The notes beneath the pieces were generated by a model. That model was not told the DNA's origin. It did not search any database and saw only the letters and a list, made by a program, of their open reading frames with translations. This document shows positions 1 to 64,000 of a stretch of 64,000 nucleotides of DNA, piece after piece; within the stretch, counting starts at the first letter, position 1; each line of letters opens with the position of its first letter. The translations under genes and the position numbers were made by a program. Source of the DNA: Candidatus Borrarchaeum weybense (lineage in GTDB: Archaea; Asgardarchaeota; Sifarchaeia; Borrarchaeales; Borrarchaeaceae); contig JAHQJS010000003.1 in NCBI GenBank assembly GCA_019057385.1, forward strand, positions 83,212-147,211, in the 5' to 3' direction.

Positions 1-815
1 TTAGTTCGTTTAAAGAAGTTAAACGTGCTTTAAACTATGAAATTATTAGACAAAAACAAGCTCTTCGACGCGGGGAGTTTATAGCACAAGAAACTCGACA
101 TTGGGACGAAGATCGCAGAATAACTTTTACTCTTCGAACGAAGGAGGAAGAACATGACTATAGATACTTCAGGGAACCTGATCTACCGATTATTGAAATT
201 TCAGATGAATGGATTAAAAAAATCAAAACAACCATGCCTGAGCTACCAGATGCTCGAAAAGAAAGATTTCGGAGAGATTATCAAATCCCTGTTTACGATG
301 CAGAAGTATTGACAAGTGAGAAATATTTAGCAGATTTCTTTGAAACATGCATAACTTATGACGTGGGTGCAAAAAAAGTCAGTAATTGGCTTATGAGTGA
401 TTTTTTACGTTTTGTAAACGAACTTGATCTTGAATTTACTGAGATTCTCCTTACACCAGAAGATTTAGCAAATATGATCCGTTTAATTGATCAAGAGCTG
501 ATTAGTGGAAAAATTGGTAAGACAGTTCTGCGGGAAATGCTTGCTACAGGAAAGACCCCGCAGACCATAATAGAAGAACTTGGTCTTAAGAAAATTGATA
601 ACACTTCTATCATTTCTGATAAAGTAAAAGAAGTCTTTGAAGAATACCCAGATGCCGTTCGCGATGCCATGACTAACAAGAATGCTATTCGTTATCTTGT
701 AGGACAGGTAATGGCGAAAACCAGAGGAAGGGCAGATCCTGTTTTAACAAATGAAATCATTGAATTAAAATTGGAAGAATTGAAGTCCAAGAATACACAA
801 TTCGATGAAAATTGA
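1..815 (+). CDS. gatB: Asp-tRNA(Asn)/Glu-tRNA(Gln) amidotransferase subunit B, 5'-truncated by the window edge
   Basis: Frame is open from base 3: SFKEVKRALNYEIIRQ...QETRHWDE...RTKEEEHDYRYFREPDLP, then the C-terminal YqeY-like GQVMAKTRGRADP. Confidence 0.95.
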   Translation, partial: SSFKEVKRALNYEIIRQKQALRRGEFIAQETRHWDEDRRITFTLRTKEEEHDYRYFREPDLPIIEISDEWIKKIKTTMPELPDARKERFRRDYQIPVYDAEVLTSEKYLADFFETCITYDVGAKKVSNWLMSDFLRFVNELDLEFTEILLTPEDLANMIRLIDQELISGKIGKTVLREMLATGKTPQTIIEELGLKKIDNTSIISDKVKEVFEEYPDAVRDAMTNKNAIRYLVGQVMAKTRGRADPVLTNEIIELKLEELKSKNTQFDEN

Positions 816-817
816 AT

Positions 818-1828
818 TTAACTGTTCATTAAATTTTTGTCAATAATTCTATCTATCGTCTCATTAACTCCATCCCCAGTGAGTGCGTTTGTTTCAAAGC
901 ATTCGTCATTAATTAGTTCCAGGAGTTCGTCACTCCTGCTTTTGTCTACTAAATCTATCTTGTTCACGACAAGATAAAGTTCCCCAAAAAGTTCTTTAAG
1001 ATCCTCATATAAAGAAATTTGCTCCTTCAATGGATATCCACAAGTTTCTGAGGGATCTACAATATACAGAATAACATGAGCCAAGTATTTTAATGCAGTA
1101 ATTGCCTGTAATTCTATTGGATTCCTTTTATCGAGTGGACGATCAAGAAGACCAGGGGTATCCACAAGTTGATATATTGAAAGACCTCTTTGTATATGGC
1201 CTATCGTTACAGCTCGCGTGGTGAAGGGATATTCAGCTATTTCTGGTTTTGCCGTAGATGCATGTGCCACAAAACTACTTTTCCCAACATTCGGGTATCC
1301 CGCAATAACTATCGTAAGTTTTTTAGGATCAACCGATGGCAATTTCCGTAATTTTGGTCTAGCTTCTTGAATTATGTTTAAATTGTTCTTAATTCTATTA
1401 ATTATTGAACTTATACGCCCGTATGCCGCTCGACTTAACTTAATAACCTCAGTTAATTCTTTTGCTCTCTTGATTTTGTAGATATAGTTTTGAATTAGTT
1501 TCTTAACCACTCTACGTGTACCATAAATTGAGCCAAGCGCATTTTTGAGTTGATCTCTGCCAACCAGTATATCAGCTAATTCAGAATAAAATGGATGTAC
1601 ATCATCTATCGAAGGAATCTGTTTTACTATGCGTTTGAGTCGTGAATCTAGAAATCCCTCTATAACTCTTAATTTCTTACTTTCCTTTCGTTTCGTCCTT
1701 ATGATGCGTGGCACTTTTCTGGGAATCTTAACTTCAGTACGAGACGCTTTTCGAAATGCTTGATCCAAGAGTTCCTTTGCAGTAGGGACGTAGTTAATCT
1801 TGGTAAATGGATTTCCGTTATTAGAAAT
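818..1828 (-). CDS. NOG1-family GTP-binding protein
   Basis: GYPNVGKSS, YPFTT, DTPGLLDRP and NKID motifs. The conserved N-terminus (NPFTKINYVPTAKELLDQAF) extends to an ATT at 1828 after an AGGTG Shine-Dalgarno (SD) site, with an in-frame stop just upstream. Confidence 0.9.
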   Translation of the reverse strand: MSNNGNPFTKINYVPTAKELLDQAFRKASRTEVKIPRKVPRIIRTKRKESKKLRVIEGFLDSRLKRIVKQIPSIDDVHPFYSELADILVGRDQLKNALGSIYGTRRVVKKLIQNYIYKIKRAKELTEVIKLSRAAYGRISSIINRIKNNLNIIQEARPKLRKLPSVDPKKLTIVIAGYPNVGKSSFVAHASTAKPEIAEYPFTTRAVTIGHIQRGLSIYQLVDTPGLLDRPLDKRNPIELQAITALKYLAHVILYIVDPSETCGYPLKEQISLYEDLKELFGELYLVVNKIDLVDKSRSDELLELINDECFETNALTGDGVNETIDRIIDKNLMNS

Positions 1829-1867
1829 TTATGACACCTTCTTTGCAGAGTATATAGTTCTAATCAA

Positions 1868-3340
1868 CTATTTTGCAGTAGAAGAAGAATCTTCTGTTCT
1901 GAACATGCTTTTTAATTGGCTCATTTTTTCCATTGTGAGATTGAATAACTGTTCCGAAATTATAGATTCTTCTTTAGCATATTCAAGTTTTTCTAAATCG
2001 ATGACACGTGTAAAATCTTCAGTTCGGATTAAATCGACTTCAAGATCAACGTATCTGATCCGATGAGGTTCTGGATAGAGTCCTGGATAGATCTCCACTG
2101 GAGTATTTATATTGAGATACTCTCCTTTGTAAATTCCATCTCGCGAGAAATATGTCGTTTTTACAAAAAATTCTCCTTCAATTATTTCCATAACACCATA
2201 ATCACCTTCTTCTTTGGGAAGATTAAGACCATCAAATTTTCCTCCAGCCTTAAACATTCGTTTTATGAGTAGTTTTCTTTCATTTGGATCGCTTTTTATT
2301 ACATACCCAGGCGATAGAAAAAGTGTCCTTCCATTAAACTTAACGTGGTCAATACAGACTTCAGAGCCTAATGAAGGAAATGTTTCAGAAAATACGAAAT
2401 CTGCAGCCTCGTTAATAATAACATAATGTTCAGGCAATTTGGCAAGAATTCTTTCACCAAAATCAACTAATAATGATAAATCGTAACCCATTGCTTTGAG
2501 TTGGTGATGGTTTCTAACTGTTGCAACAACTTCGCTTCGAATTTCATCAAGTTTTACTTTGGAAAGACTTGGAAATTCCAAAAAAGTTGTTGTATTCTCT
2601 TCATATACGGCTGCTGGCGCTTTGGTCTTTTCCGCTTTCTTAGATATCATCTGTGCTAATTTTTTTAAGTCCTCGATTTCGGCAATAAGCACTGTTACAT
2701 CTTCTGAGGCTGCGGCTGTGCGCCATAAAACTCCCCATGAATCAGGTTTGATGGTTTTCCCCAAAAAGAATAACTCATCTCGTTTTTTCCCACGAATTTT
2801 ATGACTTATCCGAACCACATTTTCGGGAATCAAGACAGCATATTTGCCAGCTATTGTTATGTTTGGCTGTACTTCAGATAATCCAGGTCTAACTTTTTCT
2901 ACACGTACAAGAAGTTCGTCACCTTCATTGATTTCTTCATTAAAGTTAGTATTATCCAGATGAAGTATGCCGTCTGTTCTCCCTAAATTTAATATCGCGT
3001 AATCTCGCTCCAAATTTACTCTCGTGACAATTCCTTTATAGAAGCCATTTGGACTAACTTTTGTATAAAAAACCGTAAGATCAGGAAGAAGCGACCGTAA
3101 AATTTCAAGCAATTCTTCAATAGTCTCTTCTTTCCCATTGAGTTCTACGCCCTGTCTATTCCGTCTGTCAAAAATATCTATATCGAAAGGCACACGTAAA
3201 TCCTCAATTGCTCCCTTGAAACGTTGCAAAATAACAGTTGAAGGATATGTTAGTTTAAATCCATGATCTATGAGGATTTTTGCTAATGCGGTCGAATATA
3301 TTCCTCTGAGGCGAACTGTTGTTGCCTTTTTTTCCATCAT
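1868..3340 (-). CDS. fau-1: FAU-1-like RNA-binding protein / ribonuclease (S1 + DUF402)
   Basis: VRLRGIYSTAL N-terminus, WGVLWRTAA, YLNINTPVEIYP...RYVDLEVD. Confidence 0.85.
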   Translation of the reverse strand: MMEKKATTVRLRGIYSTALAKILIDHGFKLTYPSTVILQRFKGAIEDLRVPFDIDIFDRRNRQGVELNGKEETIEELLEILRSLLPDLTVFYTKVSPNGFYKGIVTRVNLERDYAILNLGRTDGILHLDNTNFNEEINEGDELLVRVEKVRPGLSEVQPNITIAGKYAVLIPENVVRISHKIRGKKRDELFFLGKTIKPDSWGVLWRTAAASEDVTVLIAEIEDLKKLAQMISKKAEKTKAPAAVYEENTTTFLEFPSLSKVKLDEIRSEVVATVRNHHQLKAMGYDLSLLVDFGERILAKLPEHYVIINEAADFVFSETFPSLGSEVCIDHVKFNGRTLFLSPGYVIKSDPNERKLLIKRMFKAGGKFDGLNLPKEEGDYGVMEIIEGEFFVKTTYFSRDGIYKGEYLNINTPVEIYPGLYPEPHRIRYVDLEVDLIRTEDFTRVIDLEKLEYAKEESIISEQLFNLTMEKMSQLKSMFRTEDSSSTAK

Positions 3341-3408
3341 CTCTTCCTCATTATTTATCTAGTCTAAAATGCTATAAAAAGTCAATCCGCTATCCCATGA
3401 GTAAAGAG

Positions 3409-3585
3409 TGGTGCGGGGGATGGGATTTTCGTTCTGGCGGTTTATCGCCAAGGAATTCGAACCCACGCAGGCGATCGCGAAACCTAAGGCATCTAATGCT
3501 TCTCTACGCCACAGGATCCTGAGTCCTGCTCCTTTGGCCAAGTTCCCGTTACTCTCCATCGAGAGGAGACCTCGGACACCCCCGC
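3409..3585 (-). tRNA. tRNA-Leu(CAG) with 3 non-canonical introns (D-loop, variable arm, T-loop), CCA encoded
   Basis: GCGGGGG/CCCCCGC acceptor stem + ACCA. Anticodon arm CAGGA-CT-CAG-GA-TCCTG (anticodon at 3519-3521). GGGTTCGAA[insert]TCCC T-arm. Confidence 0.9.
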
Positions 3586-3734
3586 ATTGAAATTCATCAC
3601 GATCTGATCGCTTCTTTAAAGACATCTATTTAAAAATATAGGGAAACAGATCTACAAATATCATATGCATCTTAAAACCGTATTAGAGATACCTGGTGCC
3701 ATTTTTTAATTTGTATAGAGGCTATCGAATCTTA

Positions 3735-4298
3735 TTATGATTTCGGGACCTTTAAATCGCTCAGAGACCATTTCTCTTTACGAACATTAAGTACAATTGA
3801 GGTATTTGTACGCTCTATGTCGTGTATAGAAAGAACTTCCTTAATAAACTTATCAAGATCATTTCGAGAACTAAAGCGCGAAATTACTGCTATGTCATAC
3901 TCCCCTGTAATATCATATACCGCCATTACTGGATCATGCTGCGCTATCTTTTCCTCCACCTCAACGAGTTTTCCTCCACTAACCCTTACAAGGGTTAGCG
4001 CAGTAAATTCATAGCCCAATTTCTCATAATCTAAGACAACAGAGTATCCTTTTATGACCCCTTCCTTTTCAAGATTTTTCACACGATTATGTACTGTTCC
4101 AGCAGCTTTCTTGCGTCCAGTTTTTTCAAGTTCCTCGGCAATTGAACGGTAACTAAGACGTGCATCCTCTTGAAGAAGTTTTATGATATCTAAATCTGTC
4201 TCATCGATGGTAAATTCACGTTTTTCTTGTTCTTCTTCTTCTTCTTCTTCTTGTGGCATTTTTGCACACAGCCTAATTATGTTGCTGTTTTTGCTCAC
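3735..4298 (-). CDS. Lrp/AsnC-family transcriptional regulator
   Basis: IDETDLDIIKLLQEDARLSYRSIA HTH and VYDITGEYD RAM domain. N-terminal poly-Glu is encoded by a (GAA)n run; the start may be 4259. Confidence 0.9.
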   Translation of the reverse strand: MSKNSNIIRLCAKMPQEEEEEEEQEKREFTIDETDLDIIKLLQEDARLSYRSIAEELEKTGRKKAAGTVHNRVKNLEKEGVIKGYSVVLDYEKLGYEFTALTLVRVSGGKLVEVEEKIAQHDPVMAVYDITGEYDIAVISRFSSRNDLDKFIKEVLSIHDIERTNTSIVLNVRKEKWSLSDLKVPKS

Positions 4299-5959
4299 CT
4301 TTCAAGATGAGACACACTAACTTGTACGATTTCTTTAAGTAGTTGGTGTAATTTCTTTGTGAGTGTACCTGCATATAATTCTTCTGGGATGATAAATAAA
4401 AGATATCCTAATTGTTGACATAAAGAAGTCATTTTTTGAGTTATAAAGGAGTTCCACTGAGAGGCATTATTGAAGAGAATGATGATTCTGTAGTTTGATT
4501 TATGAATATTGAGATATTCTTCAAAACTTTCCCAAGCAAACTTAAGGCTTGCTCGATCAATGATTCTTGAAGTTTCATACTGAGAAAGAGGATATATATT
4601 TTCAACTTCACTAGGAACGCATCCAAAAGGAATAACAAAAGTCACCAAATGTAAATAAGGAAAATATTCACTAAAAACTTCTTTTAAACTCTCAATTAAT
4701 CGGATATGTCCAGGAGATGATCGAAATGGTTTTATGTTCGTCTCAGGGAGAATAGTTAGAATTGGAGCGTCTGATGGTGGATGATAGTACGTTGTTACAT
4801 GCTCTTGATGCCTAACTAGATTAGGTCTGGATAATCCTTCTTTTCCATAAAAAAACAAGGCCCTTCTCTTTGAGATAGGATCAAACTTTTCTAGCCAATC
4901 ACGGTATTTTTTTAGATGAGAAAAGGCTTGTAAAAACCTGGGATGCATGCGTGCCCTTGCTTCCAGGAGTTCCCAGAGTCGTCCGTCTAAAATTGCTTGA
5001 CGTATTGTACGAATTTCTTGGAGAGAAATATACAAATTGTGACTTGCCAAAAGTTCATATCTCAGTTCTGCATTAGTTGCTTTTAACTCTGAAGGTGTAT
5101 ATTTGATACAAACAGGACATGAACACGGAAATACCTCTAATGAATCCAATAGATAAGTACCACTTGGAGTCATGTAACGGTTTTCTTTTGCAAACAATGC
5201 ATAAGCAGCTGAATCAAAAGTATCGCAACCTAAAGCAATAAGCAATGAGAAAAAAAGAGGATGTCCAGCACCAAATAAGTGAAATGGTCGTTGAATTGGT
5301 AAATTCATCTTTGCAGTAGCAATACCTTCAACTAACTTTGTGAAATTATATTGCTCCATAAACGGAGTAACGCTTCCAAGAGCATACATATCAAAAGAGA
5401 GATCATACATTGTTTTTGCACAATGCTCAATAAGTTCTGAGTAAGCACCACCTTGAATAGGTCCCACCCAAAGAATATCTTCAACATTTCTAAGATTCAG
5501 ACTCTCCTTCGCTCTCTGTAACGTCTGTGCGACATTATATTTAGCTTGTTCATAGGTAAGATCAGGACCGATAGGGAGGTCTAATATAACTGCAATGTCA
5601 GAATGAATTTTTTCTTGAAAATCAATTACCTCTTCAGGGGTTATTGATACACCACCGTAATGTAGGATCTGAAATGCGCCTGAATCAGTCATTATAGGAC
5701 CATTAAAATGGAAAAAAGAGTGAAGATCCGATAGATTCTCACTGCTTCTTGCAATATATTGTTTCAGTAGGTACGCACTTGTAATAATTATTTCACAATT
5801 AAATTCAGTTTCGAGTATTTTAGGAGAAATCGGCTTTTTTGTCGGAATTAAAACAGGAATTAAAGCAGGAGTATTGACAACGCCATGGCGGGTGTAAAGC
5901 TTGCCAATACGACCTCCAACATCATGTTCTATAACTTCAAAACTCAAAGAAACTTTCAC
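4295..5959 (-). CDS. tgtA: Archaeal tRNA-guanine(15) transglycosylase
   Basis: MTDSGAFQ, VGPIQGG, HLFGAGHP, GCDTFDSAAY, CSCPVC, HNL. Confidence 0.93.
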   Translation of the reverse strand: MKVSLSFEVIEHDVGGRIGKLYTRHGVVNTPALIPVLIPTKKPISPKILETEFNCEIIITSAYLLKQYIARSSENLSDLHSFFHFNGPIMTDSGAFQILHYGGVSITPEEVIDFQEKIHSDIAVILDLPIGPDLTYEQAKYNVAQTLQRAKESLNLRNVEDILWVGPIQGGAYSELIEHCAKTMYDLSFDMYALGSVTPFMEQYNFTKLVEGIATAKMNLPIQRPFHLFGAGHPLFFSLLIALGCDTFDSAAYALFAKENRYMTPSGTYLLDSLEVFPCSCPVCIKYTPSELKATNAELRYELLASHNLYISLQEIRTIRQAILDGRLWELLEARARMHPRFLQAFSHLKKYRDWLEKFDPISKRRALFFYGKEGLSRPNLVRHQEHVTTYYHPPSDAPILTILPETNIKPFRSSPGHIRLIESLKEVFSEYFPYLHLVTFVIPFGCVPSEVENIYPLSQYETSRIIDRASLKFAWESFEEYLNIHKSNYRIIILFNNASQWNSFITQKMTSLCQQLGYLLFIIPEELYAGTLTKKLHQLLKEIVQVSVSHLER

Positions 5960-5993
5960 ATCGTTTCTTGGTTACTAAGAACTTCATAACTGA

Positions 5994-6434
5994 TCAAGAT
6001 GTTTTTCCGCTGGCTTTTTCTTCCATATATTTATCATAAACCGCGCTAATCCTCTCAGCAAGAGGGCCTTCGCCTTCAACTCCAGCTTCGGTTACAGTTA
6101 TTTTGTTGTCTAAAACCGAAATTACTCCTGCTGATTCGTGTAGTTTAACCTGACCAGGTTGTGGAAAAAGTTTCGAGATTTCATCTGCTAATCCTTTCAT
6201 ATCAAAAGGTTTTTCTACTTCGAAAATGGCGGCGATTTCGTGACCTAGAATAAAAGCACGATGATATTTAATTCCTTCAGAATCATTTGTATTGATCAGA
6301 CAAAATGAAAGCGTATTCTGATCAAAACCCTGAAGTTCACCTTCAAAAACTTGCTTTGCGACCGTTACGACTCGCACTTTCTTGTTCATAAGGTTCTGAA
6401 GTTCGATGAAGAATTTTCGTGTGCTACTTGACAT
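5994..6434 (-). CDS. Extended Sm/Lsm protein (SmAP3-like)
   Basis: Sm fold (KKVRVVT...FEGELQGFD) plus C-terminal extension ending VEGEGPLAERI. GGGAGG SD before ATG 6434. Confidence 0.8.
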   Translation of the reverse strand: MSSSTRKFFIELQNLMNKKVRVVTVAKQVFEGELQGFDQNTLSFCLINTNDSEGIKYHRAFILGHEIAAIFEVEKPFDMKGLADEISKLFPQPGQVKLHESAGVISVLDNKITVTEAGVEGEGPLAERISAVYDKYMEEKASGKTS

Positions 6435-6559
6435 TATACGTTCCTCCCATCTAAAACCCATTAAGAACTAAGGATTTTTAAATTAATCCCATTAAATTTT
6501 TATGACAAAGAAAATTTTTGGATATATCTACGAATTGTAAATGAAAGATTGTGAGAAAA

Positions 6560-6910
6560 ATGGTACAAACTATTTTCAGTGTGCAAAGAATTGAACCTAC
6601 TGACCTTGAGGATATTTTTAAGATAAGGTTAACATCCCAAGATGGGAAAATGGAGCTCTCATTTGAAATAATAGAAAATCTATTTGATTTTAAAGAAAAT
6701 ACTGAGTTGGATATTTATATTGATAAAATACCTCCTAAGAAAGCTGATGCAGCTAATATACTTATGCAAGGAGATGTTTTTAAGGTACAAAAAAAACAGG
6801 ACGTAGTTCAGGTTTTTGGCTCACTTGGAGGACTGCAACTTCGTCTTATTCATCCTAAGAGTAAAGAACTATTTCAAGCAACAGACCCTCTTATTTTAGC
6901 AATTTTTTAA
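6560..6910 (+). CDS. rpo8: RNA polymerase subunit Rpo8 (RPB8-like)
   Basis: OB-fold size with MQGDVFK...GSLGGLQLRL, matching the RPB8 GGL motif. Confidence 0.75.
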   Translation: MVQTIFSVQRIEPTDLEDIFKIRLTSQDGKMELSFEIIENLFDFKENTELDIYIDKIPPKKADAANILMQGDVFKVQKKQDVVQVFGSLGGLQLRLIHPKSKELFQATDPLILAIF

Positions 6911-6923
6911 TGGAGCTGGAGAT

Positions 6924-7661
6924 ATGTTCAAAATAAAGAAAGCTATAACTAAGCGTGATTTTTTAGATAATATTCTCATAACAGGTTTTCATGGAATAGG
7001 AGAAGTCGGATATATAGCTTCAACTCAACTAATAGAGGCCTTCGAGGGTGAACGTATAGGCATAATTGATAGTGAAACGTTACCATCTTTTGTTGCAATG
7101 GACAAGAATAGATTATCCCTCCCCTTTGAAATATTTAAATTTGATAGGTTTGTGACTATTTTACCCAACTTTCAGCCCAATCCTCAAGAAATTCATGGAT
7201 TCTGTAAGGGGATTGTTGAATGGGTAATCTCTAATGAATTTAAGGAAGCATTTCTAATTGGAGGACTTGATAATCGATTCCAAAAAAGTGACGAAAAACC
7301 GTACAGGTGTGTACTCACACAGAAATATGAAGAAAAGGCAAAGAAATTGGACTTACCGATGCTTGAGCGAGGATTGTACGTCACCGGTCCGCTCGCATTG
7401 CTTCTTGCTTACTTTGAGATGGAAGATTTTCCAGCATTAGCTGTACTTCCGTACGGAAAAAGAGATCGTCCAGATCCGCGGGCGGCTTCAATAGCAGTTG
7501 AAGAATTTAGTAAAATCTATAATGTTGAAATAGACATATCAGAATTGCTAAAGGACGCACAAAGAGTAGAAGAAGAACTAGAAGAAATGCTAAGGCAGCA
7601 AAAAGAGAAAATGATGGAAGAAGCTCAGAGTCCAATTGACCGAACCAACTATTACATTTAG
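6924..7661 (+). CDS. PAC2-family proteasome assembly chaperone
   Basis: ITGFHGIGEVGYIA, LIGGLD, TGPLALLL, PDPRAA. Confidence 0.9.
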   Translation: MFKIKKAITKRDFLDNILITGFHGIGEVGYIASTQLIEAFEGERIGIIDSETLPSFVAMDKNRLSLPFEIFKFDRFVTILPNFQPNPQEIHGFCKGIVEWVISNEFKEAFLIGGLDNRFQKSDEKPYRCVLTQKYEEKAKKLDLPMLERGLYVTGPLALLLAYFEMEDFPALAVLPYGKRDRPDPRAASIAVEEFSKIYNVEIDISELLKDAQRVEEELEEMLRQQKEKMMEEAQSPIDRTNYYI

Positions 7662-7759
7662 TATGAATTAAATCTTATCGTTAGTTCTTTCATCAATATA
7701 AGATAACTTAGTTTGATTCTTACCGTTCCTTTCATAATAGACATCTATTACAGCGAATA

Positions 7760-8054
7760 GTGTCTATCCACCCACGATAAGAACATGAGTGGAGGGCCCG
7801 CTAGGACGGTTAAGCGGGATACCTACCGCCATATAGGGTGCAGGCCTTGCGTGAACGAAACGATGATTTATTATCAGCGTTCCCGCAGAATCGACGGCGT
7901 ACGGGAGTGCTGGGCTGAAGTCCGTGAAGTGGTCCCGGGGCGAATGCTTAAACCTCCGGGTGCCTCATCTTACCATCAATTCTCACTTATATACTGGAGG
8001 ACCTGCTTTATAAACACCACGCCTCACGCGTTCACTGTGGAACCCCTTGCCCGC
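7760..8054 (-). ncRNA. Unassigned GC-rich structured RNA (family unknown; possibly a degenerate IS200/IS605 derivative)
   Basis: Clearly more GC-rich than its flanks, with many hairpins. CCACTCATG/CGTGGGTGG pairs fully only on the minus strand (two G-U pairs). TTTTATA box about 26 nt upstream of 8054. Confidence 0.45.
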
Positions 8055-8093
8055 GAAAGAATCGTCTATATTTGTCTATAAAATAAATAACTG

Positions 8094-8384
8094 TTAATCA
8101 CCCTCTTGTAACTTTTGTTTGATCACAAAAACTCGTATTTTTTCCTCTGCAATTATAAGTGTATCATTGATGGATTTAATTACAGAATGAGGAATTAAAA
8201 TTGTTCCTTTCTCATCGCGCGGAAATTTTTCAATATCTGGATGTTTAGTAGGCTTCACACACACCGCTAATAGGTGGCCATCTCGCGAATTAATTATGAA
8301 ATCAACTACCTTTCCCATAGCAGAACCTTTTTCATCAGTTACAGAAATACCAACTAAGTCCCGGATATCGATGATTTCCGACAT
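8094..8384 (-). CDS. PRC-barrel domain protein
   Basis: DLVGISVTDEKGSAMGKVVDFII...LIPHSVIKSINDTLII. Confidence 0.85.
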   Translation of the reverse strand: MSEIIDIRDLVGISVTDEKGSAMGKVVDFIINSRDGHLLAVCVKPTKHPDIEKFPRDEKGTILIPHSVIKSINDTLIIAEEKIRVFVIKQKLQEGD

Positions 8385-8634
8385 TTTTCATCCCATCAGA
8401 CCTTGCATGAGTCGGTCTATGTTAAATCAATATTTTTTGCTATTAATATCATCTGCTTCGAGTTATAAATTAGTCAAGTCATATTGACAGAACCTTTTCA
8501 AAAAGCAAAAATGAGAGTAGAATTGGAAAATTCAAAATTCGATTCAATAAATCTCGAATGAAAAGTGAAAACTAAAGAACGCTGTGCAATTATCTTCGTT
8601 TAAATCATACAAAAGTCTATCATAATGCAGGAAA

Positions 8635-8659
8635 TAGGAGGGAATAATCCCTCCTTATC
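8635..8659 (-). terminator. Hairpin closing the 3' side of the RAMP island RNA
   Basis: AGGAGGG-AATAAT-CCCTCCT inverted repeat just downstream (minus strand) of repeat copy 1. Confidence 0.4.
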
Positions 8660-8700
8660 TAATATTTACAGGAATGCCGATTAAGTCGCGGATATTTTTT

Positions 8701-8791
8701 TGACATTTTTCGTCCCCTGCGAGTCATTCATTCCCAACAAGTGAGGCGTCGGACCTCTAATTTGGTTCAGTCTCATGCACAAGAACGTGTC
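8701..8791 (-). repeat. RAMP-associated structured repeat, copy 1 (candidate ncRNA scaffold)
   Basis: 82/91 identical to 9813-9903. Outer stem GACA-CGTTCTTGTG/CGCAGGGGACG-AAAAA-TGTC and inner GAGG/CCTC hairpin. Confidence 0.85.
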
Positions 8792-8850
8792 CCCCGTGAT
8801 ATACGAAGAACATTCCGCCTTGTAACTCATTAAACCTCTTGAAAAGAGTC

Positions 8851-8859
8851 TATATAAAC
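8851..8859 (-). promoter_or_regulatory. TATA box for a transcript containing repeat copy 1
   Basis: GTTTATATA on the minus strand, just after the stop of 8881..9708, with no real gene downstream. Confidence 0.5.
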
Positions 8860-8880
8860 ACCGCGATTCAAAACAAAGAT

Positions 8881-9708
8881 TCATTCTTGCCATGTATACA
8901 AACCACTCTTCAAGTCATCAAGATAGAGATTTACCATAAGGAGTAGGTGATTTTTTAAAGATGAAAAGCCAAATTTTAGCGCTTCGCTGATCTTATCAAA
9001 CGCTTGACATTTTCGAATATAAGTATAAAGAGCATAAGGGGAATATTGACGCCTTTCTATCTCTATTTTTAATACATCGAAATCAATTTTTTCTAATTCT
9101 GTCACACGATAACGAGAGGACGCTGACCATCTAAATTTTCGAGAAATCATTGCAGATAGTCGGTCATAATGTTGTAATAAATAAAGCCAAAGAAAATCTT
9201 TTTCATCTATATCATAATTGTGATGATTCTTTGCAAGTTTGAAGACATCTTCGTCAGCTATATCAACATCAGTATAAATTTTACTTGGATGTCGATCAGT
9301 GCCTACAAAATCATGCAGGAGCATTGCTATAATTAACTTTTCCTGCATATCTGAGAGTTTAGGAAGTTTCTTACGAATCTTAATTCTTCTTGTAGTATAG
9401 AGAGGCTTTTTCTTGAGTTTTTTGAGAGAAGTCCAAAAGATTCGTCCCATCCCCTCACATGTATAACTTCCAACACTATCAATAGCAAGTGCTTCTTCAA
9501 GTTTATGTTCTGAAACGATAAACTCAATATTACCAAACCACGCCCTAAAGGTCATTGGCGCACGTCTTTGTCCTACCGTTAATTTTCCGAATACCCTGGG
9601 ACGACCTTTTATGGTCATCGCTCCAACGTCGGTAACTCCAAAATGTCTACGCTTTGAAACAATAGGAGTTTTTGTATAACCAATTAATTTAAAGTATTTC
9701 TGTGGCAT
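8881..9708 (-). CDS. Compact RAMP (Cas5-like) domain fused to an HD nuclease domain
   Basis: RAMP beta-1 (FKLIGYTKTPIV) and G-rich loop (VGSYTCEGMGRI), followed by HD motifs MLLHDF...NHH...YDRLSA. Confidence 0.7.
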   Translation of the reverse strand: MPQKYFKLIGYTKTPIVSKRRHFGVTDVGAMTIKGRPRVFGKLTVGQRRAPMTFRAWFGNIEFIVSEHKLEEALAIDSVGSYTCEGMGRIFWTSLKKLKKKPLYTTRRIKIRKKLPKLSDMQEKLIIAMLLHDFVGTDRHPSKIYTDVDIADEDVFKLAKNHHNYDIDEKDFLWLYLLQHYDRLSAMISRKFRWSASSRYRVTELEKIDFDVLKIEIERRQYSPYALYTYIRKCQAFDKISEALKFGFSSLKNHLLLMVNLYLDDLKSGLYTWQE

Positions 9709-9758
9709 TTTATTCCCTCTTATAAGATTTTACCTCCTCTTTGAACAAAAGAGAGGAG

Positions 9759-9771
9759 ATATAAACCTTGC
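9759..9771 (-). promoter_or_regulatory. Promoter motif GCAAGGTTTATAT upstream of the RAMP-HD gene
   Basis: Identical 13-mer at 10808-10820 upstream of the Cas7-like gene; contains a TATA box. Confidence 0.6.
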
Positions 9772-9812
9772 CAAAGTAAACACGTTTGCAACTGTTGTTT
9801 GTAAAGTGGGTA

Positions 9813-9903
9813 TGACATTTTTCGTTCCTTGCGAGTCATCCGTCCCCAACAATTGAGGCGTCGGACCTCTAAGCTGGTTCAGTCTCATGCACAAGAACGT
9901 ATC
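9813..9903 (-). repeat. RAMP-associated structured repeat, copy 2
   Basis: 82/91 identical to 8701-8791. Outer-stem differences keep pairing (G-U to A-U, C-G to U-G). Confidence 0.85.
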
Positions 9904-9962
9904 ACTCACATCAGTAAGTGATAAACCGTAATGAGATGAGAAAAAAAGTTGAAATAAATGTG

Positions 9963-10772
9963 TCACACAGCCACCTTCTCATCCTGTTTACTCATAGTAT
10001 TCAAAGAAGTTCTCCAATCCTCGATTTTACTTAGAGAAAGCGGAATTTCAGTGGTTTCTTCTATAATTTTATAGTTTCCTTCGCTATCCTCTTCGACTCT
10101 TCGAAAAGTCTCAACCTTCTGAAGAGCAATATTAAGGATTTTGACGCAACCATATCCACTTGACCGTCCTGCCCCAAGAATTTCTACGTAGAGCATTGCT
10201 TCTATAAGAAACTTGATTTCAACATCAGTTAGATTAGTGACATCAATTTGAAAGGAAAAAAATCCACTGAAATAACTCTCACGAAAGTCTTGGATGGGAG
10301 TACCATCATAGGCAAGCGCTATTCTGTTTTCACTAGAGATGTGGACATTTTGAACTGGCACTATTGTTATAAAATCTTTGTGTTTAATCGAGGCAATAGG
10401 GTCTGCTGCGACAACAATAGAGGACTTTTCACGGAAGGTGCCAAAGATTGTTCTGAGAATACAGGGAGGATCGCATGTACCAAGCGCATGAAATCCTTGC
10501 GGAAGAACACTTTTACCATCTTTAAGTTCAGTTTTTTCAGAACTATGACATACTTCGATGTTGCAGTCTTGAGCAAGTTCCATACAGGCATGTCTTAACA
10601 TCCCTCGGATACCTTTAATGTAATAAAATTTAGTATTGAACGTTTTTTCTCCATTCACATAAGGAAATTTCCCTAACAAGAGCATGCTAGAATTTTTCTG
10701 AATCGAGGCATTGATAGGCTTTGCTATGGGTGTAAAGGCGTGAACAACTATCTGGTTTTTGATTTTTCTCAT
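9963..10772 (-). CDS. Cas7-like RAMP superfamily protein
   Basis: IVVHAFTPI beta-1, IKGIRGMLRHA helix, Cys/His insertion ending CDPPCILRTIFG, C-terminal G-loop ILGAGRSSGYG. Confidence 0.85.
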   Translation of the reverse strand: MRKIKNQIVVHAFTPIAKPINASIQKNSSMLLLGKFPYVNGEKTFNTKFYYIKGIRGMLRHACMELAQDCNIEVCHSSEKTELKDGKSVLPQGFHALGTCDPPCILRTIFGTFREKSSIVVAADPIASIKHKDFITIVPVQNVHISSENRIALAYDGTPIQDFRESYFSGFFSFQIDVTNLTDVEIKFLIEAMLYVEILGAGRSSGYGCVKILNIALQKVETFRRVEEDSEGNYKIIEETTEIPLSLSKIEDWRTSLNTMSKQDEKVAV

Positions 10773-10807
10773 GTTTCCAACCTCAAATATATTTAGTACA
10801 AGTACCT

Positions 10808-10820
10808 ATATAAACCTTGC
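10808..10820 (-). promoter_or_regulatory. Promoter motif GCAAGGTTTATAT upstream of the Cas7-like gene
   Basis: Identical to 9759-9771. Confidence 0.6.
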
Positions 10821-11115
10821 TCAAAATAAACACTTTTTCTACTCTTGTTAGTAAAATGGGGTTTAAAATGACTTCCTTTTTAGAAATAAAGTATTTTAAA
10901 CAGGTTTTATGTGAAAAACCATTGTATGTTTAGAACCTGATTTATAAATCACAATGTAACATTCAATTTACATCATCATTTTTTTAAAAGAATAGTTGTT
11001 TGATTTAACAAAATTAAGTTTCTTCGGGAATTCAAAAAGAGTACATTGATGGTATCAACTAAACTAAAAATCGTTCGAAAAAAATAATTGTTCCATTGAT
11101 GGTTGCTAATAAAAA

Positions 11116-14100
11116 TTAGGGCAATAGATCTTTTACTGTAACTGGAGGACCCTTTTTCTGTGGTTTATAGATGCCTTCTAAATGTTGGAATCTTTCAAAC
11201 ATTAAGTGGAGAGTTTCCTTATCTGGAGCGTAAATAAAGGGGATGAATCGCTTATTTTCTAGCAAAAAATCCTTGAGTTGTACTGCACACTGCCTTAAAG
11301 CCTCCATTACTGTCATCTTCTGTTCAAGATAGTATATTTCTTGATTGAGTATATCATCAACTAGTCTCTCAACTTTGTAGTGTCCATTCCATGTTAGGTG
11401 ATAGAATTGTTCGTGTTCAAGCGTTTTACGCTTCTTGAAATCAGCTTTTGTAAATTCACCATACAAACATGCTAAAATTAGGGTGAGCCTGAACAAGGGA
11501 ATAAACATTTCTCGAAAATCAAAGATAGTGCCTAGAAAGGAGCGTTGGGTTTTTTTAAAGTGCAGTATCAGTTCATCCGGTACCCAAGAAAATCCTACTT
11601 CAGCGAGTGCTTTTCGACAGTAAAGGTTAAGATGACGATAAACAGCATTGAGTGCAGCACTAAAGGGTGTACGTGCTTTTACTTCTCCTAAAAGGACAAC
11701 GGTGGAAATATAGCGTTCTAGGGTACGACTAATGATCTCAAAGTAGGTTCCTCTTAGCAAACGTTTAGGGATTTCCCAGGCAACTCCTTCAACTAAGCCT
11801 TCAAACCCACGGAGGTTGTCAATATTACCCCTCCAATAGAGAAAAGTATATGCTACTCGATCCAGCAATTTAGATAAGAGCTCTTGAGCATTTTCAGCAG
11901 ATAACAACCCCTCTTTTTCAACTTGGAGTACTGAATTGGCTAGACCTATATCTTTACTTATTGTCAGAAGCCATGCTAGCAATTTGCCTCGTTCTGTTCC
12001 TCTGATTCGCTGAGCGGCATATTTCAGTTCGTCGGCTACCTGTTGTTTCTTTGGAGTTAGTTTATTTTGTGCAAAGAAACTACCTTTTGGTGTATTTGCA
12101 TCAATGAGTTTCTTGCTATATTTCTTACGAATGTATTGCGATATATCGCCACCTTCAATGATGATATTACGGATAGCACCGACTAAATACCGTTTTGTTT
12201 CTCTTCCGTCTTTTAGTGTATGAACAAATCGTTTTTTTCTAATATCGAGCCTTTCATTACACTTGACACGGATATTTCGTTTTGGTCTTCTGATATAGAC
12301 CTTTGTCTTTTTAACTCTCTGAACATAATTCCCGGGCTTACCTATAAGCAGTTCTAAATTTGTTTGCAATACATCACGATAACCCGGTTTTATTACAAGT
12401 TCACCATTAACGGTCAAATGATAACTGGAATTGCATTCAGGACAGACTGTATATTCCATATATGAGGACGGTAATTCCACAATGCCACGAGGTTTACAGT
12501 TTAAACATGTAATGCTGCCATTTGTTTCTTGCAATATTCTTATTTTACGTTTTTTTAACCTTTGAACATTTTCGTGATGTTCGCATGCACTCTTCCTTGG
12601 TGTGGCGTAAGGATTTCTTGCTCGTTTTCCTACTTGTTTGTTTAATTTGCAGTTTAACACACAAACATGTGCATGTTTCGATCTTCGACGGTCCTTTATA
12701 GGGTTTATCTGAATGAACTTACAAGATCCACAGGTGAGCCGAAGATGTTCAGGAATACTTGCGTTCACATCAGCTACATAGATTTTGGGGCGCCCTCGAA
12801 GCTGACCTTGAGAGATAACCTGTATTTGCTCTTGTATTTTTAACTGCTTGATGTGCTTAACTATCGTAGTATAGTGAACATTTTGATTGTATTGCTTGCG
12901 AACCTCTGACAAAATAAAATCGTAAGAAATGATTCCATGTTTTTTAATAATGTTATAAATTGCTTTATGAAGTCCGGGATATGGTTTCGGTCTTTGCTTT
13001 GGATACCAACGTCTCTTTTTAACTTTTTTCGCTTCATTAGCTTTAAGCTCATTATATTTAGCATTTAGTTTAGTTGAGAGTTCTTTAGCGACTCGTGCTT
13101 CTCTCAGGTCTCTTTGTCCCAAAAAGCTATAACTTGCTTCTGCGATCCATGAGGCTGTTTTCTTATGAGATTCAGCATCACCCAGTCGTATTTTTGCCTG
13201 AATTGCAGCTTCTGTTACTGTAGATCCTTGACTTAGTAACTTAATGAAGGCTGTATACTGTTGGGCGTTATACCGTTTGGTGTTACTTAGTTCACGCATA
13301 CATTGCCCAACAAGTTTGACTAATTGTTGGGAAAACTCCTGTTCTGAAGAGGAATGATTTGTGACAAAAAACTTCTTGATCCTTATTGCAATTTTGATCG
13401 GCAGTAAATATTTACTTGCCCAACGACCCTTGTCTGTTGCACAGAACCTTCCTCCATTTTTTCTAACAAAACCTTCCGTGATCAGCGTTTGAAGGATACC
13501 CTGTTTCTTATTTCTTTCATCAGACTCAGGTTTAGCCAATAGATCTCCTTTTAATTGCTGTTTGAAGTCTTTCAATTTGTCATAGGTGAATGGTGTGAGA
13601 AATAAGCGAAGTTCGCCGTATTTAACCTTGTTTGCAGTGGTTCTTTTCCTGATCCAAATGAAAAATGTTCGAGTTAATCGTTTCAAGTCGTTCGGCAGGG
13701 AACCTTTGTGTGCGTCGAATAGTATTAACAGTAAATGATTTTCATTATTAAGTTGGCATAGTTCCTCTTCTTTGGTCATAAGTGCACTATTCATTAGTTC
13801 GAACCAGTTCCGTAGCATTGTTTTGTATTGATGAAAGAAATAGTGCCTTTCAAGTTTGCTCAGTAATTGATTCGAGGATACAGAACCCTTAGCTATTAAT
13901 GTAAGTACAATATCTGCCATTGAAGAACGTGCTTGGCTTTTAATGCTATGTTCTTTCACTATCAGTTGTCCTTCAACGATTTGTATCTCCTTTTGTTTCA
14001 GAAGTTCTTGGTCGTTTCCAACAAAGATCAAGTCAGCATACCCAATCCTATGATGTCGCGGTCGTGCCGCCCTGCCACTCAGTTGTATAAGCAGTTGGGG

Positions 14101-15099
14101 GCTGAACATTTCAGCATCGTTGATTATCACTCGTTTAATCGGAAAGTTAACCCCCTCTCCGTATTGGATTGTTGAAACAAAGACCTGAAATTCGCCATTG
14201 TTAAGTCGCCTCATAGCTTCTCGTTGTTCTTTCTTACTGAGTCCTGCGTGACTGTAGCCAACTTTGAGATCGAAACCAGAATTCTTGAGAAAGATCTGCA
14301 ATATTTCAGCATATTTCTCAACCTGTTTTCGTGTGTAACAGAAGAGTTGCACGATTTTGATCTGATGTTCATCATTCGAAGGTTGCTCAAAGGTCTTTTT
14401 TATCAATCTAGCGAAAAGAAAAATCTTTTTTCGTTCAATTTGTTCTAATTTATTGCCTGAAATTCCAAAAGTCGACACAATAAGTGTCGATCGCCGCTCT
14501 TTTGTGTGTATAAGATGAGCATCGAGCCAACTTGCCAGATCTTCAGTATTACCTAATGTAGCCGAGAGATAGATAATTTGCGGACGAGGACGCAACCACG
14601 CTTTAGCATTAACAATTGCGGTTTCTAGGTGCACGCCCCGCCCTTTTTTGCCTAAATTGTGCAGTTCGTCAACTACCAGCAATCCCACTTGGTCTAAGAA
14701 TGGATATTCAAAATGTTTGGCTAGTAGTCCATTAAAGGATTCGTAGGTGATGACGAGAATATCCGCACTTTGAATCTCTTCAGGAGCTGGTCGATCATCT
14801 CCGCTGACCCTGAGGATGGTACATGTGTCTTGATACCACTCTTTGAATCTATCGTACATTTGATCGATTAGACGCTTGGTCGGCTCAAGGATCACACAGC
14901 GCAAACCTTTTCCTAGTATTTTTGTAGACATTATTTGAGCGATCAAGGTTTTTCCCGAAGCTGTGGGAGAGTACAATATCTTATCCTGTCTTTGCTTCCC
15001 AGAAAAACATGCTTCCCATTGAAAATCGTAGAGAGCTTTGATGTCAGCCTGTTCTAATCGTTGACGAATGAATTCGTAGTTAAACCCTCTTTTTGTCAT
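11116..15099 (-). CDS. SF2 (Ski2/Hel308-like) helicase - wHTH/Zn-finger - Cas1-like integrase fusion
   Basis: N-terminus: PTASGKT, VVDELH, LSAT, HAGL, QLSGRAAR. Middle: CGSC, CLNC, CPEC. C-terminus: Cas1-type LRGFEG, SAALNAVYRHL, GFSWVPDELILH, FDFREMFIP. Confidence 0.8.
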   Translation of the reverse strand: MTKRGFNYEFIRQRLEQADIKALYDFQWEACFSGKQRQDKILYSPTASGKTLIAQIMSTKILGKGLRCVILEPTKRLIDQMYDRFKEWYQDTCTILRVSGDDRPAPEEIQSADILVITYESFNGLLAKHFEYPFLDQVGLLVVDELHNLGKKGRGVHLETAIVNAKAWLRPRPQIIYLSATLGNTEDLASWLDAHLIHTKERRSTLIVSTFGISGNKLEQIERKKIFLFARLIKKTFEQPSNDEHQIKIVQLFCYTRKQVEKYAEILQIFLKNSGFDLKVGYSHAGLSKKEQREAMRRLNNGEFQVFVSTIQYGEGVNFPIKRVIINDAEMFSPQLLIQLSGRAARPRHHRIGYADLIFVGNDQELLKQKEIQIVEGQLIVKEHSIKSQARSSMADIVLTLIAKGSVSSNQLLSKLERHYFFHQYKTMLRNWFELMNSALMTKEEELCQLNNENHLLLILFDAHKGSLPNDLKRLTRTFFIWIRKRTTANKVKYGELRLFLTPFTYDKLKDFKQQLKGDLLAKPESDERNKKQGILQTLITEGFVRKNGGRFCATDKGRWASKYLLPIKIAIRIKKFFVTNHSSSEQEFSQQLVKLVGQCMRELSNTKRYNAQQYTAFIKLLSQGSTVTEAAIQAKIRLGDAESHKKTASWIAEASYSFLGQRDLREARVAKELSTKLNAKYNELKANEAKKVKKRRWYPKQRPKPYPGLHKAIYNIIKKHGIISYDFILSEVRKQYNQNVHYTTIVKHIKQLKIQEQIQVISQGQLRGRPKIYVADVNASIPEHLRLTCGSCKFIQINPIKDRRRSKHAHVCVLNCKLNKQVGKRARNPYATPRKSACEHHENVQRLKKRKIRILQETNGSITCLNCKPRGIVELPSSYMEYTVCPECNSSYHLTVNGELVIKPGYRDVLQTNLELLIGKPGNYVQRVKKTKVYIRRPKRNIRVKCNERLDIRKKRFVHTLKDGRETKRYLVGAIRNIIIEGGDISQYIRKKYSKKLIDANTPKGSFFAQNKLTPKKQQVADELKYAAQRIRGTERGKLLAWLLTISKDIGLANSVLQVEKEGLLSAENAQELLSKLLDRVAYTFLYWRGNIDNLRGFEGLVEGVAWEIPKRLLRGTYFEIISRTLERYISTVVLLGEVKARTPFSAALNAVYRHLNLYCRKALAEVGFSWVPDELILHFKKTQRSFLGTIFDFREMFIPLFRLTLILACLYGEFTKADFKKRKTLEHEQFYHLTWNGHYKVERLVDDILNQEIYYLEQKMTVMEALRQCAVQLKDFLLENKRFIPFIYAPDKETLHLMFERFQHLEGIYKPQKKGPPVTVKDLLP

Positions 15100-15640
15100 A
15101 ATAATGATCTGCCCCCTCAGCTTCGTCTAATTAGATATTAGCTAAAATTCATTTATAAAGCGGGTAAACTTTCAAATCGATTGCTAGAATGTTCTATTCG
15201 ATAAAAAACAAGTTTGCCTTCGGCATAGTTACCTTCGCTATGTCGCTTCTCAAAAAAAAACCACCGTTGAAGAAGGTAATTAATCCTTCTCTTCAATGAT
15301 AGAGGAGGGTTCGATTTTAATCACCTATAGAACATAATGAAATACAGAGGACAAAAAACTACAATAAGACTTATTGCTTCCAAAGTATTTAAACTCGACA
15401 ACTCGTGATTTAAGTAGTTAATCAAGAAGGCTAAACTTCTTAGAAAATATGGTAGAAGAATCTTCATCGAAAAAGGTTTTTGAGGGAAAAGAAAAACATC
15501 TGTGACATTGTTCCTACTATAAGTTTGCCGATAAAGTTAAAAAAAAGACTTCGTATAGATATTGTCCAATACTTTGGCACAATAATGTAACTCGTGGACT
15601 ATTTTAATAATATAAGTTCCCTTGTAATCAAACAATTGAA

Positions 15641-15817
15641 GCGGGGGTGTCCGAGATCTCCTCTCAATGGAGAGTAACGGGAACTTGGCCAAAGGAGCAG
15701 GACTGAGGCTCCTGTGGCGTAGAGAAGCATTAGATGCCTTAGGTTTCGCGATCGCCTGCGTGGGTTCGAAGGAATAAAGCAAAATGGCTTATTCCGAAAA
15801 TCCCATCCCCCGCACCA
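15641..15817 (+). tRNA. tRNA-Leu(GAG) with 3 non-canonical introns, CCA encoded
   Basis: Near copy of 3409-3585. Anticodon GAG at 15705-15707; different T-loop intron. Confidence 0.9.
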
Positions 15818-15906
15818 CTCTTCACTCACGGAACAAATTACTGGTTTTTAATGGGTTAAATATGCGCCTTAATGTTGCAACATAATGTATTGTCAATTTT
15901 CTCTTA

Positions 15907-16221
15907 GTGAGCTACCTCGTGCTAAAGCTTTGAGGCTTCCTGCTTCTACGACAGACTCGATCCCCTGGCGGGTTACGGAGGTCTTATCTCCACAGGCTTA
16001 ACATCCCTACGCCCCGTAGGTACGGTTAACCATCGTGATGCAATCGAAGTATGCATCTTGACTACAAGTGTGCGTGTGATCCCTCCAATTGCAGTTGATA
16101 TCTCGTCATACCAGCTATATAACTCTTAGGGAGACCCCTCGATGCAAGTGATAAAAGTGAACACATATTATTGCAATTCATCACCACGCTGAAGCTTTGG
16201 TGCTTTCTTGCTCAGCTACTC
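15907..16221 (-). mobile_element. Non-autonomous IS200/IS605 (TnpB-type) miniature element
   Basis: Subterminal hairpins, right end ...TAGCTCAC, TTAC next to the left end (16222-16225). Homologous blocks at both ends of 43000-43588. Confidence 0.8.
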
Positions 16222-16243
16222 GTAATTTTTCATTAGATTTCTT

Positions 16244-17233
16244 TCAGATTTTGACGGAATAATAGAGCGAGGAAGGAGCACCTGACAGAAGAAGCCAAAT
16301 AAAACAAACAAACCAATCCAATATAGCAATTACAGAACATATAACGAGCGCACTAGGGAACAAAAAAGCAAATAAGCCGATCATGAATAACATTTGGGAT
16401 AGACCTGCAGGGTTAACGATACTCGCACCTAATAAGTATGAAGTTGCACCGATGAACAATGCTACACCAAAGGAGAGAGGATAGCCCACAGCAATTGAGA
16501 GGATGTAGACTTTACTTGCTTCGAGAATCCAAATTGGAAAGGCAATAAGGAGTGCAAGAGGTGTATTTCGCTTATCAGTAATAAGATCTTCAATATCTTT
16601 CGTTAGTTCTGACATTCCTTCAACTGCTTTCTTCTGAATTTGCTTAGCAGGCTTAAAGATCGTTTGTAGAATTTTAATGCAGAAATTGACGAACCAAGGC
16701 TTTCTAATTAAAACGAAAAAAGCGATAAACAAAGCAATAATACCAACAGAGAACAACCACGACTGAATAACACTTTGTAAGTCACTAAAAATGAATATGA
16801 TAGAAAACGAGGTAATTATAACGAGTGCAACACTATCAACAAAGCGTTCAACGATTACTGAGGTCAAAGATTTAGAGAATGTGGTTTTTCTGTCTTTCGA
16901 TAACCAATAACTTCTAACAAACTCTCCGACTCGAAGTGGGATGATTGTGTTGATAAAGATACCAGAGCACAAAATCGGAAATAGTCTTATACTTGGGGGC
17001 AGTTTATAAGAAGAAAGAAGAAGATTCCAGCGACCAGTTCGAAGAGAAAAGGATACAATTATTAATAAGAACGTGGGGAACAACAAAAGAGTATTTGCTT
17101 GCTTTATGGCATCAAGAATAGCATTAAAACCAAGCTGGCTAAAAATATAGATGATGATGGCACTAGTTACCATGAAGATAAGAATGACAAACAATGTTTT
17201 GCGTAGAGTAAAATTAACGGAAATTACTCTCAC
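16244..17233 (-). CDS. Lysylphosphatidylglycerol synthase TM-domain / flippase-like membrane protein
   Basis: LRTGRWNLLL, FINTIIPLRVGEFVRSY, VIVERFVD; multiple TM helices. Confidence 0.85.
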   Translation of the reverse strand: MRVISVNFTLRKTLFVILIFMVTSAIIIYIFSQLGFNAILDAIKQANTLLLFPTFLLIIVSFSLRTGRWNLLLSSYKLPPSIRLFPILCSGIFINTIIPLRVGEFVRSYWLSKDRKTTFSKSLTSVIVERFVDSVALVIITSFSIIFIFSDLQSVIQSWLFSVGIIALFIAFFVLIRKPWFVNFCIKILQTIFKPAKQIQKKAVEGMSELTKDIEDLITDKRNTPLALLIAFPIWILEASKVYILSIAVGYPLSFGVALFIGATSYLLGASIVNPAGLSQMLFMIGLFAFLFPSALVICSVIAILDWFVCFIWLLLSGAPSSLYYSVKI

Positions 17234-17259
17234 CTATTTTAAATCTACAGAGATAGAAG

Positions 17260-18009
17260 TTACTTCCTCTTTTTCCTACCTGCTCGTCGAGCAGCAATGA
17301 GTCCTACTTTTCGACCTGGGGGTGCATTTCGTGATACTGTTGTTGGACCACCTGGTGCCTGTTTGCTGCCTCCGCCGTGCGGATGAGATACGATATTCAT
17401 AGCTACACCACGTACATGTGGCCATTTTCTCCCTTTTGCGGTTATAAAGTGATATTTAGTGCCAGCTTTGACAAACGGTTTTTCAGGGCGACCTCCACCT
17501 GCAACTACGCCAATTGTAGCCCTACATTTTGAATTAATTATTATCGATTTTTTTGAGGGCAATTGTACGATAGTAGTGCCTTTAGAATGCGAAATGATTG
17601 TTGCATAGCAACCTCCTGATCTTATAAATTTCCCACCATCTCCTGGATTCTTTTCAATATTAAAGATGGGCGTTCCTTCCGGAATGTTTTCAAGTGGAAG
17701 AACATTTCCAATAGAAATAGTTGCATTTGAGCCATATTCAACAACTTGACCGATGTAAGCAGCTTCGGGTAATAGCAATAAACTTTTTACTCCATCTTTA
17801 TATTTTATGACGCCAACAGGTGCGCCACGTCCTGGATCATGATATAGACCAGTTATCACACCAGTTATTATACGTTCTACAGTTGATTTTTCGAGAGGGC
17901 GATACTTTACAGCGCCTCTTCTCTTGTGAGTATGAGCACGGAATGTTGGAGAGCCACGTCCTCTTCTTTGTACAAGAACTTTTTTACCCACGCTTTTTTG
18001 CCTCCTCAT
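17260..18009 (-). CDS. rpl2: Ribosomal protein uL2
   Basis: QRRGRGSPTF, HDPGRGAP, WPHVRGVAMN, HPHGGG. Confidence 0.97.
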   Translation of the reverse strand: MRRQKSVGKKVLVQRRGRGSPTFRAHTHKRRGAVKYRPLEKSTVERIITGVITGLYHDPGRGAPVGVIKYKDGVKSLLLLPEAAYIGQVVEYGSNATISIGNVLPLENIPEGTPIFNIEKNPGDGGKFIRSGGCYATIISHSKGTTIVQLPSKKSIIINSKCRATIGVVAGGGRPEKPFVKAGTKYHFITAKGRKWPHVRGVAMNIVSHPHGGGSKQAPGGPTTVSRNAPPGRKVGLIAARRAGRKKRK

Positions 18010-18026
18010 AAATATTGAAAGGAATT

Positions 18027-18311
18027 TTAGAACATTCCCAATTTTGCAGCGAGATCACCTGCATCTTCTTTATCAGATAAGCGTACATACGCTTTTTTTC
18101 TTCCATCAGGCAGAATAAGTGTATTAACACGGTCAACTTTTATATCGTAAAGAACTTCAACTGCTTTCTTAATCTCCCGCTTATTGGCACGCCTATCTAC
18201 GATAAATGCTAATTTATTTTCATTTTCGATCATATCGAACAACTTTTCACTGATTACTACATTATAAACAATTCGATGTAGCTTACCGCTAAGGATCGAT
18301 TCTTTTTCCAT
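18027..18311 (-). CDS. rpl23: Ribosomal protein uL23
   Basis: ENKLAFIVDRRANKREIK, VNTLI...KKAYVRL. Confidence 0.96.
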   Translation of the reverse strand: MEKESILSGKLHRIVYNVVISEKLFDMIENENKLAFIVDRRANKREIKKAVEVLYDIKVDRVNTLILPDGRKKAYVRLSDKEDAGDLAAKLGMF

Positions 18312-18341
18312 TTTAGATTTTCTCCAAATAATTTATGGTTC

Positions 18342-19133
18342 TTAAGCCATTTGTTTAGCAAGATACTCTATCGCTGATTTTACCCAGATGGTAAGCCTTC
18401 CAGGGTGACCACCAGGAGCTAAAGATTCTGTATTAAGGTTATTAACATGAATAATATCTATGCCCGGATGATTTCTTGCCGCTTTTATAATCCCATTGTC
18501 TTCAGAAATCACAATAAGCGGACCTTTAGGCTTTTTATATTTGCGTCCTCTTAGTTTACCCTTTCCGCTTCGGATTTTTTTGCCGCTTTTTGCCCGAATA
18601 ACATCTGTCCAGATACCGAGTTTCTCGAAAACACTTTTAGTTTCACTTGTTTTGGTTAATAATTGAAATTCATCTGTTAAGATAATTGGGAATTTTGAAA
18701 TCATCTCAATAGAATGTCCTCTTTTGCGAACGAGAATTTTATTTGCAGTCGCAGCTATGGCAGAACGTAGTGCAAAACGTCTCTCATTTTTATTTATTCT
18801 TTCAACATGTATCTTTTCTGGTTTGGGAGGATGAGCTTGTCTTCCTCCAACAGCCATAGGGACGAAGGCACCTCTTGAACCAGCGTGATGTCTACTTCCT
18901 TTTATACGAGGTACCCGAGCAATCCCTCGACCAACACCCATAGATTCAGCAGAAGTTCGCTGACCTGCCTTTTTGTTTACACCATAAGGTTGAATACGTG
19001 CAGTGATCGCTGCAATTACTGCACGTTGAATTAAGTCTGGGCGAAAGGGTGTGAAAAATATTGATGGTAAAGTGATTTCCTCTTTAATGGTCCCATCTAG
19101 ATCATATACAATTCCTTTTTCTGGAATATTCAT
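18342..19133 (-). CDS. rpl4: Ribosomal protein uL4
   Basis: SAESMGVGRGIARVPR, LAPGGHPGRLTIW. Confidence 0.97.
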   Translation of the reverse strand: MNIPEKGIVYDLDGTIKEEITLPSIFFTPFRPDLIQRAVIAAITARIQPYGVNKKAGQRTSAESMGVGRGIARVPRIKGSRHHAGSRGAFVPMAVGGRQAHPPKPEKIHVERINKNERRFALRSAIAATANKILVRKRGHSIEMISKFPIILTDEFQLLTKTSETKSVFEKLGIWTDVIRAKSGKKIRSGKGKLRGRKYKKPKGPLIVISEDNGIIKAARNHPGIDIIHVNNLNTESLAPGGHPGRLTIWVKSAIEYLAKQMA

Positions 19134-19194
19134 TTGAATCGCCTATTACATATTGATTTAAATTGAAGGAGTCATATTAAAACCTAAAGAGTGA

Positions 19195-20190
19195 TTATCG
19201 CCGTATATATGAAAGTGCAGGTGCTTCTGAAGGCGCATTAACAGGTGAACGTATTGCATATCGCATTTTAATTAAATTTTTTCTATGTCCAGTAATTGAG
19301 CCCTGTATGATCATATAATCTCCACGAATAATGCCATAACGGATGAATCCACCGGGAGGTGTGATTTCATCACCATCCTCACCTATTTTCAATATTCGCT
19401 TATTATAATCAGTTCTTTGATGATATCCTAATTGTCCTGCTCGTGGTACAGTGTAGAACATATGATGTGGTTTCCATGGACCAATTGCACCAACACCACG
19501 TTTTGTCCCCCTAGATTTATCTTGTAAGATGCGAATACCCCAACGCTTCACCGGGCCTTGAAATCCTTTGCCAATCGAAATTGAACCAGTATCCACAAAC
19601 TGTCCGTTTTTCAAGATATCCGTAGCACGTATTTCTTTCCCTAAGATGGAATTTGCGTAATCAAATTGCTCTTGTATACCCTCTCCTCCACCTATTTTCA
19701 CTTCAAAGAGATGAGGCTTCCGTCGCGTAACACCACTTAAAATAGGTTGGGTATGAACTATAGCCCTTACTTCTGCTGTTGTTTCAATTGATTCTTTCAA
19801 CATATTCAAAGTTACTGAAGTGTTATAGTCTTTAGGAAGAGGAAAAACTCGACTTAGATCAGAATTTAAATCTGAGAACCAACTTTCACCAATGACACTT
19901 AGCCCATAAGGCGTTGATTCATAGGTACGCATTCCACATACGAAGAGGGGGGGTGTATCAAGTACAGTAACAGCCATAACACGTTCTTGTCCGTAGAAGG
20001 GACTATGTTCGTGATCTTCAATTAAAACTACATGAGTCATTCCTGCTTTGTAACCTGCAAAGCCAAGAAGTGTTGGTGGGCCAATCCAAGAAGGCCAGGT
20101 TTTAATCTTGCCAACTGGATGTGCCGCTCTACCACGAGGTAGATAAGCGAGTGATCCTCTTTTTGGTGCATGTCGTTTTCGATGACCCAT
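19195..20190 (-). CDS. rpl3: Ribosomal protein uL3
   Basis: MGHRKRHAPKRGSLAYLPR, GYKAGMTH, GKGFQGPVKRWG. Confidence 0.97.
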   Translation of the reverse strand: MGHRKRHAPKRGSLAYLPRGRAAHPVGKIKTWPSWIGPPTLLGFAGYKAGMTHVVLIEDHEHSPFYGQERVMAVTVLDTPPLFVCGMRTYESTPYGLSVIGESWFSDLNSDLSRVFPLPKDYNTSVTLNMLKESIETTAEVRAIVHTQPILSGVTRRKPHLFEVKIGGGEGIQEQFDYANSILGKEIRATDILKNGQFVDTGSISIGKGFQGPVKRWGIRILQDKSRGTKRGVGAIGPWKPHHMFYTVPRAGQLGYHQRTDYNKRILKIGEDGDEITPPGGFIRYGIIRGDYMIIQGSITGHRKNLIKMRYAIRSPVNAPSEAPALSYIRR

Positions 20191-20622
20191 AGTATTTACC
20201 TCCACAAATTACTAAAAAGGGCAAATAAGATAATCTGCAATTTATTTTTATTATCGGTGGTATTACAAAGGTTATTATTAATCTTGATATTGATTCTGGT
20301 AGGTACATGATTTTATGACTACCGTAAAAACAAGAGGTATCTCATAGAAGCGTATCCCTCTGTTTGAGCAGTCTGTCTAAAATAACCGTTATATTGTAAC
20401 CTACTTTTTTTGTTTCATTTTTATGTCTTCTGCTGAAAGAAAGGATAATTCAATCTTCCACTTTACACCTTCGGAATCGTTTGAAAAATCTTAAATAGAA
20501 CTCAACACTTCATTGCACTAAATTTCATTTCAAAATATCATTTAAACGATAAAATATATCCTTAAGTGAGGATATTCTAAGAAAATGTGAATAAATAGTT
20601 TTCATGTATTAGGGAGGAAAAA

Positions 20623-22125
20623 ATGATGCCATTACCCTATATGACTCAATCACTGTGCCCAGAATGCCTCAAAGTCATTCCTGCAGAAATTAAGGCAGAA
20701 AATGGCAAAGTTGTCATAGAGAAGGAATGTTCTGAGCATGGCTTTTATAAAGATACGTATTGGGGCTCTGAAGAGGATTTCCTTCGCGTCGAGAAGTGGT
20801 GGTGCGATGGGAGATTAGATAACCCTCGCACTGAAACAAACAAAGGTTGTCCACAAGACTGTGGGCTTTGTCCAGAGCATAAATCCCACACTGGACTGGC
20901 GCTCATTGATGTGACTAACCGATGCAATCTTTCCTGTCCAATTTGTTTTGCAAACGCACGAAGTTCAGGCTATGTTTATGAACCAACATTAGAGGAAATT
21001 CGTGGTATCCTTGAAAATTTACGCGCAAATGAGCCTGTTCCAGCTCCCGCGGTACAATTTGCTGGCGGTGAGCCCACTGTTCGCAAAGAATTGCCAGAAA
21101 TTATATCAATGGCAAAGGAATTCGGTTTTAAAAATATAGAAATAGCTTCTAATGGGCTAAAAATAGCTGAGAGTTCAGATTATTTAGCGAAATTATCAGA
21201 AGCGGGACTAAGTACAATATACTTCCAATTTGACGGAATAACACCTGAGCCATACATTGCTGCAAGAGGAAAAGATCTATTTCCTTTAAAAAAGAAAGTA
21301 ATTGAAAATGCACGAAAAGTAGGGTTTGATAGTATTGTATTAGTGCCAACATTAGTTCGCGGTCTAAATGATGCTCAGGTAGGTGGAATAATCGATTTCG
21401 CTGTACAGAATGTAGATGTAGTAAGAGGTGTCATCTTCCAGCCAGTGTCTATTACTGGAAGGATCGATCGAGAAAAATTAGATGAGATGAGAATCACAAT
21501 ACCTGATTTAATGCGTTTAGCTGAAGAACAAACAGGTGGTACAATTAAGGCCAAAGATTGGTATCCTGTATCAAGTGTAGCCACCTTTTCAAAAGCATTG
21601 GGGCATTATCGTGGCGAACCAGCTGTAGAATTTACTTGTTCGCCTCATTGCGGCATGGCAACATACATTTTTGTGGAAGAAGGAGAGATTCAGCCTATTA
21701 CAGAATTTGTTAACATCGATAAATTCTTCGGTACGTTAGAAGGTATAAATAAGGATTATGAACGGAACTCTCGCTATGGCAGAATAAAAGCCAAACTTCG
21801 TCTCTTCTTTAGTCTTCGCCATTTCAAGAAAAAAGGGCGTGTAATCAAATTAGTTCGCAATATAATGAATAAACATTCATATGATGAACTAGGCGAATTC
21901 TCCCGCTCGTCCATATTAATTGGAGCTATGCATTTTATGGATCCTTACAATTATGATCTACAACGAGTTAGTCACTGTGTTATTCATTATGGAATCCCTG
22001 ATGGTCGTATAATTCCGTTTTGTGCATATAATACGTTGCACAGAGAGTCAGTCGAAAAAGAATTAAGTATACCGATAAGCGAGTGGCGCAAAAGAAATGC
22101 ACAAACTGCTAAAGCGGAGATATAA
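20623..22125 (+). CDS. tes: Tetraether lipid synthase (radical SAM, Tes/GDGT-MAS family)
   Basis: TQSLCPEC, CPQDCGLCPEH, NRCNLSCPICFA, CSPHCG, HFMDPYNYD...CVIHY...IPFCAYN. Confidence 0.88.
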   Translation: MMPLPYMTQSLCPECLKVIPAEIKAENGKVVIEKECSEHGFYKDTYWGSEEDFLRVEKWWCDGRLDNPRTETNKGCPQDCGLCPEHKSHTGLALIDVTNRCNLSCPICFANARSSGYVYEPTLEEIRGILENLRANEPVPAPAVQFAGGEPTVRKELPEIISMAKEFGFKNIEIASNGLKIAESSDYLAKLSEAGLSTIYFQFDGITPEPYIAARGKDLFPLKKKVIENARKVGFDSIVLVPTLVRGLNDAQVGGIIDFAVQNVDVVRGVIFQPVSITGRIDREKLDEMRITIPDLMRLAEEQTGGTIKAKDWYPVSSVATFSKALGHYRGEPAVEFTCSPHCGMATYIFVEEGEIQPITEFVNIDKFFGTLEGINKDYERNSRYGRIKAKLRLFFSLRHFKKKGRVIKLVRNIMNKHSYDELGEFSRSSILIGAMHFMDPYNYDLQRVSHCVIHYGIPDGRIIPFCAYNTLHRESVEKELSIPISEWRKRNAQTAKAEI

Positions 22126-22159
22126 TTTTTTTTATTTCTCTTTTATAACTACCTCGCAA

Positions 22160-22192
22160 GAAGACCCCCCAACTTGTGAGGGGGTGATTGAC
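22160..22192 (-). mobile_element. Solo IS200/IS605 terminal hairpin remnant
   Basis: Minus strand GTCAATCACCCCCTCACAAGTTGGGGGGTC resembles the end of the IscB element at 54126 (GTCAATTACCCC...GGGG). Confidence 0.45.
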
Positions 22193-22212
22193 TTTGGCTA
22201 TGGTTACTTCGT

Positions 22213-22446
22213 CTATTCTTTATGATATTGGTCTATGAAGTCTCCATAGGCATCCACCGGCTCTGTTAACTTACCTGCAGGCACATTGTATTCAATGCCG
22301 CATGCACCACAGTGAACACGTGCATATCCATCTTCTCTGAAAAGTTCTACTGTAACCGCGCGAGCATCACAATCCGGGCATACAAAAACTTTTGGGATTG
22401 TTCTTTGATGTCTCTTAACTACCTTTTTTCGTCTTCTTCGTCCCAT
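22213..22446 (-). CDS. elf1: Transcription elongation factor Elf1
   Basis: MGRRRRKK...FVCPDC...CGACG...EPVDAYGDFID. Confidence 0.9.
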   Translation of the reverse strand: MGRRRRKKVVKRHQRTIPKVFVCPDCDARAVTVELFREDGYARVHCGACGIEYNVPAGKLTEPVDAYGDFIDQYHKE

Positions 22447-22616
22447 TGATATCACCTAGGTTTTCAAAATAGATTTTTTTATGTGAACTAAATAATTCCT
22501 TACATTAAAACGGTCATTCTGACAATTTTTCCTTTCTTTTTCTGATTTTTAAGCTTTTGTTGAAGGCAACTATTACATATTTTCAAAGCGATCGTCTGCT
22601 TGGATTTTTGTCGTAT

Positions 22617-24413
22617 TTACTTTTCTAAATGAGTTATAATTTTTTTAGCCTCTTCAAGAGTATTGGATACGCGTATCTGAGAAATATTGAGTTCAATGGC
22701 ATCTAGGACTTCATTTTTTATTATTTTTCCAGCCGCAATAATCTCTTTTCCAATGATTTTTGGTGCATATTTTCGAATCGGTGCATCTGGAAACTCTGCA
22801 TTCTCAATACTAGTAACTAATTCATCTGTTGTTAATTCTAGAATCTTTTCGCCCTCTTTTCCAATGACGACAAATCTAATATTGCCACTCCCATCATCCA
22901 AGATGCCGCTTAGCAATAATCGTGGAATTGATTTGTCAATTTTCCCGCAGTTTGGACATATTTTTTCATTATTCTCTGACTTTACCCTTCTACGGCATTT
23001 AGGACACGCTTCATAAATCGGATTTCTTTCATATAGTTTAAGTATAGTGCCGCGTACCTCAGCAAACTGATTTTCTATACAATCTTTGATGAATACTTGA
23101 TGATATTCCTTTACCGTTTCAGGGGTTAGTTTTTCTTCTGTAAAAGTCTCTTTTACTTGTGATATTAATTGTCCTTTCTCTTCCAATTCCTTTGGGTTGA
23201 TAACAACGTTAGATAGACGTCCAACATGAAGTTCTGTTTCTCCACTAAGCCCTTCTCTTGTATATGCGTTTTGTATTAAAAGAAGATCTCCTAGATTCGC
23301 ATTTTGCACTAAATTTACACTTTCATCCCAAAGGACAGTTCTAACATCTCCAGTTGTATCTTTTACATAGAGAGTTATCAATCGTCCGCTTCTTCCATCC
23401 TTTGTAGTAAATTCGCGGAGATCCCCTATATGCATTATTCGCACGAAAATATCGACTGAACGCATATTCGGCTGTAAATCCACGATGTCGATTATCTTTG
23501 GTTCACCAATTGAAAATTCGATTGACGTTTCTGGATCAATCACAACACCCGTGCGTCCTCCTCCATGGACTTCTACTTGATTTTTTAGCCCTTCTTTAGT
23601 GTATGCCCCCTCTAACCTTAAAATAGTCCCAACATCTATTTGATCTATAATTTCCGCGCTTTTATCCCATAAAACTACCCTAGTTGAGCCTGTGTCGTCT
23701 CTTAGTATAAGACTTGCTCTCTTTCCTTCACTTCCATCTTTTCGCTGAAATGTTGAAATTGGATAAACACTCTCTACTACACCTAAAATATCGATGTCAT
23801 TTAGATTTGCTTCCAATCCATCGATCTTATGTGTGAATTCTTTAACAAAAGGAAAATCTGCTGCATTTGCATCTTCCGGATTAATAATTATACGTCCTCG
23901 GTATCCAACATGTAATTCAGGATCCTCTTGTAAACCTTCTTTCACATATCCAGAAAGTATTCGTAGAATGTCACCTCTACTTATCTTATCTATATTCTGT
24001 GCATGATCGCCCCATAAAACTGTACGGATCGTTTTTGTTTTGTCACCAATTATTAGATTTACAACATAACTCTGTTTTCCATCTCGAACAAATTCTCTTA
24101 AAGCATAAATCTTCATAACACGTCCTATAACAGAAATATTATTCATTCCAGGGATAAGATCTTTGATGAATAGCTGGGTAGTTGACAATTTTTGATCCTT
24201 AAAGAGATCAATACCTAATTCTGAAGCCACAATGTGTGCGGCTCCTTCTTCGGTAATTAATCCTCCTAATTCCTCTCTTTTTACTCTTATTCTTTCCTCA
24301 AGTTCTTTTTTTGAGATCTTTGTTTCTGAAATTATTTTATCAATAATTTCTTCTAATGAGAAACTTATACAACCACCCCCATGAAATTCATATGAAGATG
24401 ATATAATCTGCAA
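22617..24413 (-). CDS. rpa: Replication protein A (multi-OB-fold ssDNA-binding protein with Zn finger)
   Basis: GGLITEEGAAHIVA, repeated D.TG..R.VLW OB folds, CPKC...CPNC. The start may be ATA at 24368. Confidence 0.9.
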   Translation of the reverse strand: MQIISSSYEFHGGGCISFSLEEIIDKIISETKISKKELEERIRVKREELGGLITEEGAAHIVASELGIDLFKDQKLSTTQLFIKDLIPGMNNISVIGRVMKIYALREFVRDGKQSYVVNLIIGDKTKTIRTVLWGDHAQNIDKISRGDILRILSGYVKEGLQEDPELHVGYRGRIIINPEDANAADFPFVKEFTHKIDGLEANLNDIDILGVVESVYPISTFQRKDGSEGKRASLILRDDTGSTRVVLWDKSAEIIDQIDVGTILRLEGAYTKEGLKNQVEVHGGGRTGVVIDPETSIEFSIGEPKIIDIVDLQPNMRSVDIFVRIMHIGDLREFTTKDGRSGRLITLYVKDTTGDVRTVLWDESVNLVQNANLGDLLLIQNAYTREGLSGETELHVGRLSNVVINPKELEEKGQLISQVKETFTEEKLTPETVKEYHQVFIKDCIENQFAEVRGTILKLYERNPIYEACPKCRRRVKSENNEKICPNCGKIDKSIPRLLLSGILDDGSGNIRFVVIGKEGEKILELTTDELVTSIENAEFPDAPIRKYAPKIIGKEIIAAGKIIKNEVLDAIELNISQIRVSNTLEEAKKIITHLEK

Positions 24414-24566
24414 TTTTTTACTTGCTTTTTCATTTTCTTATAGTATTTTTTTCTTTTTAACGCTATTAGTTTGCGTACGCGCACGGTTTTAAAATATCCA
24501 AAAGAAATAAAATTCCCCGAAAAGGTTTTTCTCAATAGAGTTTAGTTAGAATTAAATTCACGTAAG

Positions 24567-25391
24567 ATGATTAATATGGGTTTCTGGAAGACTTTGAAAG
24601 CAACTACTGTCAGAAATTTACGGGTAATTTTCAAGTATAAGTTTGAAATATTTATCAACATAGGTTGGCTCATTTTGGACATAATCGCATTTTCTTTGCT
24701 AGGACACATCGTAGAATCGACTTCAGTGGACTTAGAATACTCGTTAAGAGATTTCTTGTTAGTTGGAGTCTTTTTCTGGGCTTTTTTTGGGAAAAGTTAT
24801 GATGATACAGTGAATTGCATTCCAGAGGAGGCAAGTCGAGGCACTCTTGGCTTCCTCCTAACGAATAATGTAAGTTTTGTGACGTTACTCACAGCTAGAG
24901 CGGCAGCGTCAAGTATAATCAGCGCTGTTGTTGCAATATGCATTATATTTCCGATTTTAGCACTATTAGATGTACTTCAGCTTCAACTTCAATGGCTTCT
25001 TCTAGCGATGGTGATCTTTTTCTTGTGTTGGTTATTTATGCTGGGCGTTAGTTTATTAGTATCGTCCGTAAATGTTTTGTTTAAACGAATTGGCTTATTT
25101 TCTGCACTCTTTCTTTGGGCTCTAAAGATCCTAAGTGGATATTTTTTTCCAGTTGAAGCACTTGACGATTTTGTACCTGGATTAAGTTTTATGGCGATGA
25201 GTTTACCAACTTCTGCTGGGCTCCAATTGATTCGATGGGTATTAATCCTCGGCGCCCCTCCACCTGAAATGATGTGGAACGCATTGACGTCTCTTTTAAT
25301 CGGCACTACAATAGTTATGGTTGCAGCCATAATAACTTTGAAGCAAATGGAAAAAATTGCAGCAAAAGTTGGAACTTTAGAATTCTATTAG
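24567..25391 (+). CDS. ABC-2 type transporter permease
   Basis: Six TM segments, EEASRGTL, LSGYFFPV. Confidence 0.85.
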   Translation: MINMGFWKTLKATTVRNLRVIFKYKFEIFINIGWLILDIIAFSLLGHIVESTSVDLEYSLRDFLLVGVFFWAFFGKSYDDTVNCIPEEASRGTLGFLLTNNVSFVTLLTARAAASSIISAVVAICIIFPILALLDVLQLQLQWLLLAMVIFFLCWLFMLGVSLLVSSVNVLFKRIGLFSALFLWALKILSGYFFPVEALDDFVPGLSFMAMSLPTSAGLQLIRWVLILGAPPPEMMWNALTSLLIGTTIVMVAAIITLKQMEKIAAKVGTLEFY

Positions 25392-25403
25392 AATAGAAAT
25401 TAG

Positions 25404-26354
25404 GTGAGCAATGTGGAAGACGTAGTTATGGTTGAAAATGTTGTAAAAGAATTTCCGATAGGGGCATTTCTACGTAAACGTCTTCGTATTTTAAATGGGA
25501 TTTCTTTCAATTTGCCAGATGGTGACAATCTTGCAATTGTGGGGCCTAACGCGAGCGGAAAAACTACACTTCTAAAAATGCTTGCATCGATTTATCTTCC
25601 TGATAGCGGATCTATTGAGATCTATGGTTATGATTTACAGAAACAAATAACACAAGTTAGGAATATGATAAGTTTTGTTAGTCCAAGCTTAACTTTTCAG
25701 GCTAAACTCACACTTAAAGAAACACTTGATTTCTTTGCCGGCGTGCAGGGCGTTGATATTGATGATATTGCATTAAAATTTCTAGAAGAAGTAAATCTTA
25801 TTCATATGATGGATAAACGATTAGAATCATTTTCTGAAGGTCAAAAAGCAATGGTTCGTCTTGTTGTTGGACTAATGAAACAACCACGCCTTCTACTTCT
25901 CGATGAAATTACAGCAACGCTTGATCTGACGCGTAAAGAAGCCGTAATCAATACTATAAATGAATTAGATAACCGCTATAAGTTTACAATTATTCTTGTA
26001 GACCATGATCCAATGGTTGTAGATAGAATTTGTGATAAAGTTCTCCTCCTTAAACGGGGTGGACGTGTTTTAAAATACAGCACGGTAGATGAACTACTCT
26101 CAAAAATTCCTTATAAATATGACATTAAAGTAACTCCAAAAAAGACGTTGGATGATGATTTTCTAAAGAATTTTGGATTCCCTTATAAGAAAATGGGAAA
26201 TATCATTCGCTTTTTTACCCAAAATCATTCTGAAGTCAATGAACTTAATGCCAAGTTGTTAGAGAAAGAGGACTATATTCTTGAGTTCTCGACAAGCGGT
26301 GTCAGCTTAGAAGACGTCTACTACTTTTGGATGCAGAAAGAAACTCAGGAGTAG
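25404..26354 (+). CDS. ABC transporter ATP-binding protein
   Basis: GPNASGKTT, FSEGQ, LLLLDE, SLEDVY. Confidence 0.92.
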   Translation: MSNVEDVVMVENVVKEFPIGAFLRKRLRILNGISFNLPDGDNLAIVGPNASGKTTLLKMLASIYLPDSGSIEIYGYDLQKQITQVRNMISFVSPSLTFQAKLTLKETLDFFAGVQGVDIDDIALKFLEEVNLIHMMDKRLESFSEGQKAMVRLVVGLMKQPRLLLLDEITATLDLTRKEAVINTINELDNRYKFTIILVDHDPMVVDRICDKVLLLKRGGRVLKYSTVDELLSKIPYKYDIKVTPKKTLDDDFLKNFGFPYKKMGNIIRFFTQNHSEVNELNAKLLEKEDYILEFSTSGVSLEDVYYFWMQKETQE

Positions 26355-26426
26355 AAGAAGTCTTAAGGATTGGCCTTTTAAGTTCTTATACTATTTTCTT
26401 ATTTTATAAATTAGTTCTGAAGACAG

Positions 26427-26563
26427 TGGGCGGGGTGGGATTTTCAGAAAAAGCGATTTTCGATTCTTCTTTTGAACCCACGATTTCCGATACCTCCATA
26501 AGTTTCTTATGAAGACACTCCGGAACCCGAATCCGGAATCATACCATGCTAGACTACCCGCCC
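26427..26563 (-). tRNA. tRNA-Pro(CGG) with 2 introns (variable region, T-loop)
   Basis: GGGCGGG/CCCGCCC acceptor stem. CCGGA-TT-CGG-GT-TCCGG arm (anticodon 26527-26529). Two hairpin-forming inserts. Confidence 0.88.
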
Positions 26564-27259
26564 ATAGTATTTTGAAATATGGTCCGTGAATTACCTTTAG
26601 GATAGGAACTTCTCGGACCTTGAGCCAAATAGTTTTCGGGCACTATGTATAAAGTATAAATTGGTTTCCATGACTATAAATAAAACTTTTGCCTTTTAGC
26701 AATCATTCAAATTTGGTTTTAGAATCCTTTACATTTATACGGGAGAAGGCCATGACAATCCATTCTGCGAATAATATAATAGTGAAAAACAAAATATTAT
26801 TTGGGCGAGCAATGACGATTCTGACCCTTCTTGAAATACACTAAATAGAAGTGGTGTACCTTACAATATATACCCCACAAAAATAAAATTGATGATAGGG
26901 ATCTTGAGTGAGTTGAGCTCGCTCTGTTTTTCACTTTTTCTAGTTTTATCCCGACAAAACCTGTTAAACTCCTGAATGTATTTTAAAAAAAAATTCACTT
27001 ACACATTAGTCTCACTGTTCCTTTAAATCGTATTCTGTAATAATGTAACTTAGAGAATGATGAAACTCCCAGAAAGCCAGAATCATTGAACATAGACAAA
27101 TGTGTTGTCCTTATATAGATTTTCTTGATAAAAAGATGTAGCTTGATGCAAGACAAAGCGACAGGGTCTAATAAGACGATGATGTAGAAATGGTTTTCAA
27201 GAACTTTGTATGCCCTCTAATAGGGCTTGAAAGGGTGTTTCTCGGAAGGTTTAGAAAAA

Positions 27260-28465
27260 ATGCTCTTAACTGATATTTTAGAAGAGGAATTAAATAGCCC
27301 TACAGTATTTCGGGATGAATCCAAATTAAGCGCTGCATACGTGCCATCTTCTTTACCCCACAGAGCATCATCACTTCGAGATTTGGTTCGTCTATTCTTA
27401 GGCGTGATGAAAAAACCAGGTGAAATGAGTCAACAAGTTACCATTAGTGGAAGTATAGGAATTGGAAAAACAGCACTATGCAAATGCTTCGGTAAGGTCC
27501 TAGAAGAATATGCCAAAACCAACAACATGAACCTACATTATATCCATGTTAATTGCAGGCGTAAAAAATCGCGCTTTTTAATTTTAAGAGAAGTAGTTCA
27601 TCACTTCAATCCAACTATCCCACATAGAGGTTATTCACCAGAAGAATTACTTCATATGTTACATCACTTACTAGAGTCTCAGAATATCCATTTGGTATTA
27701 GCTCTTGATGAATTTGATTTTATTTTGAGAAAAAAAGACGCTTCGCTTCTTTACGACCTGATAAGATGGACAGATGAACATATTGACGGTATACAGCGTG
27801 TTTCTCTTATCCTTATAGTCCGTGACAGAGTATATCTGAAAGAATTAGATGTTGGCACACTTAGTTCACTTCAAAATAATCATATCTATCTAGCGCCTTA
27901 TTCTGCCGAACAATTAGTAGATATTTTGCAGGAACGTGCAACTGATGCACTGTTTGACTTTGCAATTAATCCTGAGGTTCTCAATCTAATAGCCGATATT
28001 GCTAGTGAACGAGGTGATGCACGTTTCGCGTTGGAACTTTTATGGCGTGCAGGAAAGTATGCTGACCGCGATAGAGTTACCTCGATTTTTCCGGAGCATG
28101 TAAGATTAGCAAAAGGTGATATCCACCCTGATCTTAGAAAGGATATCTTCCAAGAATTATCATTACATCATCAGTTTGTACTATTGGCCATTATTCGGCA
28201 ACTGAAAAAACATGACGCTGCGTATACAACCACTGGAGATGTTGAAACTACCTACAACATTATCTGCGAAGAATATCACGAAACTCCGCGCAAACACACC
28301 CAACTGTGGGAATACATTAAAGAACTGGAGCAATTATGCCTCATCACGACTAAACTCTCTGGTAAAGGCATACGAGGCAAAACTACCCTGATTGGATTGC
28401 CGGATGCACCCTTGTTCTTGCTAGAAAAAAAGCTTCAAAACTATTTGAAGGAGTGTGAAAAATGA
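27260..28465 (+). CDS. cdc6: Orc1/Cdc6 replication initiator
   Basis: YVPSSLPHR, GSIGIGKT, HVNCR, LALDEFD, GDARFALELL, C-terminal wHTH with GIRGKTT. Confidence 0.93.
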   Translation: MLLTDILEEELNSPTVFRDESKLSAAYVPSSLPHRASSLRDLVRLFLGVMKKPGEMSQQVTISGSIGIGKTALCKCFGKVLEEYAKTNNMNLHYIHVNCRRKKSRFLILREVVHHFNPTIPHRGYSPEELLHMLHHLLESQNIHLVLALDEFDFILRKKDASLLYDLIRWTDEHIDGIQRVSLILIVRDRVYLKELDVGTLSSLQNNHIYLAPYSAEQLVDILQERATDALFDFAINPEVLNLIADIASERGDARFALELLWRAGKYADRDRVTSIFPEHVRLAKGDIHPDLRKDIFQELSLHHQFVLLAIIRQLKKHDAAYTTTGDVETTYNIICEEYHETPRKHTQLWEYIKELEQLCLITTKLSGKGIRGKTTLIGLPDAPLFLLEKKLQNYLKECEK

Positions 28466-28803
28466 CACTTGACATGACAGATATTCTTATTCAAAGTTCT
28501 CCCTTTCCGCCTATTGAAGAAGTACTATCTTCAAAAGGAAAAATAAAAATTTTAAAGATTTTAACGCATTACGAAGAATTAAACATCTCTGAGATCGTAA
28601 GAAGAGCGCAACTTAATCATGCTACCGTCACTCAGCATCTCGATTACTTTAAAACCATCGGAATCGTAGAAGAAAAATCATTTGGCCGCATAAAGATTTA
28701 TCGGTTATCACCAGAGGATGCAATAGTCAAAGTAATTCGTGATCTAATGGAATCTTGGGAGCACTCAGAATTAAGCAACAATACTCGCAACTCATATGTA
28801 TAG
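28462..28803 (+). CDS. ArsR-like winged-helix protein
   Basis: LSSKGKIKILKIL...LNISEIVRR...GIVEEKSFGRIKIY. Confidence 0.85.
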   Translation: MTLDMTDILIQSSPFPPIEEVLSSKGKIKILKILTHYEELNISEIVRRAQLNHATVTQHLDYFKTIGIVEEKSFGRIKIYRLSPEDAIVKVIRDLMESWEHSELSNNTRNSYV

Positions 28804-29616
28804 GTTTTTGATAAACCCAAGATTTATTCCATCAGTTAAATACGCAGTCGCATCATCAAATTCAATGCATTTTTTAGTAAAAAGTGGTCCTAAGAACTTT
28901 GACTGCAGGTCATTAAACGCCGTTCCTTTGATTAAAGGATGAAAAGCTGGAAATATTATGATTTCAGGATTTCCTATCTTTCTTTTAATAATATGATTTG
29001 TATCAACTTCTTTATCGCTTGCTGAAACTTTATTTTGTGCAAAGAGGTTTTGAAGCTTTTTCTTGTCCCATTTTGTTCTTATCCATACTTTTTCTACGTG
29101 ATGTATTCCTAAAGAATCCTTTAATCTAATCGCAGGATGGTTATGTCCCATAAATAATGAATTTACATCTAGTAAATCATTTGCTGGCCAAGTATGGCCA
29201 TGTAACAATCCGATTTTCTTAGACCCATTCTGAATAGTAGATCCTTTTGAGGGATGATAGATTATATTTTTTGGAATTAACTTCTCCAAATTACCGTCGT
29301 GGTTTCCTGGAAAAATTTCAACTTTTATTATTTTTGCCAAGTTCTTAAAAAGACGTGGTATTTCTTTCCACTCTTTAATAGAAATACTTGGGATATTATG
29401 TTTCACATCCCCAAGAACTACTAACTTCGAGGGTGCGTATTCATTTATGAGTTTTTTTAATTTATCTTCAATTATAGGTGTTTGTGAAGGAAAATGAATC
29501 CCTTTTTTAGCAAATTGCCTTTCAAGTCCAATATGGAGGTCTGCTACAATGAGAACACTTTCATGAGCTTCAAGTAATAATGCAGCCTCTCCTTCTAATG
29601 GCATATATGACCCCAT
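28792..29616 (-). CDS. Calcineurin-like metallophosphoesterase
   Basis: ADLHIG, LGDVKH, GNHDG, HGH, GHNHP. Confidence 0.9.
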   Translation of the reverse strand: MGSYMPLEGEAALLLEAHESVLIVADLHIGLERQFAKKGIHFPSQTPIIEDKLKKLINEYAPSKLVVLGDVKHNIPSISIKEWKEIPRLFKNLAKIIKVEIFPGNHDGNLEKLIPKNIIYHPSKGSTIQNGSKKIGLLHGHTWPANDLLDVNSLFMGHNHPAIRLKDSLGIHHVEKVWIRTKWDKKKLQNLFAQNKVSASDKEVDTNHIIKRKIGNPEIIIFPAFHPLIKGTAFNDLQSKFLGPLFTKKCIEFDDATAYLTDGINLGFIKNLYI

Positions 29617-29692
29617 TTCAATAACACTCTTGAGGAGGAGAAACATGACTCAACCAGTAATAAATCATAAAAAAACTCACTTATACGGATAT

Positions 29693-30700
29693 TCATAGTT
29701 CAACGTCTTTGTAATTATCACCCAGAAGTACAAAATTTGCAAGAAGAGCATTAAGTTGAATTTCCTCATTGGCACCTTCGCTAAGCCTGAACTCTGCTTC
29801 TCCTAACAAATTCATAAGTTTAACTTTCAAGTCATCATTTTTAAAGTTCATTATTTCAGAATTCATTTGCTTAAGTATATCTATACCTGATAAACCGTAT
29901 TTGATGAGTAGTTTATGAAGTTGTTCTCGGGCATCCATAAAATTATTTTTAAGTGCGAATCTTATCATTTCTTTAATTTCTTCAGGATGGACACGGCCTG
30001 TTACTTGATAAACAACATCTGCTTTGATTTCATCATCAAACGCTGCTGCCGCTTGTAGGATGTTTATACTATTTCGCATATCTCCTCTGGAACTTTCCAA
30101 AATAGCATTAATGCCTTCTTCAGTAAGATCAACACTCTCTTTTTTAGCTATATTATTTAATTGCATTTTAACATCCTCTTGAGATAATGGAGGAAATCGA
30201 AATATAGAACATCGTGATTGTATTGGTTCGATAATCTTACTTGAGTAATTACCGATTAGTACGAATCTACAAGTGCGTGTGTATTTCTCCATTGTCCTTC
30301 TAAGTGCTTGTTGCGCATCAGAAGTCATGTTATCTGCCTCATCTAGCACTAGGATTTTAAATGGTACGTCTCCAAGTCCTTTTGTTCTAGCAAAGTTTTT
30401 TACTGTTGTTCGAATGACGTCAATACCTCTGGTATCACTTGCATTCAATTCCAACAAATTGCCTTCAAAATATTCTCCAAATAAATCACGAGCCAAGCAT
30501 AATGCCGCTGTTGTTTTACCTTTTGGGAGGTTTTATTAAAATAAAGACCTTGTCCCCGGAGGACCGACAAATAAACAATGCGGCATTGATTTCGTCTTAG
30601 CAAATGAGGTTAACCTTTGTACTATGCTTTCTTGGTTTATTATTTCTTTTAGACTTTTTGGGCGATATTTTTCTACCCACATCGCATATTCTTCATACAT
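29693..30700 (-). CDS. rfcS: Replication factor C small subunit, two exons (30552-30700 and 29693-30521), 325 aa after splicing
   Basis: Exon 1: MWVEKYRPK...[10 protein letters not shown](T). Exon 2: [10 protein letters not shown]...ELNASD...LDEAD...SRC. A 30-nt insert with an in-frame TAA lies between them. Confidence 0.92.
30522..30551 (-). other. BHB intron in rfcS mRNA (30 nt)
   Basis: GGGG-AC^A-AGGT...ACCT-CCCA-AA^A-GG: two 3-nt bulges around a 4-position helix (one G-A mismatch). Excision gives CCG GGG ACA GGT AAA ACA. Confidence 0.85.
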
Positions 30701-30972
30701 ATTTACCAGTTCTCCTAGTTCTTTGAAATTTTCCCTAAGAGATTAATAGTTTATCAGTAGATTATAGACACTTAATTGTTTTTAATTTTAAGAAATTATG
30801 TATCTCCTGATTCTATTGTCTTCTAAACTCTTAAATTGTTGTAAAGCGAAACTATTATAAGGTCATTGAAATGCTTGAATGATGGAGATACTTCTAAACA
30901 ATCCATATCCCTCAATAGTTTGAATTCCATCTCTATATACAAATATTTGGCCATAAATAAATACTAAAAGAT

Positions 30973-31192
30973 GCGGTCGTGGTCTAGCAAGAGGAATATT
31001 CTCCTAGAATGGCCTAGGACAACTAAGAATGAATAACTTTCTTAGATCGCACAGGCCTCCCAAACTGACTTCACAGTCGTGAAGAAAGCCTGATAAGTTT
31101 ATGTATCATCAATTATAGATGGTATGCATTTCAGGAGACCCGGGTTCAAAAAATAGGTGATGTTCTCCTATTGGAAACTCCCGGCGGCCGCA
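30973..31192 (+). tRNA. tRNA-Gly(CCC) with 5 introns
   Basis: GCGGTCG/CGGCCGC-A acceptor stem, GTCT/GGAC D-stem, CAGGC-CT-CCC-AA-GCCTG, CCGGG-TTCAAAT-CCCGG. Five hairpin inserts of about 20, 30, 24, 43 and 28 nt leave about 75 nt. Confidence 0.85.
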
Positions 31193-31324
31193 TCAATTTT
31201 ATATTCTAAAGATCGCTCTTACTAGAAAGTTATAGCCTAAATTAAAAATTATAAAATCTCAAAGAATTTAACTAAGATTCAATGATATATTATGTTTGAA
31301 ACACAGAATTTTCAAAAAAAGTGA

Positions 31325-31549
31325 TGCCGGGGATGGGACTTCCAGAGGAGGGAACCCCACACACTCTTTTGAACCCATGCGACCTTCCATAAATGCATTC
31401 ATTTACACTGGGTCAGCAGGTCTCTCTTTCTCTAGATTTTTGCGCTTTTGAGATCTCGAGCCTGTAGCGGATATGACTTTTGTTAAATCTGCCGCCGTAC
31501 CGTTTCCAGAATAACACATATTTTGGTGTGTTCTCTTGGCTACCCCGGC
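31325..31549 (-). tRNA. Class II tRNA, probably tRNA-Ser(CGA), with 5 introns
   Basis: GCCGGGG/CCCCGGC acceptor stem, GCAGG-CT-CGA-GA-CCTGC after removing two inserts, variable arm GACC/GGTC, ATGGG-TTCAA..-CCCAT. The discriminator base reads A. Confidence 0.72.
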
Positions 31550-31778
31550 GTATATTATATCATTTAGACATTGTAGTATTGGATTTAAAACACTTTTTCT
31601 CAATGTATAGTTCGATTTATGACTAAACGATCACATTCTATTTAGAAAAAAACAACTTATTTTCGAATTTCTTGACGGATATTTTTGAAAGGTTTTTTCT
31701 TTTAAGAGGGGGTTATAAAGGTCGCTGGAATGCTGGGGATGCTAACTGTAACGCTTAATTCAAAGTTTATCGGGGATT

Positions 31779-34715
31779 ATGGTGTCTCGTTCCGTAAAAT
31801 ACTGCACTCTACTTTTCATTAGTATGCTTGTGCTCGGTTTACCCTTCTACAGTCAACAGGCCAAAGCCGACATCTCCTTTGATGGGACAACCGATTATAA
31901 CGGCGATGGATTTATGGATCCTACCATCGATAACGGGCGGATCCGCATCAGTTTCATGACTGAGGAACGACTGGAAAATCCTCCGGGACAGCAAATCACC
32001 TACTTACCCTATTTCTTCGTGTGGGATGGAAACGACTGGACTGAAATTGCCACTATGGGACATTTCCAGATCTCAATAGCCCCAGATACCTCGCAATCGC
32101 CGGTTACAAATTACACCATCCAGGAAATCTATCCTAAACGGGTGGGTGTCAGTTGGGAAGAATTTTATCAGGAATGTGTCACCATCATTGACGCGAATGA
32201 CCATCAGTGGCGGGTCACCGATTATTACACCCTCCGGGACGGCTGGGATTACGTAGAGATCGAACGGCACTGGGAACATCTGAATGATTCCACAGAAGAA
32301 GCAGTGCTCCTACCTTTCAATCTATCGATCACCCACCCCGCAGCAGTTTCACCCCGTAAAGCTGATGCCCTGATGATGCCCGGCTGCTTTTACAACGGCA
32401 ACCTGTACGACGTGAACACCGCAGATCGTCAGGTAACACCTGATTTCCCCATGACCGATTTAAGCAACCAGTCCCAGTACCTCATCGTGGAACAGGAACG
32501 GCTCAGCATACCGTCAGTTATCTGGGAGTACGATGACTTTGTGTGCGGCTTACTGACCACTCCTACTTATATATATGACGGACAGGAGTATACAGGCAAC
32601 TCCTCGTTAGGTTATCAAGGGAATGATGAGCATTTCGACCTCATCAACTACTTAGGCGGGTGGACCAGCGGTGGTTCTCAACGAGAAGGCTATGCATATA
32701 CAAAACATCTTCATAATCAGATTAATCAGGATAATCCAGGTTGCCGCGACCAGTATGAGTGGACCTTCAACAAGAACGCACTGACCGTCGATGCCAACAC
32801 TATTCTCAAAAAAACCTACCGACTCTATCTGGGCATGACAGCAACCCCCCATTACGGGTTCATTGCACCGGTTCAATTGGGATGGGACTGGATTAACGGT
32901 AATTATTCGGCAGCCAATCCTACCTTAAATATGCAAGATGTCCTACAACTCAAAGCCGAACTCGCCTACCGCACCTTTTATCATAAAAATGACACTGATA
33001 ATGAATACTTGTTCTTGGCAGGCTTTTTCAGTGATGGAACTCCCGTAGATTTCATAGGCGGAAGCAGCGGTTCGATAGGCGGCCAACTGGGGCAACAGCA
33101 CGCCCTGGCCTATTCGTTGCTCTACTATGGCTATCAGACGGGTAATACCTCCATGATTGCCACTGCCAACCAGATAATCGATGACTTCGTGGACTTGAGC
33201 CGTAACCCCTCGGCCGTCACGCTAAGTGAGTACGGCTGGTTATTACCCGATTACTACCTAGAGACTAATACTTCTTACGCTAACGCCCGAGACCATGGCG
33301 GCGATGTACATACCGGCAAAAGCGGCGAGGTATTATACAACCTACTGCAATGCTATCTAGTGGCAGAGCAATACGGTGATAGCCACCCCGACTGGCTTTC
33401 GTATGTGGAAGCGGCCATCAACATCTTTATGGTCAAGCAATTTGCAAACGGGACGTTTGGCAACTCCTGGACCAATGGCATCAGTTCCAGTTGCAACGAT
33501 ATCGCAGGAGCCGGTGGTGTGACTCTTGCCCTGACCTTAATGGAATTAGCTACACTGACCGGCAATACCACCTATTCGGACGCCGCTACGCTGGCCATGA
33601 ATTATTATATTACTGAATTTGTCGATAAAGCCCGCTTCTTTGGGGCGGATACAGGTCGCTATGACTTCAATTATGGCTATAAAAAGCACATCATCGACTC
33701 TAAAACTGCCGAATATATGCTCAAGGGCCTACTTCGCTTTTACGAACTGACCGATAATACGGTCTACCTGACTAAAGCAAACTTGACCGCTGAGTGGCTG
33801 GTTACCTGGCAATACGCTTGGAACGTCCCCTTCATTGGGAGTTCACGCCTGGGAGAGCAAAACTTCAAAACCAAAGGGGCATTCGCCACCTCAGTAGAAC
33901 TCAACGCCCTTCGACCGGCTTACGGCAGCAGTTACGCCCTGCAAAAACTGGCTAACTACCTTAGTGATGCTGAGTTACAAAATCGGGCGGACTTAGTGAA
34001 TGCGGCCTCCAGGCAGATGGTGGTCACCTCAAGCGATACGATGGGAATGTCCAGCACCTTGATTGGCGCACAGGAAACCTACTGGTACCACGCCGGTTTT
34101 ACTGAAGATGCTAATGCCCCTCAGGGTGGCAGTTCGGGGCTGTGCTATGGAATAACCATCGCCGACGCCTACATAGGGACGAATATTTCACTTGAAACCA
34201 ATGGCCCTGACGATCCTTCAGATGGAGATGGCGGCAGCAACGGGGGCGGAGGTAGCGGAGATGATGACAACGGAGGGGGAGGTAGCTCATCAACTGAAAC
34301 GGCATCATTGGTAGTAACGGTTAATTTGGAAAATAACACTCGTCTTAGCAATAATGCCCAAAGGGAAATTCTGATAGAAGTTAATGATGAACAAGGTACC
34401 CCAATCGAGCAAGCCCATGTTACCATCACACTGAACTCTAATTATACTCTTAACTGTGAAGAAGTCGAGCCTGGTCTTTATAAAGCAGTGTTAGTTACTT
34501 CAGGGTTATCCCCAGGTGAATATATAATAACCTTCACCGTCGAAAAATCGGGTTACCAAACCTCACAACTAAAGCATAGTCTCACAATCACACAAGGTCT
34601 CAATCTCACAGGCATTTCATTAACTGCCAGAATAGGCGCGATAAGCGGCATCGGCTTGTTGTTGGCCCTCATTGGAAAACGAAAACTGTTTGATGACATC
34701 ACTTTGGAATTGTAG
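31779..34715 (+). CDS. Secreted, membrane-anchored glycoside-hydrolase-like (alpha/alpha barrel) protein
   Basis: Signal peptide, helical-barrel repeats (YELTDNTVYLTKA, WQYAWNVPF), G/S/D linker, Ig-like domain, C-terminal TM + KRK. Higher GC than the flanks. Confidence 0.6.
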   Translation: MVSRSVKYCTLLFISMLVLGLPFYSQQAKADISFDGTTDYNGDGFMDPTIDNGRIRISFMTEERLENPPGQQITYLPYFFVWDGNDWTEIATMGHFQISIAPDTSQSPVTNYTIQEIYPKRVGVSWEEFYQECVTIIDANDHQWRVTDYYTLRDGWDYVEIERHWEHLNDSTEEAVLLPFNLSITHPAAVSPRKADALMMPGCFYNGNLYDVNTADRQVTPDFPMTDLSNQSQYLIVEQERLSIPSVIWEYDDFVCGLLTTPTYIYDGQEYTGNSSLGYQGNDEHFDLINYLGGWTSGGSQREGYAYTKHLHNQINQDNPGCRDQYEWTFNKNALTVDANTILKKTYRLYLGMTATPHYGFIAPVQLGWDWINGNYSAANPTLNMQDVLQLKAELAYRTFYHKNDTDNEYLFLAGFFSDGTPVDFIGGSSGSIGGQLGQQHALAYSLLYYGYQTGNTSMIATANQIIDDFVDLSRNPSAVTLSEYGWLLPDYYLETNTSYANARDHGGDVHTGKSGEVLYNLLQCYLVAEQYGDSHPDWLSYVEAAINIFMVKQFANGTFGNSWTNGISSSCNDIAGAGGVTLALTLMELATLTGNTTYSDAATLAMNYYITEFVDKARFFGADTGRYDFNYGYKKHIIDSKTAEYMLKGLLRFYELTDNTVYLTKANLTAEWLVTWQYAWNVPFIGSSRLGEQNFKTKGAFATSVELNALRPAYGSSYALQKLANYLSDAELQNRADLVNAASRQMVVTSSDTMGMSSTLIGAQETYWYHAGFTEDANAPQGGSSGLCYGITIADAYIGTNISLETNGPDDPSDGDGGSNGGGGSGDDDNGGGGSSSTETASLVVTVNLENNTRLSNNAQREILIEVNDEQGTPIEQAHVTITLNSNYTLNCEEVEPGLYKAVLVTSGLSPGEYIITFTVEKSGYQTSQLKHSLTITQGLNLTGISLTARIGAISGIGLLLALIGKRKLFDDITLEL

Positions 34716-34746
34716 TTTTTGGCTTGTTAGTATCTTTATTTTTATT

Positions 34747-35592
34747 CTAAAATTTAAAAAAACTAACAATATAATCTAAAATCCTTTCTCCTATAACTTT
34801 TAGTTCTAAGTACGGAGGTAAGGTCCATTCTGCCCAAGCAGGTAAGCCTAAAACATACCTAATGTAAATCACTACAGCGAAAACTATCGTGACAATTACA
34901 ATAATGACGTAATCGACTAAGGACATTTGTAATTCATATAAAAATGTCCTTTTTTTTGCAGCACCCCAGGCTTTCGAGTCCATCGCTTCTGCGAGTTTCC
35001 ATGCTCTTTTAATTGCAGATATAAAGAGAGGTACTATAAGCGGGATATAGTTTTTTATTCGTTTCAAAAAGTTTCCTTTTTGAAATTCAATGCCTCTTGA
35101 CATTTGTGCATCAATTATTTGCTGTGCTTCTCGTGCTAATGTAGGAACATAGCGATAGGCAGTGGTTATAGCCCAAGAAAACTCGTAAGGCAGTCCTAAT
35201 TTTACAAGAGCTTGCCCCAGATCATCAGGATGTACTGTTTGGAAAAATACTGCAAAAGCAGTCACTAAAGCAAGAAGACGTACGACCATACTTAAGGCAA
35301 ATGTGGTGGGATGAGGGGTATTTGATGAACTAAAAAACACGTTTATAATGAAAATGATGAGGATAAGAAATATAAATCCTTTTAGGGAAACGAGCCACTC
35401 ATGGATAATTCTAGCAATGAATAGAAGGGGGATAAGTGTAAAAAAGATGATAACAACTGGAACTAGTTGTTGAAATTGCAAAATGATGATTGATGTAAGA
35501 ACAACGAAATATAACAAAGTTCTAGGATCAAGATGATGAATAAACGTATCTTTTCTTTTAAACTCAAATGCGGATAAAGGTGAAAGCATCAT
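34747..35592 (-). CDS. ecfT: ECF transporter transmembrane component
   Basis: HHLDPRT, YRYVPTLAREAQQIIDAQMSRG, LAEAMDSK. Confidence 0.93.
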   Translation of the reverse strand: MMLSPLSAFEFKRKDTFIHHLDPRTLLYFVVLTSIIILQFQQLVPVVIIFFTLIPLLFIARIIHEWLVSLKGFIFLILIIFIINVFFSSSNTPHPTTFALSMVVRLLALVTAFAVFFQTVHPDDLGQALVKLGLPYEFSWAITTAYRYVPTLAREAQQIIDAQMSRGIEFQKGNFLKRIKNYIPLIVPLFISAIKRAWKLAEAMDSKAWGAAKKRTFLYELQMSLVDYVIIVIVTIVFAVVIYIRYVLGLPAWAEWTLPPYLELKVIGERILDYIVSFFKF

Positions 35593-35594
35593 GG

Positions 35595-36413
35595 TTATCC
35601 GAGTCCCAACAATTTTGTTTTCATTTCAGTAATTGAAATTAGATCCTTCGGAAAGGATTCTTCTTGTTTTGCGATTTCCCAGGCTAATGCTGTAATTTGT
35701 GGTGGGCGAAGTTTTGTTTGTGCCATTGCTTCTAAGTTTGTCAATACATCTTTAGCCTCCCCATCTGCGATTATGCGGCCATCGCCCATCAAAATAACGC
35801 GAGGTTGGTATTCTGCTACAAATTCAACATCATGAGTTACTATAGCAATTGTTCGTCCTTGTTGGTTTAACTCTGATATTATTTTCGCAATATTTCTTTT
35901 TTGTATTGCATCTTGTCCCATTGTTGGTTCATCAAGGATGAGAATTTCAGGATTCATTACAAGTACTGAGGCTAATGCTACTCTTTTTCTTTCTCCTTCA
36001 CTTAAAGAAAATGGTGAGCGTTTGAGAAGGTTTTTAAGATTTAAAAACATTAAAACTCTTTCCATATCCTTTTGAATCTGATCTTCAGGAATATCAAAAT
36101 TTGTTGGACCAAATTTGATTTCTTCTTCTACTGTTGTTAAAAATAGTTGATGATCTGGATTTTGAAAAACGAATCCTACAATTTTCGCCATTTCAGCAAC
36201 AGAACGTGTTGTTGTTTCTATTTCATTTACAAGAACCTTCCCTTTAGTAGGTTTTAGTAATCCATTAAAATGTTTTATTAATGTCGTTTTTCCAGCACCG
36301 TTTGCACCCATAATTGCGATGTAAGTCCCCTTATTTATTTTAAGAGAAACATCATTTAGTGCTGTGACACCAGAGGGATATGTATATTCGATATTTTCAA
36401 CTACAATACTCAT
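35595..36413 (-). CDS. ecfA: ECF transporter ATPase
   Basis: GANGAGKTT, VFQNPDHQLF, LSEGE, ILDEPT. Confidence 0.92.
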   Translation of the reverse strand: MSIVVENIEYTYPSGVTALNDVSLKINKGTYIAIMGANGAGKTTLIKHFNGLLKPTKGKVLVNEIETTTRSVAEMAKIVGFVFQNPDHQLFLTTVEEEIKFGPTNFDIPEDQIQKDMERVLMFLNLKNLLKRSPFSLSEGERKRVALASVLVMNPEILILDEPTMGQDAIQKRNIAKIISELNQQGRTIAIVTHDVEFVAEYQPRVILMGDGRIIADGEAKDVLTNLEAMAQTKLRPPQITALAWEIAKQEESFPKDLISITEMKTKLLGLG

Positions 36414-37285
36414 TCTGATGAACTCCTAATTAACCCCAGTTCTTTTAAAATAACTGATGCCGCCTGTGGTACATTAAGCGGAATTTGCTGAATAGGGATC
36501 CCTTCGTTAATCAACTGCATAAATAACCGAACTAACGAAGGTATTTGAACTCCATATGTCTCATCTGGTGTAATATTTGTCGCTATTAACTTCTCAGGTT
36601 TATCATCAAATACAAGCTCCCCATCATGTATAATAAGAAATCGAGTAGCATTTTGAAGTACTAATTCAAGTCGATGTTCAACGATTATAACAGTTATTTT
36701 CTTCTGGGCTCGTAAATTTTCGATTATATTAAGTATATCTACTGCACTTACAGGATCTAAATTAGCGGTAGGTTCATCTAACACTAGTATCTTTGGTTGG
36801 AGCGCTAATACGCTTGCTATTGCTACGCATTGCTGTTCTCCTCCTGAAAGTTCGTGAGGTGCTCTTTCTCTCAAATGTTGAATTTTTGTTAATTCTAGAG
36901 CTTCTTCTACACGTGCTCTAATCTCCTCTCGTGGAAGTCCAAGGTTTTCAGGACCAAATGCAATATCACGTTCCACTGTGAGCGACATTAACTGTGATTC
37001 GGGGTCTTGAAAAACCATTCCCACCTTTTGAGTTATTTCGTAGAGAGGATGCTCTCGTGTATCTAATCCATCAACTATGACACTTCCTTTCATAACACCC
37101 GATCTATAAAAATGTGGGATAAGACCATTGATACATCGGCAAAATGTTGACTTTCCGCAACCGCTAAGACCTGCTACCACAACATATTCTCCTTTCTTAA
37201 TGTTTAAATTGATTTCGCGAATAGCTGGCTGTTTAGAAGTTGCGTAGCTAAATTCTAATTCGCTAATTTGAACTATATTCTCCAT
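36410..37285 (-). CDS. ecfA: ECF transporter ATPase
   Basis: GLSGCGKST, VFQDPESQ, LSGGEQQ, VLDEPT. Confidence 0.92.
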   Translation of the reverse strand: MENIVQISELEFSYATSKQPAIREINLNIKKGEYVVVAGLSGCGKSTFCRCINGLIPHFYRSGVMKGSVIVDGLDTREHPLYEITQKVGMVFQDPESQLMSLTVERDIAFGPENLGLPREEIRARVEEALELTKIQHLRERAPHELSGGEQQCVAIASVLALQPKILVLDEPTANLDPVSAVDILNIIENLRAQKKITVIIVEHRLELVLQNATRFLIIHDGELVFDDKPEKLIATNITPDETYGVQIPSLVRLFMQLINEGIPIQQIPLNVPQAASVILKELGLIRSSSE

Positions 37286-37354
37286 GATTTTCGTTTCCTT
37301 GCTTTTCTTATGGATTAACAATAATTTTTTTATGGTGCACCTAGATCTTCAATT

Positions 37355-38371
37355 TTAATTCTCTTGAATAAGATCACCTTTGATTGTGAGACTTTTTTGA
37401 ATCAATATTAATATTTCTTTTATCCCGGCGTTTAGATTAGTCGTTCCGTTACAAGCGGCTGCATTTTGATGGCCTCCTCCCTCACCATTAATAAATAGAC
37501 CGATTTTTTGAAAGATCTTTCCTAAATGTAGTCCCGTTTCTTGTGTAATTCCTCTTTTTGCTCTACCGCTAATTCTAACATTTTTTTCTTTCTTTTTTTC
37601 TGAGGCTACTAGCGCTACATCGGCTCCAAGATCAAGTAGGGATCTTGCCACTGATGCTTCAAATGCACTTATTCTTGAAACGACAATTATCCATCCTTCT
37701 ATAATGTGTATTTTGTGACGTTTTGCAGCCTTTAATCTTGCAATACGTTCTGAATAGTCCAACTTGCTTCTCAGAAGTTCAATAATCTCTTCATAATTTG
37801 CACCAAGACGCATTAATGTTGTAGCTGCCTCAAAAGTGTCTGGAGTGCCTAATATGAAATGTCTTGAATCGTAAGTGATGCCAATTAATAAAGCATAGGC
37901 ATCCAAAGACCTAGGAATCATATTTAGTTTCCTATAGAGATTGTAAACTACTTCGCATGCTGAACATACAGAATCATCATGTATATATAAGCTAGAGATT
38001 TTTTTTCCTTCGGGATGGCATTGATGATGATCTACTATTATAATTGGCTTAGATACTTCTTTTACATGGTCTTTAAGGACTCCTAACTGTTCAAAATTAC
38101 TAGTATCTACTAAGAAGTATAAATCGCACTCATTAATATCGTATCCAGTAGAAATATTCATTTTTAGGTTTTTTACAACTTTCTTAGATATTTTATTTAG
38201 TCCATCTGAAAAACATTGTATTTTGACTTCAGGAATAAGCCTCTTTAGAAGTCCTGATAGTGCAAATGCACTACAAATTGCATCTGGATCTGCATTTTGA
38301 TGACATAATATGCAAATCTTTTTGGGACAAATTTCATTAAGTATTTCTAAAAATGATTTGAAATAATTCAC
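37355..38371 (-). CDS. DHH-family phosphoesterase (DHHA1)
   Basis: HQNADPDA, LVDT, VDHH, GGGHQNAA. Confidence 0.92.
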   Translation of the reverse strand: MNYFKSFLEILNEICPKKICILCHQNADPDAICSAFALSGLLKRLIPEVKIQCFSDGLNKISKKVVKNLKMNISTGYDINECDLYFLVDTSNFEQLGVLKDHVKEVSKPIIIVDHHQCHPEGKKISSLYIHDDSVCSACEVVYNLYRKLNMIPRSLDAYALLIGITYDSRHFILGTPDTFEAATTLMRLGANYEEIIELLRSKLDYSERIARLKAAKRHKIHIIEGWIIVVSRISAFEASVARSLLDLGADVALVASEKKKEKNVRISGRAKRGITQETGLHLGKIFQKIGLFINGEGGGHQNAAACNGTTNLNAGIKEILILIQKSLTIKGDLIQEN

Positions 38372-38454
38372 ATTTTGCCCCCAAATTAGATAAGAAAACT
38401 AAAAAAAAGGAATGCTTAATGTAACTCATTTTAAAACTCATATGAAGCTACTCT

Positions 38455-38817
38455 TTACGCTGCAGTTCCTGGTTCTCCTTGGATTTGCCGAGCTAATTTC
38501 TCCCTCATCTCATCCCTCTGTTTTTTCGATCGTTCTTCTTGCCTCTGTAATGTTTTTATTCGCATACCTAAAGTTTCTTTCTTATCAGTTAATTCTTCTG
38601 TTAATTTTTTCATATCTGATTTAATTAAAAGCATTCCTATTGACTTATAAACACCAACACCTTCTTCTGCACCCTCTAATTCTTTTAGTGCATTCTCCGT
38701 CTCTCTTAATTGTAGTTCAAGTTGCGTTCTTTGTTGGGTTAATACTTTTACTTGCTGGTCTATTTGTTGTAGTCTCATTAGTTGGTGTTGTAGTTGCTGT
38801 GGTAACTCTTCACTCAA
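38455..38817 (-). CDS. pfdB: Prefoldin beta subunit
   Basis: Coiled coils around VYKSIGMLLI. TTG start after GGAGG. Confidence 0.93.
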   Translation of the reverse strand: MSEELPQQLQHQLMRLQQIDQQVKVLTQQRTQLELQLRETENALKELEGAEEGVGVYKSIGMLLIKSDMKKLTEELTDKKETLGMRIKTLQRQEERSKKQRDEMREKLARQIQGEPGTAA

Positions 38818-38990
38818 TATCTCGCCTCCTTTATTAAAAAAACTCATTAAATACCTTTGATACACGTGTTGCTGATCTTTATTAATATGAGTTTTTGTGT
38901 AGAATGGTTTAGTTAGATTTATAAATTATCAGAAGATTTATAAGCTGGCTGATAACGAAAAACTTATTAAGAACCGCTTAGGTGAGTTTT

Positions 38991-39260
38991 ATGGGACGAA
39001 CAAAAAAAATTGGATCCGCAGGACGATTTGGAGCAAGATATGGCTCAACAATACGAATGCGAGTGAAAAGAATTGAAGAAAAGATGAAACAATTACATAA
39101 ATGTCCCAGATGTGACATTAAAGCTGTTAAAAGGAAAAGTACAGGAATATGGAAATGCAAGAAATGTGGATATACGTTCACTGGCGGTGCTTATATTCCA
39201 CTAACAGATATTGGTAAAGTTGTTTTAAGGTCGACCAGACGTATTCGAGAAATGAAATAG
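38991..39260 (+). CDS. rpl37ae: Ribosomal protein eL43 (L37Ae)
   Basis: [26 protein letters not shown]. Confidence 0.96.
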
Positions 39261-39320
39261 CAAATAAACTCAACATTCTTTTCCGCTTTCTAAAATCAAC
39301 GACCAAAAAGATCTATTTCT

Positions 39321-39575
39321 TCATAATTGGATTGTTTTGTTAAGATCCTGTATTAAAACAATGAGTTTTAATATAGAATTAGTTGTTGAACGCAAGGCAG
39401 TGATATCAGCCGCTTCAATAATGAACTTTATACTTCTTTGACTTCTTTCAACGGAAAAATCGATTTTTGCCCTCTGTGAAGAGAAAGTCTTTATTTCTGG
39501 CAATAAAATGCTATATATTACTTCTGTGGTTTCTAAATCTGAACAGACCATTCTTAGATCCATTTTATATCGCAT
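39321..39575 (-). CDS. pcc1: KEOPS complex subunit Pcc1
   Basis: IYSILLPE...IEAADITALRSTTNSILKL. Confidence 0.85.
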   Translation of the reverse strand: MRYKMDLRMVCSDLETTEVIYSILLPEIKTFSSQRAKIDFSVERSQRSIKFIIEAADITALRSTTNSILKLIVLIQDLNKTIQL

Positions 39576-39837
39576 GTTCAATATATCTTCTCCATTGATT
39601 ACGTTCATTTTGATTATAATAGTCATTTCGGCGCATTTTCAGTTATTTTTAACTGAAACCGCAATTAAGCTGCGTAAACTGACTTGTATTTTTTTAAAAA
39701 ATCGGGGACTATTTATAACCTTTTGGAAACCGATTCTTGAATCTCTTTATCCCATCATTTAAAGATCTGGAAGAGATTTCAAATAAATATTAAATTTATG
39801 CCCTCCAAAAATAAAAGATGTCTATAAGAGGGATATA

Positions 39838-41433
39838 ATGACGATTTCAAAGTCTCGATATGACTCTAAAGTTGTTGAACACTATATTATAGGTCCATAT
39901 CACATTAAAATTTATGAACGTGCTGGAAAATACACCAGCGAAGCACTTTATACGTACACTACTTTGTCTGAGACTTCACCCTTTGGTGAGATCATTGAAT
40001 CTATTTCTAAAAACCTTGCAGAAAATGTGATTACAGAAGACGATATCAAAAGCAAATCCTTAGATCCTCGCTTTTATAGTTTACAGGAACTTTTCGATAG
40101 TAGAAGGGTTCTTGTTGAAGAATATATTTACCAACACTATCCTGAATTTAAAACCATGAAAGATTTAGATGATTTGATAGAACTCGCTTGCTATAAACTC
40201 ATTGGTATTTATAAAATTGCCCCTTTTCTTATGGATGAACATATCGAGGAGTTTTATTTAGATTGCCCCAACACTCAGCTCTATTTAGATCATCGCACCT
40301 TTGGACGGTGTAAAACCACAGTAACCTTGTCTGATGATGACTTAGAACGTATAAAAACGCGATTACGCTATGAAAGCGGTCTGCTACTGGATGAAAGCAA
40401 CCCTTCTATCAAGACGGAGTTGATAACGGATCGTTTTCATGTTCGCATCTCAATGGATATCGCCCCGCTAGCAGCAGATGGTCTTCATTTAGACGTACGT
40501 AAACTAAAACGTAAGGCTTTTACTCTACCAGAATTAGTAGATAATGGTACTCTTCCTGTGGAAATCGCTGCTTACATGTATTTTGCACTGGTGCGACGCC
40601 GTAACATTACGGTCATTGGGGAACCTAATTCAGGTAAAACCACACTTGTCAATGCACTGGACTTGATCACCCCTCCTGAGTGGAGAAAAATCACAATCGA
40701 GGATGTGATTGAAAGTGTTCCTCAACATAATTACGATAAACACCAAGTACGTTTACAAGTCATTCCCTTCGAAGGTGAGAACACATTACGAAGTAAGAGT
40801 AAGGAAATCGTGAAATTATTGCATCGTTCGCCTGATTATGTTTTCTTAGGAGAAATTCAAACCCAAGAACATTCACAAGCTGTGTTTCACGCTCTTACAG
40901 CAGGTCTACACTTAATCCAAACTTGTCACGCCTCGTCGCCTGAAAATCTGATTGTCCGCTGGGTAGAACATCATGGTATTGCCCCCATTAATCTGTTAAC
41001 TTTGGATCTCATCATCTTCATGCGAGCTTATTATCGGCAGAAACTGGTTCGCAGGGTAAGAAGGGTCAGTGAAGTGACAAAGCCTTATGGAGGCGCCGAT
41101 ACACTATTAGAGATCGATTTGAAAATTAACAAAGTACAGTTATGTGACACTTTTAACCTAGATACACGATTGGCAAAAAAGGTTTCCGAATTGTTTGATA
41201 CCCCTGCCCTAAGAGAAATCAGAAATGTGGAGGGGTTAAATTTGGAAGAATTCGTTGAAGAAATGTCCACATACATTGAACTGATTAATTATTTAGTGCA
41301 AAATCACTTATTCGATCCTCAACTCAATGTAAGAGTATTTCATGGACTACATGCTGAAAAACTCAAACAATTAAGAGCATATGGTAGAATAAATTGGCCT
41401 ATACTCTATAATCACGTCATAGAGTTGATCTAA
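39838..41433 (+). CDS. Type II/IV secretion (TadA/VirB11-like) ATPase
   Basis: GEPNSGKTT, ITIEDVIE, LHRSPDYVFLGEI, TCHA. Confidence 0.88.
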   Translation: MTISKSRYDSKVVEHYIIGPYHIKIYERAGKYTSEALYTYTTLSETSPFGEIIESISKNLAENVITEDDIKSKSLDPRFYSLQELFDSRRVLVEEYIYQHYPEFKTMKDLDDLIELACYKLIGIYKIAPFLMDEHIEEFYLDCPNTQLYLDHRTFGRCKTTVTLSDDDLERIKTRLRYESGLLLDESNPSIKTELITDRFHVRISMDIAPLAADGLHLDVRKLKRKAFTLPELVDNGTLPVEIAAYMYFALVRRRNITVIGEPNSGKTTLVNALDLITPPEWRKITIEDVIESVPQHNYDKHQVRLQVIPFEGENTLRSKSKEIVKLLHRSPDYVFLGEIQTQEHSQAVFHALTAGLHLIQTCHASSPENLIVRWVEHHGIAPINLLTLDLIIFMRAYYRQKLVRRVRRVSEVTKPYGGADTLLEIDLKINKVQLCDTFNLDTRLAKKVSELFDTPALREIRNVEGLNLEEFVEEMSTYIELINYLVQNHLFDPQLNVRVFHGLHAEKLKQLRAYGRINWPILYNHVIELI

Positions 41434-41463
41434 TAAGTTTAGTGCTAGAACGAGGGATTTAAG

Positions 41464-42285
41464 TTGTTGTCAAACCTTCCATTGAGTTTATGTAAACTAT
41501 TCGCAGTTCAGCCCTTCAAGTTATTAGGAAAACGATTTTGTCCTTCTAATTTGATAAATCCATGCAATTATTATGAAGATTTGGATTTATCACCAGAAGA
41601 AATTTCTGCTGGAGCTAAAGGTTTCGCTGCTATAATCTTTCTCATTACTATCAGCATATCACTCATCTGGAGATTAGGTCCTTTTTTATATCTTTCAATA
41701 GCCCTTCTTATGGCCTATATAACTCATGGATTACTAATGCGTGCTCTCCCACTAAGATACGCTTATGAAAGGCTAACCATTGAAAAATATGCGGATTTGA
41801 TCCTGAATACCATGCTCTTAGCGTTACTTGCCGGATCAACATTCGATGCCATCTATTTCGTAGCTAAAAGTGACTTTCCACAGGTATCACAGGATTTTGA
41901 AAGGATCCTATATCAGGTTAATAATAATGAGCCGCCAGAAAAACTTCTCTTGGACTACGCCTATAAACAGCCATCAACTACCCTGCGCAAACATATCGCT
42001 ACTCTGTTTTCTATCAATGACTTAGATTCTGCAATTGAAATGATGAAAGAGTCAACCCAGTTTGAAGTACGTAACGCATATGATCAGTTTACTCTTGAAT
42101 TGGATAGTCGATTTGCCCTATCTATAGGTGTTTCTACTTTTATGCCAATTTTTATGGGCTTATTTCTCATTGTTTATGGGCTTGCTAGTTCACCTTTCAT
42201 TCTACTTACAGTACCAATGCATATTTTTCTAATACGTTTTCTTAAAAACCAAGTTCTAAGTAACAAAGTGGAGTTAGTCGGATGA
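41464..42285 (+). CDS. TadB/C-like (T2SS F) membrane platform protein
   Basis: TM-soluble-TM layout directly after the ATPase. Confidence 0.6.
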   Translation: MLSNLPLSLCKLFAVQPFKLLGKRFCPSNLINPCNYYEDLDLSPEEISAGAKGFAAIIFLITISISLIWRLGPFLYLSIALLMAYITHGLLMRALPLRYAYERLTIEKYADLILNTMLLALLAGSTFDAIYFVAKSDFPQVSQDFERILYQVNNNEPPEKLLLDYAYKQPSTTLRKHIATLFSINDLDSAIEMMKESTQFEVRNAYDQFTLELDSRFALSIGVSTFMPIFMGLFLIVYGLASSPFILLTVPMHIFLIRFLKNQVLSNKVELVG

Positions 42286-42992
42286 AATCCTTACTTAAAA
42301 CCACAATTTCGTCATCCTCAACCGATGAGGAACTGAGTGAAGTTGCTAATTTCCTCAGTTATTTTGCCGATGAATTGAAATTAGGTATCTGTCCAGAACA
42401 GGCCTATAGATATGCGTTGGGGAAATATAATGGATCTTTAAAGCCAATTTTTATGGATGGCGCCCGCCAATTAGTTATAGGGGCACAACCTCTAAAACAG
42501 GTACTAATGGGTATTGCAAATTCCCTAAGTAGTTTGAATAGCAATTATTTCCTTCAACTTAGTTGTAAGTTCTTGGAAAAGGATTCGATGGAAGCAGGTA
42601 GAATATTGATGTCTATGATCAGAACCTTAGAAGAGAATTCCACTCTGATTAAGAAACGTAGCCAGTTTATGCGCGCAAAAAATCTTAAGACAAAGATTTT
42701 GTCATTAGCTACCTCACTAGTATTGGGTTACGTAGCAGCCCTTACACCCCTATTTGCAATGCTATTCTTGCTCCGTCAGCAAAATATAGGTGAGATTACA
42801 ACAACCTTGAACTTTAGTCCTTTAGTTTTTTGGCCAGCCATTGCAAGCTTCTTCTTCATTGGCATTCTCACGTCATATCAACTCGCTGAATTCACTGAAG
42901 GAGAATCATCTTGGCCAATGCTTTTTCTTTCCGCCTTGATTTTTGTTATTACATTTTTACTAACTAGAAGCCTCTTGGCAATCTTAATCTAA
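42282..42992 (+). CDS. TadB/C-like membrane platform protein
   Basis: ELKLGICPEQA motif and C-terminal TMs; overlaps the previous stop. Confidence 0.6.
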   Translation: MKSLLKTTISSSSTDEELSEVANFLSYFADELKLGICPEQAYRYALGKYNGSLKPIFMDGARQLVIGAQPLKQVLMGIANSLSSLNSNYFLQLSCKFLEKDSMEAGRILMSMIRTLEENSTLIKKRSQFMRAKNLKTKILSLATSLVLGYVAALTPLFAMLFLLRQQNIGEITTTLNFSPLVFWPAIASFFFIGILTSYQLAEFTEGESSWPMLFLSALIFVITFLLTRSLLAILI

Positions 42993-42999
42993 TAACTGC

Positions 43000-43588
43000 G
43001 TGAACTACCTCACGCTAAAGCAGTGAGGCTTCCTGCTTCCACGACCGAACTTGCTGTCACATAGGGAATACCATTTAAGTATTCCAGTGATACCACAGTA
43101 GAGGATTCAGTCTCCACAGGCTTAACATCCCTACGTCCCGTAGGTACAACCACGTGTTGGTTTAATCCTTCGGTCTCGATATTCACACTGGCATTATGGT
43201 CTCTGTCCATCACTAACCCACAGACCTCACAGACATAGACTCGTTCATCCAACCCGATTTCCCGGATATTACCGCAACGCGAACAGGTTTTGGTAGAAGG
43301 AAACCACCGATCCACTTTAATCGCAGTCTAATGGAGTATGCACCTTTACTTCAAGTGTGCGTGTGATCCCTCCTTCGGAATGCGGCTGATAGCATGCTCT
43401 GAACTGTGACACTACCAAAAGTCTTAGTGTTGGAGGTAGCGATCCCAGCCTTTCACTCGCTAGTCATCTTAGTATAAGAGGCACACCACTATTAAAGTAT
43501 TAGACAGACCCCTTAATGAAAGTGAACATACACACCTACCGCAATTCATCACCAAGCTGAAGCTGTGGTGCTTTCTTGCTTTGTTCAA
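43000..43588 (-). mobile_element. Internally deleted IS200/IS605 element retaining the tnpB 3' end
   Basis: Ends homologous to 15907-16221, right end ...TAGTTCAC, TTAC at 43589-43592. Confidence 0.88.
43010..43315 (-). pseudogene. tnpB: TnpB C-terminal fragment (Zn ribbon + RuvC-III)
   Basis: WFPSTKTCSRCG...CEVCGLVMDRDHNASVNI; RuvC-I is absent. Confidence 0.88.
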
Positions 43589-43649
43589 GTAAATATATAA
43601 GAAAAAATGTTCATTTGTTTAAGTTAATTCGTAAGAGAGGCGCTGGAAC

Positions 43650-44708
43650 GTGAAGTTTCAAGTTCACGATATGGATGGATGGGCAAGAAGTGGAACTTTG
43701 CATGTTAATGGAAAAATATTACAGAGTCCATGTATATTCCTTGGACATTCATTGAATCGAGGAAACCCTCTATCTTGGCACTATTTCGATGTTGAGAGTA
43801 TATTGCTTAATGCTTATGACCTATCAGTCCAAAAAATTGATTTTGTTCGTGTTCGTAAAATCTTGGGTTTTAATGGCGTACTAATGATGGACTCAGGTGG
43901 CTATCAGATTCAACGATTCAAAAGAAATATTGATCGAAAGACAATTATTCAAATCCAAGAGACAAGCAAGCCAGATATCGCTATACCATTAGATTACCCA
44001 TTAACTCCTAAAATGAAGAATGATGAAATCGATAAGAATATTGAGAAGACTTCAAGGAGCAATGAATATTGGAGGAAGCATTATCCGAATGATTTCATTC
44101 CAGTGATCCATGGATACAATGAAAAATATCTCATCGACCAAATAAATAATTTAGAAAACACAGCCTTTCTTGCAATTGGCAGTTTCGTGCCGATTTTAAT
44201 GTACTCTGATCGAAAAAGTTTAGTCGATTTACTCATCACTATAAGAAAAAAGTACCCCGACGTCTTTATTCATTTCTTTGGTGTTTCGTATCTTGTTGCT
44301 TTTCTTTTGTTTCTCCTAGGTGCCGATAGTGTAGATACATCTGCACACCTACATAATGCACGGTTTGGAAGTATACATTTGCAACATACAGGACCTCGTG
44401 CAATTGCATCTAATACAAAGAAAAGAAAGCGGCCTTCAGCACATAAAATATTAGATGAAGAAGCATTTCTCAATGAAAATTGTGGATGCCCTATCTGCCA
44501 TTATTTAGAATTTGATAACCTTAAAGTAAGAGGAGTCCGTGGATTACAATTGAGAGGAATTCATAACGCATGGGTGTATAAATCTGCACCAGCAGAATTA
44601 AGAAAAACTATCAAAGAAAAAAAAACCGCTAAGGTTATTGAGAAGATATTTTCCCAATCAGGACTAAATTACCTTTACAAATATGCCAAACGAAAGTACC
44701 TTACATAA
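43650..44708 (+). CDS. Second TGT-family (7-deazaguanine transglycosylase-like) protein
   Basis: MMDSGGYQ, PLDYP, IPVIHG, IHFFG, DSVDTS, CGCPIC, HN. Confidence 0.85.
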   Translation: MKFQVHDMDGWARSGTLHVNGKILQSPCIFLGHSLNRGNPLSWHYFDVESILLNAYDLSVQKIDFVRVRKILGFNGVLMMDSGGYQIQRFKRNIDRKTIIQIQETSKPDIAIPLDYPLTPKMKNDEIDKNIEKTSRSNEYWRKHYPNDFIPVIHGYNEKYLIDQINNLENTAFLAIGSFVPILMYSDRKSLVDLLITIRKKYPDVFIHFFGVSYLVAFLLFLLGADSVDTSAHLHNARFGSIHLQHTGPRAIASNTKKRKRPSAHKILDEEAFLNENCGCPICHYLEFDNLKVRGVRGLQLRGIHNAWVYKSAPAELRKTIKEKKTAKVIEKIFSQSGLNYLYKYAKRKYLT

Positions 44709-45717
44709 TTATGGGGGTTTCTTGTTGACCTTTGACATATTTTTTCAATAAAGTGCAATAATGATCGCGGACACTGTATTCGGCGACATTTAATATTTTT
44801 GCCAATAATTTTTGAGTGAGGACAGATCGTCTTTTACTCTGTTTCGCAATCAATAAATCAGCACCATAAATCACTGAGGCTGCAAAGATGTATGGATGTC
44901 TACCGCCGCGTTGTTCTGCAGTGATACTTTCTAAAAGCATGTATGCCGTTTTCATAAGATATGTTTGATACTCTGAAGGAGACCATAACCGACGCTTAAT
45001 GCGCAGTGCGACCTCAGGGTGTCTAACAATCTTGCTAACAAGTCGAGGGATATAATCTTCGCTTTTCCTTCTTTTTAATTCAATTCCTGGAGTTTTTTTC
45101 AACATCTCAATAATACGCATTACTTTATTAATAGGAATTCTATGTCCAAGTTGTCTAAATGCAGTTACAACTTCTTGTAGTGTAATAGGTACTCGCATTT
45201 CACGGATGGCTATGAAAAGTGCTGCAACCATTAAGACAGGATGAGTTGAAACTTCTTTGTGGTCAGCGTTTTTAAGGCTCTTTCTATAAATATAAGCGGC
45301 TCTCTGTTTTGTTTTATCAGATAACTGAAGCAAGGTAACTGCACGATTTAATGATTTTAATACTCTGTACTGGGACTCCTTATGACGTATACGTGCTCTA
45401 AAATTGTAAATTCGGTTTAATTTCCTGAAATAGAGTTCTTTTTCCTTTGTAAGTAAATTTCCCTGATGATCTCTTGTATTTTTTTCCTTAAAATTGCCGA
45501 TGTAACTACCTATCCCATCAATAATATCTATTCTATTGCCTGGGCTGACATATTGTTTTGATAACTCGTTTCTATCTGTTCTTACCGAAATGATATAGTC
45601 CTGAGGTACATACTGGATATCAGCCACTAGACCACATTTTTCACAAACATAGAGCCCTCTGTTTAGTACTATTTTACCTCTACATTCAGGACATGTTTGA
45701 AGAATACATTCAGTCAT
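44701..45717 (-). CDS. tfb: Divergent TFB/TFIIB-family protein
   Basis: CPEC...CEKCGLV Zn ribbon plus two cyclin repeats (LTQKLLAKILNVAEYSVR). Confidence 0.8.
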   Translation of the reverse strand: MTECILQTCPECRGKIVLNRGLYVCEKCGLVADIQYVPQDYIISVRTDRNELSKQYVSPGNRIDIIDGIGSYIGNFKEKNTRDHQGNLLTKEKELYFRKLNRIYNFRARIRHKESQYRVLKSLNRAVTLLQLSDKTKQRAAYIYRKSLKNADHKEVSTHPVLMVAALFIAIREMRVPITLQEVVTAFRQLGHRIPINKVMRIIEMLKKTPGIELKRRKSEDYIPRLVSKIVRHPEVALRIKRRLWSPSEYQTYLMKTAYMLLESITAEQRGGRHPYIFAASVIYGADLLIAKQSKRRSVLTQKLLAKILNVAEYSVRDHYCTLLKKYVKGQQETPIIM

Positions 45718-46107
45718 TTAAATCCTCCAAGAAACTCTTTTCCTTCAGGGACTCAATCAAGTAATTTCAAAATCTGTTCATTTTTATTAATAATGTTATT
45801 TGATCTTATAAGTATTTTTAAAAAAGAATATCTATTTGATTGAACAAATAGTTCGTTAGATAGAACCTACGTAGTCTACAGAGATTAGCGAATGTAATAT
45901 ATGACGGATCTAAAATCTATTTTTTTGCACTCCTCTGGTATTTTTTAGCATGAAAGCGGCGCAAATACTTTAAAGATAAAAATTGAAAGATGTTGTTAAT
46001 AATCCTTTTTAGGAGTTGCATAAAAAAGACTAAATATACAAAAATCTATTTAGATTCTAAGATATATTATTTAAAAAAAGATTTTCCTACGATACGGAGG
46101 CGCTTCT

Positions 46108-46488
46108 GTGTTTAAACTTAGTCCAAAAAAGCAACGTGATTTAACTGAAATCTTAAGAGAAGTCGTAAATTATGCAGAGCTTGAGGCGATTGCTGTTATC
46201 ACCAAAGAGGGATTACATCTTGCCTTTTTTGCTGCAGGAAAGGTGGACTCTGATCTCTTATCTGCTATATCAGCAGCCATATTAAGTACTGGAGAAATGG
46301 CTGTTGATAAAATGGGGTTTGAAAAACTGTCTGAAGTAATAGTAAGAGGAAAATCAGGCTATATAATCTTAACAGATGCAGGAAAGTTTGTACTTATTGG
46401 CGCTGGCCGTGAGGCAACAAGCCTTGGACTCTCTGTGAGAGTATTGAGGGCCTATGCAAAACGTGTTACTGATCTACTCTCTAAGTAG
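46108..46488 (+). CDS. Roadblock/LC7-domain protein
   Basis: AVITKEGL...LSAISAAILSTGE...VIVRGKSGYIIL. Confidence 0.88.
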   Translation: MFKLSPKKQRDLTEILREVVNYAELEAIAVITKEGLHLAFFAAGKVDSDLLSAISAAILSTGEMAVDKMGFEKLSEVIVRGKSGYIILTDAGKFVLIGAGREATSLGLSVRVLRAYAKRVTDLLSK

Positions 46489-46740
46489 TTTAAATTATGA
46501 ATGAGATAAAGTTTAACGAAGTTATGCAAATTATTTTTAGTTGAAAATTTATAGTTTTTAAAAAATTATTTAACAAGAATTTGCTTTCTGTATTCATTTA
46601 TAATAAAAGCGATTTCTTTAATAAATCTAGAACTTAACGTGTAAATCAATACTAACTTAAGTTTGCAGTATCCAAAACTCACAAAGTAATTCCGACAAAT
46701 CATATATTGCTTAAAGATTTTCTCTTTAACGTGATTTAGA

Positions 46741-48930
46741 ATGATCGATAGTAAATCCATATCACAAATATCTTTAGACGATATTCCAAAAATTGGTCCA
46801 AAATTAAAACAAAAACTTCTTAGCCATTTTGGATCAGAAGAAGCCGCCCTTCGTGCAATCGTCAATGCAGATATTGCCCGTTTAACTTCAATTCCGCTAT
46901 TGGGTAGCAAGTTAGCAATGTCCATCGTCATGTCAGCCTATGATTTACTTGAGGGTATAAGGCTTGAAACAGTCTTGGTAACTGAAGATATTAGAAAAAT
47001 CTATACACAAATACTAGATCTCATCCGTCCATATGCCAATACTTCATTTTCAAAACACAAAATGGCCCTCTTATTCCCATTACCACCTACTCACATTGAT
47101 AAAATAAAGGAGCGTCAAAAGACCTTTCTAAATGCTAAAGAATTAATAGAAGAACTTGGGGAAGAAGATATAAGTCGAATCTGTAGCTTTCTCTCAAGAA
47201 TGAAACCAATTGAAATACAAGAATATAAAACTCGAATTACAGATCGTGTCCTCTTAACTGATGATAAGGAAACCTATGAACGATTGATTACGCACGAAAT
47301 TAATGACGTATATAATATTAGTTTCGTGGATTCACCTCAGGAATCTCTGGACTATATTCAAACTTATGATTATATCATTTATATCGCTCACAAGCATGAA
47401 CTTGATTTTCTTGATAAAGGCTCAAATGTAGAAATAGTTTCCAAAAGTATTTCTGAAGATGAATTACTTCCAGAGAAAACTCTCTTCTTTTATTCCATTA
47501 ATTATGATGTCATTCTGGCTGCTTTTGACTTGGTTGAATTATTTTGGAGTTCATCTAATGATAAATTAAGAGAAATCGTAAATCAAGTTGAAATTCAATC
47601 GACTAGCACCATTAAGGCTATTATGAAGAATATCAAGCCTAATGGTGAAATAGCAGATGAATATGATCCTGAATTGGATCGTTTAAGATCTATATTAAGG
47701 GATTTTGATGGGCTCGTTTCCGATATCGAACTTTGGATTAATAAAGAACTTGTAGATAAACTTTCACAAAGTTCTCTAACAATAGAAGGCAATGAGATTC
47801 TTAACCTAATCAAGGCTTTTGGTTCAGAAACAGGATCCCCTCAACAATTCCAACATTATTTAAAAGATAATATCAGCGATTTAATGACTGACATTATCCA
47901 AGAAGCTGAAGATAAACTCTGTAATCAACTAAATTTCAAAGATGAAGAAGTTGAGTGGCTAGACAATCTCTTTCCAAGAGAATTGATGTATCCCATCGAA
48001 ATTAATCAAAAAAAGAGAAGACAAATCATTGATAATATTCGAAAGAAATTTGTTGCACGAAAGTATCAACTTCTAAAAGAACTTGCTAACAAAGGCAAAA
48101 TTCATATCTCCTTTATTCAGCAAATTGTAGAGACTCTACTTGACTTTGATTTATTCTTTGCTATAGGAAGATTTTCTAAAGAATATCAGTTATTATCGCC
48201 TACAATTGATACAATACACACAGGAATTGGTTTCCAAAAAGGTGTAAACCTATTTCTAAAGAATGAAGAACTTGAGGGTAAAGGAAGAGTAATACCCATT
48301 GATTATATTATTGGCAATGTGCCTCTTGCTCTAGAAGGGACTAATCAACAGCGAATTGCCGTTTTAAGTGGTGCAAACTCTGGAGGTAAGTCATGTACAC
48401 TTCAGTTGATCGGTCAAATTGCCATTTTGGCACAAATGGGACTACCTGTCCCTACTAGTGCTGCTTTCTCGTCTGTTTTTGAAGAAATCTATTATTTTTC
48501 AAAATCTGTTGGAATACTTAGTGCTGGGGCTTTTGAATCCACATTAAAAAGATTTGCAGAGGTTATACTTAGCCCTCAAAGCAAACTTATTCTAGTTGAT
48601 GAATTTGAATCGATAACGGAACCTGGAGCTGGCGCAAAGGTTATTGGTGGCATTTTAGAAATGCTTTATAAAAATGAAAAATGCTGTGCAGTCTTTGTAA
48701 GTCATTTAGCTGGTGAAATATCTCAAACTATTAAAGATCTTATTAGAATTGACGGTATTGAAGCAAGTGGATTAGATGAAAACCTTGAACTCATTGTTGA
48801 GCGAACACCAAAATTTAATCATTTAGCTAAGAGCACGCCTGAGTTAATAGTTGAAAAACTATATCGATCGACAGATCGAGATAACGAGAAAGAAATCTAC
48901 GAGGATTTGCTAAATATAATTAAAAAGTAA
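46741..48930 (+). CDS. Archaeal MutS-like ATPase with N-terminal HhH (no mismatch-binding domain)
   Basis: IPKIGPK HhH, SGANSGGKS, AGAFE, LVDEFE, VSHL. Confidence 0.85.
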   Translation: MIDSKSISQISLDDIPKIGPKLKQKLLSHFGSEEAALRAIVNADIARLTSIPLLGSKLAMSIVMSAYDLLEGIRLETVLVTEDIRKIYTQILDLIRPYANTSFSKHKMALLFPLPPTHIDKIKERQKTFLNAKELIEELGEEDISRICSFLSRMKPIEIQEYKTRITDRVLLTDDKETYERLITHEINDVYNISFVDSPQESLDYIQTYDYIIYIAHKHELDFLDKGSNVEIVSKSISEDELLPEKTLFFYSINYDVILAAFDLVELFWSSSNDKLREIVNQVEIQSTSTIKAIMKNIKPNGEIADEYDPELDRLRSILRDFDGLVSDIELWINKELVDKLSQSSLTIEGNEILNLIKAFGSETGSPQQFQHYLKDNISDLMTDIIQEAEDKLCNQLNFKDEEVEWLDNLFPRELMYPIEINQKKRRQIIDNIRKKFVARKYQLLKELANKGKIHISFIQQIVETLLDFDLFFAIGRFSKEYQLLSPTIDTIHTGIGFQKGVNLFLKNEELEGKGRVIPIDYIIGNVPLALEGTNQQRIAVLSGANSGGKSCTLQLIGQIAILAQMGLPVPTSAAFSSVFEEIYYFSKSVGILSAGAFESTLKRFAEVILSPQSKLILVDEFESITEPGAGAKVIGGILEMLYKNEKCCAVFVSHLAGEISQTIKDLIRIDGIEASGLDENLELIVERTPKFNHLAKSTPELIVEKLYRSTDRDNEKEIYEDLLNIIKK

Positions 48931-49003
48931 AAAAATGAGTCAGAGATAATTTGTGGGAACTATGAAATAAGAGCACCTCTCATTATTAACGAAGAAGAGT
49001 TTT

Positions 49004-49270
49004 TTATACAAAGAGGCTAATCCAGATACCAGTATCCAAGTAAAGAAATAGCATAAACAATAAGAATCCACCGAATATCATTTTCTTGCCATTCCTTTCA
49101 TCGATGCCTGACATGTAACATATGAGTCCAATAGCAAAGACAAAACCGCCAACCATCCAACCCAATCGGAAGATAAAAATCATTGTATCTGTTAATGTAT
49201 CTGTTAACAAAGTAGGAAGACTTTGAAGACGATCTAATTTCGACCATGGATCTCCATTCTCGCTTTGCAT
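49004..49270 (-). CDS. Small two-TM membrane protein
   Basis: Two hydrophobic helices flanking GKKMIFGG, loosely VirB2/TrbC pilin-like. Confidence 0.5.
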   Translation of the reverse strand: MQSENGDPWSKLDRLQSLPTLLTDTLTDTMIFIFRLGWMVGGFVFAIGLICYMSGIDERNGKKMIFGGFLLFMLFLYLDTGIWISLFV

Positions 49271-49364
49271 ATTGCGTCAACTCACACGCTATTAAAAAAT
49301 GTATATAAAAAACCAGCGCTTTTCATTTTCTATATTTTAAAACTGAAAATTCAAGAGATTTACA

Positions 49365-49808
49365 GTGACATCCTCCCCACCCTTTCGGTTGGGGCTTCCA
49401 GCTTTCCACTGCAGTTCTCGCTCTCTCACGGGAGGCGACGCTTCGCCACTGTCACTACACTTATGGGCTTACGGAAACTTACCAGGTTGCACACGCTGCT
49501 CACCCTTATCCTGCCCCTTCTTTATCTGCCTGCAGGATGCTATTGATCTATTACCTGCCTGACCGACAGGTTAGCAAACTGTAAACAACAAGGGGAATAT
49601 CTTGCCAAGCTGGATAAGACCTCATACACGGACATCCTTACGTTTAGCCCTGTCACGTGCTGACTGGTCGCTTACAGGAGGATATACCTCCACCCAGTCG
49701 GGCATTACGGGTACACTCATGGTACCATATATAGAGGGTTCAAGTAACTATAAAAAGACATCAACTTTCATCCCCTCCCTCTCGGAAGGAGATTTCCCGC
49801 CGATAAAG
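49365..49808 (-). mobile_element. Non-autonomous IS200/IS605-type element (second family)
   Basis: Right end GAAGCCCCAACCGAAAGGGTGGGGAGGATGTCAC, left-end hairpin TCTCCTTCCGAGAGGGAGGGGA, GC-rich interior, no transposase ORF. Confidence 0.75.
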
Positions 49809-49940
49809 TTAAAGATTAACTATTAAGAAATAATACATAGTTCGTTAAGAATAGCTTGTTATTTCCGGTAACAAAATTGCAGAACTTTTCAGTATAAACT
49901 TAATCAGTTAATTCAACAGGTAAAATTGCTGGTAAGTTAA

Positions 49941-50624
49941 ATGAAATTCGTGGACAAAATAAAAACCTCAGAATTTTTCATGCTTTTCGAAATCGCGAAA
50001 CTGGGTGCTCTAGAGAAAACGATAAAATTGACATCTGTACGAATTAGTGAAATATTTGCATTTAGCCAGCAAACTAGTGCAAGAAAACTTAGAAATTTAG
50101 AGCAATTGGGATGGATAAGCAGAGAAATTGTTCCAAAAGGGCAATTAATACGAATAACAAAGGAAGGAAGAGAAGTATTACAGAAAGTGTATTCAAATCT
50201 CAGTATTTTGTTCGTTAATCGGTTTCCTCCTGTAGTACTTGAAGGAGAAGTGTTTACGGGATTAGGAGAAGGTTCATATTATATCCAAAAGGAAGGCTAC
50301 TTAAAACAATTTAAGGAACAACTAGGCTTTACGCCTTATCCTGGAACACTAAATTTACGGCTTAGATCTAAAGCTGATATCAACGCAAAACAAGATCTTA
50401 GTACCATACCACACATCCCAATTGAGGGGTGGTCTAATGGTCAAAGAACCTATGGACCAGTCAAAGTATATCGTACTATGATCAACAATAAAGCCAGGGG
50501 GGCATTGTTGGACGCGGATCGCAGCCATTATGGTGAAGATGTTGTTGAGATCATAGCCCCAGAGTTTCTACGAAACATATTGGGATTAAAAGATGGAGAT
50601 ATTGTGCAATTATTATTTATCTAA
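49941..50624 (+). CDS. ribK: CTP-dependent riboflavin kinase with N-terminal wHTH
   Basis: SQQTSARKL HTH; GLGEGSYY, PYPGTLN, EIIAP..LR..LGLKDGD. Confidence 0.93.
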   Translation: MKFVDKIKTSEFFMLFEIAKLGALEKTIKLTSVRISEIFAFSQQTSARKLRNLEQLGWISREIVPKGQLIRITKEGREVLQKVYSNLSILFVNRFPPVVLEGEVFTGLGEGSYYIQKEGYLKQFKEQLGFTPYPGTLNLRLRSKADINAKQDLSTIPHIPIEGWSNGQRTYGPVKVYRTMINNKARGALLDADRSHYGEDVVEIIAPEFLRNILGLKDGDIVQLLFI

Positions 50625-50670
50625 CTTCATAATAGAAATCCTTCTTTATTTGACAACTAAAAGAAGTAAT

Positions 50671-52593
50671 TTAGTTGCTTTGATTTAGAATGATGTTTAA
50701 CTCTGCTTTTGCTCTATTTACTTCTTCTGATAACAAATGATTTGAGAGATTTGTTTTAACACAACCATATCGTTGCACGTACTTGAACAAGGCTGCAATT
50801 AAAGGAACATTTATCGCTTCAGCCAGTTTGTGTGAGGCTAAAATGATGAGTTTTCTTTTTGCACGTGTGATAGCAACATTGATTCTACGACTATCTTGTA
50901 ACACTTTTGCTGCCTTATGATTTAATCCATCATCTACTAAAGAAAGTAGTACTATATTGTTTTCTCGACCTTGATATGCGTCTATTGTGTTTGATTTGGA
51001 AATTGACCAAAGATTAATGACATTTATATGTTTTGAAAACAATTGTTTTATTAAACGTCCAATAAGTGCAGCCTGTAAACGGAAAGGTGTTACAACAGCC
51101 AAATCTTTTGCAAGGTTATATCCAGCTGTTTGATATTCTCTAATTATTCTGATAATTAGTGCAGTCTCAAATATATTGCAGGCTGAATATCGGTTTCCAA
51201 ACAGTTTCCATTCGATACCTTGACCATTAAGATTAAATGTATCGAGCCATGCAATGGGATACCGGCCAGATAAACTTTGACTTATACTATCCTTGTTTTG
51301 AGGAAAGTAATCAAGGTGGATATTTTCAATACCATAGGCAGTTTTTAATCGATCTTTGTAGATAAAATGGCTGGGAAACATGGCGATGTGTTTATTCGAG
51401 CGGTATTGGATATCTAAAAAGGTGCTAAAATCTGGATACTTAGTAATCAACATCTCAAATAGCGATTTTTCAAGTCGCTGATTTATGGGCACATTAAAAA
51501 TGGGTGGTAGTTGAAGATGGTCTCCCACCAAGATTATTTTCTTACCAAAAACCATGCCAACAAGCGTCAAGGGTATGTTCGCCATGCTAGCCTCGTCTAT
51601 GATGACATAATCGAAGGGAGGGTGATCCCAGTCAAAATCGCGTCGTAAAGTATACATTCCAGCTTTTGTTAATGTCGAACCCACGACTTTCCATGATTTA
51701 AAATCTTTGACACTGCTAATCGTACCTAACAGCGGTCTAATTGCTGGTAGCAACTTGGCATTCATACCTAAGCGCAGCAATATTTTCCTAAGATCGTGAT
51801 GTGTTGTGTCATGCAGGACGTCTATGAGTTTTTCCAAGGCATTATCAACCGCAACGTTGGTATGAGAGGTGATAAGGACGTTCTTATTTCTGATAAGGAG
51901 TTGTGTAACCAATTCTGCAATGGTGGTAGTTTTTCCAGTACCAGGAGGCCCATGAATCAAATAAAAGTAAGTCTCATCTGTTAAATTGAGACATTTTGTA
52001 ACGGCTTCCAATTGTGACTCGTTGAGTATTTCAGTGGTGTAATTTAGTGCACTAGGGAAGATTGGGTTAAACTCTGCTTGTCTTTCAAGCAGTTTTCTTA
52101 GTTTCTGTAGGTGTTTACTTTTCCCCTGCTCAATTCTCTCCAAAATATTTTCCTGAATCCTTAACAGGATTTGGTCATCAGCTTTTCGTAGACTAATTTC
52201 GTCACAACATCGTAATTCTTCTGGCAAGAAATTCCCTGAAAAGGAAATATAGTAATTTTTAGCATCATAGTCTATAATAACCCCATATTTCTCTCTCTTT
52301 GGATATAAAAGAGATCGATCTTTATTGTTTACTAAAAATGTACCATCATTTCCATTTCCCCATGTAGCTATTATTGCATCTCCTGGCTTAACTCTAAAAT
52401 CACCTATAGTTTGGATTTTTTCAACTTTTATATTTGCCAAGAAACGATATTTCTTTGAAATGTTAAAATCTGGTCGCCCAATTAGTCTAGGAGTTGTTTG
52501 TATTTGAGTTAGGTCTTTTTCCTTTGCCCTGGTTAAATAGTCCCATAAATGGCTATATGCAGAATCTTTGATGTCGAGTTCTTCAAGATTCAT
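50671..52593 (-). CDS. SF1 helicase (DNA2/NAM7/Upf1-like)
   Basis: HGPPGTGKTT, IIDEASM, GDHLQLPP, QYRS, YQGRE, RRINVAITRAK. The first 18 codons of the ORF track come from the IscB element end. Confidence 0.9.
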   Translation of the reverse strand: MNLEELDIKDSAYSHLWDYLTRAKEKDLTQIQTTPRLIGRPDFNISKKYRFLANIKVEKIQTIGDFRVKPGDAIIATWGNGNDGTFLVNNKDRSLLYPKREKYGVIIDYDAKNYYISFSGNFLPEELRCCDEISLRKADDQILLRIQENILERIEQGKSKHLQKLRKLLERQAEFNPIFPSALNYTTEILNESQLEAVTKCLNLTDETYFYLIHGPPGTGKTTTIAELVTQLLIRNKNVLITSHTNVAVDNALEKLIDVLHDTTHHDLRKILLRLGMNAKLLPAIRPLLGTISSVKDFKSWKVVGSTLTKAGMYTLRRDFDWDHPPFDYVIIDEASMANIPLTLVGMVFGKKIILVGDHLQLPPIFNVPINQRLEKSLFEMLITKYPDFSTFLDIQYRSNKHIAMFPSHFIYKDRLKTAYGIENIHLDYFPQNKDSISQSLSGRYPIAWLDTFNLNGQGIEWKLFGNRYSACNIFETALIIRIIREYQTAGYNLAKDLAVVTPFRLQAALIGRLIKQLFSKHINVINLWSISKSNTIDAYQGRENNIVLLSLVDDGLNHKAAKVLQDSRRINVAITRAKRKLIILASHKLAEAINVPLIAALFKYVQRYGCVKTNLSNHLLSEEVNRAKAELNIILNQSN

Positions 52594-52650
52594 TGAAATC
52601 GCCTTTGGAGACTCCTTACTTTTAAGGTGGAGAGGAAAGATGCGCAAAAA

Positions 52651-53853
52651 CTAACATAAACTGAATAATAACCCTTTTCCATATTTTACCAACTCCACTT
52701 TTTTAATTGTGACGCTGTGATTTTTTCCTTTAGGATTGTCCAATAAAACTCGTTTTCCGTAACAATGAACTCCTTTCACTCTATATGTACTATTATTATA
52801 CTTGACAAGGTCATATGGTAGCAACTGGTATTTTTGTCTCCTAATAGATGGTTTGAATCCCTTTCGATTCGTCTGTAGCGAACGGTTATTGCGCCTGACT
52901 TGTATCACCTCATATGGTCTGCAGCGTTCTTGGTTGGTTCCGCCGGCAATAACGAACGCGTCATTAACATGAGATTTTTCTAAACCTAACTTATTGCGGT
53001 GGTATTTAGTAACGTATCCGTAAGTATATTCTGCATCTAATTGCTCTACTAACTTCCAACGAATGCTATTCAGACACGCGGTTGCTTTAAGTGATTTCTT
53101 TGCCTTTTTCTGTATGTGTAGGTAGCCGAACTCCTCGGCGGTCTTATCTCCTTTTTTAAGGTTACATTTCTTGCATGCAATCGTCAAATTCGACACTCTA
53201 TCAGTTCCTCCTCGACTTTTAGGGACGATATGCTCAACTTCTACGGGAACACCCGTTTTACCACAATAGGCACATGTACGCCCCCATTTGTCTAAAAGGT
53301 ATTCTTTGACTTCGTAACCCTGAAGTTCGCCCTGTTGATACTCTACACCTGTAATTTCTGGGTTCTGCATTTTGTGAGCGTCGAAATTGCCCACCTCTAC
53401 CTTTTTGAAAGGTATTGGTAGCAACTTTTCAAGCGTTTCAACTAATCGAATATGTGACTCTTGTTTATGCTGAATACTGGGAGCTAACCAGCCTTCAGGT
53501 CGTGTTCGGTTATCAAATCGTGGTGGTCGATACCCTAATCTGCCTCTACGAGTTCTACGATACATACGTTTTTCCGCTAGCTTTTTAGAAACATCCTTGC
53601 GCAAGGTCAAAGTACCACTGATGACTTCTAACTTATCGGTCTTAGCACTAAATCCGATGTTCATATATCCGAGGTCCACTCCCAGTGCAATCGGTTGCCT
53701 AGTTTCTCCGGTAGCATAGTTAAACTGAATGGTAAAAGGGCATCGCTGAACAACGTGTGCCTTGCCTTCTTTTAACAACTTCTTGCCGTTGTGTTGTGTA
53801 GTAGGCATGAGCGGTTGCCCCCTCATGTTTACCACATAGATAGGTACTCTCAA
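52651..53853 (-). CDS. iscB: RNA-guided endonuclease IscB
   Basis: PLMP domain, RuvC-I GVDLG, Arg-rich bridge helix, RuvC-II E, HNH (CAYC..EHIVPKSRGG..NL..C..CN), RuvC-III SHVNDA. Confidence 0.96.
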   Translation of the reverse strand: MRVPIYVVNMRGQPLMPTTQHNGKKLLKEGKAHVVQRCPFTIQFNYATGETRQPIALGVDLGYMNIGFSAKTDKLEVISGTLTLRKDVSKKLAEKRMYRRTRRGRLGYRPPRFDNRTRPEGWLAPSIQHKQESHIRLVETLEKLLPIPFKKVEVGNFDAHKMQNPEITGVEYQQGELQGYEVKEYLLDKWGRTCAYCGKTGVPVEVEHIVPKSRGGTDRVSNLTIACKKCNLKKGDKTAEEFGYLHIQKKAKKSLKATACLNSIRWKLVEQLDAEYTYGYVTKYHRNKLGLEKSHVNDAFVIAGGTNQERCRPYEVIQVRRNNRSLQTNRKGFKPSIRRQKYQLLPYDLVKYNNSTYRVKGVHCYGKRVLLDNPKGKNHSVTIKKVELVKYGKGLLFSLC

Positions 53854-54126
53854 GTCCTATCGCCTCCTTTAACGTCTGTTAAAGTAGGTTGGTTCTCTTC
53901 GCCAAGGTTATCAGTCAGTACTCTACGGTGATCACTGAGAGTTTCCTCTCTGTTTAAACCATCATTTACAGAGCAAGGGACTAGAGAAGCATCCCTTGGT
54001 GTGTTCTTGAACTCTCCTGATAACTCAGATACCGCCATAAACTGTATGACCTCTCTTAGGCTAATCAACTAATTGCTCTCATTCCTCACGGAACAAGCCC
54101 CTACCCTTTAGGTTGGGGTAATTGAC
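53854..54126 (-). ncRNA. IscB omegaRNA scaffold (guide comes from the flank above 54126)
   Basis: Typical order GTCAA-hairpin, AGTTGATTAGCCTAAG, GGATGCTTCTCTAGTCCC, TAAACA, AACCTTGGCGAAGAGAAC. Confidence 0.85.
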
Positions 54127-54330
54127 CTAATACGACCTTTGTACTCTTTGTGGATGAGCCTAGAAATCTCTTTCCAACAAAGAAATTCACTTTTTCCGCT
54201 TCTTTTTCGATTCTTTCAGCTATTCACTCTGGAGATATAAAGAAAATATATAAACTCCACTTATCATTCATCATTGAGCATAGAGCTTGTGCTTCCTTAT
54301 GATAACAATGAATTAAGAATGGGAATCAAA

Positions 54331-55896
54331 ATGGGAAAGTTTGATCTGCAAAAATTGAAAGCAGAGATGGAAAAGGATTATGAAAAGGCCTGGCTCATGT
54401 CTAAAAGCCTTTTAAAAGAAAAAGGAAGGCTTTTACGTTTAAAGCCACAGGGAAAACCACATCCAATATTTACATTTATTGAAAGAGCACGAAAAACATT
54501 ACTGAGACTAGGCTTTAAGGAAACTGTTTTACCAATTATCGTAGATGAGGGAACCATATTTCGCGAATATGGACCTGAAGCATGCCTGATTCTTGACCGT
54601 ATATTCTATTTAGCAGGGTTACCACGACCTGATATCGGAATTTCCAAAGAGAAACTTGAACAAATTCAAGAAATTATCCCTGGATTTGAAAAGGTTTCTG
54701 AATTACAAAAAATCTTCAGAGAATACAAAGCGGGTAAAGTTGAAGCCGATAATATGCTTGAAGTTATTGTTTCAGATCTAGAAGTGAAAGAAGATGATGC
54801 AAGTAAGATGATTGATTCTGTTTTCTCAGAAATGAAAAGACTTGAGCCAATCCCTACAAAACTGACATTAAGGAGTCATACCACAGCATTATGGTTTCCA
54901 GCATTAGCCAAGATCCAATATTTGCAACCTCTCCCAGTACAACTATTTAGCATAGGCCCAAAGTTCCGAAGAGAGCAGAAACTAGATAGCACTCATCTTT
55001 ACTCAAGTTATACTATCTCGTATGTAATCATGGCAGATATGACATTAGAAGATGGTAAAATTGTTGTTGAAGATTTTTTGAAAGAACTTGGATATAAAGA
55101 AGTCATCTTTGCAAAAAAACGAGCTACATCGAAATATTATGCTCCTCAAACAGAATCAGAAATTTTTATTGAACATCCAAAGACTGGAGAAGTTATTGAA
55201 ATAGGAGATTTAGGTTTTTATTCACCAATAGCACTTGCAAACTTCGGAATAGAATATCCAGTATTTAATGCAGGTTTTGGAGTGGAACGTTTTGTTATGG
55301 TCGAAACTGGCGAAACAGACATCCGACAACTTGTTTATCCTTATTTTTACTCTAGAGTGGATCTAAAAGATGAAGAACTTCTAAAGGGGATTAAATTAAC
55401 TGAAAGCCCAGAAACAGATCTTGGAAAAGAAATAATGCAGGCGATCATAAATATCGCTGAAGAACATAAGGATGACAGTTCTCCAACAAAAGTATTAGCA
55501 TGGCAAAAACATTTTGAATCTCAACTCACGCAAATCTATGTTTGGGAACCTGATCCTGATGTCAAACTATTAGGCCCTGCCGCATTAAATGAAATTTTGG
55601 TCTCTGAAGGAAATATAATCGGAGTGGTTCCAACTGAAAAGTTAAAGAAGGAAGGTCAGTCGACTGGAATTCGATATTTAGATGCTGTAGTTGCCAAAGC
55701 AGCAAAAGATATAGAAGATCTACTAAAGAGTGACAGAAATGAGTATACGTTAAGAGTAAGAATGGTTAAAAATGCAGCTGATATAAATTTAACAATAGAA
55801 GAACCTACAAGGAGAATTATCACTTCAAAAGGAAAAAAAATCGATATTAGAGGTCCTGTATTTATTGGTATTCTTATGGAAACAAAATCACTTTAG
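54331..55896 (+). CDS. sepS: O-phosphoseryl-tRNA(Cys) synthetase
   Basis: YGPEA..ILDRIFYLAGLPRPDIG, TLRSHTT, FRREQKLD..HL, GPAALN, IDIRGPVF. Confidence 0.95.
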   Translation: MGKFDLQKLKAEMEKDYEKAWLMSKSLLKEKGRLLRLKPQGKPHPIFTFIERARKTLLRLGFKETVLPIIVDEGTIFREYGPEACLILDRIFYLAGLPRPDIGISKEKLEQIQEIIPGFEKVSELQKIFREYKAGKVEADNMLEVIVSDLEVKEDDASKMIDSVFSEMKRLEPIPTKLTLRSHTTALWFPALAKIQYLQPLPVQLFSIGPKFRREQKLDSTHLYSSYTISYVIMADMTLEDGKIVVEDFLKELGYKEVIFAKKRATSKYYAPQTESEIFIEHPKTGEVIEIGDLGFYSPIALANFGIEYPVFNAGFGVERFVMVETGETDIRQLVYPYFYSRVDLKDEELLKGIKLTESPETDLGKEIMQAIINIAEEHKDDSSPTKVLAWQKHFESQLTQIYVWEPDPDVKLLGPAALNEILVSEGNIIGVVPTEKLKKEGQSTGIRYLDAVVAKAAKDIEDLLKSDRNEYTLRVRMVKNAADINLTIEEPTRRIITSKGKKIDIRGPVFIGILMETKSL

Positions 55897-55979
55897 GAGA
55901 CATTAACTCTGAAATAATTGTATATTATGGTTCATAACGAGAAATTGTTTAACAATACAGAAATTTATGCAAAACAGGG

Positions 55980-56699
55980 ATGTGTTTGAACTTTCAAACC
56001 AAGAGGGTTATCACTCAATGTTTGATGAAAAGATTCTCTGAAAAGATTGAATATAACTCAATTGATCTTGATTCTCTTGGAAAAGAACAGATGTATCTTG
56101 CTAAAAAAGTTATTCTTAAAGACAAGTTTGGTACTCCCGTTGTTTTAGCAGGAGTAGATCTGTCATATAAAAATACTACTTGTATAGTTGCTTATGTTGC
56201 GCTTAAGTTTAAAACGTTAGAAATCTTAGAGAGAAAAGCAATAAAACAAAAAGTTGTTTTTCCCTATATCCCTACTTTTCTCGCATTTAGAGAGGGACCT
56301 CCTACCTTAGCGCTCCTAGAAAAAATTAATACACGCCCAGATGTCCTAATGATTAATGGTCATGGGATTGCTCATCCACTCTTTTATGGATACGCATCTC
56401 ATATAGGCGTCCTTACTAGCATACCAACCATTGGCATAGCTACTAAACTTCTATATGGAATGGTTTGTGAAATACCAGCTAATGTAGGATCATATTGCTA
56501 CGTAAGTTATAAAGGCAGAAGGGTGGGGGCAATTTTTCTATCAAAAAAGGGTTGTAAGCCCATCATTGTTTCGCCAGGACACCTAATAACTATTGATAGT
56601 TGCTTAAGAATAGTAAAATGTTCTTTAAAAGGCTATAAGTTACCAGAGCCACTTCGTTTAGCTCATAAACTTGCTCAAGAGGAAAAAATGGCTATTTAA
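55980..56699 (+). CDS. nfi: Endonuclease V
   Basis: GVDLSY, FPYIPTFLAFRE, GHGIAHP, VSPGH, LPEPLRLAH. The second catalytic Asp appears as Asn (MINGHG). Confidence 0.9.
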   Translation: MCLNFQTKRVITQCLMKRFSEKIEYNSIDLDSLGKEQMYLAKKVILKDKFGTPVVLAGVDLSYKNTTCIVAYVALKFKTLEILERKAIKQKVVFPYIPTFLAFREGPPTLALLEKINTRPDVLMINGHGIAHPLFYGYASHIGVLTSIPTIGIATKLLYGMVCEIPANVGSYCYVSYKGRRVGAIFLSKKGCKPIIVSPGHLITIDSCLRIVKCSLKGYKLPEPLRLAHKLAQEEKMAI

Positions 56700-56825
56700 T
56701 ATAATCAATGGCTTCAAAATTAATAACGGTGGGTTTTCTCGCTGATTTCGTAGGAACGAAAAGATTAAAAAAGAATGCCAATATTCTCCAGATAGAACGC
56801 GTTCAGTAGATTTTGGTGTTATAAG

Positions 56826-57020
56826 ATGATCATTCCCATTCGTTGTTTCACATGTGGAAAGGTAATTGGAGATAAGTGGATACCCTTCTCTCAGAAGATA
56901 AAACAAGGCGAATCTCCAAAAGAAATATTAGATGAATTAAATATAACAAGATATTGTTGTCGAAGAATACTTTTAAGTCACGTTGACCTAATAGATGACA
57001 TCCTAAAACTGATGCGATAG
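56826..57020 (+). CDS. rpoN: RNA polymerase subunit Rpo10 (N)
   Basis: [12 protein letters not shown]...RYCCRR. Confidence 0.97.
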
Positions 57021-57191
57021 ATTAAAATAAATGTATATGTAAAAATTAGGCGATTTATTTGGAGAATAAGAGTCGCTAATTCTGAGCAGAATGACCCTTT
57101 TCGGTTTTGAATAAACGTTTAGTTTCTTAAGTGTTGGAATGTGTTAGGAAGTAAATATGAAATCATAGGAAAATGAAAAGGAGGAGAAGAA

Positions 57192-57999
57192 ATGGTAGAT
57201 AAAAAGTCGGTACCACCTCTTAAACTTATATCTGATGAAGGTATCCGATCTGATGGTCGCAAATTTGATGAATTAAGACCAATGAAAATGGAGATTGGTG
57301 TGCTTAAAACGGCTGACGGATCAAGTTATGTAGAACAAGGAAGAAATAAGATTTACGCGGCTGTATATGGTCCACGAGAGTTACATCCGCGTCATTTAGC
57401 CTTACCAAATAAAGCTCGTGTAAGGTGTACTTATCGAATGGCATCTTTCTCAGTAGAAGGCATTCAATTTCTAAATAGCCTGCTGAAATGAAAGAAAAAG
57501 CCCTGCTCCAAGTAGAAGGGAACAGGAATTATCCATGGTCATTCGTGAGTCATTAGAGCCAGCAATTTTTTCCATTATGTTTCCTCGAACCGCTGTAGAT
57601 ATTTATATCGAAATTACACAAGCGGATGGAGGAACACGATGTGCTAGCATCACTGCCGCATCTTTAGCTCTTGCAGACGCAGGAGTACCACTAAAAGATT
57701 TAGTAGCAGGATGTGCTGCTGGAAAAATTGAAGGGACACTTGTTTTAGATCTCGATGACACTGAAGACAAATGTGGTGAGGCAGATCTTCCTTTAGCATT
57801 TATCCCTCGAACAGAAGAGATTACATTGCTTCAAATGGATGGATCATTTTCACCAAAAGAGTTTGAAGATGCAATGAATTTAGCTATTACTGGCTGCAAA
57901 AATATCTACGAAATGCAAAAAGAAACATTGAAGAACAAATATGCTGAGATTCGCGATGAAACTGATTCTGAGGATGATATCTCCGAAGAAGGTGATTAA
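57192..57999 (+). CDS. rrp41: Exosome catalytic subunit Rrp41, two exons (57192-57456 and 57488-57999)
   Basis: [25 protein letters not shown]|[25 protein letters not shown]. Frame is restored by removing 31 nt. Confidence 0.92.
57457..57487 (+). other. BHB intron in rrp41 mRNA (31 nt)
   Basis: TCTTTC-T-CAGT-AG^A-AGGC...GCCT-GCTG-AA^A-T-GAAAGA: 4-bp helix CAGT/GCTG, two 3-nt bulges, inner and outer stems. Confidence 0.88.
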
Positions 58000-58000
58000 A

Positions 58001-58804
58001 ATGGTTAAGTCTGAGAAAATCCTTTCTGAAATCGAACAAAACTATATTGAAAAACTTGTAAACAAGGGCAATCGTATTGATGAACGTTCGCTAGATGAAT
58101 TTAGGGAAATTACAATAAAGACCAACACTATTGAAAAAGCGAACGGCTCGGCTGATGTAATTTTAGGCAATACCAGAGTTTTAGCAGGAATTAAAATGGA
58201 AATGGGTACTCCATACCCTGATATGCCCGATGAGGGTGTTGTCACTGTAAGTGCAGAACTTGCACCAATTGCTTCCCCTTTCTTTGAAAGTGGACCTCCT
58301 ACAGAAGTAGGGATTGAATTAGCAAGAGTAGTCGACCGAGGCGTGAGACAATCACATGCTGTTGATACGAAAAAGTTGTGTATTATTGAGGGAGAAAAAG
58401 TATGGATTGTCTTTGTTGATATTTATGCCTTAGATCATGATGGAAATCTCATTGATGCTTCTGCCTTAGCAGTCATGGCTGCTCTTATGACAGCAAAAAT
58501 GCCGAAGTTAGAAATCAAAAAAGATAACGAAATTGAATATCTTGAAGAAACAATTCCACTCCCTATAGTTGACCATCCCATTGCTGTCACCATAGCAAAA
58601 ATGAATGGTGCTACGATAGTTGATCCATGTCTTAAAGAAGAATTTGCAATGACAGGGCGAATAACCTTTACATTTACTCAAGATGGAAATCTTTGTGCAT
58701 TACAAAAAGGAGGAGATGGAACTTTTAAGCTACCTGAAGTATTAAGTGCGTTTGAGACAGCAAGAAAAATAGCGCCTCAATTAAGAAAGTTCTTACCTGA
58801 ATGA
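58001..58804 (+). CDS. rrp42: Exosome subunit Rrp42
   Basis: RIDERSLDEFR, FESGPP, ELARVVDRG, HDGNLIDA, QKGG. Confidence 0.95.
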   Translation: MVKSEKILSEIEQNYIEKLVNKGNRIDERSLDEFREITIKTNTIEKANGSADVILGNTRVLAGIKMEMGTPYPDMPDEGVVTVSAELAPIASPFFESGPPTEVGIELARVVDRGVRQSHAVDTKKLCIIEGEKVWIVFVDIYALDHDGNLIDASALAVMAALMTAKMPKLEIKKDNEIEYLEETIPLPIVDHPIAVTIAKMNGATIVDPCLKEEFAMTGRITFTFTQDGNLCALQKGGDGTFKLPEVLSAFETARKIAPQLRKFLPE

Positions 58805-58878
58805 CCTTGTTTATCTAGACGTTTTCTCCTTATTCGATACCATATTTGAACATCTCAAATATTAATTTCAAGTAAGGT

Positions 58879-59283
58879 CTATCGATAGGATTTTTGGAAG
58901 CGCTGTCTCGCTCCTCTGCCACCAAATTTTTTCGGTTCTTTCCTTCTGGCATCTGAAACAAGAAGCATTCGGTCATACTCTAGGAATTTTCGCTTAATCT
59001 CGGGTTTATCTGTCCATTCTGATATGGCTTTTGCTAAGGCAGTTCTAACAGCCTCTGTCTGCCCCATAAACCCTCCACCTCTGACATCGAGGTTTATATC
59101 AATTTGGTTGATAATTTCTGTGCCTGCTAGTATCACTGGTTCCATAATTTTCCATCTGCATAACTCTGGTTCAAATATTTCTAAAGGAATCTTGTTTATT
59201 CGTATTTTACCCTTACCTGGTCTGATTATAGCCCGAGCAATCGCTGTTTTCTTTTTTCCTGATGTTAATATAACTTTAGGCAT
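58879..59283 (-). CDS. rps9: Ribosomal protein uS9
   Basis: [29 protein letters not shown]. Confidence 0.97.
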
Positions 59284-59284
59284 A

Positions 59285-59725
59285 TTATTCCCTCTTTGAA
59301 GGAGACCATCCAATCTCTTTACATATCTCAGATAGATAGACTTTCTTTCTGATAGTTTTACATTCAATCTTAGGGAGAGATTCGATTGGAACATCTTTAA
59401 GATGTTTTGGTGTACCCATATACACTTTTAGGCGTTCATATGCTGTTCTTCCGCGAGGTGTATCCCAAGGTAACATTCCACGTATTATACGACGAAGAAA
59501 TCTATCAGGCATACGTTGATGTAGTGGTCCTTTCCATGGGGCGGTTGCAGTCCTTATTTGTAACCTTCCTTTATATTTTCGCAATATGCTTTTTGGATCT
59601 CCAGTAATAATGCCTTTTTCTGCATTTATAATAATAATTTTATCGCCAAGTAGTAATCTTTTTGCAACTGAGCTTGATAATCGACCAACTATTTTATTTT
59701 CTGCGTTTATGACCAATTCATTCAT
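59285..59725 (-). CDS. rpl13: Ribosomal protein uL13
   Basis: [29 protein letters not shown]. Confidence 0.96.
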
Positions 59726-59790
59726 TCTTAGACCACCGAAAGGAGATTTAGTTAAATTACAAGGATTAATTAAATTATTTTTCAATTTGA

Positions 59791-60162
59791 TTATGTAATG
59801 ACCTTAATGTTCGATCCCTTTGGATTTTGTTTTATTAGTTCTTGTAAAGTAAGGCATTTACCGCCACTAAAGAGTATTTTTTCTCTTGCATGTTGAGAAA
59901 AATTTAAAGCCGCAATAGTAACATGATGCAAGAGTTTACCAGAGGATAATACTTTTCCTGGAACAATTACTATATCATCCTGCTTCGTTAGACGATTAAT
60001 TTTACTAAGATTAACCTCTACATTGGTTCTACGAGGCTTTTGTAAATAGTTGTCGACATCCCTCCAAATGCTAGCATGCCATTTATGTGCACTTCTACGT
60101 AAGTATCTTCTTATAGATTGCACATTAGGATTAGTTGGACCTGTAGATTTCAGATTTTTCAC
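59791..60162 (-). CDS. rpl18e: Ribosomal protein eL18
   Basis: TGPTNP, VNLSKINR, VPGKVL, NPKGS. The start may be CTG at 60153. Confidence 0.95.
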   Translation of the reverse strand: MKNLKSTGPTNPNVQSIRRYLRRSAHKWHASIWRDVDNYLQKPRRTNVEVNLSKINRLTKQDDIVIVPGKVLSSGKLLHHVTIAALNFSQHAREKILFSGGKCLTLQELIKQNPKGSNIKVIT

Positions 60163-60982
60163 CCTCTTGAATTAGTTCGATTTCTTCTTTGAATGCTTCT
60201 GCCTTTCCTTGGAGTATTTCTACAGCTTTTTTAACAATTTTTTCCGGAGATAATGCTCCAGTAGATTCCACAGAAAACGCAAAAATTCTATTGTCCCATC
60301 GTACTTTTATTGCATTAAAATCACATGTATCCTCGCACAATTTGCATAAAATGCAATCTAACATGTTTTGAATTATTAATCCACCTTCTTCTAATCTAAG
60401 AATGCTTTTTGGACAACTTTCTACACAATCACCGCATTCTGTACATTCTTGTTTTTTTAAGTCAATAATTGGAATATATTTATAGGAACAAGTTGCTACT
60501 GGTTGCCATTTTGCATGTACTTTTCCTTTTCCTAGTTGTGCGATTGCTTCTAATTCTGTGCGTTGACCTTTTGCCAGTTTAACAATAGGTATTAAATCAT
60601 TTACTGGAACAACCTCAGGATCTTGCGACACAAGATCCCCTGAATATACAATTACACTATCACCTTGATTATCTATTTCTTTTGCCTCTTTAACTAATGT
60701 TAAGGTCACGGAACATCTCGGGCAATTAGTTCCCCCGCATCCGCAATCCTGTGGTAAGACAAAAGACTCAAGATCAGTCTTTAGCGGTATTAATCCAAGC
60801 CTATGAGCTAATAATTCATCATACAAAGCAGATGTATTTTCAATGATTATGACATCTTCGATAGCAAAAGTAGGTACCTCTGCTATCATAACTCTTCTGA
60901 AAGCATTTGCAAAAGAGGCATCTACATCTTCTAATATAAATCGTAACATATCTTGTGTCTTTTCAAGTATCTGGACATTCAT
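60131..60982 (-). CDS. rpoD: RNA polymerase subunit Rpo3 (D) with 4Fe-4S domain
   Basis: FANAFRR..IAEVP, DELLAHRLGLIP, HAKWQP, CTECGDC..CP, CILCKLC. Confidence 0.96.
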   Translation of the reverse strand: MNVQILEKTQDMLRFILEDVDASFANAFRRVMIAEVPTFAIEDVIIIENTSALYDELLAHRLGLIPLKTDLESFVLPQDCGCGGTNCPRCSVTLTLVKEAKEIDNQGDSVIVYSGDLVSQDPEVVPVNDLIPIVKLAKGQRTELEAIAQLGKGKVHAKWQPVATCSYKYIPIIDLKKQECTECGDCVESCPKSILRLEEGGLIIQNMLDCILCKLCEDTCDFNAIKVRWDNRIFAFSVESTGALSPEKIVKKAVEILQGKAEAFKEEIELIQEGEKSEIYRSN

Positions 60983-61425
60983 AACAATATCTCACCAAAG
61001 GAAACCGTTAAAGAGTTGCTGATCAAATAATATTCCTTTTATTGGCTTATTCAAATTGAGAGACTTACCTTTCGAATTCTTTTTCTTTAAGAAAGGAGAT
61101 TTTTTGAATCGCCTATTCGCATCTTGGAGCAAGCATACAAGATTTATAACTTTTTCTTTTCTGACTGAATCTCCAATAATTGTAATTGACACTCACTTAA
61201 ATGCAAATTCTCTAAAGTGTTTTCCTTTATTTTTTGTTCTTAACTAGCGTACTGTTTTCTTAAAACTTCAAACGAACGTCTTTATTTCTAGATTTCGTCT
61301 CATTAAATCTCAGTTTAAAAATGTAAGTCTCAGCATATTCTATTCTCCAATAAAGAAGCGTCAGCTGGCATACAAAAACGCGGACTTTAAATAGACCGCT
61401 ATCAAATGTCAGTGGTGAACTGGTA

Positions 61426-61977
61426 ATGGGAATTACACAGTTATCTAAGACAAAGGTAACTAGTAAGCAAGAAAAAGTATTGAAATTTTTACTAATGGGG
61501 CCAGCAGGAGCTGGAAAAAGCACCTTTGGATCCTGTCTTGAGTGTGTAATTGAGGAAACTCAGTTAAATTCTTCTGGCATATATATGCCGACGCCAGGAG
61601 TTGCCTTTTATAAAGTGCCCTTGAATAATGGTAAGTGTTATGTTAATTGGGAATTGGGAGGTCAACAGCGCTATCAACCTCTCTGGAAACTCTGGTGGAA
61701 AGGAGCAACTGGTGCCTTCTTGATTATTGATTCTTCTAATGAAGAAGCCTTAGCAGTCGCCAAGAATATACACCAGTTGATTATAGGTGAATTACGTCTA
61801 CCATATGTGGTTTGTATTAACAAACAAGATTTACCTAACACATTATCTCCTGAGATGATTGCCAGTCATCTTGAAATTAACGATTCCACAATCATTTTTC
61901 CTACTTCCGCTGCAACAGGTGCAAATGTTAAGGAAGCGTTTCTTGAGTTAGTGCAAAGAACGGAAAGGGAGGCGTGA
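61426..61977 (+). CDS. Small Ras-superfamily (Arf/Rab-like) GTPase
   Basis: GPAGAGKST, PTPG, WELGGQ, NKQD, SAATG. Confidence 0.88.
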   Translation: MGITQLSKTKVTSKQEKVLKFLLMGPAGAGKSTFGSCLECVIEETQLNSSGIYMPTPGVAFYKVPLNNGKCYVNWELGGQQRYQPLWKLWWKGATGAFLIIDSSNEEALAVAKNIHQLIIGELRLPYVVCINKQDLPNTLSPEMIASHLEINDSTIIFPTSAATGANVKEAFLELVQRTEREA

Positions 61978-61980
61978 TTT

Positions 61981-62739
61981 GTGATCGGTGAAACCTTGTT
62001 CTTAAATTCCTATCCGTTGCAGGAATGTGGCATTAAAACAATCTTGCTCCTCAAGTTCGATGTCATGGCAGGACCCTATATTGCTTTTGAGGGTACATGC
62101 TCCGAAAGCAAAGTAGCGGAAACCCTAAAGGATCCCATCATTCTGGCACAGTTCCATATGGGGCTAGCCGAGACCGATGTTGATGTTATAGAAAAGCAGG
62201 GCGAACGCATGGTGATCGCCCGTCGCAACCGCATCATAGAGGGCACCGACGCTAAGGACATTCTAATCGTGATCATTGAGGATGACATCTCTACAGACGA
62301 AGCTGATAAACTGGCCAATGAGTTGTTGGGACGCACTGGCGGTGATCAAAACTATTTGCGTAATGAGTTGCGTCTTCTCTGTGACAATGCACAACAGTTA
62401 AAGGACCGTTTAAAACTACCAACTCCCCAGCCACTGTTTGTAAAAAAATCGGATCTCATGAAAGAAGCGGGCATGAAAATCCCGGTCATGACTCCTGAAC
62501 AAAAAGACAAGGTGTTAAGGGGAGAAATCGCCTCTAAACTGGTGAGTGATTACCCCATGGACTTGATCACCAACTTGGTACAAGGAGTCAACAACAAAAT
62601 CACCATCCTCAGTTTATGGAAGTTATATTCTCCCTTTGATATCGACCTACTGGAGGTCTATCAGTTTTTTATCACCCTGAACGAATTGGAGGTATGTCAA
62701 TTTGAGGAAACCCATTTCTACCATTCAAGAAAATTATAA
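61981..62739 (+). CDS. Hypothetical protein with possible longin/uDENN-like N-terminus
   Basis: ILLLKFDVMAGP beta-hairpin motif; starts 3 nt after the GTPase. Confidence 0.45.
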   Translation: MIGETLFLNSYPLQECGIKTILLLKFDVMAGPYIAFEGTCSESKVAETLKDPIILAQFHMGLAETDVDVIEKQGERMVIARRNRIIEGTDAKDILIVIIEDDISTDEADKLANELLGRTGGDQNYLRNELRLLCDNAQQLKDRLKLPTPQPLFVKKSDLMKEAGMKIPVMTPEQKDKVLRGEIASKLVSDYPMDLITNLVQGVNNKITILSLWKLYSPFDIDLLEVYQFFITLNELEVCQFEETHFYHSRKL

Positions 62740-63481
62740 GCCCTTGAACAATACACTCAGAGAGGAACCAATCGACTACCATACTAAATTTACTGGTGAC
62801 ACTTTCGAACTCATTTCATTATATGAACAGTTAAGAGACATGGTTATCAAAGGAGAGTCCCATTTAATCAAAGATCTCCTGGCTCAATTATTGGAGGCGG
62901 ATATCGACCCATTACGAATCCTTGAGATTGTCAGCGACGCCATGAACACCGTCGGACACCAGTTTTCCATCCGAGAACTGTTTATTGCCGACCTATGGAT
63001 GGCTGCACGCTGTGTGGAACTCATCAAGAACGCTATCGAGCCGCTGATAAAATCACAAGGACTCGACACGGACCGGGAAAAAATTGTCATGGGCACCGTA
63101 GAGGGCGACGTGCATAGCATCGGCCCTAAAATCGTTGAACTATTTCTGGAAGGCGCCGGCTATGATGTGATTAACCTAGGTGTGGATATCTCTCCTGATC
63201 GCTTTATAGAAGCCATCAAACAACATCAACCCGTATTTGTAGGACTCAGCGCCTGGTTGGACACCACCGCCAACTTCTCTCTCAAGCAAACCATTCAAGC
63301 CCTGGATCACCTACGAGCCCAGTATCAATTCAAGATCATAGTGGGTGGACCCTCTGTCACCCGCAAGTTCGCTAAAGAAATCGGTGCCGATGGATACGGC
63401 AATAACGCTGAAGAAGCCGTCCAAGTTGTGACTCAATTAAAAGAAGGACGCTATTTTTGGGAGTTTCCTGATGACGAATAA
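62702..63481 (+). CDS. Corrinoid (B12-binding) methyltransferase protein
   Basis: AMNTVGHQF cap, GTVEGDVHSIG, LGVD, GLSA, VGG, GADGY. Confidence 0.92.
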   Translation: MRKPISTIQENYKPLNNTLREEPIDYHTKFTGDTFELISLYEQLRDMVIKGESHLIKDLLAQLLEADIDPLRILEIVSDAMNTVGHQFSIRELFIADLWMAARCVELIKNAIEPLIKSQGLDTDREKIVMGTVEGDVHSIGPKIVELFLEGAGYDVINLGVDISPDRFIEAIKQHQPVFVGLSAWLDTTANFSLKQTIQALDHLRAQYQFKIIVGGPSVTRKFAKEIGADGYGNNAEEAVQVVTQLKEGRYFWEFPDDE

Positions 63482-63516
63482 TCAGCATATGTTGTTAAAA
63501 CTAATAGGTGAAGATT

Positions 63517-64000
63517 ATGGGGTTATTAAAACTGTTAAAATTAGTCATTAAAGCATCCGTCAAGAATAAATTACGCGGCTTCGGGGTAAAACTCACCCCT
63601 ATGGAACGCATCTTGTTGTTTAACTTAAATAAACTGCCTGATCGGGTAGCTACCATCCTAGCAGTCGCCAACATCCACCCACAATTCATCGACCCCTCAC
63701 TCAGTTGGATTGATCTGCTTCATGACGTCGATAAAAACGTTGAGCTCACCAAAAAACTCTACGAACGCTACCCCGCCGACAGCCTCACCATGCTCTACTG
63801 GGGGGGACCTTTGCTAGGTTCCGGTCTCTACGAAATGGGCGTACCCTTCCAGTTCACGGAATGGAATTACCCCACCAACACCGACAACATCATCAAAATC
63901 GCCGACGACATGAATACCATCCATCCCCCAGAAATCGAAGGCTACTTCGAAACCTCACTCCAGGTGTTCTGCAAGGTCCAAGAGGAACTGCCAGCCATCT
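63517..64000 (+). CDS. Uroporphyrinogen decarboxylase / MtaA-family methyltransferase, 3'-truncated by the window edge
   Basis: ATG after AGGTGA; LTPMERIL...LPDRV N-terminal motif; follows the corrinoid protein. Confidence 0.65.
   Translation, partial: MGLLKLLKLVIKASVKNKLRGFGVKLTPMERILLFNLNKLPDRVATILAVANIHPQFIDPSLSWIDLLHDVDKNVELTKKLYERYPADSLTMLYWGGPLLGSGLYEMGVPFQFTEWNYPTNTDNIIKIADDMNTIHPPEIEGYFETSLQVFCKVQEELPAI

What the first reader, a model, noticed from the sequence alone, without database searches (positions are those of the whole stretch)
8635..15120. Array-less CRISPR-Cas-derived system: helicase-Cas1, Cas7-like, RAMP-HD and two structured RNA repeats
Seen: three co-oriented genes (helicase-Zn-Cas1 fusion, Cas7-like RAMP, RAMP-HD fusion) inserted among housekeeping genes. 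There is no CRISPR array, cas2, cas6, cas8 or cas10 in the window, and a 91-nt repeat follows each RAMP gene. Established: Cas7/Cas5 RAMPs bind guide RNA, HD domains are the Cas3/Cas10 nucleases, Cas1 is an integrase, and derived Cas1/RAMP loci without arrays have been reported from Asgard archaea. Inference: a minimal RNA-guided effector using a non-CRISPR structured RNA, with helicase-Cas1 providing integration or mobility. It could be a defence module or an RNA-guided mobile element.
Basis: partly seen in the sequence, partly recalled or inferred. Interest (0 to 1): 0.92.

Follow-up and report, generated by a model that had tools for sequence, protein, structure and literature searches.

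The report
Mobile Asgard Cas1/RAMP element with guide-like RNA
This is a 6.9-kb mobile copy of the array-less, CRISPR-derived "ARAMP" cassette of Asgard archaea, and it carries its own ~120-base folded RNA whose tail copies the host gene sequence lying exactly at the insertion point, which suggests an untested kind of RNA-guided mobile element built on a Cas1 integrase.

Summary
Three co-oriented minus-strand genes encode an SF2 helicase–Zn–Cas1 fusion (catalytic E/H/D kept), a Cas7-like RAMP, and a single-RRM RAMP fused to a Cas10-type HD domain. Each RAMP gene is followed by the repeat, which is the core of a ~122-nt structured RNA (covariation-supported hairpin; no Rfam family). The gene set is the published but untested ARAMP cassette.

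New here:
- The RNA occurs about 25 times in this genome, mostly next to paralogous cassettes. It is in all four congeners and one sister family, and in none of 55 other Asgard genomes searched.
- The whole locus (window 8376-15292) is an insertion. Two sister species join the flanks directly inside the 5' end of a PRC-barrel gene.
- The RNA after the RAMP-HD gene has its own TATA box. It is followed by a 32-nt segment and a terminator hairpin.
- That 32-nt segment matches the host gene starting at the insertion point: 31/32 to the empty site, 26/32 to its own flank.
- The same geometry recurs at ftsY (two genomes), pyrD and a fourth site.

Best reading (~0.55): an RNA-guided homing or integrating element. 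Earlier agents of this scan noted ARAMP with an RNA on other DNA; the guide–junction match is verified here. Nothing has been tested experimentally.

The parts
8376..15292 (-). Whole inserted element (6,917 bp): helicase-Cas1, Cas7-like RAMP, RNA-A, RAMP-HD, RNA-B with guide-like tail, and a terminal segment.
   Evidence: G004:C28 and G002:C29 join window ~8375 directly to ~15293 at 93-96% flank identity.
8368..8375 (.). 8-bp direct repeat TCGATGAT at the RNA-side junction. Its partner is TCAATGAT at 15293-15300. It may be a target-site duplication, or part of the replacement 5' end of the host gene.
   Evidence: Junction sequences read. The empty sites carry a single TCAATGAT/TCAATAAT.
15293..15300 (.). 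Second copy of the 8-bp direct repeat, at the helicase-side junction.
11116..15099 (-). 1327-aa fusion protein. Residues 1-430 are a Hel308/Ski2-like SF2 helicase. The middle holds winged-helix-like and Cys-cluster regions. Residues ~950-1290 are a Cas1 domain with E1100, H1180 and D1194 conserved.
   Evidence: Pfam DEAD and Helicase_C; NCBIfam Hel308 models. Paralogs hit Cas_Cas1 at 31.9 and 36.5 bits against a cut-off of 22.3. Profile A4 against PDB: 4n06_A at E 1.6e-17 and casposase 6opm_A at 4.6e-15.
9963..10772 (-). 269-aa Cas7-like RAMP (Csm3-like), with a CH...C...C cluster and a G-rich loop.
   Evidence: Pfam RAMPs 28.3 bits. PADLOC Csm3 at 2.3e-8. AF2 model (pLDDT 75.8): the top Foldseek matches are Cas7 subunits of types IV-A, VII, I-D, I-A, Cas7-11 and Csm3, at E from 2e-7.
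9813..9933 (-). RNA-A: a ~121-nt structured RNA scaffold after the Cas7 gene. Its 3' flank (9760-9812) is a 51-nt block that is repeated upstream of the Cas7 gene and includes the TATA box of the RAMP-HD gene.
   Evidence: Covariance model hit, 126 bits. Flank repeat scores 28.5 against a shuffle maximum of 13.
8881..9708 (-). 275-aa RAMP-HD protein. Residues 1-106 are a single RRM-type RAMP domain with a G-rich loop. Residues 119-275 are an HD nuclease domain of the Cas10/Csm1 type; H132, D133, H140, H162, H163 and H254 are invariant.
   Evidence: AF2 model pLDDT 88.9. VIA-align: 6ifk_A Z 8.8 and 6mua_A Z 7.8 for residues 119-275; Cas6, Csf, Csm4 and Cmr3 RAMPs at Z 6-8 for residues 1-106. 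Alignment A3.
8701..8822 (-). RNA-B: a ~122-nt structured RNA scaffold after the RAMP-HD gene.
   Evidence: Covariance model hit, 134.8 bits. Hairpin P1 has 8 of 9 pairs with compensatory changes over 50 copies.
8851..8858 (-). TATA-box-like TTTATATA ~29 nt upstream of the RNA-B scaffold. It is conserved upstream of other RNA copies that follow the RAMP-HD gene.
   Evidence: Read. Aligned copies. Promoter function is inferred.
8664..8695 (-). 32-nt guide-like tail of RNA-B (ATATCCGCGACTTAATCGGCATTCCTGTAAAT), 6 nt after the scaffold.
   Evidence: 31/32 identical to the G004 empty site, 30/32 to G002 and 26/32 to its own flank. Local-alignment score 17.5 against a shuffle maximum of 14.
8636..8655 (-). 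Hairpin AGGAGGGATTATTCCCTCCT followed by a T-rich stretch: the likely terminator of RNA-B.
   Evidence: Predicted in the MFE fold. Function is inferred.
8376..8635 (-). Terminal segment of the element. It holds a promoter-like TTTATAA and ends in GGGATGAAAAATGTCGGAA. That end resembles the RNA's 3' end and supplies a new ATG for the truncated host gene.
   Evidence: (repeat D6).
8338..8369 (-). Host 'protospacer': codons ~4-14 of the resident PRC-barrel gene. It begins 0-8 nt from the insertion point and has the same sense as the guide-like tail.
8094..8384 (-). Host PRC-barrel gene (96 aa). Its native first 8 codons are displaced to the other side of the element and replaced by element-encoded M-S-E.
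   Evidence: Pfam PRC 37.6 bits. Compared with the sister genomes.

Best explanation
The locus is a mobile ARAMP element, integrated in the 5' end of a host PRC-barrel gene.

Proposed mechanism:
1. RNA-B is transcribed from its own promoter as a ~120-nt scaffold, then a ~32-nt tail, then a terminator.
2. The RAMP domain of the RAMP-HD protein (Cas5-like position) and several Cas7-like subunits assemble on this RNA as a class-1-type complex. The scaffold plays the part of a very long 5' handle and the tail the part of a spacer.
3. The tail has the sense of the host gene, so the complex would pair with the template DNA strand of the unoccupied target gene. The scaffold-proximal end, and hence the HD nuclease, would sit exactly where the element is found inserted.
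4. The element then enters that site. This happens either by cleavage and homologous repair from an occupied allele (homing, as shown for TnpB/IscB), or by integration catalysed by the helicase-Cas1 fusion.
5. The element's terminal segment restores a promoter and start codon for the interrupted gene.

Shown here: the folds and families of the three proteins; conservation and covariation of the RNA; its linkage to the genes; the insertion polymorphism; and the tail-to-junction match at several independent targets.

Inferred: transcription and processing of the RNA; its binding by the RAMPs; DNA targeting; the role of HD; and any role of Cas1 or the helicase.
For: Proteins:
- The helicase-Cas1 fusion keeps its catalytic residues.
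- The 269-aa protein has a Cas7 fold.
- The 275-aa protein is a RAMP plus a Cas10-type HD domain.
- A predicted Cas7/RAMP-HD interface uses the RAMP domain. Score 0.68 against a best control of 0.00; the mark was reached by 58 of 80 solved complexes and 2 of 110 mismatched pairs; runs agree in at least 83% of contacts; partner pLDDT is at least 70. The pass may reflect likeness to solved Cas5-Cas7 complexes.

RNA:
- 25-27 copies in the genome; most of those I placed follow a paralogous Cas7 or RAMP-HD gene on the same strand.
- Found in 4/4 congeners and in 1/1 genome of a sister family, and in 0/55 other genomes of the phylum searched.
- 94% of cells are paired against 41-58% for slid controls. 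14 pairs show double changes. G-U pairs make the structure strand-specific.
- No Rfam family matches.

Mobility:
- Empty sites in G004 and G002 for this locus, and for two paralogous islands at ftsY and on contig C5.
- Those two larger islands carry different cargo genes.
- The RAMP-HD family is multi-copy in the few Asgard genomes that have it: 14 of 151 genomes.

Guide-like tail:
- Discrete 25-34-nt segments directly 3' of a scaffold match the host sequence that begins at the insertion point, in the PRC, ftsY, C5 and pyrD loci (0 of 200 shuffles reach the score in each).
- A sister element on a metagenome contig shows the same at ftsY, and its tail and flank change together relative to this genome.
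- The PRC tail stays 31/32 identical to the relatives' allele, while the resident coding copy has 6 changes. A neutral relic would not behave this way.
Against: - No expression data were available.
- Only about 5 of ~12 RNA copies at the RNA-side end in this genome, and none of the non-paralogous loci sampled from G004, G001 or G005 within 1.5 kb, show a tail-to-downstream match.
- One apparent case (acyl-CoA dehydrogenase) turned out to be tandem paralogous genes.
- Tails carry 4-6 mismatches to their own flanks.
- There is no consistent target-site duplication and no terminal inverted repeat. That does not fit classical Cas1 integration.
- RNA-A has no target-matching tail; it is followed by a duplicated promoter block.
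- Distant Thor- and Heimdall-group homologues of the RAMP pair have no adjacent helicase-Cas1 and no detectable copy of this RNA.
- A segment duplicated at an ancestral junction could in principle produce the same geometry.
Confidence: 0.55

Rival explanations
1. The cassette is an array-less, type III-derived defence or abortive-infection module, which is the published suggestion for HRAMP/ARAMP. It merely rides on integrative islands. The RNA would be a structural cofactor or regulator, and the target-like tails would be leftovers of old junctions.
For: Reviews describe ARAMP/HRAMP as probable defence systems with active nucleases. The helicase domain resembles helicases of defence systems such as SngC, BrxH and HamB. 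The larger islands carry variable cargo. Many RNA copies lack a recognisable target match.
Against: The smallest island (this window) holds only the cassette, so the cassette itself is what moved. Tails are discrete, lie at a fixed place after the scaffold, and start at the insertion point in four independent targets. The PRC tail is better conserved than the coding copy. About 11 diverged paralogous cassettes in one genome is unusual for a defence system.
Confidence: 0.17
2. The ~120-nt element acts at the DNA level, or in cis: as a recognition sequence for the integrase, a processing or termination signal, or a 5' leader for the downstream host gene. Under this reading the duplicated host segment is a long, R-loop-independent duplication made during integration by Cas1, much as a CRISPR repeat is duplicated.
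For: Cas1 integration duplicates the sequence between its two staggered attacks. The duplicated segments are 25-34 nt, which is repeat-sized. Partial copies of the RNA's 3' motif (GACGAAAAAxGTC) sit near element ends. In sister genomes some copies lie 7-10 nt before host start codons.
Against: The two copies in an element are direct, not inverted, and the helicase-side end has none. The duplicated segment does not flank the element; it lies inside it. The PRC pair is 19% diverged although the insertion is younger than a ~5% species split, and all changes are on the coding copy. G-U pairs make the fold strand-specific. RNA copies after the RAMP-HD gene have a conserved TATA box.
Confidence: 0.18
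3. The RAMP proteins use ordinary crRNAs from the genome's canonical CRISPR array, and the local repeat is unrelated to them.
For: One array of 49 repeats with cas1 and cas2 exists at C4:148-155 kb.
Against: The array lies on another contig. Its repeat shares nothing obvious with the scaffold. The structured RNA accompanies the RAMP genes in ten of the twelve loci mapped, including sister genomes.
Confidence: 0.03

Closest known systems
ARAMP (Asgard RAMP) cassettes with a distinct Cas1 (aCas1). Source: Makarova, Wolf, Shmakov, Liu, Li & Koonin 2020, CRISPR J 3:156. That paper was not readable here; I know it through PMC8730458 and PMC12669027.
   Same: Asgard host; no adjacent array; Cas7 and Cas5-like RAMPs of type III affinity; an associated nuclease; and a very divergent Cas1.
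   Different: The reviews I could read call these systems array-less and their mechanism enigmatic, and they name no RNA. Found here: a dedicated ~120-nt structured RNA; a guide-like tail that matches the insertion site; and direct evidence (empty sites) that the cassette is a discrete mobile unit.
aCas1-TnpB elements of Asgard archaea (Altae-Tran et al. 2023, PMC10691335).
   Same: An Asgard Cas1 variant, proposed there to be the transposase, travels with an RNA-guided nuclease. A hypervariable, spacer-like region lies next to a conserved RNA-coding region.
   Different: The RNA-guided part here is a multi-subunit Cas7 plus RAMP-HD pair, not TnpB. Cas1 is fused to a Hel308-like helicase. No flanking repeats were seen here.
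OMEGA systems (IscB/TnpB with ωRNA) and their homing role (PMC10055086).
   Same: A long structured scaffold is followed by a 3' guide that corresponds to the DNA just outside the element's end. The insertion separates the target from the sequence on its other side. In some sister-genome copies the scaffold directly abuts the host gene.
   Different: The proteins are unrelated (class-1-type RAMPs plus HD). In this locus the guide-like segment is stored inside the element, 300-500 nt from the end, rather than read through from the flank.
CRISPR-associated Tn7-like transposons (CAST) with homing guides (PMC11406308).
   Same: A nuclease-poor class 1 effector on a mobile element, with a dedicated guide that matches a chromosomal attachment site next to a conserved gene.
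   Different: There are no TnsA/B/C or TniQ genes and no CRISPR repeat. Insertion is at the edge of the target rather than ~50-80 bp away. An HD nuclease is retained. The candidate integrase is Cas1.
Casposons (Cas1-dependent self-synthesising transposons).
   Same: A Cas1-family integrase is encoded on a mobile element. The profile also hits the M. mazei casposase structure 6opm.
   Different: No PolB. No terminal inverted repeats were found. No 14-15-bp target duplication. The element carries RAMP genes and an RNA.

Membership tests
ARAMP (Asgard array-less RAMP system) | Cas7-like and Cas5-like RAMP genes of type III affinity, side by side. | tested here: met
   Cas7 fold. RAMP domain in the 275-aa protein. 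The genes are adjacent and co-oriented.
ARAMP (Asgard array-less RAMP system) | No CRISPR array at the locus. | tested here: met
   No array in the window or on its contig near the locus. The only array in the genome is on contig C4.
ARAMP (Asgard array-less RAMP system) | An associated nuclease and, in most loci, a distinct, divergent Cas1. | tested here: met
   HD domain with an invariant H/D set. Cas1 domain fused to a helicase.
ARAMP (Asgard array-less RAMP system) | Host is an Asgard archaeon. | tested here: met
   Sources name close homologues as Candidatus Borrarchaeum, Sifarchaeia, Promethearchaeota, Heimdall- and Thorarchaeota.
Canonical type III CRISPR-Cas | Cas10 large subunit with Palm/cyclase domains. 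| tested here: not met
   Only a 157-residue HD domain of the Cas10 type is present, fused to a RAMP. The three proteins have no Palm domain.
Canonical type III CRISPR-Cas | A repeat-spacer array that supplies the crRNA. | tested here: not met
CRISPR adaptation module | cas1 together with cas2. | tested here: not met
   The only cas2 in the genome is at C4:154630, next to the canonical cas1.
Casposon | Family B DNA polymerase, terminal inverted repeats and a 14-15-bp target duplication. | tested here: not met
   The element has three ORFs and none is a polymerase. No TIR was found by BLAST of the ends. The duplication is 8 bp at most here and absent in two other islands.
CAST (Tn7-like CRISPR-associated transposon) | TnsB/TnsC/TniQ transposition genes. 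| tested here: not met
   None among the element's ORFs by Pfam or NCBIfam. The cargo of the larger islands is TPR/LRR proteins.
OMEGA (TnpB/IscB + ωRNA) | A single RuvC-type (TnpB) or RuvC/HNH-type (IscB) effector protein. | tested here: not met
   The effector candidates are RAMP proteins plus HD. An unrelated HEARO RNA lies elsewhere in the window.
RNA-guided mobile element (functional class) | An element-encoded RNA carries a segment that matches the attachment site. | tested here: met
   Seen at the PRC, ftsY (two genomes), C5 and pyrD loci.
RNA-guided mobile element (functional class) | The RNA is expressed, is bound by the effector and directs insertion or cleavage. | not testable with these tools
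   No RNA run was listed. This needs bench work.

The most novel reading that the evidence does not exclude
ARAMP elements are a new class of RNA-guided mobile DNA. A class-1-type Cas7/Cas5-HD complex, loaded with a non-CRISPR scaffold-plus-guide RNA, recognises the 5' end of a host gene. It directs insertion exactly at the edge of the target, through the helicase-Cas1 fusion or through HD cleavage and homologous repair. This would be the first RNA-guided integration system outside the Tn7 family and the OMEGA nucleases. It would also link Cas1, RAMP effectors and guide RNA in one mobile element, which bears on how CRISPR-Cas arose or decays.
Probability: 0.4. Interest if true: 0.95.

Novelty: new variant of a known kind. 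Interest (0 to 1): 0.82.

Why it matters
ARAMP has stood since 2020 as an "enigmatic" array-less CRISPR derivative with a Cas1 and no known RNA. This locus offers a concrete, testable answer with four parts:
- a dedicated RNA with a defined scaffold, tail and terminator;
- defined natural targets (PRC-barrel gene, ftsY, pyrD);
- a minimal 6.9-kb element with only three genes;
- matched empty sites in sister species.

If the tail guides insertion, this is a compact, non-Tn7 route to programmable DNA insertion. It would also be a living example of Cas1, RAMP proteins and a guide RNA cooperating in a mobile element. If it does not, the conserved RNA and the precise gene-5'-end targeting with replacement promoters still need an explanation.

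Tried and rejected
- **Rfam.** Gathering and permissive thresholds gave no family for the repeat.
- **Single-sequence folding.** The RNA does not fold better than shuffles (z +0.7 to -2.1). Support for the structure comes from covariation only.
- **Small-protein reading.** The 70- and 78-aa ORFs over the repeats have no family hits, and frame-breaking indels separate the copies.
- **Public RNA runs.** No RNA holder was listed, so no read mapping was possible.
- **Acyl-CoA dehydrogenase case.** The tail/target match in G004 and G001 is tandem gene paralogy and was dropped.
- **Terminal repeats.** I found no terminal inverted repeats and no shared end sequences among three islands.
- **RNA-A tail.** I looked for a match to the helicase-side junction or to the host flanks. 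Only the duplicated promoter block upstream of the Cas7 gene matched.
- **RNA in distant homologues.** The model found no convincing hit in Thor- and Heimdall-group loci (best 17.8 bits, inside the RAMP-HD gene).
- **Window protein against Pfam Cas1.** The window's own 1327-aa protein gave no Cas_Cas1 hit. The assignment rests on its 72-73% identical paralogs and on the family profile.
- **Divergence near the junction.** Excess divergence next to the RNA-side junction is present in the PRC and C5 loci but not at ftsY. I do not rely on it.
- **Primary ARAMP paper.** PMC7307682 could not be read.
Full report
**1. What is there**

The finding sits on the minus strand and holds three ORFs:
- 11116-15099 (1327 aa)
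- 9963-10772 (269 aa)
- 8881-9708 (275 aa)

91-nt direct repeats lie at 9813-9903 and 8701-8791, 90% identical. The flanks are housekeeping genes: ribosomal proteins L3/L4/L2, an Rpb8/RpoG subunit, PAC2, Lsm and archaeosine TGT. Names attached to close homologues place the organism among Asgard archaea: Candidatus Borrarchaeum, Sifarchaeia and 'Promethearchaeota'.

**2. The proteins**

*The 1327-aa protein.*
- It starts with a Hel308/Ski2-like SF2 helicase: Pfam DEAD 95.7 bits and Helicase_C 56 bits, plus NCBIfam Hel308-type models.
- The window copy gave no Pfam Cas1 hit. Its 72-73% identical paralogs in the same genome pass the Cas_Cas1 cut-off (31.9 and 36.5 bits against 22.3), over profile positions 7-264 of 283.
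- A profile of the C-terminal 468 residues with 22 relatives hits Cas1 of A. fulgidus (4n06_A, E 1.6e-17, residues 17-344 of 347) and the M. mazei casposase (6opm_A, E 4.6e-15).
- The Cas1 catalytic positions are conserved: E1100 and H1180 invariant, D1194 nearly so.
- The family is rare: 29 clusters among 1.84 billion representatives.

*The 269-aa protein.*
- It passes Pfam RAMPs (28.3 bits) and matches Csm3 models (PADLOC, 2.3e-8).
- Its AlphaFold model (pLDDT 75.8) finds Cas7 subunits of types IV-A, VII, I-D, I-A, Cas7-11 and Csm3. The best E-value is 2e-7, and 157 matches lie below 1e-3.

*The 275-aa protein.*
- It has no family hit.
- Its model (pLDDT 88.9) splits into two domains. Residues 1-106 form a RAMP-type RRM, with Z 6-8 to Cas6, Csf, Csm4 and Cmr3. 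Residues 119-275 match the HD domain of Cas10/Csm1 (6ifk_A, Z 8.8, rmsd 3.2 over 142 residues; 6mua_A, Z 7.8).
- The H/D residues are invariant in 40 homologues.

*Predicted contact between the two.* A complex prediction places the Cas7-like protein against the RAMP domain of the RAMP-HD protein. The score is 0.68 against a best control of 0.00. That mark was reached by 58 of 80 solved complexes and by 2 of 110 mismatched pairs. The runs agree in at least 83% of contacts and the partner's pLDDT is at least 70. This may only reflect likeness to solved Cas5-Cas7 contacts.

**3. This is the known ARAMP cassette**

Reviews describe 'ARAMP' in Asgard archaea as an array-less, type III-derived set of diverged Cas5 and Cas7 with nucleases and, mostly, a distinct Cas1. 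They call the mechanism enigmatic and name no RNA (PMC8730458, PMC12669027). I could not read the primary paper. A later paper proposes that Asgard Cas1 variants are transposases of elements that carry TnpB (PMC10691335). Full-text searches found no report of an RNA partner for ARAMP, or of a guide.

**4. The repeat is a structured RNA gene linked to the cassette**

- *Copy number and position.* BLAST and a covariance model find 25-27 copies in this 4.18-Mb genome. Most of those I placed sit just after a paralogous Cas7 or RAMP-HD gene on the same strand.
- *Paralogous cassettes.* The genome holds 6 helicase-Cas1 genes (32-73% identical to the window copy). It also holds 11 Cas7-like and 9 complete or frameshifted RAMP-HD genes (34-89% identical), plus one RAMP-HD fragment.
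- *Extent.* The conserved element extends ~30 nt upstream of the 91-nt repeat, giving ~122 nt.
- *Covariation.* Over 50 copies from six genomes, 94% of cells pair, against 41-58% when partners are slid. 14 of 26 pairs show changes on both sides, including 8 of 9 pairs in the 5' hairpin. Frequent G-U pairs make the fold specific to this strand. The other helices are mostly invariant in sequence, so they remain predictions.
- *Distribution.* The RNA is in 4/4 congeners and in the one genome of a sister family (33 hits). It is in none of 55 other genomes of the phylum that were searched.
- *Not a known family, not a protein.* No Rfam family matches. Indels of 1, 3, 4 and 6 nt rule out the overlapping small ORFs.

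**5. The locus is an insertion**

In G004 and G002 (same genus; flanks 88-96% identical) window ~8375 is joined directly to ~15293. The inserted DNA is 8376-15292 and contains nothing but the cassette. It lies within the first codons of a PRC-barrel gene. The native first 8 codons remain on the helicase side. On the RNA side the element ends in ...GGGATGAAAAATGTCGGAA, which supplies a new ATG in frame. An 8-bp direct repeat (TCGATGAT / TCAATGAT) brackets the element.

Two paralogous cassettes are also insertions with empty sites in G004 and/or G002:
- a 10.4-kb island in ftsY. Its end carries a diverged replacement for the ftsY promoter and codons 1-37.
- a 10.6-kb island on contig C5.

Both carry extra, unrelated cargo (TPR and LRR proteins) beyond the helicase gene, and neither shows a clear target duplication. 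I found no terminal inverted repeats.

**6. The guide-like tail**

RNA-B has a TATA-like box ~29 nt upstream, conserved among RNA copies that follow the RAMP-HD gene. Six bases after the scaffold comes a 32-nt segment (8664-8695), followed by a hairpin and a T-rich stretch.

The 32-nt segment is the sense sequence of the PRC-barrel gene, starting 0-8 nt from the insertion point. Its identity to each version of the site is:

| Compared with | Identity |
|---|---|
| G004 empty site | 31/32 |
| G002 empty site | 30/32 |
| Resident copy, 333 nt downstream | 26/32 |

The same arrangement recurs:
- *ftsY island.* A 34-nt tail, 28/34 identical to its own flank. The match begins exactly where the native gene was cut.
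- *C5 island.* A ~33-nt tail on the first of three RNA copies. The match begins at the junction.
- *Cassette remnant next to pyrD.* A 25-nt tail with one mismatch, matching the first codons of pyrD.
- *A weaker 17-22-nt case* at C4:423757.
- *Metagenome contig.* A sister element (Cas7 94% identical) also sits at ftsY with a 31-nt tail, 27/31 to its flank. Relative to this genome, its tail and flank have changed together at three adjacent positions.

In each listed case no shuffle of 200 reached the observed score, and the flanks of the matching segment are unrelated.

Because the tail has the sense of the host gene, it could pair with DNA but not with the host mRNA.

In the PRC case the non-coding internal copy has stayed like the relatives' allele, while the coding copy took six changes, three of them non-synonymous. 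That is the reverse of what a decaying relic would show.

**7. Limits**

- Only about five of twelve RNA copies at the RNA-side end in this genome show such a match. None of the loci sampled from G004, G001 or G005 do within the 1.5 kb available, apart from a false case caused by tandem acyl-CoA dehydrogenase genes.
- In some sister-genome copies the scaffold lies 7-10 nt before the start codon of a full host gene (S19e, a GlmM-like mutase). This could be a 'read-through' version in which the flank itself serves as the tail, but I could not test that.
- RNA-A has no target-like tail. It is followed by a 51-nt block that is repeated upstream of the Cas7 gene and includes the TATA box.
- Excess divergence of host DNA next to the RNA-side junction is seen at PRC (15 of 17 mismatches fall in the first 110 nt) and at C5, but not at ftsY.
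- Homologues of the RAMP pair in Thor- and Heimdall-group genomes lack an adjacent helicase-Cas1 and lack this RNA.
- The RAMP-HD family occurs in 14 of 151 Asgard genomes sampled and is multi-copy where present.
- A canonical array with cas1 and cas2 exists on another contig.

**8. Reading**

The most economical account is that this is a mobile ARAMP element whose own RNA provides a long scaffold and a ~32-nt guide to its attachment site. The polarity (handle 5', guide 3') is that of a crRNA, with the RAMP-HD protein in the Cas5 position and the Cas7-like protein along the guide. This puts the HD nuclease at the very edge of the target, where the element is found inserted.

The sequences do not decide whether entry is by HD cleavage and homologous repair (homing, as for TnpB/IscB) or by helicase-Cas1 integration. 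The lack of a regular target duplication leans towards homing. The conserved active Cas1 argues that it does something, possibly integration or acquisition of the tail.

I put 0.55 on RNA-guided site recognition. I put 0.17 on a defence module riding on islands, 0.18 on a cis-acting or DNA-level role with duplication relics, and 0.03 on use of canonical crRNAs.

**9. Novelty**

The gene cassette is known, and earlier agents of this scan have already noted ARAMP copies with a folded RNA and with insertion polymorphism on other DNA. First readers also proposed homing guides for this genome. Added and checked here: the empty sites for three islands, the exact tail-to-junction geometry at four independent host genes, the replacement 5' gene ends, and the conservation argument for the tail.

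I file this as a new variant of a known kind, of high interest because it turns an enigmatic system into a set of simple experiments.

Noticed in passing
window 53888-54126 (-), with ORF 52651-53853 (-): Rfam HEARO RNA (RF02033, 121 bits, full length) lies directly upstream of a 400-aa ORF. This is probably an IscB/IsrB-type OMEGA element, unrelated to the finding.
   Followed up: no
window 15907-16225: A ~320-nt repeat sits just outside the element's helicase-side flank and is absent at this site in G004. It has 20 near-full copies in this genome and dozens in G004: a MITE-like element.
   Followed up: partly
window 7723-8102: A 380-nt segment with a 98-aa ORF (7785-8081) is absent at this site from G004 and G002. 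One other near-full copy and several fragments occur in this genome, with partial matches in G001-G004. It is a second small insertion next to the PRC-barrel gene.
   Followed up: partly
G000:C4:148433-154842: The genome's only canonical CRISPR locus. It has 49 repeats (GTTGCAAAAGAATTCCTTAAGTAATAAGGATTGAAAT in the likely transcribed sense), with cas1 at 153602 and cas2 at 154630.
   Followed up: partly
window 9760-9812 and ~10810-10860 (-): A 51-nt block that includes the TATA box is repeated after RNA-A (before the RAMP-HD gene) and before the Cas7 gene. A related motif, TACCCGCTTTATAAA, precedes the helicase gene. It may be a shared operator, or a target for self-regulation.
   Followed up: partly
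L034, L047, L052 (G001); G000:C4:1262879-1262998: Some copies of the RNA lie 7-10 nt before the start codon of a complete host gene: ribosomal protein S19e, a GlmM-like mutase, and genes of unknown function. It looks as if the scaffold is transcribed into the host gene.
   Followed up: partly
window 8094-8375 against G004:C28: Host DNA next to the RNA-side junction is much more diverged than the rest of the same gene: 15 of 17 mismatches fall in the first 110 nt. A similar excess is seen at the C5 island but not at ftsY. Possible causes are co-conversion from a donor or escape from self-targeting.
   Followed up: partly
L084:12066-12630 against G000:C4:338790-339353: At three adjacent positions the tail and the ftsY flank have changed together between this genome and a metagenome contig (GCAGCTGAAAT against GCGAATGAAAT).
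   Followed up: partly
G005 (sister family, 2 Mb, 80% complete): The genome has 33 hits of the RNA model but only three partial RAMP-HD matches. Either the RNA far outnumbers the genes there or the assembly breaks at these loci.
   Followed up: no

Follow-up and report, generated by a model that had tools for sequence, protein, structure and literature searches.

A conserved structured element beside the RAMP genes of an ARAMP cassette in Candidatus Borrarchaeum weybense

The ARAMP cassette and its relatives

Omega-RNAs and CAST homing guides are located at the end of mobile elements, crRNAs carry 8-nt repeat-derived handles, and CreA of CreTA is a crRNA-like regulator with a promoter-matching pseudo-spacer. 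ARAMP systems, found in Asgard archaea, comprise diverged Cas7-like and Cas5-like/HD RAMP genes and a distinct Cas1, are array-less, and have a mechanism that has been called enigmatic (PMC8730458, PMC12669027); no RNA component of ARAMP is described in these two reviews. Here, we analyzed a 64,000-nucleotide stretch (the window) of the Candidatus Borrarchaeum weybense genome, which carries on its reverse strand a cassette in the order helicase-Cas1-like gene, promoter module, Cas7-like gene, R, promoter module, RAMP-HD gene, R, where R is a repeated element of about 125 nt. With a Cas7-like RAMP protein, a second RAMP protein with an HD domain, no adjacent array, and an Asgard host, the cassette is the published ARAMP system, from which it differs in having a conserved structured element after each RAMP gene and in being inserted DNA.

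The RAMP-HD protein (p275; 8881–9708, reverse strand, as are all features below) has a predicted N-terminal RAMP-like domain and an HD-type nuclease domain, in which H132-D133, H140, H162-H163, and D182 are invariant among 29 homologues. Its AlphaFold2 model (pLDDT 85.8) retrieved in Foldseek top matches that were all CRISPR RAMP subunits, the matches being weak (E ~0.01, TM 0.2–0.3) and placing the protein at the level of RAMP rather than specifically with Cas5. The Cas7-like protein (p269; 9963–10772) matches Pfam RAMPs (PF03787) at 28.3 bits, above the cut-off of 22.1, and TIGR03986 weakly. The third protein (11116–15099; 1327 amino acids) is a helicase of the Ski2/Hel308 type, with DEAD, ResIII, and Helicase_C domains. 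Searches against Pfam, NCBIfam, and PDB sequences, including one with a 4-sequence profile, gave no direct Cas1 match for the C-terminal region of the window protein; homologues 79 and 74% identical to it over residues 880–1327 match Pfam Cas1 (PF01867) at 39 bits across profile positions 7–264 of 283, suggesting that this long region is Cas1-like by homology. Homologues are labeled by their sources as Borrarchaeum, Promethearchaeota, Heimdallarchaeota, and Thorarchaeota. A genome-wide search for CRISPR arrays (repeats spaced 50–100 nt) found only C4:145003-168270, whose repeat is unrelated to R, and none beside the cassette.

The source genome holds ~10 paralogous cassettes and about 26 counted copies of R, 21 of which come directly after the p269 gene, the p275 gene, or a third gene of small size, in line with the linkage to RAMP genes that the initial annotation implied. 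These places are fixed across paralogues whose proteins share only 63–89% identity, and R retains ~78–83% nucleotide identity where the neighboring proteins share ~65%. The same layout, with R, recurs in GCA_019058535.1 (Candidatus Borrarchaeum sp.) and in metagenome contigs, and another locus of the source genome (C3:63500-67500) is 99% identical to GCA_019058535.1. On the other hand, a second ARAMP type in the source genome is without R, and R was not found, with filters off, in more distant ARAMP loci (G028, G061) or in a virus-borne RAMP pair. The refuting case named in the initial annotation, of dispersed copies unlinked to RAMP genes, was borne out in part: relatives carry many solo copies near housekeeping genes. 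A genome contains between 3 and at least 30 copies, which are frequently found at the ends of contigs. At least 30 are present in G005, a fragmented, 80% complete genome from another family, in which only two broken pieces of p275 and no p269 were found; R can therefore persist where no RAMP gene adjoins it. An orthologous solo copy was not seen to be better conserved than its neighbor gene (~88 versus ~85%). DNA contigs of four runs, compared with the window, showed only repeat-related joints and depth bumps.

Extent, fold, and coding capacity of element R

The two window copies were first noticed as a 91-nt direct repeat (8701–8791 and 9813–9903; 82 of 91 positions, or 90%, identical and ungapped), spaced 1112 nt apart, which our comparison reproduces, and the size of the genomic family rules out a chance origin. 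These 91 bases are the cores of R; its boundary, taken earlier to be the limit of similarity between the two copies, lies ~35 nt further 5', beyond a hairpin that we call P1. Copy 1, of the terminal or B-type, follows the RAMP-HD gene at 8701–8823 (covariance-model match 8688–8840, 157.6 bits, E 1e-30), starts with ACAAGGCGG at 8823, has P1 at 8812–8788, and ends in the tail AUGUCA (8706–8701), of which GUC (8704–8702) is the pseudoknot tail. Copy 2, of the internal or A-type, follows the Cas7-like gene at 9813–9935 (match 9797–9951, 142.3 bits, E 1.5e-27), with P1 at 9923–9900; upstream of it stands an oligo-T/CTCATC tract that an alignment of upstream regions shows to be common to all A-type copies. 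R starts ~60–90 nt past the stop codons of the upstream genes. A putative TATA-like box, GGTGTTTATATAG (8852–8862, or more narrowly 8859–8852), lies ~26 nt upstream of the start of copy 1 and is kept at equal distance in three sister copies (C4:339353, C4:423789, and C5:118039).

Four helices and a pseudoknot are supported by covariation. Across 51 copies from six genomes, 95.0% of cells pair, compared with 39–49% when partners are slid, and two-sided changes occupy 136 cells as against 26–40 in the slid controls, a number reached in none of 500 shuffles; the 23 copies of the source genome alone gave the same outcome. The letters of P1 differ between copies 1 and 2, with compensatory changes preserving the pairing; 8 of the 9 pairs of P1 show such changes. 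The 5' hairpin of copy 2, earlier listed as part of a variable flank, is this conserved helix of R. The outer stem (CGUUCUU/GGGGACG), described in the initial annotation as keeping its pairing, is real and conserved, and its substitutions are solely of G-U to A-U. The pseudoknot joins the loop of the inner hairpin with the 3' tail as GAC/GUC or CAC/GUG and was left out of the covariance model, yet 94.7% of its cells pair; for example, alignment pair 98–153 is C-G in 22 copies, G-C in 20, and A-U in one, and pair 100–151 is C-G in 43 and U-A in two. Because P2 is rich in G-U pairs, the fold is strand-specific: it forms on the gene-sense strand only, which supports the constant scaffold first proposed on that strand. 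Long unpaired stretches are also invariant, and sequence conservation of R as a whole is 75–95%.

That both copies instead encode a duplicated micropeptide (MRLNQxRGPTP...), a caveat raised with the first description, is barely credible. The frame is open in most copies; one copy is frameshifted, another contains a stop, and 1-nt indels alter the C terminus. Variability by codon position is 0.133, 0.176, and 0.178, with no excess at the third position, and on this lack of codon periodicity we reject the peptide. An AUG not preceded by a ribosome-binding site also speaks against it, as do conservation and compensatory pairs that reach well beyond the ORF.

A search of Rfam with R returned no family at gathering score and none at E up to 10. 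By eye, readings as a K-turn (CUGA ... GAUGA), a hammerhead-like, or an HDV-like motif were discarded, their pairings or core residues being unfit. R resembles a CRISPR repeat in being a repeated element associated with RAMP proteins, and its motif ACGA(A/G)AAA near the 3' end recalls the repeat-derived handles of crRNAs. A CRISPR array has repeats of 25–40 nt and spacers of 30–40 nt, whereas R is 125 nt long and a 1-kb gene separates the copies, and on this ground we rejected R as an array or crRNA.

Insertion of the cassette and the 3' border of R

A PRC-barrel gene carries within its 5' end a 6.9-kb segment (8376–15292, flanks ATCATTGA and ATCATCGA) that two congeneric genomes (G004 and G002) lack, which identifies the cassette as an insertion. 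Homology to the empty site of the relatives begins at 8375. The very end of the inserted DNA is an R-tail-like 15-mer, GGGATGAAAAATGTC (8380–8394), a pattern that occurs only three times in the window, in the two R tails and here; the ATG within it (8384–8382) is the current start codon of the PRC-barrel gene. A covariance-model search for a full decayed R at this gene start yielded just 5.7 bits (E 4.5). At nine other, independent sites, empty-site homology begins at the 3' end of R, and the right border of the inserted DNA thus coincides with the 3' end of R or with a remnant of its tail. In many cases, the host gene that comes next owes its ribosome-binding site or its start codon to this tail.

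Such borders could mean that R acts mainly as DNA, either as the terminal site at which the helicase-Cas1-like protein would recognize or recombine the cassette or as a MITE-like selfish repeat mobilized in trans, its fold then being that of single-stranded DNA or incidental. We regard this as improbable. In its favor, besides the nine borders and the tail remnant, are short duplications flanking two insertions (8 nt in the window and ~12 nt at C4:562540-562986, the only two cases), a site at which the presence or absence of R is the sole difference between two genomes (G000 and G004), the copy numbers and contig-end positions given above, and the loss of p275 at C3:65760 through recombination between two R copies, as seen against GCA_019058535.1. 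It is opposed by the pseudoknot and the G-U-rich, strand-specific, gene-co-oriented helices, which are typical of RNA. The distance from tail to border varies from 4 to 19 nt, and A- and B-type copies have kept their respective positions ever since the divergence of the cassettes. In the source genome, at least one solo copy did not arise as a transposed unit but is what remains of a decayed cassette. At its left end (15100–15292), the window insertion carries no R; this end is unique in the genome and, by reading, bears no inverted-repeat relation to the right end.

Two kinds of DNA repeat invite comparison here. Like integron attC cassettes, the locus has a structured repeat after each co-oriented gene, an adjoining integrase-like gene, and deletion of cassette genes by repeat recombination. 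However, attC sites keep structure and hardly any sequence, act as folded single-stranded DNA, and require a tyrosine recombinase, whereas R is conserved in sequence and pseudoknotted, and the candidate integrase is Cas1-like. REP/BIME, Correia/NEMIS, and MITE repeats are likewise scattered between genes in dozens of copies, a number of them immediately before start codons, and affect the ends of neighboring genes; R differs from them in its more complex fold, in its strong position-specific link to one cassette, and in having no terminal inverted repeats. In the R alignment, ACAAGGCGG... at one end is not the reverse complement of ...GGUSAUA at the other.

Flanks of R and its candidate roles

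The initial annotation read the flanks of the two copies as variable, guide-like segments, a view that our results do not sustain as stated. Copy 2 has as its 3' flank a promoter-like module (9758–9810) ending in GCAAGGTTTATAT, and 44 of its 53 positions are identical to a second module upstream of p269 (10807–10860; score 64, against a shuffled maximum of 29); the module end is a TATA box. This duplication is present in every other cassette, and the flank is conserved among paralogues. As a second copy of the module upstream of p269, it is a promoter or leader rather than a guide. An A-type flank that matches a promoter recalls the pseudo-spacer of CreA. The 3' flank of copy 1, on the other hand, is a piece of a host gene: directly after the tail lies a 32-nt sense fragment (8664–8695) from the 5' part of the PRC-barrel coding region. 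It is identical to the G004 allele at 31 of 32 positions; with the resident gene, in which the corresponding 32 nt are at 8368–8337, it shares 25 of 30 positions of the aligned core. It is followed by a hairpin, AGGAGGGAttatTCCCTCCT (8636–8655), and a T-rich run, which the hairpin scan suggests as a possible terminator of a transcript of copy 1 and its flank; a similar hairpin lies 3' of a terminal R in G004:C9. A homing-type guide and a scar of insertion or recombination fit the host fragment equally well.

As the initial annotation has it, R might provide a genuine guide RNA with its constant scaffold; the variable segment adjoining it on the 3' side would lead either the Cas7/RAMP-HD complex or the Cas1-like integrase to a target that it matches. 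Three terminal copies in the source genome have, within 5–20 nt, a 25–34-nt sense piece of the gene at the border of the same insertion (the PRC-barrel gene, a dihydroorotate dehydrogenase gene, and an FtsY-like gene) and then a hairpin; a tandem R array in G004 contains 37–46 nt of 16S rRNA; and the position of R at the element end resembles that of omega-RNAs and CAST homing guides. The omega-RNAs and reRNAs of IscB and TnpB (IS200/IS605) are likewise long structured scaffolds, encoded immediately 3' of an effector gene where the mobile element ends, and a read-through transcript would include flanking DNA in both cases. The effectors here, however, are RAMP proteins with an HD nuclease, not RuvC, no IscB or TnpB gene lies in the cassette, R matches neither HEARO nor another Rfam family, and there is a second, internal R copy. 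Uniform spacer-like fragments after R were looked for and rejected: a fragment occurs in only 4 of ~15 non-A copies, at lengths of 25–78 nt. The fragments always match nearby or own-genome DNA and never a virus, the majority of flanks are contiguous host DNA, the A-type flank duplicates a promoter, and target duplication or recombination scars give the same pattern. A guide scaffold of this kind appears quite unlikely. A narrower proposal, which we also doubt, is that a terminal R with its 25–35 nt of host sequence would form a homing guide RNA of an RNA-guided, Cas1-based mobile element. Loaded with it, the Cas7/RAMP-HD complex would find the region in which a host gene starts, and insertion of the cassette there would fall to the helicase-Cas1 fusion. 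The proposal has an alternative form, namely that the fragments would be ~30-bp target duplications left by Cas1-type integration beside the R tail, R serving as a giant repeat-like anchor.

The tails of R bear on a role in translation. At least 10 copies carry GGUGAU in the tail and are followed, at a distance of exactly 7 nt, by a start codon, an arrangement that fits translation initiation. In addition, two or three R copies stand at gene-specific sites in each cassette where one would be enough for an RNA partner, which points to a role in cis. R could be a purely cis-acting punctuation element of the mRNA of a mobile cassette, neither protein partner nor guide: P1 and a U-rich run would end or stabilize the upstream message, the tail would supply a ribosome-binding site or start codon, and the pseudoknot would mask or unmask it. 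Such an explanation, although unlikely in our estimation, accounts for a co-oriented ORF exactly 7 nt past the tail AAAGGUGAUA in at least 10 copies, among them acyl-CoA dehydrogenase in two species, phosphoglucomutase, and a 96-amino acid GIY-YIG-like ORF found three times, and for the replacement by the R tail of the native GGUGA-type ribosome-binding site of empty sites. It also accounts for the bases that the pseudoknot takes (GUG of GGUGAU or, in the GUC type, the G of AUG and the next two bases), for the terminator-like score of P1 followed by CGUUCUUGUG in both window copies, and for the presence of one R per gene. It does not explain why the A-type R lies upstream of the promoter module of p275, ~100 nt from a start codon with its own ribosome-binding site, or why tails such as AAAGGUCA and AAAAGUCA contain neither binding site nor AUG, and a 125-nt fold with long invariant unpaired stretches exceeds what a leader needs.

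The reading that we put forward, tentatively and with somewhat less than even confidence, is that R is a non-coding, pseudoknotted RNA element of ~125 nt that forms an integral, position-specific part of the mobile ARAMP cassette in one group of Asgard archaea and is probably a partner of the RAMP proteins. R would be transcribed, either together with the gene that precedes it or from a TATA box of its own, would be bound and perhaps cut by the two RAMP proteins of the cassette, and could serve as the RNA component of the effector, by analogy with a crRNA repeat or an omega-RNA scaffold. R may be the RNA partner thought to be missing from ARAMP.

To our knowledge, ARAMP is listed, like HRAMP, its cousin in haloarchaea, among the array-less derivatives of CRISPR systems for which no RNA is known and whose mode of action is called enigmatic. 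A conserved pseudoknotted RNA element in every cassette is a concrete candidate for the missing RNA of ARAMP, and its defined borders, the empty-site comparison, and the natural variants make the system testable. Read in the plainest way, R still constitutes a new family of RNA, one that shapes the starts of genes and drives the loss of DNA by deletion in the genomes of Asgard archaea. If the host fragments after R do reflect guiding or Cas1-type integration, they would represent a new coupling of Cas1 to an RNA or to a long repeat.

Fold and coding potential of the repeated element

The 91-nt direct repeats at 8701-8791 and 9813-9903 are 82/91 identical, as the initial annotation had described, and lie 1112 nt apart on either side of a 275-codon ORF. 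The pair cannot be ascribed to chance because ~26 copies of the element (hereafter R) occur in the 4.18-Mb genome, many of them paired ~1105 nt apart, as found by BLAST and a covariance model. Once 23 of this genome's copies were aligned together with flanking sequence, the conserved unit proved to exceed 91 nt, the window copies spanning 8701..8823 (copy 1) and 9813..9935 (copy 2) on the minus strand. R starts with ~ACAAGRCGG and a hairpin (P1) of variable sequence but preserved pairing, followed by a near-invariant CACGUUCUUGUGCAUGAGACUGAACC and an inner hairpin that varies in length and is closed by GAGGUCYSACGCCUC; its 3' part consists of GGGRAUGGAUGAC, GGGGACG (the 3' strand of the closing helix), and a tail AAAA(U/G/A)GU(C/G)A. 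Compensatory changes at 8/9 pairs of P1 and G-U to A-U changes in the closing helix P2 were seen with RNAalifold and by explicit counting of pairs, which also supported P4 and a short, invariant P3. The P4 loop covaries with the R tail (GAC/GUC, CAC/GUG), giving a pseudoknot that pairs in 94.7% of cells among 51 copies from six genomes, although it was left out of the covariance model; one of its positions is G-C, C-G, or A-U, and another C-G or U-A. Across the whole structure, 95.0% of cells pair in these 51 copies, compared with 39-49% in controls with partners slid one to three columns along, and both-sided changes are seen in 136 cells versus 26-40 in the slid controls. Many pairs are G-U, so the fold exists on the gene-sense strand only. 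R is a strand-specific, pseudoknotted, non-coding fold, and an Rfam search returned no family matching it. The caveat that the two repeats might be a duplicated micropeptide found no backing in the alignment: in its frame the non-consensus fraction is 0.133, 0.176, and 0.178 at codon positions 1, 2, and 3, one copy is frameshifted and another carries a stop, 1-nt indels alter the C-terminus, and conservation and compensatory pairs reach far beyond the ORF. We regard a micropeptide as very improbable.

Cassette organization and promoter module

The neighbours in the window are archaeal housekeeping genes (RpoG/Rpb8, PAC2, Lsm, archaeosine TGT, and ribosomal proteins). A 1327-aa Ski2/Hel308-type helicase (11116-15099) comes first on the minus strand, followed by a 269-aa protein with a Pfam RAMPs match exceeding the cut-off (9963-10772), R copy 2, a 275-aa protein with an HD signature encoded by the ORF between the repeats (8881-9708), and R copy 1. 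The HD signature is invariant across 29 homologues, homologues of this protein come from Asgard sources only, and its well-folded N-terminal domain (pLDDT 85.8) gave weak top Foldseek matches, to CRISPR RAMP subunits only. A family search with the C-terminal 450 residues of the window's own helicase gave no direct match; homologues with 74-79% identity to that stretch score 39 bits against Pfam Cas1. Together these genes constitute the Asgard ARAMP system, which two reviews characterize as array-less, type III-derived, and enigmatic in mechanism (PMC8730458, PMC12669027).

The genome holds ~10 paralogous cassettes (protein identity 63-89%), and the locus of another of them is 99% identical to GCA_019058535.1, an NCBI assembly labelled Candidatus Borrarchaeum sp. 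R follows both the Cas7-like gene (A-type) and the RAMP-HD gene (B-type) at distances nearly constant across cassettes, and in one cassette also a third small gene; it is retained at fixed places within a mobile CRISPR-derived cassette. The two types differ in P1 and 5' context, the latter including an oligo-T/CTCATC tract in A-type copies, and GGTGTTTATATAG lies ~26 nt upstream of the window's B copy and of three sister copies. The abrupt ends of the 91-nt similarity are present as first noticed but, because the unit is longer than 91 nt and its A and B parts differ, they mark where a core common to both types gives way to parts specific to each, not the ends of the element. Directly 3' of every A-type copy is a ~53-nt module with a TATA box at its end, which is also found upstream of the Cas7-like gene (window pair 44/53 identical, score 64 versus a shuffled maximum of 29); the cassette can thus be read as two units of promoter module, gene, and R. 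By this match, the "different 3' flank" of copy 2, taken at first for a guide, is a promoter or leader.

R at the border of inserted DNA

Up to 7722 and from 16224 onward, the window is collinear with two congeneric genomes (G004 and G002), both of which lack 8376-15292. Their PRC-barrel gene starts with ~10 codons that remain at 15293-15330 in the window, where the gene instead begins ATG TCG GAA, taken from the 19 nt at the end of the insert. These 19 nt contain a perfect R-tail 15-mer (GGGAYGAAAAATGTC), a pattern with only two further occurrences in 64 kb, one in each R tail, and the insertion is flanked by ATCATTGA and ATCATCGA. At nine further sites where an R-bearing genome was compared with a relative's empty site (the host genes at these sites including phosphoglucomutase and acyl-CoA dehydrogenase), homology resumes 4-19 nt past the pseudoknot tail in all nine, two of which are solo copies in the window's genome. 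R is the right border of inserted DNA. At least one of the solo copies, C4:562887, is a remnant; it is a 447-nt insertion with homology, in its left part, to DNA upstream of the Cas7-like gene in a G004 cassette. Recombination between direct copies occurs as well: at C3:65760, the window's genome has a hybrid R and no RAMP-HD gene, and GCA_019058535.1 has both copies and the gene. These borders and the recombination fit an element acting as DNA, either as a site for integration or recombination or as a selfish repeat; given that the fold is confined to one strand, we consider this rather improbable and rank it after a cis-acting R.

GUG-type tails carry AAAGGUGAUA in place of the native GGUGA-type ribosome-binding site, and at least 10 copies have a co-oriented ORF starting exactly 7 nt downstream of this tail motif, R often giving translation start signals to the next gene. 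A purely cis-acting R, which ends messages and restarts translation, is a strong rival to an RNA bound by the cassette's proteins, if somewhat unlikely as the whole account. In some cassettes, an ORF of 96 codons whose start is GIY-YIG-like (VFYVYVILC..YTGYT; family by motif only) begins 7 nt past the terminal R (C4:903660-903950 in the window's genome, and loci L037 and L052); in the window's genome a third R stands behind it, and exactly that R is absent from G004.

Other features were observed in the window. A 380-nt segment with a 98-codon ORF (7723-8102), between the PAC2 and PRC-barrel genes, is absent there in G004 and G002, recurs in each of the four congeneric genomes and at several places in the window's genome, and looks like a small mobile insertion. 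A ~320-nt repeat (15906-16225) has ~100 BLAST matches in this genome, a depth of ~1070 versus ~33 in the source metagenome, and no Rfam match; other copies have a 36-38 nt stretch with ...CTATATAAACACCAC in place of 16024-16172. By eye, ~15640-15817 (plus strand) resembles an intron-interrupted tRNA gene with a long variable arm (GCGGGGGTG ... GGTTCGAA ... CCCCCGCACCA), with the left border of the inserted cassette ~350 nt away; ARAGORN called no tRNA anywhere in the window. HEARO, an RNA associated with IscB-type HNH endonuclease elements, has a full-length Rfam match (RF02033, 121 bits) at 53888-54126 (minus strand).

Host-gene fragments, distribution, and proposed role

Three terminal R copies in the window's genome have behind them, within 5-20 nt, a sense-oriented fragment of a nearby host gene and then a hairpin. 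The fragments are 32 nt of the PRC-barrel gene (8695-8664; 31/32 versus the G004 allele, 25/30 across the aligned core versus the resident gene), 25 nt from the gene for dihydroorotate dehydrogenase (24/25 identities), and 34 nt from an FtsY-like gene (27/34 identities). Past each, 150-400 nt of inserted DNA follow, up to or near the same host gene's start codon. Three tandem R copies between Cas7-like and RAMP-HD genes (G004:C9 (L094) 2392-3035), separated by 108 and 75 nt, form an array that includes 37-46 nt of 16S rRNA in sense orientation; the 75-nt stretch opens with this fragment, 92% identical to C5:332713-332749 of the window's genome (G000). The resident PRC-barrel 5' end (8337-8368) differs from the G004 allele at 6/32 positions, with three amino-acid changes; the remainder of the gene is ~94% identical to G004, and the orphan fragment (8664-8695) retains G004-like sequence. 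The pattern could reflect homing-type guides, ~30-bp target duplications from a further unit integrated beside the R tail, or scars of repeated insertion at a hot spot. Because few copies show the pattern and the fragments are non-uniform in length, our main explanation is not based on it. A true guide RNA with constant scaffold and variable flanks, as initially proposed, would accommodate such fragments; with the flank of copy 2 explained as promoter or leader, we judge it improbable.

The covariance model found R in 6/101 related genomes, including all four others of the genus (3 to 21 copies each) and one of another family in the same class (at least 30 copies), and not in the 95 other genomes under stricter filters. 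The RAMP-HD family occurs in almost the same genomes. No R was found in the more distant ARAMP loci searched, on a virus-like contig with a RAMP pair, or adjoining a second, distant ARAMP type in the window's genome (C5:80690-82259; 42% and 34% identity, genes overlapping). On ENA metagenome scaffold L079 (3253-4768), Cas7-like and RAMP-HD genes overlap, with no R, amid phage-type genes (Mu F, portal, large terminase, Cas4, and PCNA), so the effector pair may be one that an Asgard virus carries. The window's genome also has a genuine CRISPR array of about 49 or more repeats (C4:145003-168270), unrelated to R in sequence.

The ARAMP gene system is already published, and the literature searched describes no RNA for it. 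New here are the comparison of the window with empty sites, the rule for R borders seen at nine other sites, the translation-start signals in the R tail, the A/B types, the promoter module, the deletion via recombination between R copies, and the host-fragment pattern. Because RAMP proteins act on RNA, the system has no array, and R is conserved better than the proteins, our favoured, though tentative, reading is that R is the RNA that the cassette's RAMP proteins bind or process. The roles proposed for R can coexist, none being exclusive of the others.

Follow-up and report, generated by a model that had tools for sequence, protein, structure and literature searches.

A helicase-Cas1 fusion gene at the core of a small mobile element with structured RNAs in an Asgard archaeon

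In the genome of Candidatus Borrarchaeum weybense, a DNA helicase is genuinely fused to a CRISPR-type integrase, and the gene for this protein forms the core of a small mobile element. The fusion gene heads a 6.9-kb element that also contains cas7, cas5-HD and two structured RNAs of 125 nt, and it is located in the window, i.e., the whole stretch of 64,000 nt that was analyzed (coordinates in Table 1). The element apparently derives its guide RNA from the host DNA that adjoins the point of insertion. The preferred reading, in which about even confidence is placed, is that the fusion serves as integrase-motor in a mobile ARAMP (Asgard RAMP) element with a two-stage life cycle.

Table 1. Features of the element, with positions in the window
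Feature	Position	Strand	Basis
Whole inserted element, 6.9 kb	8376..15292	-	empty alleles in three congeneric genomes; left junction 15293|15292
Helicase-wHTH-Zn-Cas1 fusion gene, 1327 aa	11116..15099	-	unbroken ORF, Pfam, PADLOC, alignment of relatives
Ski2/Hel308-type helicase cassette, residues 1-690 (RecA1, RecA2, winged helix, ratchet)	13030..15099	-	model, PDB sequence match
Putative winged helix-turn-helix, residues 710-778	12766..12972	-	model topology; weak Pfam MCM4_WHD
Two Zn-binding modules, C790/793/813/839 and C865/868/886/889	12433..12732	-	Cys kept in 8/8 copies
Cas1 domain, residues about 940-1295; E1100, N1151, H1180, D1194, E1197	11215..12282	-	alignment, profile, model
cas7 promoter region matched by guide 1	10823..10862	-	sequence match
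cas7-like RAMP gene (Csm3-like), 269 aa	9963..10772	-	Pfam RAMPs 2.9e-6; PADLOC Csm3 2.3e-8
RNA scaffold 1 (about 125 nt)	9813..9938	-	alignment
Guide 1	9773..9812	-	matches own cas7 promoter; mismatches at 7, 13, 19, 25, 37
cas5-like/HD fusion gene, 275 aa	8881..9708	-	conserved LLHDF, HH, YDR motifs (alignment)
RNA scaffold 2	8701..8826	-	alignment
6-nt A tag and guide 2	8664..8700	-	copy of host sequence at insertion point
Hairpin 3' of guide 2, probable terminator	8636..8657	-	predicted
Replacement, recoded start of disrupted PRC-barrel gene (gene 8094-8384)	8337..8384	-	comparison with empty alleles

Domains of the fusion protein

A reading of the DNA made from the sequence alone had proposed a fusion of helicase, wHTH, Zn finger and Cas1, and all of these modules could be assigned on the single ORF, the wHTH least firmly. 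The SF2 motifs (Q25-28, Walker A SPTASGKT at residue 44, DELH at 144, SAT at 179 and motif VI QLSGRAAR at 339) were located at 14.0-15.1 kb, where they had been expected, and Pfam matches to DEAD (3e-27) and Helicase_C (5e-15) agreed. The top PDB sequence match of the helicase was Hjm (2zj2, 7.8e-33), and structure comparison of the model yielded Brr2 (Z 33.6) and Hel308 (2p6r; Z 27.5, rmsd 3.7 Å, 537 residues). All motifs and the four-domain cassette with winged-helix and ratchet domains are thus shared with Hel308/Hjm and Ski2-like helicases, whereas the attached Cas1 and scores far below the equivalog cut-offs set the fusion protein apart. An assignment as Hel308 orthologue was rejected (148 bits versus a cut-off of 1216), as was Cas3, because the fusion protein has no HD domain and no Cas3 model was among the matches listed. 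Further Ski2-like genes are encoded in the host genome.

Residues 710-778 may form a winged helix, as is suggested by the HHH-EE topology of the model and weak Pfam matches (E 0.06). The Cys clusters that had been noticed at about 12.4-12.75 kb belong to two modules, with C790 to C889 at 12732-12435. The eight listed cysteines are kept in all full-length copies (8/8), while C817 varies, and the second module is similar to the ribbon of RNAP subunit P (E 0.008, family profile versus PDB).

The Cas1 domain was missed by single-sequence searches of this copy against PDB, Pfam and NCBIfam, and a profile was required. PADLOC matched Cas1 to the fusion ORF (7.7e-7), and the family profile retrieved AfCas1 (4n06, 2.6e-18) and a casposase (6opm, 2.3e-17) from the PDB. 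The AlphaFold model of the region (pLDDT 78.6) superimposed on AfCas1 4n06 with a Z of 26.7 (rmsd 2.3 Å, 256 residues), and the casposase 6opm was tied for best (Z 26.0). The matches span the beta and the helical domain of the two-domain Cas1 fold, so that both the Cas1-like region proposed at about 11.2-12.3 kb and its N-terminal beta domain were recovered; a C-terminus that does not model as Cas1 would have spoken against the proposal. The metal-binding residues E, H and D/E are present in the Cas1 order that had been read from the sequence (E1100, H1180, D1194/E1197), and in a profile alignment they coincide with three motifs of structurally solved Cas1 proteins, GIEG, FLH and DLMENF. Across 22 relatives (18-78% identity) no substitution was seen at E1100 or H1180, and the conservation of D1194 is at least 90%. 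Superposition on solved Cas1 suggests that E1100, H1180 and D1194 cluster into an active site. The dN/dS values of 0.10-0.19 in the helicase core (RecA) and Cas1 catalytic domains revealed purifying selection. Fold, residues and selection together give good support to the earlier proposal of an active integrase coupled to a translocase, the activity itself being a prediction.

A Cas1 phylogeny had been suggested as a check. The fusions form a clade (100/99) separate from ten short Cas1 proteins, the host's own among them, which make up a clade with 100/100 support, and thus do not group with canonical CRISPR adaptation Cas1; the tree is unrooted and was built without casposases, so that it bears on the distinction from CRISPR Cas1 and not on relative closeness to casposon Cas1.

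The element, its ends and its copies

Three genes only are present in the element, and Cas1 is its sole integrase-family protein; PolB, Cas2, an array, a TIR and a TSD are missing. The absence of array and Cas2 had been noted before and holds for the element, while the genome has a canonical cas1-cas2 with array elsewhere (at C4:148-155 kb, where its sole cas2 and array lie); neither is adjacent to the fusion Cas1. No spacer of the host array matched the loci examined. The element also lacks a TnpB/IscB nuclease with TnpA, and ORFs for TnsA/B/C or TniQ were not found within 8376-15292. The Cas5 half of the cas5-like/HD protein is a putative assignment from gene context, and the atlas HD clusters, with scores of 0.76-0.78, are a lead only; all atlas searches scored below 0.8. 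A related-locus search and tblastn against plasmids gave no matches.

A contig from another run, 99% identical, loses its match at 15293. Six copies reside at six loci in one genome, and empty or flank-joined alleles were found for copies A, B, C and F and for the right flank of D. The ftsY site is occupied in another species as well, with 89.5% identity in element and right flank and 77.9% in the left flank. A scaffold pattern search yielded matches in Ca. Borrarchaeum/Sifarchaeum. The earlier idea that the protein might mobilise the island is supported for the element, which is an insertion relative to empty alleles and occurs at many sites. No clean excision joint or circle was among the contig matches listed.

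Movement of a casposon-like element by terminal inverted repeats is very improbable. The casposase is a joint best structural match, but the longest inverted match between the element ends is 8-9 nt, a family B polymerase gene is lacking, and A, B and L141 have no target duplication, which in casposons is 14-27 bp; for this copy the mapped ends refute such movement. A 130-nt inverted repeat (3456-3585 / 15641-15770) was rejected as TIRs, because it consists of two intron-containing tRNA-Leu genes outside the element, which were missed by ARAGORN and also occur in the empty alleles.

In many scaffold-bearing insertions, such as L141, L176 and L132, no cas1 was present in the sequence examined, so that Cas1 works in trans, was lost, or is unneeded. 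Conversely, related helicase-Cas1 fusions exist as solo genes without cas7, cas5 or scaffold, and hence the fusion did not evolve for the scaffold RNA; a motif common upstream of the solo genes was rejected as element end, as it resembles a promoter. It is rather unlikely that Cas5-HD cutting and host recombination alone move the element, with the helicase-Cas1 as a solo-element passenger or in another job (nuclease, repair, end processing). Elements without cas1 but with complete flanks, the solo genes, the lack of TIR and TSD, and one fusion copy broken into 567 + 781 aa would fit this. The constant gene order in all full copies and the strong purifying selection on both domains argue against it, and homology cannot account for precise joints to unrelated sites.

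Scaffold RNAs, tags and guides

The scaffold alignment contains compensatory changes in 13 of 26 pairs; single-sequence folding is weak (z -1.6), the structural signal coming from the alignment, and Rfam gave no match to the scaffold. The sequencing runs listed as containing the element included no RNA data set. Guide 2 is identical to the empty alleles at 31/32 and 30/32 positions. At 19 further, distinct sites from other genomes and metagenomes, scaffold and a 6-7-nt tag are joined directly to host DNA. Compared with scaffold-free G000 DNA, identity is 28% at tail positions 1-7 and 80% at positions 8-40; homology begins at position 7-8 and at most sites extends beyond 100 nt. A (6|7), B (7|8) and L141 (7|8) share this end point in their left flank, and the L176 flank is identical up to position 6 (36/36) and recoded from 7. 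L092, C and F show junction shifts of a few bases, and the left ends have no common sequence. L176 and L029 carry recoded duplicates of 37-62 bp, which might be old target duplications. No 5' motif (TAM/PAM) was detected in the 19 targets except for T at position 6 in 12 of them.

Since the host chromosome continues past the scaffold in most copies, it is seemingly the scaffold end that has been inserted, which would turn the host flank into the guide. The alternative that new guide segments are inserted beside the repeats, as had been considered, thus probably has the direction reversed. At the DNA level, the guide corresponds to the flank beside the end of a structured RNA, as in IS200/IS605 OMEGA systems. 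A defence or regulatory system (ARAMP/HRAMP proposal), with guides acquired by Cas1 and merely coincidental matches to the host, was predicted in the published summary (PMC8730458), and the autoregulatory promoter-directed guide would agree with it. It is nevertheless improbable and largely refuted by the junction mapping: of the 38 distinct tails that come from other genomes, 35 have a counterpart in the host chromosome or in another G000 scaffold tail, and this match lies at the insertion point.

The promoter-directed guides accept a mismatch at every sixth base: 20 of 30 positions in the series 7, 13, 19 and so on are mismatched, versus 12 of 165 elsewhere. In all 15 coding targets, in both gene orientations, the wobble positions of the codons coincide with tail positions that equal 1 mod 3 (nominal p 7e-8, which is optimistic because guides and sites are related), and by inspection the same register was found in A, B, D and F. 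This wobble register indicates that the guides are under selection.

Such selection speaks for a CAST-like process, which is possible but unlikely. The guide would be present beforehand (Cas1-made spacer or recombination), Cas7/Cas5 would mark the site, and helicase-Cas1 would integrate at the 5' boundary of the guide every time. The fixed junction position, the discrete 31-45-nt guides with hairpin in A, B, D, L136, L146 and L158, and one guide that is derived from a promoter and not from a flank would be in line with it. However, most scaffolds pass directly into long host DNA without discrete spacer, and Cas2, a repeat duplication and a conserved left end are missing.

Proposed life cycle and comparison with known systems

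In the first stage of the preferred two-stage cycle, Cas1 would join the scaffold and its 6-7-nt tag, the only conserved end, to a new chromosomal position, and the host DNA beyond the scaffold would become a guide once it is transcribed through, as with the TnpB omega RNA. In the second stage, Cas7/Cas5-HD with the scaffold-guide RNA would locate empty alleles, the target would be opened where tag and guide meet, and the element would be copied in; the Hel308-type helicase would unwind the DNA and homology would resolve the other side. Pairing of the tag may mark self, so that the own locus and the own promoter would be bound and not cut, and disrupted genes would be rescued by recoded, guide-resistant duplicate ends. 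Cas1 usually leaves a target duplication. Points against this mechanism are the cas1-less insertions, the absence of a shared left end together with drifting junctions, A, B and L141 without duplication, and the solo fusions.

That this is a categorically new mobile element is judged slightly less probable than the cycle itself: a helicase-Cas1 integrase would generate its own guide through the joint between RNA scaffold and host DNA, site-specific homing with gene rescue would be driven by one long scaffold RNA and a class 1 effector of two proteins, and Cas1 and Cas7/Cas5 would cooperate without CRISPR. For the ARAMP Cas1, the scaffold-tag end can thereby be proposed as a concrete substrate, along with an RNA partner and the rule that the target boundary lies at tail position 6-8; three proteins and one RNA would suffice for direct tests. 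Were this reading correct, a mobile element would combine a casposon-type Cas1 with a class 1 effector, which is relevant to the question of how adaptation and interference were united in CRISPR, and it would constitute a compact insertion system addressed by RNA. The conversion of adjoining host DNA into a guide would be a novel route of DNA spread.

The gene set has probably been published as ARAMP, and the helicase fusion was likely already described in the 2020 paper; the sequence-only reading had not recognized it as such. ARAMP (Makarova et al. 2020 CRISPR J), as summarized in PMC8730458 and PMC12669027, is array-less with a distinct Cas1 and an enigmatic mechanism, and these summaries name no RNA, guide or insertion sites. 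Asgard host, diverged Cas7 (HMM) and Cas5 (context only), a nuclease domain, the absence of an array and a divergent Cas1 are shared, whereas the nuclease is HD here and HNH/PD-(D/E)xK in the summaries. A literature search that did not extend to subscription papers revealed no paper on an RNA-guided Asgard Cas1 element.

Casposons likewise are mobile elements that carry Cas1 but neither Cas2 nor an array. The element described here differs in that it lacks PolB, TIR and TSD, in the N-terminal helicase, wHTH and Zn modules of its Cas1 protein, and in the class 1 effector and the RNA that accompany it. IS200/IS605 TnpB is alike in working, with a structured RNA at the element end and a flank as guide, which suits homing; here the effector is Cas7/Cas5-HD instead of RuvC and the integrase Cas1 instead of Y1 or serine. 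aCas1-TnpB loci occur in Asgard (PMC10691335). As in CAST, a Cas complex would address the insertion site, and an autoregulatory promoter-directed guide is present, but TnsA/B/C, TniQ, array and transposon ends are absent. CAST inserts tens of bases away, in contrast to the element described here, which lies at the guide boundary.

The fusion protein and its Cas1 domain

The sequence-only reading had described a helicase-winged helix-Zn finger-Cas1 fusion with apparently intact catalytic residues, and this was confirmed. The ORF of 1327 aa is uninterrupted, its N-terminal part contains DEAD and Helicase_C domains (Pfam), and archaeal Hjm/Hel308 was the closest solved relative of the helicase in a PDB sequence search. 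The predicted model of residues 1-795 matched Brr2, the Pol theta helicase and Hel308 across residues 1-690 (Z 27-34), and therefore a complete four-domain Ski2-like cassette was assigned. The helicase motifs were retained in 8/8 full-length copies, and the dN/dS of the RecA domains was 0.12-0.13. Residues 710-778 tentatively model as a winged helix, and eight conserved cysteines probably form two Zn modules.

The last 360 residues were identified as Cas1 (PADLOC, 7.7e-7), and the profile of this region matched AfCas1 and casposase, both at about 1e-17. The C-terminus indeed modelled as Cas1, with Z 26.7 and an rmsd of 2.3 Å to AfCas1 (4n06). E1100, R1125, R1129, N1151 and H1180 were invariant and D1194 was almost invariant in 22 relatives; the superposition suggests that the E/H/D triad clusters. 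Together with a dN/dS of 0.10-0.19 in the helical domain, fold and conserved residues give good support to the earlier proposal of an active integrase coupled to a translocase, the activity itself being predicted from sequence and model.

In an unrooted Cas1 tree, computed without casposases, the fusion clade (100/99) was separate from the Cas1s of canonical size, among them that of the host itself, which is encoded by a distinct cas1-cas2 pair adjoining a 49-spacer array. Cas1-bearing long ORFs are present in several further families of the phylum. Neither cas7, cas5 nor a scaffold was found near distant helicase-Cas1 fusions (25-30% identity) at the loci examined, and thus the fusion predates, or is independent of, the RAMP partnership. 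Solo fusions of 1140-2361 aa, lacking scaffold and RAMP genes, were seen at L030, L031, L032, L094 and L095. Several lie near TnpB genes, and three have a common upstream promoter-like motif. At L095:3829-5787, two genes flanked by 80-100-nt repeats adjoin TnpB and the 2361-aa fusion.

Gene content and insertion of the element

The gene set fits ARAMP as outlined in the summaries in PMC8730458 and PMC12669027. It is probably already known under this name, and the helicase-Cas1 fusion may be known too.

Features of the element and its surroundings (window positions)
Feature	Position	Strand	Remark
Element	8376-15292		
Fusion gene	11116-15099	minus	
cas7	9963-10772	minus	downstream of fusion
Scaffold 1		minus	between cas7 and cas5-HD
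cas5-HD	8881-9708	minus	
Scaffold 2		minus	after cas5-HD
MITE-like element	15906-16226		320 bp
Partial MITE-like copy	43000-43580		
Insertion	7723-8102		380 bp
tRNA-Leu gene	3400-3585	minus	
tRNA-Leu gene	15641-15825	plus	

The genome contains six cassette copies at unrelated loci, one with a split fusion. It also has decayed copies that lack cas1, and the scaffold matches it at about 26 places. In the split copy (D, G000 C4:417430-421468) the ORFs comprise 567 and 781 aa. Three congeneric genomes have an empty site, where the PRC-barrel gene directly abuts window position 15293, and the element boundaries follow from this. From the insertion point on, the 32 bases 3′ of scaffold 2 agree with the empty alleles, with 31/32 and 30/32 positions identical. 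The resident PRC-barrel gene has a new start with 6/32 and 4/32 differences from the empty alleles, and only 9/230 and 13/230 downstream of it. No TIR, TSD or polymerase was found in the element; a casposon fits poorly and is barely conceivable.

Other arrangements were also observed. In another family, a differently organised ARAMP combines a Cas1 fusion (1302 aa) with a separate MrfA-like helicase, cas7, cas5-HD and two unknown genes (L049:6485-16136, where the scaffold was not detected). A more distant cas7/cas5-HD pair lacks Cas1 and this scaffold (L096:8631-10275, G000 C5). One element (L041:1300-3020) carries four scaffolds, and three of them follow one another in the space separating cas7 from cas5-HD, so that the scaffold has expanded in the manner of an array. 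Variable TPR/LRR-like repeat-protein genes, missing from the window's copy, lie within or beside the left part, upstream of the fusion, at L036, L037, L039 and L040.

The MITE-like element has 20 near-full genome copies and is missing from this site in the congeneric genomes G002 and G004. The 380-bp insertion, missing from relatives and without a match in Rfam, recurs at full length at C5:217999-218380 and in shorter form at other places. An apparent long inverted repeat turned out to be two tRNA-Leu genes (CAG, GAG), both with several apparent introns and not detected by ARAGORN.

Junctions with host DNA and the proposed mobility

Scaffold tails (the DNA directly 3′ of the scaffold, with a tag of 6-7 nt and then the guide) from other genomes and metagenomes were compared with this genome. 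At 19 distinct scaffold-free sites, identity was 28% at tail positions 1-7 and 80% at positions 8-40, and most tails run on as host DNA for >100 nt. In the copies for which the left flank, opposite the scaffold end, was available, it stops at the same tail position (copy A 6|7, copy B 7|8, L141 7|8). At L176 it is identical through position 6, followed by a recoded copy restoring the gene end; at L029 a recoded start, placed in the left flank, likewise restores a radical-SAM gene that has the opposite orientation. Left ends had no common sequence among the copies compared. Scaffold plus tag is the sole fixed end of the element. Of the two roles considered earlier, mobilisation of the island is supported, for the element itself, by the empty alleles and many sites. 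Insertion of new guides beside the repeats probably has the order reversed, since in most copies the scaffold end seems to have been joined to host DNA.

It is proposed that Cas1 would join the scaffold-tag end to a new site and thereby capture host flank as guide, that Cas7/Cas5-HD would find empty alleles, and that the helicase would assist copying of the element into them, with homology resolving the other side. This whole scheme is the most likely one, with about an even chance of being correct. The main rival, a CAST-like scheme with the guide made before insertion, is unlikely; both require an active Cas1. Mobility through HD cutting and host recombination alone is distinctly unlikely, in spite of the insertions that occur without Cas1 and of the lack of any Cas1 footprint such as a TSD. 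RNA-addressed mobility of such an element was not found in the literature searched. The present analysis contributes the map of junctions at 19 sites, the interpretation of the flank as guide, the register of wobble bases, the contrast in tag pairing and the fusions that occur alone.

Serial scaffolds spaced 150-500 bp from one another within host DNA occur at L040:2956-3580, L137 and L173, and after each scaffold the host sequence resumes with its next piece; at one of these loci the tag region provides the GTG start of a probable GIY-YIG gene, assigned by motif. L136 and L158 contain single inverted scaffold-guide units next to an uninterrupted but recoded target gene.

Predicted scaffold RNA and target rules

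The consensus of 26 scaffolds showed compensatory change in 13/26 pairs of the predicted RNA structure. The scaffold pattern matched only Ca. Borrarchaeum, Ca. Sifarchaeum and one Promethearchaeota MAG, which places the host within this group of Asgard archaea. The tail of scaffold 1 matches the cas7 promoter, and in five divergent copies mismatches fell at positions 7, 13, 19, 25, 31 and 37 (20/30 at this six-base register versus 12/165 elsewhere). Mismatch at every sixth position is known as the signature of Cas7 filaments, and the promoter guides carry it here within non-coding DNA.

Tail position 6 was paired in 10/10 promoter targets but in only 1/19 insertion targets, which suggests that the tag mediates a type III-like self recognition; the window's own target deviates at this position. 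A defence system fits the element poorly and is very improbable. In 15/15 coding targets, in both orientations, the third codon base lies at tail position 1 mod 3, and therefore each flipped-out base is a wobble base. We read this as selection, during the proposed homing, for guides that tolerate synonymous variation. In agreement with such guide selection, the ftsY site is occupied in a second species also, and the divergence of 'empty' alleles peaks in the protospacer, with 13/32 differences at D against 26/200 and 7/150 outside it, and 8/36 at B against 27/300.

Follow-up and report, generated by a model that had tools for sequence, protein, structure and literature searches.

How a complete RFC small subunit (RFC-S) could be produced from a gene whose Walker A codons are split by an insert containing stop codons is the question raised by the rfcS locus of Candidatus Borrarchaeum weybense. 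In the window, by which we mean the whole 64,000-nucleotide stretch of DNA that was analyzed, rfcS occupies 30700-29693 of the minus strand, and its Walker A motif is interrupted by 10 extra codons (30 nt). Across the junction region the minus strand reads GGT CCT CCG GGG ACA / AGG TCT TTA TTT TAA TAA AAC CTC CCA AAA / GGT AAA ACA ACA, and deletion of the 30 nt at 30551-30522 restores GGG AC|A GGT AAA, the codons that complete GPPGTGKT. A sequence-only reading made earlier of this DNA had noticed 30 nt between GPPGT and GKT with a single in-frame TAA; the insert is there, but it carries two tandem in-frame stops, TAA TAA (30533-30538, minus strand), which fall in the loop and stem of the predicted intron. 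Translation of the unspliced mRNA would end at these codons after 54 residues. The ORFs called in the unspliced sequence encode 54 aa and 267 aa, the longer one beginning at a TTG past the GKT codons. BHB introns are normally found in archaeal tRNA and rRNA. We consider it very probable that the 30 nt at 30551-30522 are a BHB intron in the rfcS pre-mRNA, which would be removed by splicing.

The intron boundaries were set by the EndA rule, i.e. a cut after the second nucleotide of each 3-nt bulge. With these boundaries exon 1 (30552-30700, minus strand, 149 nt) extends from the ATG at 30700 to GGG AC, the last two letters being the first two bases of a Thr codon, the predicted intron occupies 30522-30551 (minus strand, 30 nt; orthologous inserts are 28, 30 or 31 nt long), and exon 2 (29693-30521, minus strand, 826 nt plus the stop codon) starts with the last base of the same Thr codon. 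That cuts placed in this way yield exactly GPPGTGKT, as had been proposed, was confirmed from the minus-strand sequence.

Following the minus strand from exon 1 into exon 2, the predicted fold starts with CC (30558-30559), the 5' strand of the outer exon helix h, which pairs with GG at 30520-30519 in exon 2. Then comes GGGG (30554-30557), the 5' strand of the central 4-bp helix H, contributed by Pro and Gly codons of exon 1, and the 5' bulge ACA (30551-30553), which is invariant in 7/7 variants of the insert and contains the predicted cut 30552/30551. The intron hairpin h' (30528-30550; stem AGGU(C)UUUAU / AUAAAACCU, loop UUUA) is followed on the intron side by CCCA (30524-30527), the 3' strand H' of the central helix, and by the 3' bulge AAA (30521-30523) with the predicted cut 30522/30521. 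The third base of this bulge opens exon 2; it is A, or U in three relatives, and Thr is encoded either way. The sequence-only reading had spoken of a relaxed BHB at the junctions, and this is what was found: in the window the helix GGGG/CCCA has three pairs and one G.A, flanked by the bulges ACA and AAA and the outer stem CC/GG; 9 bp and a single bulged C make up the inner stem, which is 7-9 bp long across the variants.

The predicted exons were compared with the NCBIfam profile NF001679 (RFC small subunit, 322 positions). Exon 1 matched positions 4-50 (E 1.9e-17) and exon 2 matched positions 51-319 (396.9 bits against a cut-off of 303). The two exons thus abut on the profile, with no position lost or added. 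The predicted product is complete for the 28-, 30- and 31-nt variants alike.

The insert is present at the same site in all five genomes of the genus, i.e. the genome containing the window and four others; the genus is the Asgard clade of Ca. Borrarchaeum yapensis and Ca. Sifarchaeum marinoarchaea. Eleven more contigs with the insert were found in ENA, JGI, NCBI and Logan assemblies, to which a scan of JGI metagenome contigs contributed only one close relative. Altogether seven sequence variants, 28, 30 or 31 nt in length, were distinguished. With 28 or 31 nt the insert puts the two exons out of frame with each other, so that in these lineages the protein cannot be obtained by read-through. 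Contigs of three DNA sequencing runs from three other studies span or enter the insert without gap or joint. DNA lacking the insert, which had been named beforehand as an observation that would speak against an intron, was not found in any such contig.

Outside the genus, rfcS is uninterrupted in 51 genomes of other Asgard families, where the frame is at least 305 aa and mostly at least 322 aa long, and the motif, where it was read, is an intact GPPGTGKT or a near variant. In the genome of the sister family (80% complete) no rfcS match was found. Three distant RFC-S calls that are truncated (P0080, P0037 and P0043) were inspected as candidates for a P-loop intron and rejected: one goes back to a miscalled start codon, one to an assembly gap, and in one the N-terminus is missing. 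The JGI contig Ga0209536_100110194 (L216, positions 380-520) encodes an RFC-S that is more distant (63% identity). Its P-loop is intact, and the usual 35 N-terminal residues with WTEKYRP are absent in frame upstream of MPHLLF; the gene could be truncated, or a further intron could lie elsewhere in it.

Conservation of the fold was followed in an alignment of the seven variants. The commonest variant has, from 5' to 3', CC, UGGG, the bulge AC|A, the intron stem-loop, CCCA, the bulge AA|A and GG, which is the hBHBh' geometry with two 3-nt bulges on opposite strands, 4 bp apart. A canonical 4-bp helix, UGGG with CCCA or CCUA, is present in 5/7 variants. The relaxed helix GGGG/CCCA is found in the window and in genome G004, where a synonymous CCG in place of CCU makes the first helix pair G.A. 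The outer stem has C-G at both pairs in 7/7 variants, yet it is just 2 bp long. Over the whole BHB 97.7% of the alignment cells are paired, as compared with 27-62% after a shift of the 3' partners by 1-3 columns; for the inner stem alone the value is 100%. At columns 15-34 four variants have G-C, two have A-U and one has G-U, and wobble changes occur at two further pairs (one G-C/G-U, one U-A/U-G). The C that is bulged in one lineage pairs with an inserted G in another. Both the length and the sequence of the loop are free to change among the relatives; the stem base is conserved. Between the window and the G001 lineage three changes were counted in the alignment over about 17 intron stem nucleotides; set against roughly one change per synonymous site, this value indicates that the stems are under selection.

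The signal of covariation as such is limited: there are few independent changes, only one pair has both of its bases altered, and the observed score is reached in 60 of 500 shuffles. In the nearest-neighbour model the strict BHB conformer is 2-4 kcal/mol less stable than the MFE fold, which shares the core helices with the BHB in a shifted register. Moreover, about 400,000 loose BHB candidates were obtained in our own scan of the genome, so that a BHB-like pattern alone is within chance expectation. Because loose BHB folds are common by chance in this A+T-rich genome, the fold alone is insufficient, and the evidence lies in the coincidence of motif, register and conservation. What chance would not be expected to produce is a motif whose register is exactly the one needed to restore the Walker A codons, and this in seven variants with three lengths.

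Several observations indicate that rfcS is a living gene. By the Nei-Gojobori method dN/dS was 0.05-0.14 for exon 1, compared with six relatives, and 0.06-0.11 for exon 2, with dS between the deepest lineages of about 0.85 and 1.2, respectively. As judged from these values, both exons are under strong purifying selection. The start and stop codons are retained in all variants. The sequence-only reading had also named a second, intact rfcS copy, combined with unspliced transcripts only, as a finding that would refute the intron; no second rfcS was found in the genome, which comprises 4.18 Mb in 8 contigs and is estimated to be 100% complete with 7% contamination. Two other clamp-loader-like genes are present, both with 28% identity: the gene of the RFC large subunit (505-aa frame) and a gene on contig C1.

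Contig C1 (L002, L116, L117) is 179 kb long with a GC content of 0.39. It has 12 tRNA genes, 11 of them called intron-free, mostly in tight clusters, and it also carries a second RtcB, split in two pieces. Its clamp-loader-like gene encodes 352 aa and lies beside polymerase-like genes and a gene for a low-complexity protein with RD repeats. The contig resembles a large virus, a plasmid or a contaminant more than it does archaeal chromosome.

The expectation that standard annotation would truncate rfcS was borne out in a collection of 5.8 billion proteins, in which the close homologues are all 228-292 aa long as opposed to about 325 aa; no full-length (about 325 aa) close homologue was found in this collection.

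The enzymes that splicing would need are encoded in the genome. Two PF01974 (EndA) genes were detected, with 99 and 77 bits (L113:1156-1779, plus strand, and L114:1423-2088, minus strand). The product of one of them (208 aa) can be aligned over its full length with the catalytic alpha subunit of Aeropyrum pernix (3p1z_B, 5.6e-42), and also with the alpha subunits of Sulfolobus tokodaii and Pyrobaculum; the loop region after GYYG and the GPGIDH segment are both included in the alignment. The product of the other gene (222 aa) is more distant and, in a single alignment, shows no His at the place of the catalytic one, which is what would be expected of a structural beta subunit. The genome is thus predicted to encode an alpha/beta EndA of the crenarchaeal type. 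RtcB is present as well (582 bits). EndAs of the alpha-beta type belong to those that cut non-canonical sites (PMC5829648), and a relaxed mRNA site such as that in rfcS would be within the range expected for this EndA.

Among the sequencing runs that contain this stretch none is on record as RNA. One run is labeled metatranscriptomic, flagged as probably DNA, and contributes three short contigs, one of which covers 30286-30489 and ends 33 nt before the intron.

Taken together, these features suggest the following course of events. In the pre-mRNA the P-loop codons of exon 1 (CC-KGGG) would find two pairing partners, CCCA at the 3' end of the intron and GG of the first Gly codon in exon 2, while the intron body would fold as a hairpin; half of the BHB would thus be supplied by the P-loop codons themselves. 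The two 3-nt bulges, 4 bp apart, would be offered to an alpha2-beta2 EndA, which would cut at 30552|30551 and 30522|30521, after the second nucleotide of each bulge. RtcB would then ligate the exons, and the intron would probably be circularized. Only the spliced mRNA would encode the complete 325-aa RFC-S with GPPGTGKT. The unspliced mRNA would lead to a 54-aa peptide ending at TAA TAA in this genome, and would be frame-shifted in relatives. Complete RFC-S is almost certainly made only after the mRNA has been cut and re-joined.

Could the insert be removed or skipped without EndA and RtcB, either by translational bypass of the T4 gene 60 type or by another RNase combined with ligation? A stable hairpin and a stop right after a conserved codon do resemble the coding gap of T4 gene 60, and a hop would tolerate insert lengths that are not multiples of 3. 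Bypass requires, however, that the take-off codon be matched by the landing codon. Take-off would be from ACA, whereas no ACN precedes GGT/GGC in any variant, the 3' end of the insert being CCC AAA A or CCC AAA T. In addition, conservation falls exactly on elements of the BHB, namely the stem base, the bulges and the 4-bp helix between exon and intron, for which a hop has no need, and the many other BHB-type inserts that the genome carries in stable RNAs and mRNAs argue against a route independent of EndA. We regard such a mechanism as unlikely. That rfcS could be a pseudogene, broken by a small palindromic insertion and replaced in clamp loading by another protein, is very unlikely. The purifying selection described above (dN/dS 0.05-0.14 over dS of up to about 1.2), the retention of the insert by all seven lineages, and the preservation of start, stop and every position of the RFC-S profile are not what a decaying gene would show, although its unspliced frame is indeed broken, the gene callers give truncated products alone, and a second clamp-loader-like gene exists on contig C1. 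That gene is only 28% identical, and it lies beside polymerase genes on a foreign-looking contig with an intron-free tRNA cluster.

The existence of ORFs of 54 aa and 267 aa in the unspliced sequence would also be compatible with two polypeptides (54 aa and about 270 aa) that assemble with each other, or the stops might be read through to give a P-loop with a 10-residue insertion. The 267-aa product, which starts at the TTG past the GKT codons, would nevertheless lack the Walker A lysine, read-through is impossible with an insert of 28 or 31 nt, and in the present genome two consecutive TAA codons would have to be decoded. In AAA+ clamp loaders a Walker A loop divided between two chains, or lengthened by 10 residues, is incompatible with ATP binding. 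Both forms of this explanation are highly improbable. As for an assembly or sequencing artefact, the source is a metagenome-assembled genome with an estimated contamination of 7%; on the other hand the insert is found in independent assemblies from at least nine samples and several studies, with lineage-specific variants, and the probability of an artefact is close to negligible.

Other kinds of insertion were considered and rejected. An intein is excluded by the length of the insert (28-31 nt), which with its stop codons or frame shift has no capacity for a Hint domain, and a group I or group II intron by the comparison of 30 nt with a catalytic core of hundreds of nucleotides. At gathering thresholds no Rfam family matched the insert.

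A second candidate was found within the window, in the exosome gene rrp41. This BHB intron of 31 nt (57457-57487, plus strand) shifts the frame, and its removal joins the two frames. Its helix is CAGU/GCUG, its bulges are AGA and AAA, its inner stem is AGGC/GCCU, and the outer stem UCUUUC/GAAAGA follows after one U.U. The insert is also present in G002 and G004, where the loop differs and, in G004, is one nucleotide longer; in G001 and G003 the exon-2 frame of rrp41 likewise ends 16-19 codons upstream. Another gene with an irregular frame is that of TBP (L209-L211; contig C6 of G000, 542671-543199, plus strand). The first repeat is intact, Pfam positions 2-36 and 34-66 of the second repeat are encoded in two frames about 28 nt apart, and the last third of the second repeat was not found in the gene. 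This pattern is consistent with several short introns.

A genome-wide scan, written in numpy, for the helix H, the bulges and the inner and outer stems returned 402,161 BHB candidates. Their removal would rescue a broken ORF in 1.46% of cases, compared with 1.43% of random decoys, i.e. there was no enrichment, and neither the folding energies nor the length histograms of the candidates showed a clean excess. The rrp41 intron, which has a U.U next to the bulge, was missed. Taking into account this miss and the lack of excess over the decoys, the scan was neither sensitive nor specific. In a search for the AGG...CCU family of stem bases the rfcS and rrp41 introns were the only convincing cases. 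No interruption was seen in the Pfam domain of secY, so that an intron of secY, if there is one, would have to be sought beyond this domain, nor was there any break within TruB_N of the cbf5 of this genome.

Outside C1, on contigs C3-C7, ARAGORN called about 20 tRNA genes, many with odd or very long introns. These few and odd calls agree with published work according to which many interrupted tRNA genes of this lineage escape standard tools. The window also contains a full-length HEARO RNA (RF02033; 53888-54126, minus strand; 121 bits), the omega-RNA of an IscB/HNH element, and the HNH motif EVEHIVPKSRGGTD is encoded just downstream of it, near 53230-53290.

What the rfcS insert provides is a well-supported candidate for a BHB intron in an essential Asgard replication gene, of a kind known from one published gene. 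The insert has stayed at one site over about one synonymous substitution per site. Automated annotation truncates or loses core genes in these genomes, as is illustrated by the close public homologues of rfcS, which are all mis-called. If rfcS has to be spliced, the replication machinery cannot be produced independently of the machinery for RNA processing.

The chances are somewhat better than even, in our estimate, that rfcS is one of tens of essential protein genes here, including those for rrp41 and TBP, that need splicing by EndA and RtcB. If so, splicing of the tRNA type would serve these close prokaryotic relatives of eukaryotes as a general, obligatory layer of mRNA maturation, and the introns would preferentially be retained where the codons are most conserved and rich in G+C, as in P-loops, since such codons can form the exon side of the BHB. 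Along with the other cases, the rfcS intron points to non-spliceosomal introns in protein genes being common in the closest prokaryotic relatives of eukaryotes, and it has implications for how genes with interruptions, and transcription separated from translation, could have been tolerated before eukaryogenesis.

The closest precedent is the cbf5 intron of Crenarchaeota (Watanabe 2002; Yokobori 2009, PMC2738675). In the literature searched, cbf5 alone has been reported to have a BHB intron in an archaeal coding sequence (PMC2738675), and a 2020 study names it as the sole BHB intron reported in an archaeal mRNA besides its own case in a 5'-UTR (PMC7714728); both agree with the statement in the sequence-only reading that BHB introns in mRNA are rare and cbf5 is the classic example. 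Like that of cbf5, the rfcS intron is a short BHB within the coding sequence of an essential gene, is presumed to be cut by an EndA of the alpha/beta type and joined by a tRNA ligase, and is lineage-restricted, with gain and loss among relatives. The two differ in that cbf5 is the gene of an RNA pseudouridine synthase in Thermoproteota, whereas rfcS encodes a replication clamp loader in Asgard archaea and has its intron inside the Walker A codons. Splicing was demonstrated experimentally for cbf5, whereas for rfcS it is deduced from the sequence.

The BHB introns of Asgard tRNA genes (Valentin-Alvarado 2024, PMC11291895; preprint 10.64898/2026.10.13.758758) have the same motif, size range and predicted enzymes as the rfcS intron. 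The lineage is intron-rich, with 2.12 intervening sequences for each tRNA gene in Borrarchaeaceae and 1.87 in Sifarchaeaceae (preprint 10.64898/2026.10.13.758758). Both of these papers (PMC11291895 and the preprint) deal with tRNA genes only and do not mention mRNA, whereas rfcS is an mRNA case. The HVO_1309 mRNA of Haloferax volcanii (PMC7714728) is, like that of rfcS, an mRNA, and it was shown to be an EndA substrate in vivo and in vitro. In contrast to rfcS, its site lies in an untranslated leader, no reading frame is interrupted, and the organism is a euryarchaeon with a homodimeric EndA.

The site of the insertion has a parallel at the protein level. The P-loop is the commonest point of intein insertion in RFC-S (Novikova 2016, PMC4760082), by which the earlier description of this motif as an intein hotspot was confirmed. 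Compared at the level of the motif, these inteins share both the host gene and the motif with the rfcS intron, and in either case the most conserved codons contain an insertion, selfish or neutral, that has to be removed precisely. Inteins, however, are removed from the protein and contain a Hint domain of hundreds of residues, whereas the rfcS insert consists of 30 nt with stop codons and would have to be removed from the RNA. These comparisons suggest that two unrelated kinds of insertion, inteins and a BHB intron, make use of the same motif in RFC-S.
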